From: an uncultured archaeon
GTDB taxonomy: Archaea > Asgardarchaeota > Thorarchaeia > Thorarchaeales > Thorarchaeaceae
Assembly (NCBI GenBank): GCA_964354495.1
Contig: CAYHAA010000037.1
Span: forward strand, 1-9,652
Direction of reading: 5' to 3'
Length of the DNA: 9,652 nucleotides
Part shown: positions 1 to 9,652 of the stretch, one piece after another
How the letters are laid out: each line of letters begins with the position of its first letter
Position numbering within the stretch: position 1 is the first letter of the stretch
Notes under the pieces: model-generated
What the model saw: the letters and a program-made list of their open reading frames with translations, nothing else
What the model was told of the DNA's origin: nothing
Database searches by the model: none
Program-made: the position numbers and the translations under genes

Positions 1-107
1 GGATTGGTGGTAGTATTCTCGGCTCACTGAAGACATTCCAGAAGATGTGGGTGTCTAAGAAAGAGTTCGAGGAAGTCGGACCAGAAGTCATACACCGCTG
101 TATCTAG
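1..107 (+). CDS. Actin (Asgard/lokiactin-type), 3' end only; 5'-truncated by the window edge, first full codon at 3
   Basis: Manual translation from base 3 gives [34 protein letters not shown], with TAG at 105-107. The leading 'gg' is compatible with a preceding TGG (W). It aligns without internal gaps to the eukaryotic actin C-terminus [36 protein letters not shown], apart from one missing residue at the very end. Absent from the ORF track because it has no start codon in the window. Confidence 0.95.
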
Positions 108-122
108 TCTATTCTCAGTTTC

Positions 123-161
123 CGAAGAGGGATGCTTTTCCCTCTTCGCTCTCCTGTTTTT
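123..161 (+). terminator. Probable terminator of the actin gene
   Basis: Perfect 10-bp stem CGAAGAGGGA (123-132) / TCCCTCTTCG (139-148) with a 6-nt loop, starting 15 nt after the actin stop. It is followed by a pyrimidine-rich run ending in TTTTT (157-161). Confidence 0.7.
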
Positions 162-314
162 CAATATTGCCTTCTTTTAAGTGATGATGCATCTATGGCG
201 GCTATCCCGAGTGGCTACTATCCTGACATGTCACCTCACTTGACTAGCAACAGAAGAAACGGCATCGTAGAACACAGCCAGACTCATCGAGAGAAGGAGT
301 TGCTGACAATAGGG

Positions 315-320
315 TTATAA
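315..320 (+). promoter_or_regulatory. Putative archaeal TATA box for arsB (probably a leaderless transcript)
   Basis: TTATAA lies 24 nt upstream of the GTG at 345, with a purine-rich BRE-like stretch before it. This spacing puts the TSS near the start codon, and there is no Shine-Dalgarno motif. Confidence 0.5.
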
Positions 321-344
321 TATGAATAGAACCGGACAAGTATC

Positions 345-1694
345 GTGAACCCCCTGTCAATTGCTGCAATTGCTATCTTCGTGGTCACGCTTATTCTGAT
401 GATCCGCCGTCCTAGGGGCATGAACTTGGGCGTAGCCGCAGGTATCGGCGCTCTGGCGTCGCTTCTGGTAGGAACGGTTTCGCCTGCACTTGTCTACGAG
501 GCTCTTGCGGACATATGGGATGCAGCACTTGCTTTTCTCGGCATCGTCATGTTATCTGTCACTCTAGATGCCATGGGATTCTTCAGATGGGCTGCCCTCC
601 GAGTCGCCAGACTTGCAGATGGCAATGGAGTGAAGCTGTTCTTTCTGATATCATTGCTAACTGCTTCGGTTAGTATTCTGTTTGCGAATGACAGTGCGAT
701 TCTGATACTCACACCAATTGTCATTGAGATTGTTCGTGATCTGAAGATGAGTCAGAAGAACAGCTTGGCGTATCTCTTCGGTGCAGGACTGATAGCAGAC
801 ACAGCTGCAATGCCTCTCATAACAAGCAATCCTGTGAATATTCTGAGCGCAGACTTCTTCAGCTATACATTCATTCAGCACATGCTATTCATGGCTCCAG
901 TTGCTATTGTTACCCTTTTCATGAGCATTATGATTCTCTACGCCTACTTCAGGAAGGATGTCCCGCTGGCATACTCGACAGAGGAAGTTGAGAAGCTGAT
1001 TCAGGCAAGCTCCAAGCCGCTTCTGTTGAAGACGTGCATTATGACTCTCGTAGCCATAGACATAGGTTACGTCCTCACATCGTTGCTGAGAATCCCTGTG
1101 TCGTTTGTCATATTCTCTGGTGCGATATTCCTTCTATTAGTCTACTCAGTTAAGACTCAACGAATCAGTCAATCAATCAAGACCTATGATAGGCCTCTCT
1201 TGGTACTCAAGAGAGTCAACTGGGATATCCTGTTCTTCATGGTTTCGATTTTCCTTGTTGTGCAAGGCCTTAGAGTGGCGGGCACAGTTGACTTCTTTGC
1301 CAACCTGTTTGTCATGTCGCTTCAACTGCCGTTTGCTCTGTCTGTTCTCGTTCCAAGCTTCATAGTCACAATCGGAGCGAGCATCATGAACAACTGGCCG
1401 ATGACTATGGTCGGGTTATTGTCAATAGAAATGGCAGTAGACTCTGCAGGTCTAGGTGCTCAGGCCGTCACTTCCCTAATCTTCTCCAACATTATCGGTA
1501 ACAACCTAGGCCCACACTTCTTCCCCATTGGCTCGCTCGCTATCCTGATGTGGCTTGCCATCTTGAAGAGAAAGGGACTGACAATCACGCTGAGAGATTA
1601 CCTGAAAGTCGGATCCGTGCTATCGATACTGGAGGTCACGGTCGCCTCAATCATACTGTGGCTCGAGTTGACTTTCTTTGGACTAGTACTTTGA
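345..1694 (+). CDS. arsB: Arsenite/antimonite efflux permease, ArsB family
   Basis: 449 aa with many hydrophobic segments. ArsB-type motifs: LDAMGFFRWAALRVAR, LFANDSAILILTPIV, IADTAAMPLITSNPVNILSADFF, GNNLGPHFFPIGSLAILMW. GTG start. Confidence 0.9.
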   Translation: MNPLSIAAIAIFVVTLILMIRRPRGMNLGVAAGIGALASLLVGTVSPALVYEALADIWDAALAFLGIVMLSVTLDAMGFFRWAALRVARLADGNGVKLFFLISLLTASVSILFANDSAILILTPIVIEIVRDLKMSQKNSLAYLFGAGLIADTAAMPLITSNPVNILSADFFSYTFIQHMLFMAPVAIVTLFMSIMILYAYFRKDVPLAYSTEEVEKLIQASSKPLLLKTCIMTLVAIDIGYVLTSLLRIPVSFVIFSGAIFLLLVYSVKTQRISQSIKTYDRPLLVLKRVNWDILFFMVSIFLVVQGLRVAGTVDFFANLFVMSLQLPFALSVLVPSFIVTIGASIMNNWPMTMVGLLSIEMAVDSAGLGAQAVTSLIFSNIIGNNLGPHFFPIGSLAILMWLAILKRKGLTITLRDYLKVGSVLSILEVTVASIILWLELTFFGLVL

Positions 1695-1738
1695 ACTACA
1701 CGCTGTACTAGTAAAGATGTGTATGAGAAGTCTGCTGA

Positions 1739-2812
1739 CTAGGCTGTCCAATAGAGCCACTCACCATCTGTCTTCTCGCCTTGCAGCTTGCCCTTCTCAA
1801 ACCGTCTTCTGATGGTTGTGTATATCATCTTGTCCCTCTTCTTTGCCCTCGCATCGGTTTCTATGAGAGCTGTCATGATATCCCGGATTGTTCGCTTGTT
1901 AGGCAATCTGAAATAACCATTCTTCATGAGTGAATCGACAGCCCTTGAAGCTGACCACGGCTCAGGCTTCTGAGCCATCTCTGCTTCGAGTTTCGTTCTT
2001 GCCTCTTTGAACCTGGCTTCAAGTCTGTCCATTGGGACACCGACGACTTCTATCTTGTCAAGATCACCAATACCGAGTCCTCGCTCTACGAATGACTGAA
2101 TCACCTGTGCCTTATGGGGATTGATGCCTGCCAGATGAAGCCCGATGGCCTCTACTGCTACAGCGTCACGTCCAACGAAGAGAATGTCGGTCCTTGTTCT
2201 CGCGTCCTTGCCTTTGAAGAAATACGAGTAATACGTGGCGTCCAAGACTGCTAGGTCAATCCCTCCAATGGCCTCATAGAGAGATGTCAGGACACTGAAG
2301 AAGATCTCGCTCTTGTGGTACTGTACCTTCTTGCTGGTGGGTGGAAGACCAAAGAGGTTCTTCAGAATGCTTCCTCTATCATAAGCTCTCATGACATGTG
2401 TATCTACAAAGACACGGGGCTTGAAGACCAGCTTGGCCAGGTCAATGGTGACATCTCTAATTGGATTTGGAATCCTGACTGGAATCGTTTCGGTCTCCTC
2501 TGAGAGGTTCACAGAAATAACCGTGTCTGAGAATAGTGACTCCCACACCTTCAGTCTATCAGTAGCTGTTCCCTGATAGTTGTCAGTCTCGACAAGATAC
2601 TTCTTTGGTGAACGTGGGAACGCTCTGATGATTCCTTCAACTGTTTCCACTGTCGAATACGATCCGATTACAGGGGAGAATACCCCGCCTTTGATAACAA
2701 CCTCGCGATCTGAAACATCAATATCCTCAATTCCACCAATTAGATCACAGGCTTTCTTGACAGCATCATACTTATTCTCTCTGAGATTAACTGCTGCGAC
2801 TATGGCATTCAA
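1739..2812 (-). CDS. DUF362 (COG2006)-family protein, divergent, with a C-terminal winged-helix-like extension
   Basis: N-terminus MNAIVAAVN..AVKKACDLIGGI..EVVIK, then LKNLFG, DLAVLDA and VGRDAVAVEAIGLHLAGINP..GLG..D match DUF362 patterns. Start moved from the track's 2872 to the in-frame TTG at 2812, which has GGAGG 8 nt upstream (357 aa). Confidence 0.75.
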   Translation of the reverse strand: MNAIVAAVNLRENKYDAVKKACDLIGGIEDIDVSDREVVIKGGVFSPVIGSYSTVETVEGIIRAFPRSPKKYLVETDNYQGTATDRLKVWESLFSDTVISVNLSEETETIPVRIPNPIRDVTIDLAKLVFKPRVFVDTHVMRAYDRGSILKNLFGLPPTSKKVQYHKSEIFFSVLTSLYEAIGGIDLAVLDATYYSYFFKGKDARTRTDILFVGRDAVAVEAIGLHLAGINPHKAQVIQSFVERGLGIGDLDKIEVVGVPMDRLEARFKEARTKLEAEMAQKPEPWSASRAVDSLMKNGYFRLPNKRTIRDIMTALIETDARAKKRDKMIYTTIRRRFEKGKLQGEKTDGEWLYWTA

Positions 2813-2820
2813 ACAGCTCG

Positions 2821-2825
2821 CCTCC
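2821..2825 (-). promoter_or_regulatory. Shine-Dalgarno site for the DUF362 gene
   Basis: GGAGG on the minus strand, 8 nt upstream of the TTG at 2812. Confidence 0.6.
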
Positions 2826-2893
2826 GCTTGATGACGTTTCCCAAAGCTCCTCCTGATATTATCTCTGCTCAAATACTCCGAGCTAGAGGAAGC

Positions 2894-4102
2894 CTATGGT
2901 GAGTCCTGTTTCTGGAGCTGCGCAATCTTTTCTCGAACCTTATTGAGATCCCCAACTCGCTTGTTGACTGCTCCCTCTGCCTTTTCGATTCGCTTCTGGA
3001 TATTCTTGACTCGGTCATCTAGTGCAGAAAGCTCTCGCTTCTCCCGATTGTCTGCCTTGTCAAGCTCCTCTTTTGCATCATCCCACTCTTGCTTAGCAAG
3101 TCGCATCTGGTCATTGATACTCTCATAGTGTAGCCTCTTGAGCTCTGCCTTGTTCTGGCTCTCACGTACTCTTGCATCGAGCTGTGAACCGATTGCAGTC
3201 TGGTCTGCCAAGACCTGCTGCTTCTCCCTATGGAGGCTTGTTAGCTCAGTTATGCCATCCTTAATCTTGCTGTCCAGAAGGTCCTCAGGTTGCGTAATGC
3301 ATGCTCTTATCGTATCCATCTCAGGAATTGGCGCATCGCGAGCCTTGCTGAGGGAGGATATTGTAGCTGGTTCAGCACTCAGAGCATTGGACGCCGCTTG
3401 GAGGGGTGGTCTTCCTTGTGGATGTTGCTGCATCAGGGTGGACTGTCTATCTGGGGAAAAAGCAGTATCGCTGGGTGCGCTTGTCATTCTCGGTGGTTCT
3501 GACTTGGCAAATGAGGGGCTCACTGGTGTAGTTGCAGGTTGGACTCTTGCCTGCTCTATGGGTGTCCCAACAGGAGTTGCTTTGCTTGGCATTGGTCGAG
3601 TTGGCTCTCTCGGTGTTTGCAGTGGTCTTTGCATAGGCTGACTTGGTGTTGTTTCGGCTGGTCGCTGGGGTGTTTGAGGCTGAGTGGCAACTTCATGCAT
3701 GAGTTCTCGAACATCGCTTGCCCTGAGCATTCTGGTTTCGACAATATCCCCTCCTTCCTCTCTGATGCCGATTTCCTCTGCTCTCGCAAACGCCTCTCTT
3801 GCTTTCTCCATCTCGGATTTGCCTTTGCTGGACGATGTCGTTCTCAGTCTATCCTTAGATACTTCGCTGGGCCTCACCCATTCGTCGTCAGTCGTGACCT
3901 TCAGAGTTTCAGGGGATTGCCTGACGGGCTTCACTGGTTCCGCTCGCGGCTTTACTACTTCAACACTCTCCGACCTATCGGTGAGCCGTGTGGGAGTTTT
4001 CGTTGATTCATCCATTTTTGAGGAGAGGAGCGGCTTACCGCAGCGCACACAGTACTTCCTAGTAGGGAGGTTTGCCCTACCGCAACTTGCACACGTTCTC
4101 AT
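2894..4102 (-). CDS. Hypothetical protein: N-terminal zinc ribbon, long P/S/T/Q-rich disordered linker, C-terminal coiled coil
   Basis: 402 aa. CASC-x13-CVRC at the N-terminus. Low-complexity middle section. The last ~130 aa are rich in E/K/R/Q/L with heptad-like spacing and no prolines until the final residue. Confidence 0.85.
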   Translation of the reverse strand: MRTCASCGRANLPTRKYCVRCGKPLLSSKMDESTKTPTRLTDRSESVEVVKPRAEPVKPVRQSPETLKVTTDDEWVRPSEVSKDRLRTTSSSKGKSEMEKAREAFARAEEIGIREEGGDIVETRMLRASDVRELMHEVATQPQTPQRPAETTPSQPMQRPLQTPREPTRPMPSKATPVGTPIEQARVQPATTPVSPSFAKSEPPRMTSAPSDTAFSPDRQSTLMQQHPQGRPPLQAASNALSAEPATISSLSKARDAPIPEMDTIRACITQPEDLLDSKIKDGITELTSLHREKQQVLADQTAIGSQLDARVRESQNKAELKRLHYESINDQMRLAKQEWDDAKEELDKADNREKRELSALDDRVKNIQKRIEKAEGAVNKRVGDLNKVREKIAQLQKQDSP

Positions 4103-4278
4103 AGCACTTCAGTCCCTTTTCAGCACAAGTGCTACTATCCGTAACAAATGCAGTAAAGGTTTTCCAATGGCTTGTTCTCAGAAAAGGGGTTCAATTTGCT
4201 CTATCATTCGATGTTCCACTCACACATCAAGGGGTCGGTTCTGGCAGTTCCATATGGTTCAAGTCGAGGTGGTTGACT

Positions 4279-5745
4279 CTAATCTGAGCCCTTCAGACCT
4301 GCCTTTTCTTGTGCCATCTTGACTGGTGGCTTTATGGCAATAGGAACCGGGGATTTGTAGGCCCTCCCCATCTTTCTTTTCTCAAACTCATCTCGTACGT
4401 TCTTCAGCACATCCGGTTTTGTCAGAAGATCGATAGTTGTGCCTGCTAGAGTCTTCGCAGCAAACAAGAGCGACTTGTGCCCAATTCCTGCGCCGCTGCA
4501 TGCAACTGTCTGCCAAGAATGGCTGCCAACTCCCAAGACAAAGGTGGAAGTCGTGAACTCCATTGTGGGTGCAATCCAACTCACATCGCCAACATCTGTC
4601 GATCCAGGCCACACGATTCCTTCATCCCATGGGTCCATGATCTCGGTGTCAATATCAGTCTCAAGTAAGTCCTGCCAGCCCGGACGTCTTGATAGACGCA
4701 GTTCCTCAATTTTATCTTCCCTTGACACAGTTTCTGAGATTTCCTCAGCAAACTTCAACTCCTGTTTGGAATAAGTGGGTGCACCTATTTCTCTCATGTT
4801 AGCCGTAACAATTTCACTGAGCCCCTTGCTTGGAAGTACATTATAGGCTCCCTCAATGAATTCTGCTCTATGGGTTGTTCGCGCCATGAGATCTGCGCCA
4901 TCGGCCATCCTCAAGACCCACTCGTAGACCTGTTCTACCTGTTCCCGTTCGGGCGCTCTGACATAGTACCAGCTTCGCGCATATGGAGGAACAACATTTG
5001 GCTGCATGCCTCCATCTTCAATGACATAGTGAATACGTGCCTCTTGGATAATGTGTTCCCGCATGTAGTTGACTCCCGTATTCATCAGCTCCACAGCATC
5101 GAGGGCGCTTCTTCCCAGAAAAGGCGTATATGCTGCGTGAGATGCTACGCCATCGAAGTGGAATTTGACTGAATTCATAGCCAGACAGCTGCCAATGCCG
5201 GCGACGTTCGAACTTCCCGGATGATGACTCAGCACAGCATCAACATCATCATATAGACCCGCCCGCACCATGAATACCTTGCCGCTGTATGTCTCCTCAG
5301 CAGGAGTGCCATAGAATCTAATCGTTCCTGCTATTCCGTTACTCTCCATGGCAGTCTTGGTCGCTATTGCCGCAGCTAGTGCAGAGACTCCATGAATATT
5401 ATGTCCACATCCATGTCCCGGAGCACCCTCAATGAGTGGCTCTCTCCGTGTAGTAGCCCTTTGGGATATTCCTGGGAGTGCGTCAAATTCCCCCTGAACT
5501 CCAACAATCGGGCTTCCGCTGCCCCAGGATGCGACAAAGGCTGTGGGCATATCCGCAACTCCCCGTCGCACACTGAATCCATTCTCCTCAAGGGTCTTTG
5601 CCAGCAATGCTGAGGATTTGTATTCCACAAGTCCAAGTTCAGCAAAGTTCCATATCTTGTCACTTGTTTCAATCAATATGGACTTGTTACCGGTAATCCA
5701 CTTCCAAGCATCTTCTTTCATTCTTCTTTGCCTCAGTCCGACCAT
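4279..5745 (-). CDS. abgB: M20 family amidohydrolase, AbgB-like (p-aminobenzoyl-glutamate hydrolase subunit B type)
   Basis: Motifs EFDALPGISQ, GHGCGHN, GTPAEE, SHHPG, GRSALDAVELMNTGVNYMREH, GSTDVGDVSW. Start set at the first ATG (5745); ATG 5721 (MKEDAW, GAGG 9 nt upstream) is equally plausible. The track's TTG at 5811 adds a non-homologous leader. The actual substrate cannot be determined from sequence. Confidence 0.88.
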   Translation of the reverse strand: MVGLRQRRMKEDAWKWITGNKSILIETSDKIWNFAELGLVEYKSSALLAKTLEENGFSVRRGVADMPTAFVASWGSGSPIVGVQGEFDALPGISQRATTRREPLIEGAPGHGCGHNIHGVSALAAAIATKTAMESNGIAGTIRFYGTPAEETYSGKVFMVRAGLYDDVDAVLSHHPGSSNVAGIGSCLAMNSVKFHFDGVASHAAYTPFLGRSALDAVELMNTGVNYMREHIIQEARIHYVIEDGGMQPNVVPPYARSWYYVRAPEREQVEQVYEWVLRMADGADLMARTTHRAEFIEGAYNVLPSKGLSEIVTANMREIGAPTYSKQELKFAEEISETVSREDKIEELRLSRRPGWQDLLETDIDTEIMDPWDEGIVWPGSTDVGDVSWIAPTMEFTTSTFVLGVGSHSWQTVACSGAGIGHKSLLFAAKTLAGTTIDLLTKPDVLKNVRDEFEKRKMGRAYKSPVPIAIKPPVKMAQEKAGLKGSD

Positions 5746-5977
5746 TTGCGAGTCTAAGAATACACACTGAGCAGAGTATAGATCTTCACATAAATGTGAG
5801 TGGCGGCGCAATTCTGTCGATGCTTAATGAGTGTTTATCATGGGAGAACAAGCTGGCAGCGAGGAGAAAGGCACGAAGTGGTCAGCTGACCGATCTCACC
5901 CGGTATCAAACTGGATTATTATGCTTGACAGAAGACTAATCAGCAACTTTGTACACTGTCACTGAGCTGTACCAAAG

Positions 5978-7060
5978 ATGAATTCCTACGAGAAACTAGC
6001 AGCCACGCTAGACAAAATTCCTAATGGATTTCCGGCTGTTGAAGACGGAACCCATCTGAGAATACTTGAATGGATTTTTACTCCTGAGGAGGCAGAGCTC
6101 GCTAGCAAGATGAAACTTCGAGGCGAGACTCTAGACGAGATGGCGGGTCGTCTGAGGATTCCAAAGAAGAAACTCAATTTGCTTCTTACCACTATGGTGT
6201 CTAAGGGGCAGATCAGTTCATGGACATCCAAGAGCGCAGGTGGCAAGAAGTACGGACTGCTCCCCTTTGCAGTTGGAATCTATGAAGAACAACTGAATCG
6301 CATGGACGAGGAGTTTGCACGACTGCTGGAGCAGTACTTTAAACAGGGTTTCAAAAAAATCGCTACAATAGAGCCGGTCATCTTCAAGGTCATTCCTGTC
6401 AACCAGAGCATCAGAGGCGAGCTCGAGATTCATCCCTACGAGCAGGCAGAGCAGCTTCTTGAGAATGCAGCATCGTGGGGGATTCGAGAATGCATCTGCA
6501 AGAAGCAGAAAGCACTTCTTGGACAGCCATGTTCCTATCCTACAACCGTCTGCATGGCTTTCGTCCCGAACAGAGAACACGCATTTGATAATGATGAGCT
6601 TACAAAGCCGATTACGAAAGAGGAGTCACTGAGACTTCTGAGGCAGGCAGAGGAAGCAGGTCTTGTCCACTGCTCATACAACACACAGGCAGGTCATTAC
6701 TACATCTGTAACTGCTGTACATGCTGTTGTGCTGTTCTCAGGGGGTTCAGTGCGCTCAGCAATCCTCGTGAGTACATAAAGACCGATTTCGTAATTTCAG
6801 TGAATGCAGACCTATGCACTGGATGCGGAACATGCATAGATAGATGTCAGTTCCATGCTCTCAGCGTCCCTGAAGATGTATGTGTTCCCAATACAACAAG
6901 ATGCATTGGATGTGGGGTCTGTGCCATGGTGTGCCCCGAATCTGCACTAGAGCTCATTAGAAAGGAACCTGCAGATAAGCCACCCTCGCCCGAGAATCTA
7001 ATGGATTGGATGACTCAGCGTGCAGTCTTTCGCAAGGTAGATCCCTCAGATGTGCTCTAG
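5978..7060 (+). CDS. Iron-sulfur protein: N-terminal HTH-like region, Cys-rich central domain, C-terminal 2x[4Fe-4S] ferredoxin domain
   Basis: 360 aa. HTH-like TLDEMAGRLRIPKKKLNLLLTTMVSKG. Central ECIC..PC..VC and ICNCCTCCC. Ferredoxin motifs CTGCGTCIDRC and CIGCGVCAMVCP. Confidence 0.85.
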   Translation: MNSYEKLAATLDKIPNGFPAVEDGTHLRILEWIFTPEEAELASKMKLRGETLDEMAGRLRIPKKKLNLLLTTMVSKGQISSWTSKSAGGKKYGLLPFAVGIYEEQLNRMDEEFARLLEQYFKQGFKKIATIEPVIFKVIPVNQSIRGELEIHPYEQAEQLLENAASWGIRECICKKQKALLGQPCSYPTTVCMAFVPNREHAFDNDELTKPITKEESLRLLRQAEEAGLVHCSYNTQAGHYYICNCCTCCCAVLRGFSALSNPREYIKTDFVISVNADLCTGCGTCIDRCQFHALSVPEDVCVPNTTRCIGCGVCAMVCPESALELIRKEPADKPPSPENLMDWMTQRAVFRKVDPSDVL

Positions 7061-7120
7061 GCCAAAAAGGTATGACTACTCTTAAGAAGAACCGAGAGGA
7101 AAGAATCCCTGGAGTTGCTC

Positions 7121-8092
7121 ATGACAATCAACACGAACTCTGGCAAAAAGAAGAGTAAGTCAGAGAAGGTGCGATCAACTCCTTATATTCCACATCTTGC
7201 CGAGTTCTATTTTGAACCGACCTTTGATTGGACCTATGAGGAGGCAAAGCTGCTCTTTGCCAGCAAGACTCACGCGCTTAAGGAGTTTGAACAGGACACT
7301 GTGTTGTTCATGGAATGCATAGAGGGCATGAAGCAACTACCGGAGTCATCAGTTGATCTGGTCATTGCTGACCCTCCTTTTGGAATCGCTTTCGATGGGA
7401 AGAGCAGTGTCTACAATCGTGATGAGTCCCTCGTGGTTGGTGGCTACACAGAGGCTCAGGGGTCTTACGACGAGTTCACTAGGCAATGGATGGGCCAACT
7501 ACCTCGAATAATGAAAAATGATGCCTCCGCCTACGTATTCAGTGGGTGGACTAATCTTGGAGCTATTCTGGCTGGTGCAGAAGAGGCTGGCCTCGTAACA
7601 TTGAACCATCTAATCTGGCACTATTCCTTTGGGGTCTATACAAAACGAAGGTTCGTGACAAGTCACTATCATATTGTGCTGCTCGTCAAAGACACTAGTA
7701 GCCACTTCTTCAACAAGATAGAGAACTATCCCGAGGATGTGTGGATTGTGAACCGCAAGTACAGAGCTGGACTTGCAAAGAATGGCACCAAGCTTCCACT
7801 CGATGTTGTTGCTCGCTGTATCGACTTCTCCTCAAGGCCTGGTGACCTCGTGTTGGATCCCTTCATGGGAAATGGTACAACTGCCGTCGCAGCAAAGTCC
7901 GCATTTCGGCACTTTTTGGGATTCGAAGTCAATAAGAGGCTGAAGCCGCTTCTTAGGCGTGAGATAAGTTCAGTGAAACCTGGCCAATCATACAAGCCCT
8001 ATAGAGAACGTCTTCCAACACTTGATGAATTGGCAGAGCTCCATCCGCGTGCCTATCAAGAATATCAACAGAGAGCAGGAAAGAAATACTGA
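7121..8092 (+). CDS. Site-specific DNA methyltransferase (N4-C or N6-A), beta class
   Basis: Catalytic motif IV (LVIADPPFG) precedes SAM-binding motif I (LVLDPFMGNGTTAVAA), which is the beta order. Start moved to the ATG at 7121, with GGAG at 7111-7114 (323 aa). Confidence 0.92.
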   Translation: MTINTNSGKKKSKSEKVRSTPYIPHLAEFYFEPTFDWTYEEAKLLFASKTHALKEFEQDTVLFMECIEGMKQLPESSVDLVIADPPFGIAFDGKSSVYNRDESLVVGGYTEAQGSYDEFTRQWMGQLPRIMKNDASAYVFSGWTNLGAILAGAEEAGLVTLNHLIWHYSFGVYTKRRFVTSHYHIVLLVKDTSSHFFNKIENYPEDVWIVNRKYRAGLAKNGTKLPLDVVARCIDFSSRPGDLVLDPFMGNGTTAVAAKSAFRHFLGFEVNKRLKPLLRREISSVKPGQSYKPYRERLPTLDELAELHPRAYQEYQQRAGKKY

Positions 8093-8121
8093 CTCATGCA
8101 ACTAGAAGATGTGACTGAAGA

Positions 8122-9561
8122 ATGGACCCTGAAGATTTGCTTGCTGAACATGGTTCCGCCTTTGATAGGCTTGCAGATGCCTCCAGTTCAAGCGACATCT
8201 TCAGCAGACAATTCGGGACAGAGTTAGCCAAGTGGGAGTTCGCATTCTTCCAGAGATTCTGTGAACGCCTCAAGGGGCAAAGGCTCCTGTATCGTGGATT
8301 TGTACGGCACACCCGTGACACATCATTGATTCTCTTGACCCCCAGTCCTTGGTTGCTTGAGGGTGAGTTTGTGTTCTTTGAGCGAGACCAGAATTTGCCT
8401 GATGATGGTGCCTATGTCGAAGTGACGGGCAGAAGAGTGGCCGCTCCGACTGTTCTCCAGCACTCACAGACTGTGCTTCGCGCCATAACCGCAGAATCGT
8501 GTCAAGAACTCCCGATAGACTTTTCCTCCCAGATTGCGCCCCCATTGAGTCTCGCTGAGCTCTCAAGGATGCTGTTCGAGCGAGTGGGGATGGCCGAGGC
8601 AAGCAAACGAGTCTTTGCCAGGCTCTTTGTTTCCAGCCCCCCCTATCAGACAGCTGTTGGAGGCCTGACTACAGGTATTCAGGCCATTGCCTCTATGGCT
8701 GAAGTGCATAGATTCCTGTCATTCATAAGAGGAGTTCTCCCGCCAACCATGAGGAACAGGAAGACCTCCGTACAGGATGTACGTGGAATCAGGGTTCCTA
8801 CACCACGAATGTTCAGGATCGATATCGGCTCACTACCAAGGTCAAGACTGGAACGAATCTGCATTGAGCGTAGAGACCCGTCTGGCTTCAGAGAGGTCTC
8901 AGTGGGCACGATGACGGAACCAGAGACCGCTGCATTACCAGATATCCCGCTCGCGCTTGCGTCCGAGGACTTTTGGATTGAGACGGGAAACCCCGCAGAA
9001 CTTCAACTGCCAATCTTGAAGTCAGCAATTACCTATCAGCTGTTGACTCCAGTGGTATCACAGCGTAGTATTGACACCGGCACAAAGCATGTACTGTCAA
9101 GACTAGAAGCACTACAGGAGAGCTTCGAGCTAGGAGAGAGTGCGCTCACTCGAGGAAAGGTGCTAGATGCCGATTCGCTAGGTAGACCGATGACAGCGCT
9201 GAAAATTGCGCGTTCAACAGCACGAGCATCTTGGAATGACAAAGTCACTGCAAGTGAAATCAAGCAGTCTTGGGACAGGGTCGTTGAACCCGCACTGAAG
9301 GAGTTCATAGAAATAGCTGAGGTCAAGAGGAAATCAGAAGAGGACTGGGGAAAAAGGAGTCGCATTGACAAATTCAATACAAAGGTCCTGAAAGCTATTC
9401 GGCAGCTGGATACTGGGAAACGGGGCGATCTTGGCCCGACCCTAAATGAGATCGCTCAAGAAGCAGGTGTTGAACGCTATGTTGCTGCAGAGAACCTGGT
9501 GCGGATGAAGGATAGCGGGGTGCTCTATGAACCGCGACCAGGTCACTACAGACTTGTGTAA
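8122..9561 (+). CDS. Hypothetical protein; probable degenerate (ATPase-dead) MCM-family paralogue with a C-terminal winged helix
   Basis: 479 aa, and the CDS itself is clear. MCM-like segments occur in the correct order: LPDDGAYVEVTG (OB fold), VGMAEASKRVFARLF, FLSFIRGVLP, LKSAITYQLLTP, RPMTALKIARSTARASWNDKVT, GVLYEPRPGHYRLV*. There is no GxxGxxKS, no Walker B DE and no Zn-finger cysteine pairs. Family assignment is by eye. Confidence 0.65.
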   Translation: MDPEDLLAEHGSAFDRLADASSSSDIFSRQFGTELAKWEFAFFQRFCERLKGQRLLYRGFVRHTRDTSLILLTPSPWLLEGEFVFFERDQNLPDDGAYVEVTGRRVAAPTVLQHSQTVLRAITAESCQELPIDFSSQIAPPLSLAELSRMLFERVGMAEASKRVFARLFVSSPPYQTAVGGLTTGIQAIASMAEVHRFLSFIRGVLPPTMRNRKTSVQDVRGIRVPTPRMFRIDIGSLPRSRLERICIERRDPSGFREVSVGTMTEPETAALPDIPLALASEDFWIETGNPAELQLPILKSAITYQLLTPVVSQRSIDTGTKHVLSRLEALQESFELGESALTRGKVLDADSLGRPMTALKIARSTARASWNDKVTASEIKQSWDRVVEPALKEFIEIAEVKRKSEEDWGKRSRIDKFNTKVLKAIRQLDTGKRGDLGPTLNEIAQEAGVERYVAAENLVRMKDSGVLYEPRPGHYRLV

Positions 9562-9563
9562 TC

Positions 9564-9652
9564 CTATGGAAATGCCTTGTAGAACTCCTGTGGTTCCTCG
9601 CCCTCTTCGACTATCTCAATCTCTTGCACACCTACGCGTTCAGCATCGTATC
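9564..9652 (-). CDS. Gelsolin-repeat protein (Asgard gelsolin-like), 3' end only; runs off the window edge
   Basis: Minus-strand translation of 9650-9564 gives YDAERVGVQEIEIVEEGEEPQEFYKAFP*. It aligns without gaps to the end of gelsolin segment 2 as recalled ([26 protein letters not shown]) and carries the EGxEPxxF repeat-end motif. Only 28 aa are visible. Absent from the ORF track. Confidence 0.82.
   Translation of the reverse strand, partial: YDAERVGVQEIEIVEEGEEPQEFYKAFP

Follow-up and report, generated by a model that had tools for sequence, protein, structure and literature searches.

A Thorarchaeota actin gene split across two contigs and a possible recombination module at its 3′ end

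The locus described here has its closest counterparts in the conserved actin of Asgard archaea and, for its repeated tail only, in the additive genomic islands of bacteria and archaea, in which integrative elements insert in tandem at the 3′ ends of tRNA genes. Lokiactin has been described as the actin best conserved across Asgard archaea and as the protein from which the filaments of Ca. Lokiarchaeum ossiferum are built (PMC9834061). Lokiactin filaments in cells have been published (PMC9834061; bioRxiv 10.1101/2025.02.26.640444), and F-actin-like double-stranded filaments have been demonstrated for L. ossiferum and the Hodarchaeales HC1 only (PMC9834061; bioRxiv 10.1101/2025.02.26.640444). 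The DNA we analysed (hereafter the window, 9,652 nucleotides) is the whole of contig C37 (CAYHAA010000037.1) of a Thorarchaeota metagenome-assembled genome (MAG; GCA_964354495.1) with 51 contigs and 3.30 Mb, estimated at 97.7% completeness, 3.8% contamination and 48% GC. Sequence similarity assigns the host to the genus of SMTZ1-45 and OWC2.

At the left edge of the window, frame 3-107 of the forward strand encodes 34 actin C-terminal residues (codons 3-104), followed by a TAG stop (105-107). The frame is missing from a list of open reading frames (ORFs) that requires start codons, because it is open at its 5′ end; the initial annotation, made from the letters of the window, had nevertheless claimed it, and both the translation and the profile score bear this out. 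The fragment alone matches the Pfam Actin model with 45.5 bits (E 3e-11, model positions 376-407 of 410), and the actin tail is thus real, far beyond chance. Codons 1-345 of the gene were located at the end of contig C12 (C12:94121-95153), which terminates in a Met-started actin frame of 362 residues that runs off the contig within an overlap with the window. This overlap spans exactly 55 nt (window 1-55, forward strand; C12:95154-95208, the last 55 nt of C12), is unique to this place in the assembly and links both halves of the gene. Joining C12 and C37 yields an actin of 379 residues, close to the roughly 375 that the initial annotation had expected to the left, and all the actin nucleotide-binding motifs lie in the recovered ORF. 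The C12 part carries a Pfam Actin domain (PF00022, 417 bits, residues 10-362) that is full length, as in lokiactin, and the gene is the only member of the actin family in the 97.7%-complete genome.

The evidence that joins C12 to C37 is the overlap of one k-mer together with the colinearity seen in relatives. Across the whole assembly, 32 exact 55-nt end-to-end links were counted; far from being chance matches, they represent the edges of an assembly graph built with k=55. The right end of the window behaves in the same way, its last 55 nt being the first 55 nt of contig C7; the overlaps at both ends therefore give the contig order C12, C37, C7. Independent support comes from OWC2, in which a single contig (L029; PRDH01000012.1) is colinear without a break at 92% nucleotide identity from 2.9 kb upstream of the junction to window position ~160, across both junction and stop, from independent full-length homologues that are also 379 residues long with an identical tail, and from the DUF362, Zn-ribbon and Fer4 genes that OWC2 likewise has downstream of actin. 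The initial annotation had suspected a possible chimera at the joint between actin and the downstream arsB gene. That joint sits within one contig, the true break being inside the actin gene at window 55/56, and the colinearity with relatives speaks against a chimera there too. A metagenome scan with ArsB found no independent contig that crosses from actin into ArsB. Taken together, window 3-107 is almost certainly the true 3′ end of a single, intact Thorarchaeota actin gene that the assembler split at a 55-mer node.

The alternative that survives best, although we consider it very improbable, is that the window copy is an orphan, non-coding actin tail and that C12 really continues into another tail copy that was left unbinned. 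It draws on the facts that orphan copies of the tail are common in relatives (see below) and that the left margin of the repeated unit is exactly where the assembly graph branches. However, the extra copies in relatives begin at window-equivalent positions 42-91 (most commonly 56-58), whereas the window matches actin from position 1 and has positions 1-55 in common with C12. In addition, the genome holds one unit only, the sequence of OWC2 runs colinear across the junction, and the copy in the window is intact, with a protein sequence identical to that of SMTZ1-45.

The reconstructed protein is 98.9% identical over 379 residues to the actin of SMTZ1-45 (LRSL01000109.1), with the same tail, and identity to the actins of SMTZ1-45, OWC2 and AB_25 is ~99%, within a range of 93-99% for Thorarchaeota. 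Identity falls to 80% for actins of Jord- and Freyarchaeia, to 73-76% for those of Njord-, Hel-, Hod- and Atabeyarchaeia and of the Lokiarchaeia type, and to 53-63% for eukaryotic actins (58% in a global alignment with one of them). Only four indels separate it from eukaryotic actin: three residues gained at the N-terminus, two gained in the D-loop, one lost near residue 233, and a missing Lys373. Aligned with eukaryotic actin, the motifs DNGTG, YPISHG (His73), TQAVLS (Gln137), DSGDGVTH and LSGGST are all conserved, and the phosphate 1, phosphate 2 and adenosine motifs as well as the equivalents of Gln137 and His161 are present, as in lokiactin. Among solved structures the best match was the actin of Hodarchaeales HC1 (PDB 9wc4, E 1e-181); actins of yeast and animals came next (~1e-150).

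A quick IQ-TREE analysis, with SH-aLRT support only, was run after leaving out two truncated eukaryotic rows and one 509-residue actin-related protein (ARP), and excluding the 50%-identity representatives, which mixed Asgard with eukaryotic actins. It recovered a Thorarchaeota clade (SH-aLRT 100) in which our protein was placed beside SMTZ1-45 and AB_25 (98), eukaryotic actins in a clade of their own (100), and the Asgard actin-related paralogues on long branches. The protein thus groups apart from both eukaryotic actins and ARPs, as lokiactin does, in a tree whose deep branching order is unresolved. The initial annotation had inferred that the window is Asgard DNA and had asked for a tree in which the protein would not fall among eukaryotic actins; both expectations hold, the source being a Thorarchaeota MAG with an actin 99% identical to those of SMTZ1-45, OWC2 and AB_25. 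Eukaryotic contamination, or a chimeric eukaryote-prokaryote contig, might be suggested by the many eukaryotic actins among the matches with high bit scores, but is refuted by the gap in identity between eukaryotes and Thorarchaeota, the Asgard-type tail, synteny with Thorarchaeota contigs, a normal GC content and an ArsB with Asgard affinities. Hardly more credible is the view that the protein is an ARP paralogue and not the conserved filament-forming actin. ARPs are frequent in Asgard genomes, and in one relative (L071) a paralogue of 43% identity ends in the same tail. The genome studied here, however, has no second actin-family gene, the protein shares 73-80% identity with lokiactins from other Asgard classes, and the ARPs of Asgard archaea form long branches apart from it.

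Alignments and tree together identify the predicted protein as the lokiactin orthologue of Thorarchaeota and as a protein that is already known, given its 99% identity to a public sequence. With the lokiactins of Ca. Lokiarchaeum ossiferum and HC1 it has in common a full actin domain, a length of ~380 residues, 73-80% identity across Asgard classes, a tail without Lys373, and profilin and gelsolin genes in the same genome. It differs from them in its Thorarchaeota tail, KEF...IHRCI instead of KEY...HRCF, and from L. ossiferum in the number of actin-family genes, one here and four there (PMC9834061). Compared with eukaryotic actin (yeast 1YAG, beta-actin 2BTF), it retains the nucleotide-binding motifs, His73 and the C-terminal helix with Cys374 at 58% identity, and departs in the replacement of Phe375 by Ile, the absence of Lys373, the indels at the N-terminus, D-loop and residue 233, and its separate clade. 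With a full actin fold and ATP-binding motifs, the 379-residue protein would form ATP-dependent F-actin-like filaments, by inference from cultured Lokiarchaeia and Hodarchaeales.

In the bovine profilin-beta-actin structure, the C-terminus of actin belongs to the profilin contact surface. Two departures from eukaryotic actin reported in the initial annotation, namely Phe at the position of Tyr362 and an ending HR-CI in place of HRKCF (one residue shorter, with the Cys kept), were both confirmed by global alignment. The ending HRCF was found in 65 of the 85 Asgard-length homologues, and a tail shorter by one residue (without Lys373) is, on this comparison, the general state of Asgard actins. 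Phe362 and IHRCI occur together in the seven closest homologues, all of them Thorarchaeota; Phe at 362 is not unique (a Solanum actin has KAEFDE), and a few further actins from Asgard archaea likewise end in Ile. The combination KEF...HR-CI is best described as a trait of the Thorarchaeota lineage, with no sign of a special function. Two kinds of unusual actin ends were observed in other loci. In several related lineages (L058, L063, L065 and L078, about 7036-7167), the C-terminal actin match is ~10 residues longer (44 aligned versus 34). In another relative within the phylum, assembled as a single contig of 1.4 Mb (L108, G014:C1:534612-535725), the actin match is split near the C-terminus, with residues 4-347 followed by 340-362 in another frame, and the actin ORF ends in an unrelated tail; either a frameshift or DNA inserted at the actin tail could be the cause.

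Candidate regulators of the filament are encoded in the same genome, as is the case for lokiactin. Contig C16 carries a pair of profilin genes in tandem, at C16:43131-43598 and C16:43673-44047 (155 and 124 residues), matching the solved Thorarchaeota profilin 7PBH at 2e-55 and 3e-19, with a match of 1e-11 to chain P of 5ZZA, the Loki profilin in its crystal structure with actin. The Pfam Profilin model has no match anywhere in the genome and misses both of these genes. At the right edge of the window, positions 9564-9652 of the reverse strand hold the last 28 codons and the stop of a two-domain gelsolin (2DGel) of 198 residues, whose start lies on C7 (C7:1-563) and which matches PDB 7C2H (Thorarchaeota 2DGel3) at E 4e-103; more gelsolin domains are found on C11 and C4. 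By inference from published work on relatives, the actin filaments would be controlled by the cell’s own profilins and gelsolins. Actin and 2DGel are convergent neighbours throughout Thorarchaeota, at a distance of 0.5-3.6 kb in distant lineages (L054, L044, L053, L076, L072) and of 9.5-18.8 kb in 11 genomes of this genus. It seems that an island has expanded between these two genes of the cytoskeleton.

In the window this interval opens with a gene for an ArsB arsenite efflux permease (345-1694, forward strand, 449 residues; Pfam ArsB 274 bits, NCBIfam ArsB 375 bits), which follows directly after the end of actin. When 28 genomes of the genus were compared, ArsB was missing in all 27 others, and its nearest named relatives are found in another Thorarchaeota lineage (69%), then in Njord- and Atabeyarchaeia (~65%) and Bathyarchaeia. 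Its GC content is normal. On the metagenome contig L120, an ArsB gene of 91% nucleotide identity adjoins the same DUF362 and Zn-ribbon genes as in the window, and L119 is arranged likewise. These two genes encode a DUF362-like protein of 377 residues (1739-2872, reverse strand; 87% protein identity in OWC2, downstream of actin) and a Zn-ribbon protein of 402 residues (2894-4102, reverse strand; 93% identical in OWC2, again downstream of actin). The next gene, for an M20-family amidohydrolase of 510 residues (4279-5811, reverse strand), is absent at this place in OWC2 and is a second insertion relative to that genome. Three genes on the forward strand complete the interval: a 4Fe-4S ferredoxin-domain (Fer4) protein of 360 residues (5978-7060), found downstream of actin in several Thorarchaeota and present by its start in OWC2; an N6/N4 DNA methyltransferase of 325 residues (7115-8092); and a conserved Thorarchaeota protein of 479 residues without a family match (8122-9561), which adjoins the gelsolin gene in L072 and L076. 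In more distant Thorarchaeota, Fer4, the methyltransferase, the gene corresponding to 8122-9561 and gelsolin follow actin.

Colinearity with OWC2 stops at ~160 and resumes at ~1746, in the DUF362 gene, with ArsB in the gap. The two loci are otherwise alike, with 92% nucleotide identity through the actin gene, the same genes upstream and partly the same genes downstream; they differ in what comes after the tail, which is directly ArsB here and other cassettes with extra tail copies in OWC2. Upstream of actin (L003, C12:85209-95208, 5653-8637), we observed genes for an HD-domain hydrolase with an HD-associated region, for a Mini-III-like RNase III-domain protein and for a 257-residue protein without a Pfam match, the last of which is divergent from actin.

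The repeated element, which we call the tail unit, is present in the window as one copy (57-167, forward strand) consisting of the last 16-17 actin codons, the TAG stop, a 15-nt spacer, a hairpin and a T-run. The hairpin (123-148, forward strand) has a 10-bp stem formed by CGAAGAGGGA and TCCCTCTTCG around the loop TGCTTT, is followed by T5 at 157-161, and is found in both the minimum free energy and centroid structures. A hairpin was present in 74 of 75 units, which amount to 56 distinct sequences with a mean folding energy of −14.6 kcal/mol. In an outside-in pair count over the 75 units, its outer 5 bp were ~100% paired, with GC/AT covariation. RNAalifold returned no structure from a MAFFT alignment of the same 75 units, in which the variable loop was misaligned. 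We read the hairpin as a candidate terminator of actin.

Of 69 related loci searched with a profile of the unit, 32 (L031, L093, L038, L032, L041, L021, L035, L042, L055 and 23 more) carry 2-4 direct copies. All copies lie downstream of actin and in its orientation, and in whole genomes of the genus they are confined to these arrays and not dispersed. Each extra copy carries the tail variant of its own genome’s actin, and the extra copies are decaying, with non-synonymous changes and lost stops. Similarity drops with distance from actin in six of the nine loci that have at least three copies, a trend that is modest only. Direct repeats of the target’s 3′ end that flank inserted DNA, as expected of a site-specific integrative element, were found in relatives; the window has a single copy.

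The DNA between units encodes HepT/MNT and DUF433/DUF5615 pairs, a deaminase-TPR protein, an HD-B12-radical-SAM protein and nitroreductases, together with GNAT acetyltransferases, a beta-lactamase-family protein, an S15 peptidase, an ABC ATPase, small membrane proteins and many unknowns. The four-copy array L117 (CSMAG_2458) holds an HD-B12-radical-SAM fusion of 1038 residues (2110-5226, forward strand) and, at 5444-8493 of the reverse strand, a co-oriented run of four genes (190, 215, 175 and 440 residues) without Pfam matches, possibly a defence module. In the Thorarchaeota genome CSMAG_407, a second actin-like gene (L071:6831-7952, forward strand) comes right after the primary actin and is 43% identical to it overall, with its last 19 residues 100% identical to the primary actin tail. 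A tail at 100% in a protein at 43% implies that the actin tail recombines as a module, and it suggests either gene conversion or the in-frame capture of an orphan tail by the paralogue.

The arrays resemble tRNA-gene additive islands in that direct 3′-end repeats bracket successive accessory blocks and in that the outer copies decay. They differ in their target, a protein-coding gene (actin), in the small size of the blocks (0.2-5 kb), and in the lack of an integrase within the arrays or next to them. Neither an integrase nor a transposase was seen in 20 cargo proteins or among the best 25 of 58 families for 53 inter-unit ORFs, and the phage integrase model PF00589 had no match in four of five genomes with large arrays. 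Since no integrase is linked to the arrays, an integrase model of the tRNA type fails a defining test. We also considered an integron and rejected it, given that no tyrosine recombinase lies next to actin, the cargo occurs in both orientations and the repeat contains actin coding sequence. Homologous recombination at the unit, either of the Campbell type or unequal, would be the simplest alternative mechanism.

Our reading of the arrays is tentative, and we hold it with somewhat less than even confidence. The end of Thorarchaeota actin (~17 codons) and its hairpin would act as a recombination module, through which accessory genes accrete between actin and 2DGel, its ancestrally convergent neighbour, each event leaving behind an orphan tail, apparently without a linked integrase. 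Toxin-antitoxin pairs, transporters, enzymes and even a second actin would be the cargo of this module, ArsB would occupy the slot in our genome, and the break at 55/56 would mark the module’s left edge. This break falls at the wobble base of a Ser codon that differs from relative to relative, and one base further on lies the left edge that the tail unit usually has. Several other relatives’ assemblies are also broken in or just after the actin tail. The cause is most likely the co-assembly of strains that have the actin body in common and differ from the tail onward: strain differences beginning at wobble base 56, the left margin of a recombination-prone unit, would end the contig there, and gene content downstream of the unit would vary between strains, with ArsB as its local form.

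For annotation, the result means that the only actin gene of this genome is intact though it lies on two contigs, and that C12, C37 and C7 follow one another in the genome. The actin itself adds one more copy of a well-studied protein to a field in which Asgard actins, profilins and gelsolins have been published. The tail-unit arrays may be the only new part, as a limited check of the literature on Asgard mobile elements did not turn up any reference to actin as a site of insertion. If our reading of them is true, the 3′ end of an essential and extremely conserved cytoskeleton gene would anchor a strain-variable island, which would be an unusual insertion target in archaea, and such a tail-anchored island would account for the frequent breaks of Thorarchaeota assemblies at actin.

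Follow-up and report, generated by a model that had tools for sequence, protein, structure and literature searches.

The window, as we call the whole 9,652-nt stretch of Thorarchaeota DNA analysed here, contains seven large open reading frames. Searches of Pfam and NCBIfam assigned these to ArsB, a DUF362-like protein, a zinc-ribbon/coiled-coil protein, an M20 amidohydrolase, a 2x[4Fe-4S] protein, a DNA methyltransferase and a 479-residue protein without a family. The methyltransferase gene lies upstream of the gene for the 479-residue protein, on the same strand (Table 1). The remainder of the convergent gelsolin-like gene at the end of the contig was found on G000:C7:3-551. None of the seven large open reading frames matched a restriction endonuclease, HsdR, HsdS, an integrase or a transposase in Pfam or NCBIfam, as the earlier note on this DNA had stated. 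The GC content of positions 7000–9500 is 0.48–0.54, similar to that of the remaining window.

Table 1. Positions in the window of the methyltransferase gene, its downstream partner and the features around them
Feature	Position	Strand	Evidence
360-residue protein with C-terminal 2x[4Fe-4S] ferredoxin domain	5978–7060	+	Pfam Fer4, E 1e-12
Solitary beta-class DNA methyltransferase, 323 residues, N6_N4_Mtase family	7121–8092 (ATG at 7121, stop codon at 8090–8092, in-frame TTG at 7115)	+	PF01555, E 5.9e-31
29-nt intergenic spacer	8093–8121		Without oligo-T, hairpin terminator or recognisable TATA-like element
Predicted ATPase-dead MCM paralogue, 479 residues	8122–9561 (ATG at 8122, stop codon at 9559–9561)	+	AlphaFold2 model, Foldseek, VIA-align, profile comparison with SsoMCM
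Convergent gelsolin-like gene, C-terminal 28 codons, truncated by contig end	9564–9650	-	Match to gelsolin-like C-terminus of L004

The plus strand has no run of five thymines in or near the spacer between the methyltransferase gene and the gene for the 479-residue protein, which is referred to below as the dead MCM. A scan for intrinsic terminators found no hairpin followed by thymines at the junction, and Rfam gave no match there. Nothing was found at the junction in a sigma-70 promoter scan, which is not intended for archaeal promoters. No shared TATA/BRE-like element upstream of the dead-MCM gene was visible by eye in 18 loci, and the upstream regions of the dead-MCM orthologues share no conserved motif. 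Location on the same strand, a short gap and the lack of a terminator, by which operons are recognised, were all found here, and the coordinates of the reading frames and the two terminator scans bear out the description of the junction in the earlier note. Because the gap is only 29 nt long and contains no terminator, the two genes are probably co-transcribed in this genome, which is compatible with the possibility raised in that note. The predicted transcript possibly includes the gene of the Fe-S protein, which has the same direction, ends 60 nt before the methyltransferase gene and may be the first gene of its transcription unit.

The methyltransferase had been proposed to belong to the beta class, and the comparison with PF01555 agrees, since its score of 108.6 bits exceeds the cut-off of 26.7. 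The match spans residues 78–275 of the enzyme and positions 1–216 of the 221 in the model. Motif IV (DLVIADPPFG, residues ~78–88, with DPPF at ~85) precedes motif I (DPFMGNGTT at ~247, residues ~246–254, of the FxGxG type), which is the beta-class order, and both motifs are invariant in 26 orthologues. The orthologues are 320–322 residues long and have the same start methionine. PADLOC matched the enzyme to generic Type II or orphan methyltransferase models only. Its AlphaFold2 model, calculated from a shallow alignment, is poor, with a mean pLDDT of 51. The best relative with a solved structure is CcrM of Caulobacter (6pbd; E 9e-27 over residues 53–274), with which the enzyme shares the beta-class N6_N4_Mtase core and the DPP[YF] motif. 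Unlike CcrM, the methyltransferase has conserved N-terminal (~55 residues) and C-terminal (~45 residues) extensions of its own and does not match the C-terminal domain of CcrM. Its identification as a CcrM orthologue was rejected; the match to NF050803 covers only positions 2–254 of the 350 in the model and reaches 108.8 bits, against an equivalog cut-off of 830. Specificity for N6-adenine is predicted from the DPPF motif. The enzyme probably produces m6A at a short site, because it combines this motif with similarity to CcrM- and HinfI-type enzymes.

Persistent orphan Type II methyltransferases are an established category in archaea, with the CTAG m4C methyltransferase of Halobacteria and Dam-like GATC methyltransferases as examples (PMC10609329). 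The enzyme studied here resembles them in being solitary and Type II-like, without a recognisable nuclease, kept vertically throughout a taxon and surrounded by housekeeping genes. It differs from them in belonging to an Asgard lineage and in that paralogues of two types, one adjacent to the dead MCM and one solo, take each other's place in a single family.

The 479-residue protein was not recognised by searches with its single sequence. The best match among PDB entries had an E value of 0.033, and Pfam, NCBIfam and PADLOC gave nothing significant, with weak matches to PhnG and AbiEi_4 below the cut-offs. The MCM model PF00493 did not match the protein even at E ≤ 10; a search of the whole genome with this model returned the canonical MCM (contig C6) and one weak match (contig C16). 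The MCM-like nature proposed in the earlier note lacks significant support from single-sequence searches, but it was confirmed by profile and fold. A profile of the protein aligned to residues 571–692 of SsoMCM (4fdg) with an E value of 1.2e-12, and this profile homology covers the lid and the winged helix within the last ~120 residues. The AlphaFold2 model (pLDDT 84, pTM 0.80) contains an OB-fold N-terminal domain without a zinc finger, a degenerate AAA+ core, a lid and a C-terminal winged helix. All of the top 50 Foldseek matches of the model were MCM proteins (best E 4e-12). VIA-align gave Z scores of 15–17 to MCM2-7, archaeal MCM, MCM8/9 and MCM2 of M. kandleri (3f8t) in an alignment covering residues ~44–400, and the winged helix (residues 400–479) matched the MCM C-termini 2m45 and 2ma3.

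The motifs required for ATPase activity are missing from this fold. In 141 full-length homologues, the position of the P-loop carries no family-wide Walker A motif; a distant one among them, P0154, has GKS there. The equivalent of the P-loop in the protein, the loop between the first strand and helix, is only three residues long. Neither the Walker B motif DEFDK nor the SRFD arginine finger is conserved in the partner family, and hhalign places the SRFD segment of MCM opposite LPDIP. The canonical MCM of the same genome, which is 690 residues long and exceeds the dead MCM by ~210 residues, contains GDPGTGKS, DEFDK and SRFD. The dead MCM thus shares its OB fold, AAA+ core, lid and winged helix with SsoMCM, an Asgard MCM (8x7t), MCM2-7 and the inactive M. 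kandleri MCM2, and differs from MCM helicases in lacking the zinc finger, Walker A, DEFDK and SRFD. These data, together with the fold matches, uphold the earlier description of a winged-helix protein without ATPase motifs. As judged from the sequence and the model, nucleotide binding and hydrolysis have been lost in this protein, a paralogue of the replicative MCM helicase. Because Walker A, DEFDK and SRFD have been lost, it can presumably only serve as a DNA- or protein-binding scaffold, and we infer that it has a role with the replisome or an origin. Eukaryotic MCM-BP (PF09739) is likewise related to MCM without ATPase motifs and was a look-alike of the protein in a language-model comparison (score 0.83), which is a lead only; the Pfam model MCM_bind did not match the protein even at E ≤ 10. 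The assignment to MCM also agrees with the earlier statement that the methyltransferase has no recognisable nuclease partner, and the protein was rejected as a cognate restriction nuclease because of its fold. Type II nucleases are hard to spot by sequence, and a lack of matches is not proof of their absence.

The dead MCM is present in all 85 other genomes of the family, essentially as a single copy, and once in the genome studied here. Among these 86 genomes, the methyltransferase and dead-MCM genes are adjacent in 63, separated by one inserted gene in four, not adjacent in 12 and located at contig ends in seven. Adjacent pairs in the family are always co-oriented, with a gap of ~20–110 nt, and the junction is kept across ten of the 16 genera at protein identities of 50–95%. 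It also survives changes upstream, since the Fe-S gene is missing from its place before the methyltransferase in loci L002 and L024. The retention of the junction in the family exceeds what a random pair of genes would give. A methyltransferase of this family is retained by 82 of the 85 genomes.

The adjacency is no more frequent than that of an unrelated neighbour. The convergent gelsolin-like gene, which served as a synteny control, adjoins the dead MCM in 71 of the 86 genomes and is thus next to it more often than the methyltransferase. It also adjoins the dead MCM in all nine loci without the methyltransferase that were inspected among the 12 non-adjacent cases. In related genomes, the orthologue of the Fe-S gene is located upstream of the methyltransferase or, where the latter is missing, directly upstream of the dead-MCM gene. 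The Fe-S gene directly abuts the dead-MCM gene in genus g9 and in genome G321. Because G321 groups with G320 and G322, which retain the methyltransferase, the two genes became separated at least twice independently; the base of the dead-MCM protein tree is without resolution, and the number of separations is given only as this lower bound. In G320 and G322, the inserted gene has the same direction as the pair and encodes an unrelated ABC-type ATPase. In G349 and G350, an unrelated reading frame of 336 residues is inserted on the opposite strand, which rules out read-through there.

Adjacency is found in this one family only, and the pair is not conserved across Asgard genomes, where the earlier note had suggested looking for it. 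The adjacent type occurs in the methyltransferase tree only within this Thorarchaeota family. The solo type is separate from it and makes up a clade (support 96/92), which joins the methyltransferases of other Asgard families, where the partner is absent, with those of the genera of this family that lack the adjacent type. Genomes without the adjacent methyltransferase still carry the solo paralogue, and at least G334 has both types. The neighbours of solo-type genes are NifS/NifU, GNAT and FtsX-like genes, and no nucleases were found beside them. Homologues of the dead MCM outside the family are all distant (22–31% identity) and sit among housekeeping genes without a conserved context. None of the seven inspected contexts had a methyltransferase gene beside the homologue, and one homologue (L028) is located ~550 nt from an orc1/cdc6 gene. 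Families f6, f9 and f30 contain distant homologues of the dead MCM, and the methyltransferase query found no match there at E ≤ 1e-10 (0/4, 0/3 and 0/5). Outside the family, the distributions of the methyltransferase and the dead MCM in these searches are independent. Usual lack of linkage between the homologues, which had been named as an observation that would speak against a coupled pair, holds outside the family and fails inside it. Neither linkage beyond general synteny nor a matching phyletic pattern, which would mark a conserved functional pair, was found.

We favour, with reasonable rather than strong confidence, the explanation that these are two separate genes, which are neighbours by conserved order in a syntenic core block and are not obligately coupled. 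The first would be a persistent orphan Type II-like beta-class DNA methyltransferase, and the second an MCM paralogue that keeps the OB fold, AAA+ scaffold, lid and winged helix. Neither gene would require the other. The junction would represent a lineage-specific gene order, and the pair would form neither a functional module nor a system for restriction-modification or defence. Because genomes that have lost the adjacent methyltransferase retain the solo paralogue, the dead MCM might still depend within the family on methylation by either type.

The alternative of a Thorarchaeota-specific module, in which the methyltransferase marks sites and the dead MCM with its winged helix reads the mark or is positioned by it, is unlikely. 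Its roles could include control of origin licensing or chromosome handling, with the solo methyltransferase substituting where the adjacent one was lost. The short co-oriented junction without a terminator, its frequency in the family and its persistence without the Fe-S gene speak for the module, as do the wide retention of the methyltransferase and the position of L028 near orc1/cdc6. However, the unrelated convergent gene is the more frequent neighbour, the pair was separated repeatedly and interrupted by unrelated genes, related methyltransferases occur in many Asgard families without the partner, and distant partners occur without the methyltransferase and without a shared context. The dedicated methylation-linked module put forward in the earlier note is not borne out by these observations. 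We speculate, with little confidence, that the dead MCM uses its OB fold and winged helix to read a methyl mark set by the adjacent or the solo methyltransferase, which would couple methylation to helicase loading or origin use. If true, methylation readers of the SeqA/GcrA type would have a counterpart that derives from MCM and occurs in the archaea most closely related to eukaryotes.

Genes for MCM and methyltransferases are frequent in mobile elements of archaea, and the two genes could be the remnant of an ancient integrated element that was domesticated in the ancestor of the family and kept together for historical reasons. We find this improbable: a mostly viral MCM-like cluster is among the language-model look-alikes of the dead MCM (score 0.87, a lead only) and the adjacent methyltransferase type is restricted to the family, but the window contains no integrase, tRNA target, repeat or compositional signal, the flanking genes are conserved core genes, and the partner's distant homologues have housekeeping genes around them.

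The other proposal of the earlier note, a minimal defence system of the restriction-modification or BREX-like kind with the 479-residue protein as effector, is hardly credible: a methyltransferase beside a protein of no known family has the classic look of restriction-modification, and BREX also combines a methyltransferase gene (PglX) with an MCM-related AAA+ fold (BrxL, found in the fold search as 8emc), but the partner apparently has neither a nuclease fold or motif nor a working ATPase, has no PADLOC match, resembles BrxL weakly (Z 8.3) next to MCM, is a single-copy core gene with a fixed place in a housekeeping-type block and host-like GC content, and persists without an adjacent methyltransferase in 12 genomes, where an active restriction partner would be expected to harm the cell. 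The methyltransferase differs from PglX in being a small beta-class enzyme, the Lon-like domain of BrxL is missing from the partner, and the window contains no BrxA, BrxB, BrxC or PglZ and no PADLOC match to BREX.

Our literature searches found no paper describing an inactive archaeal MCM paralogue or orphan methyltransferases of Asgard archaea; PMC3307487 concerns an inactivated RecJ and not MCM. The explanation of two separate genes in a conserved order reads the pair as ordinary gene order and removes one candidate for a new defence or epigenetic system. The interest of the locus lies in each gene separately. A lineage of DNA methyltransferases has been maintained in many Asgard families in the absence of a nuclease. 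A helicase-dead MCM paralogue occurs throughout one Asgard family, and other archaea contain faint relatives of it. Specialisation of MCM paralogues gave eukaryotes MCM2-7, MCM8/9 and MCM-BP. The dead MCM of this Thorarchaeota family may inform how MCM paralogues specialise.

The co-orientation and close spacing of the two genes described in the earlier note are borne out by the ORF coordinates, and the spacer between them contains no T5 run on the plus strand, no hairpin-plus-T site, and no Rfam match. The genes for the beta-class DNA methyltransferase (MTase) and for the 479-residue partner, here called the dead MCM, may well be on one transcript in the source genome (3.3 Mb, 97.7% complete), where the window is an entire 9652-bp contig. 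Public records label homologues of the window's proteins as Thorarchaeota. The remaining ORFs of the window encode ArsB, a DUF362-like protein, a zinc-ribbon/coiled-coil protein, and an M20 amidohydrolase. Family assignment of the ORFs turned up no recognisable nuclease, Hsd subunit, integrase, or transposase, as the earlier note had stated. The gelsolin-like gene continues at the start of contig C7 (G000:C7:3-551), and the two contigs are therefore chromosomal neighbours.

Features at the MTase/dead-MCM junction (window positions)
Feature	Position	Strand	Remark
2x[4Fe-4S] protein gene	5978-7060	+	end 60 nt upstream of MTase
MTase ORF	7121-8092	+	ORF call
MTase/dead-MCM spacer	8093-8121		29 nt
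479-aa dead-MCM ORF	8122-9561	+	ORF call
Gelsolin-like gene, C-terminal part	9564-9650	-	ends 2 nt past 479-aa ORF stop

The Fe-S protein upstream is 360 residues long; the 2x[4Fe-4S] domain is at its C-terminus, and its N-terminal ~260 residues belong to no family. Its gene has a conserved position upstream of the MTase gene or immediately before the dead-MCM gene, and is present in two copies 4 kb apart in one genome (G320, locus L020).

The MTase matches PF01555 with 108.6 bits (cut-off 26.7), and its motif DPPF precedes DPFMGNGTT, which is the beta-class order. Together with the lack of a recognisable nuclease in the window, this agrees with the proposed orphan beta-class enzyme. The closest solved structure is that of CcrM (6pbd, E 9e-27, residues 53-274), with which the MTase has the beta-class core in common. 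However, identification as CcrM was rejected, since the score against the CcrM equivalog model was 108.8 bits, far below the cut-off of 830, and the C-terminal third of the model is left unmatched. The DPPF motif and the CcrM/HinfI-like core suggest, from established motif knowledge, N6-adenine as the putative target base. In orthologues of 320-322 residues, the N- and C-terminal extensions are strongly conserved. Residues 1-55 (7121-7285) comprise a lysine-rich stretch followed by the invariant YIPxLAEFYFxPTxDW; the segment I-P-H-L-A-E-F-Y resembles a PCNA-interacting, PIP-box-like motif, minus the glutamine. The AF2 model of the MTase was too poor for use.

The partner was correctly labelled as a dead MCM-like protein. 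Single-sequence searches returned nothing significant, but a profile of 25 homologues matched the last ~120 residues of Saccharolobus solfataricus MCM (4fdg, E 1.2e-12), the Asgard MCM 8x7t (E 1.7e-10), and isolated MCM winged helices. The top 50 Foldseek matches of the AF2 model (pLDDT 84, pTM 0.80) were exclusively MCM chains (best E 4e-12). In VIA-align, residues ~44-400 reached Z 15-17 to MCM2-7, archaeal MCM, MCM8/9, and the similarly folded, inactive M. kandleri MCM2 (3f8t), whereas RavA and Mg-chelatase scored 9-12 and BrxL, less similar in fold than the MCM proteins, 8.3. The source genome's own 690-residue MCM carries GDPGTGKS, DEFDK, and SRFD; hhalign pairs the SRFD segment of MCM with LPDIP of the dead MCM. 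No family-wide Walker A occupies the P-loop position across 141 full-length homologues, and the three cysteines of the dead MCM form no Zn-finger motif. The protein is an ATPase-dead, Zn-finger-less MCM paralogue. One distant homologue (P0154) has VGKS at residues ~183-190, in the loop joining the first AAA+ strand to the helix, the place of Walker A, which may be a relic of a lost P-loop or a coincidence. Another homologue (P0018, 74% identical) is labelled 'mRNA-degrading endonuclease toxin of MazEF' in one public source; the label is at odds with the MCM fold and seems to be a misannotation. The source genome has a second, weak PF00493 (MCM) match (26.8 bits, 331-residue frame; L031, G000:C16:36788-37150), which probably marks a further AAA+ protein of the MCM/Mg-chelatase group.

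The dead MCM is present in all 85 other genomes of the Thorarchaeota family that holds the source genome (16 genera, 47-95% identity, essentially single-copy), and the few matches across 314 other genomes of the phylum are all distant. When 1.8 billion representatives were searched exhaustively, about 20 clusters (440-490 residues, 21-31% identity) were added, one of them from a genome that encodes Cren7. MTase matches (47-57% identity, E ~1e-100 to 1e-120) occur in many Asgard families lacking the dead MCM, such as f8 (30/31), f11, f12, f17, f18, f21, and f23, and none was found at E <= 1e-10 in families f6, f9, and f30, which hold distant dead-MCM homologues. Outside the Thorarchaeota family, the phyletic patterns of the two proteins are independent.

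Distant dead-MCM homologues adjoin genes for glutamate dehydrogenase, fumarase or serine dehydratase, UvrD helicase, or unannotated products, and another lies in a context of Cren7, orc1/cdc6, and TFB; none of the inspected contexts contained an adjoining MTase gene. At L009:368-4693 (G088:C153), a 478-residue homologue is encoded 190 nt downstream of a co-oriented gene for an 899-residue UvrD-type helicase. At L028:1504-4543 (GCA_038872915.1, JAVZFI010000016.1), a homologue of 24% identity is tail-to-tail with orc1/cdc6, ~550 nt apart, followed by a TFIIB gene, in a genome encoding Cren7. This single case might point to an origin-related function of the dead-MCM family.

Comparison of match coordinates in 86 family genomes placed the MTase gene immediately upstream of the dead-MCM gene, on the same strand with a gap of ~20-110 nt, in 63. 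One gene is inserted in four genomes, the MTase is elsewhere in 12, and contig ends left seven unsettled. The insert is an ABC-type ATPase gene in G320 and G322; in G349 and G350, of the same genus as the source genome, it is a 336-residue ORF on the opposite strand, so the dead-MCM gene there needs its own promoter. Nine of the 12 separated cases were inspected as loci. The dead-MCM gene is directly abutted by the Fe-S gene in genus g9 and G321, by an NYN-domain gene in G318, and by other genes in G319, G323, and G324. Since G321 clusters with the MTase-keeping G320 and G322, the two genes separated at least twice.

In a maximum-likelihood tree, MTases neighbouring the dead MCM are restricted to the Thorarchaeota family, and a 'solo' clade (support 96/92) unites the copies of other Asgard families with those of genera lacking the adjacent type. 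At least G334 has both. Therefore, these genera lost or never had the adjacent MTase and kept only the paralogue. The solo gene lies among NifS/NifU, GNAT, FtsX-like, and PFL genes and thus looks orphan too; both types are consistent with the persistent orphan Type II MTases of archaea, a category already published (PMC10609329).

The earlier note had proposed, as one of two alternatives, a dedicated module in which the dead MCM reads methylation. The conservation of the gene pair, which it named as a check, holds within the family, but not outside it, where the distributions are independent. Furthermore, the genes that follow the dead-MCM gene (gelsolin-like, Fpg glycosylase, M20 peptidase, luciferase-like oxidoreductase, Ham1, and TrmB) are functionally unrelated, yet the block is conserved in nearly all loci inspected. 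The gelsolin-like gene, which is convergent and cannot be co-transcribed with the dead-MCM gene, is its immediate neighbour more often than the MTase gene is, namely in 71 of 86 genomes; adjacency within the family therefore tells little about function. With the repeated separations, these observations make the module unlikely, though the best placed of the rivals. That the pair is a remnant of a domesticated element is improbable, and the minimal defence or restriction-modification pair also suggested earlier is very improbable on the same comparative evidence. This evidence favours a different reading over all three: the MTase and the dead MCM are probably two independent core genes, kept together by strong local synteny.
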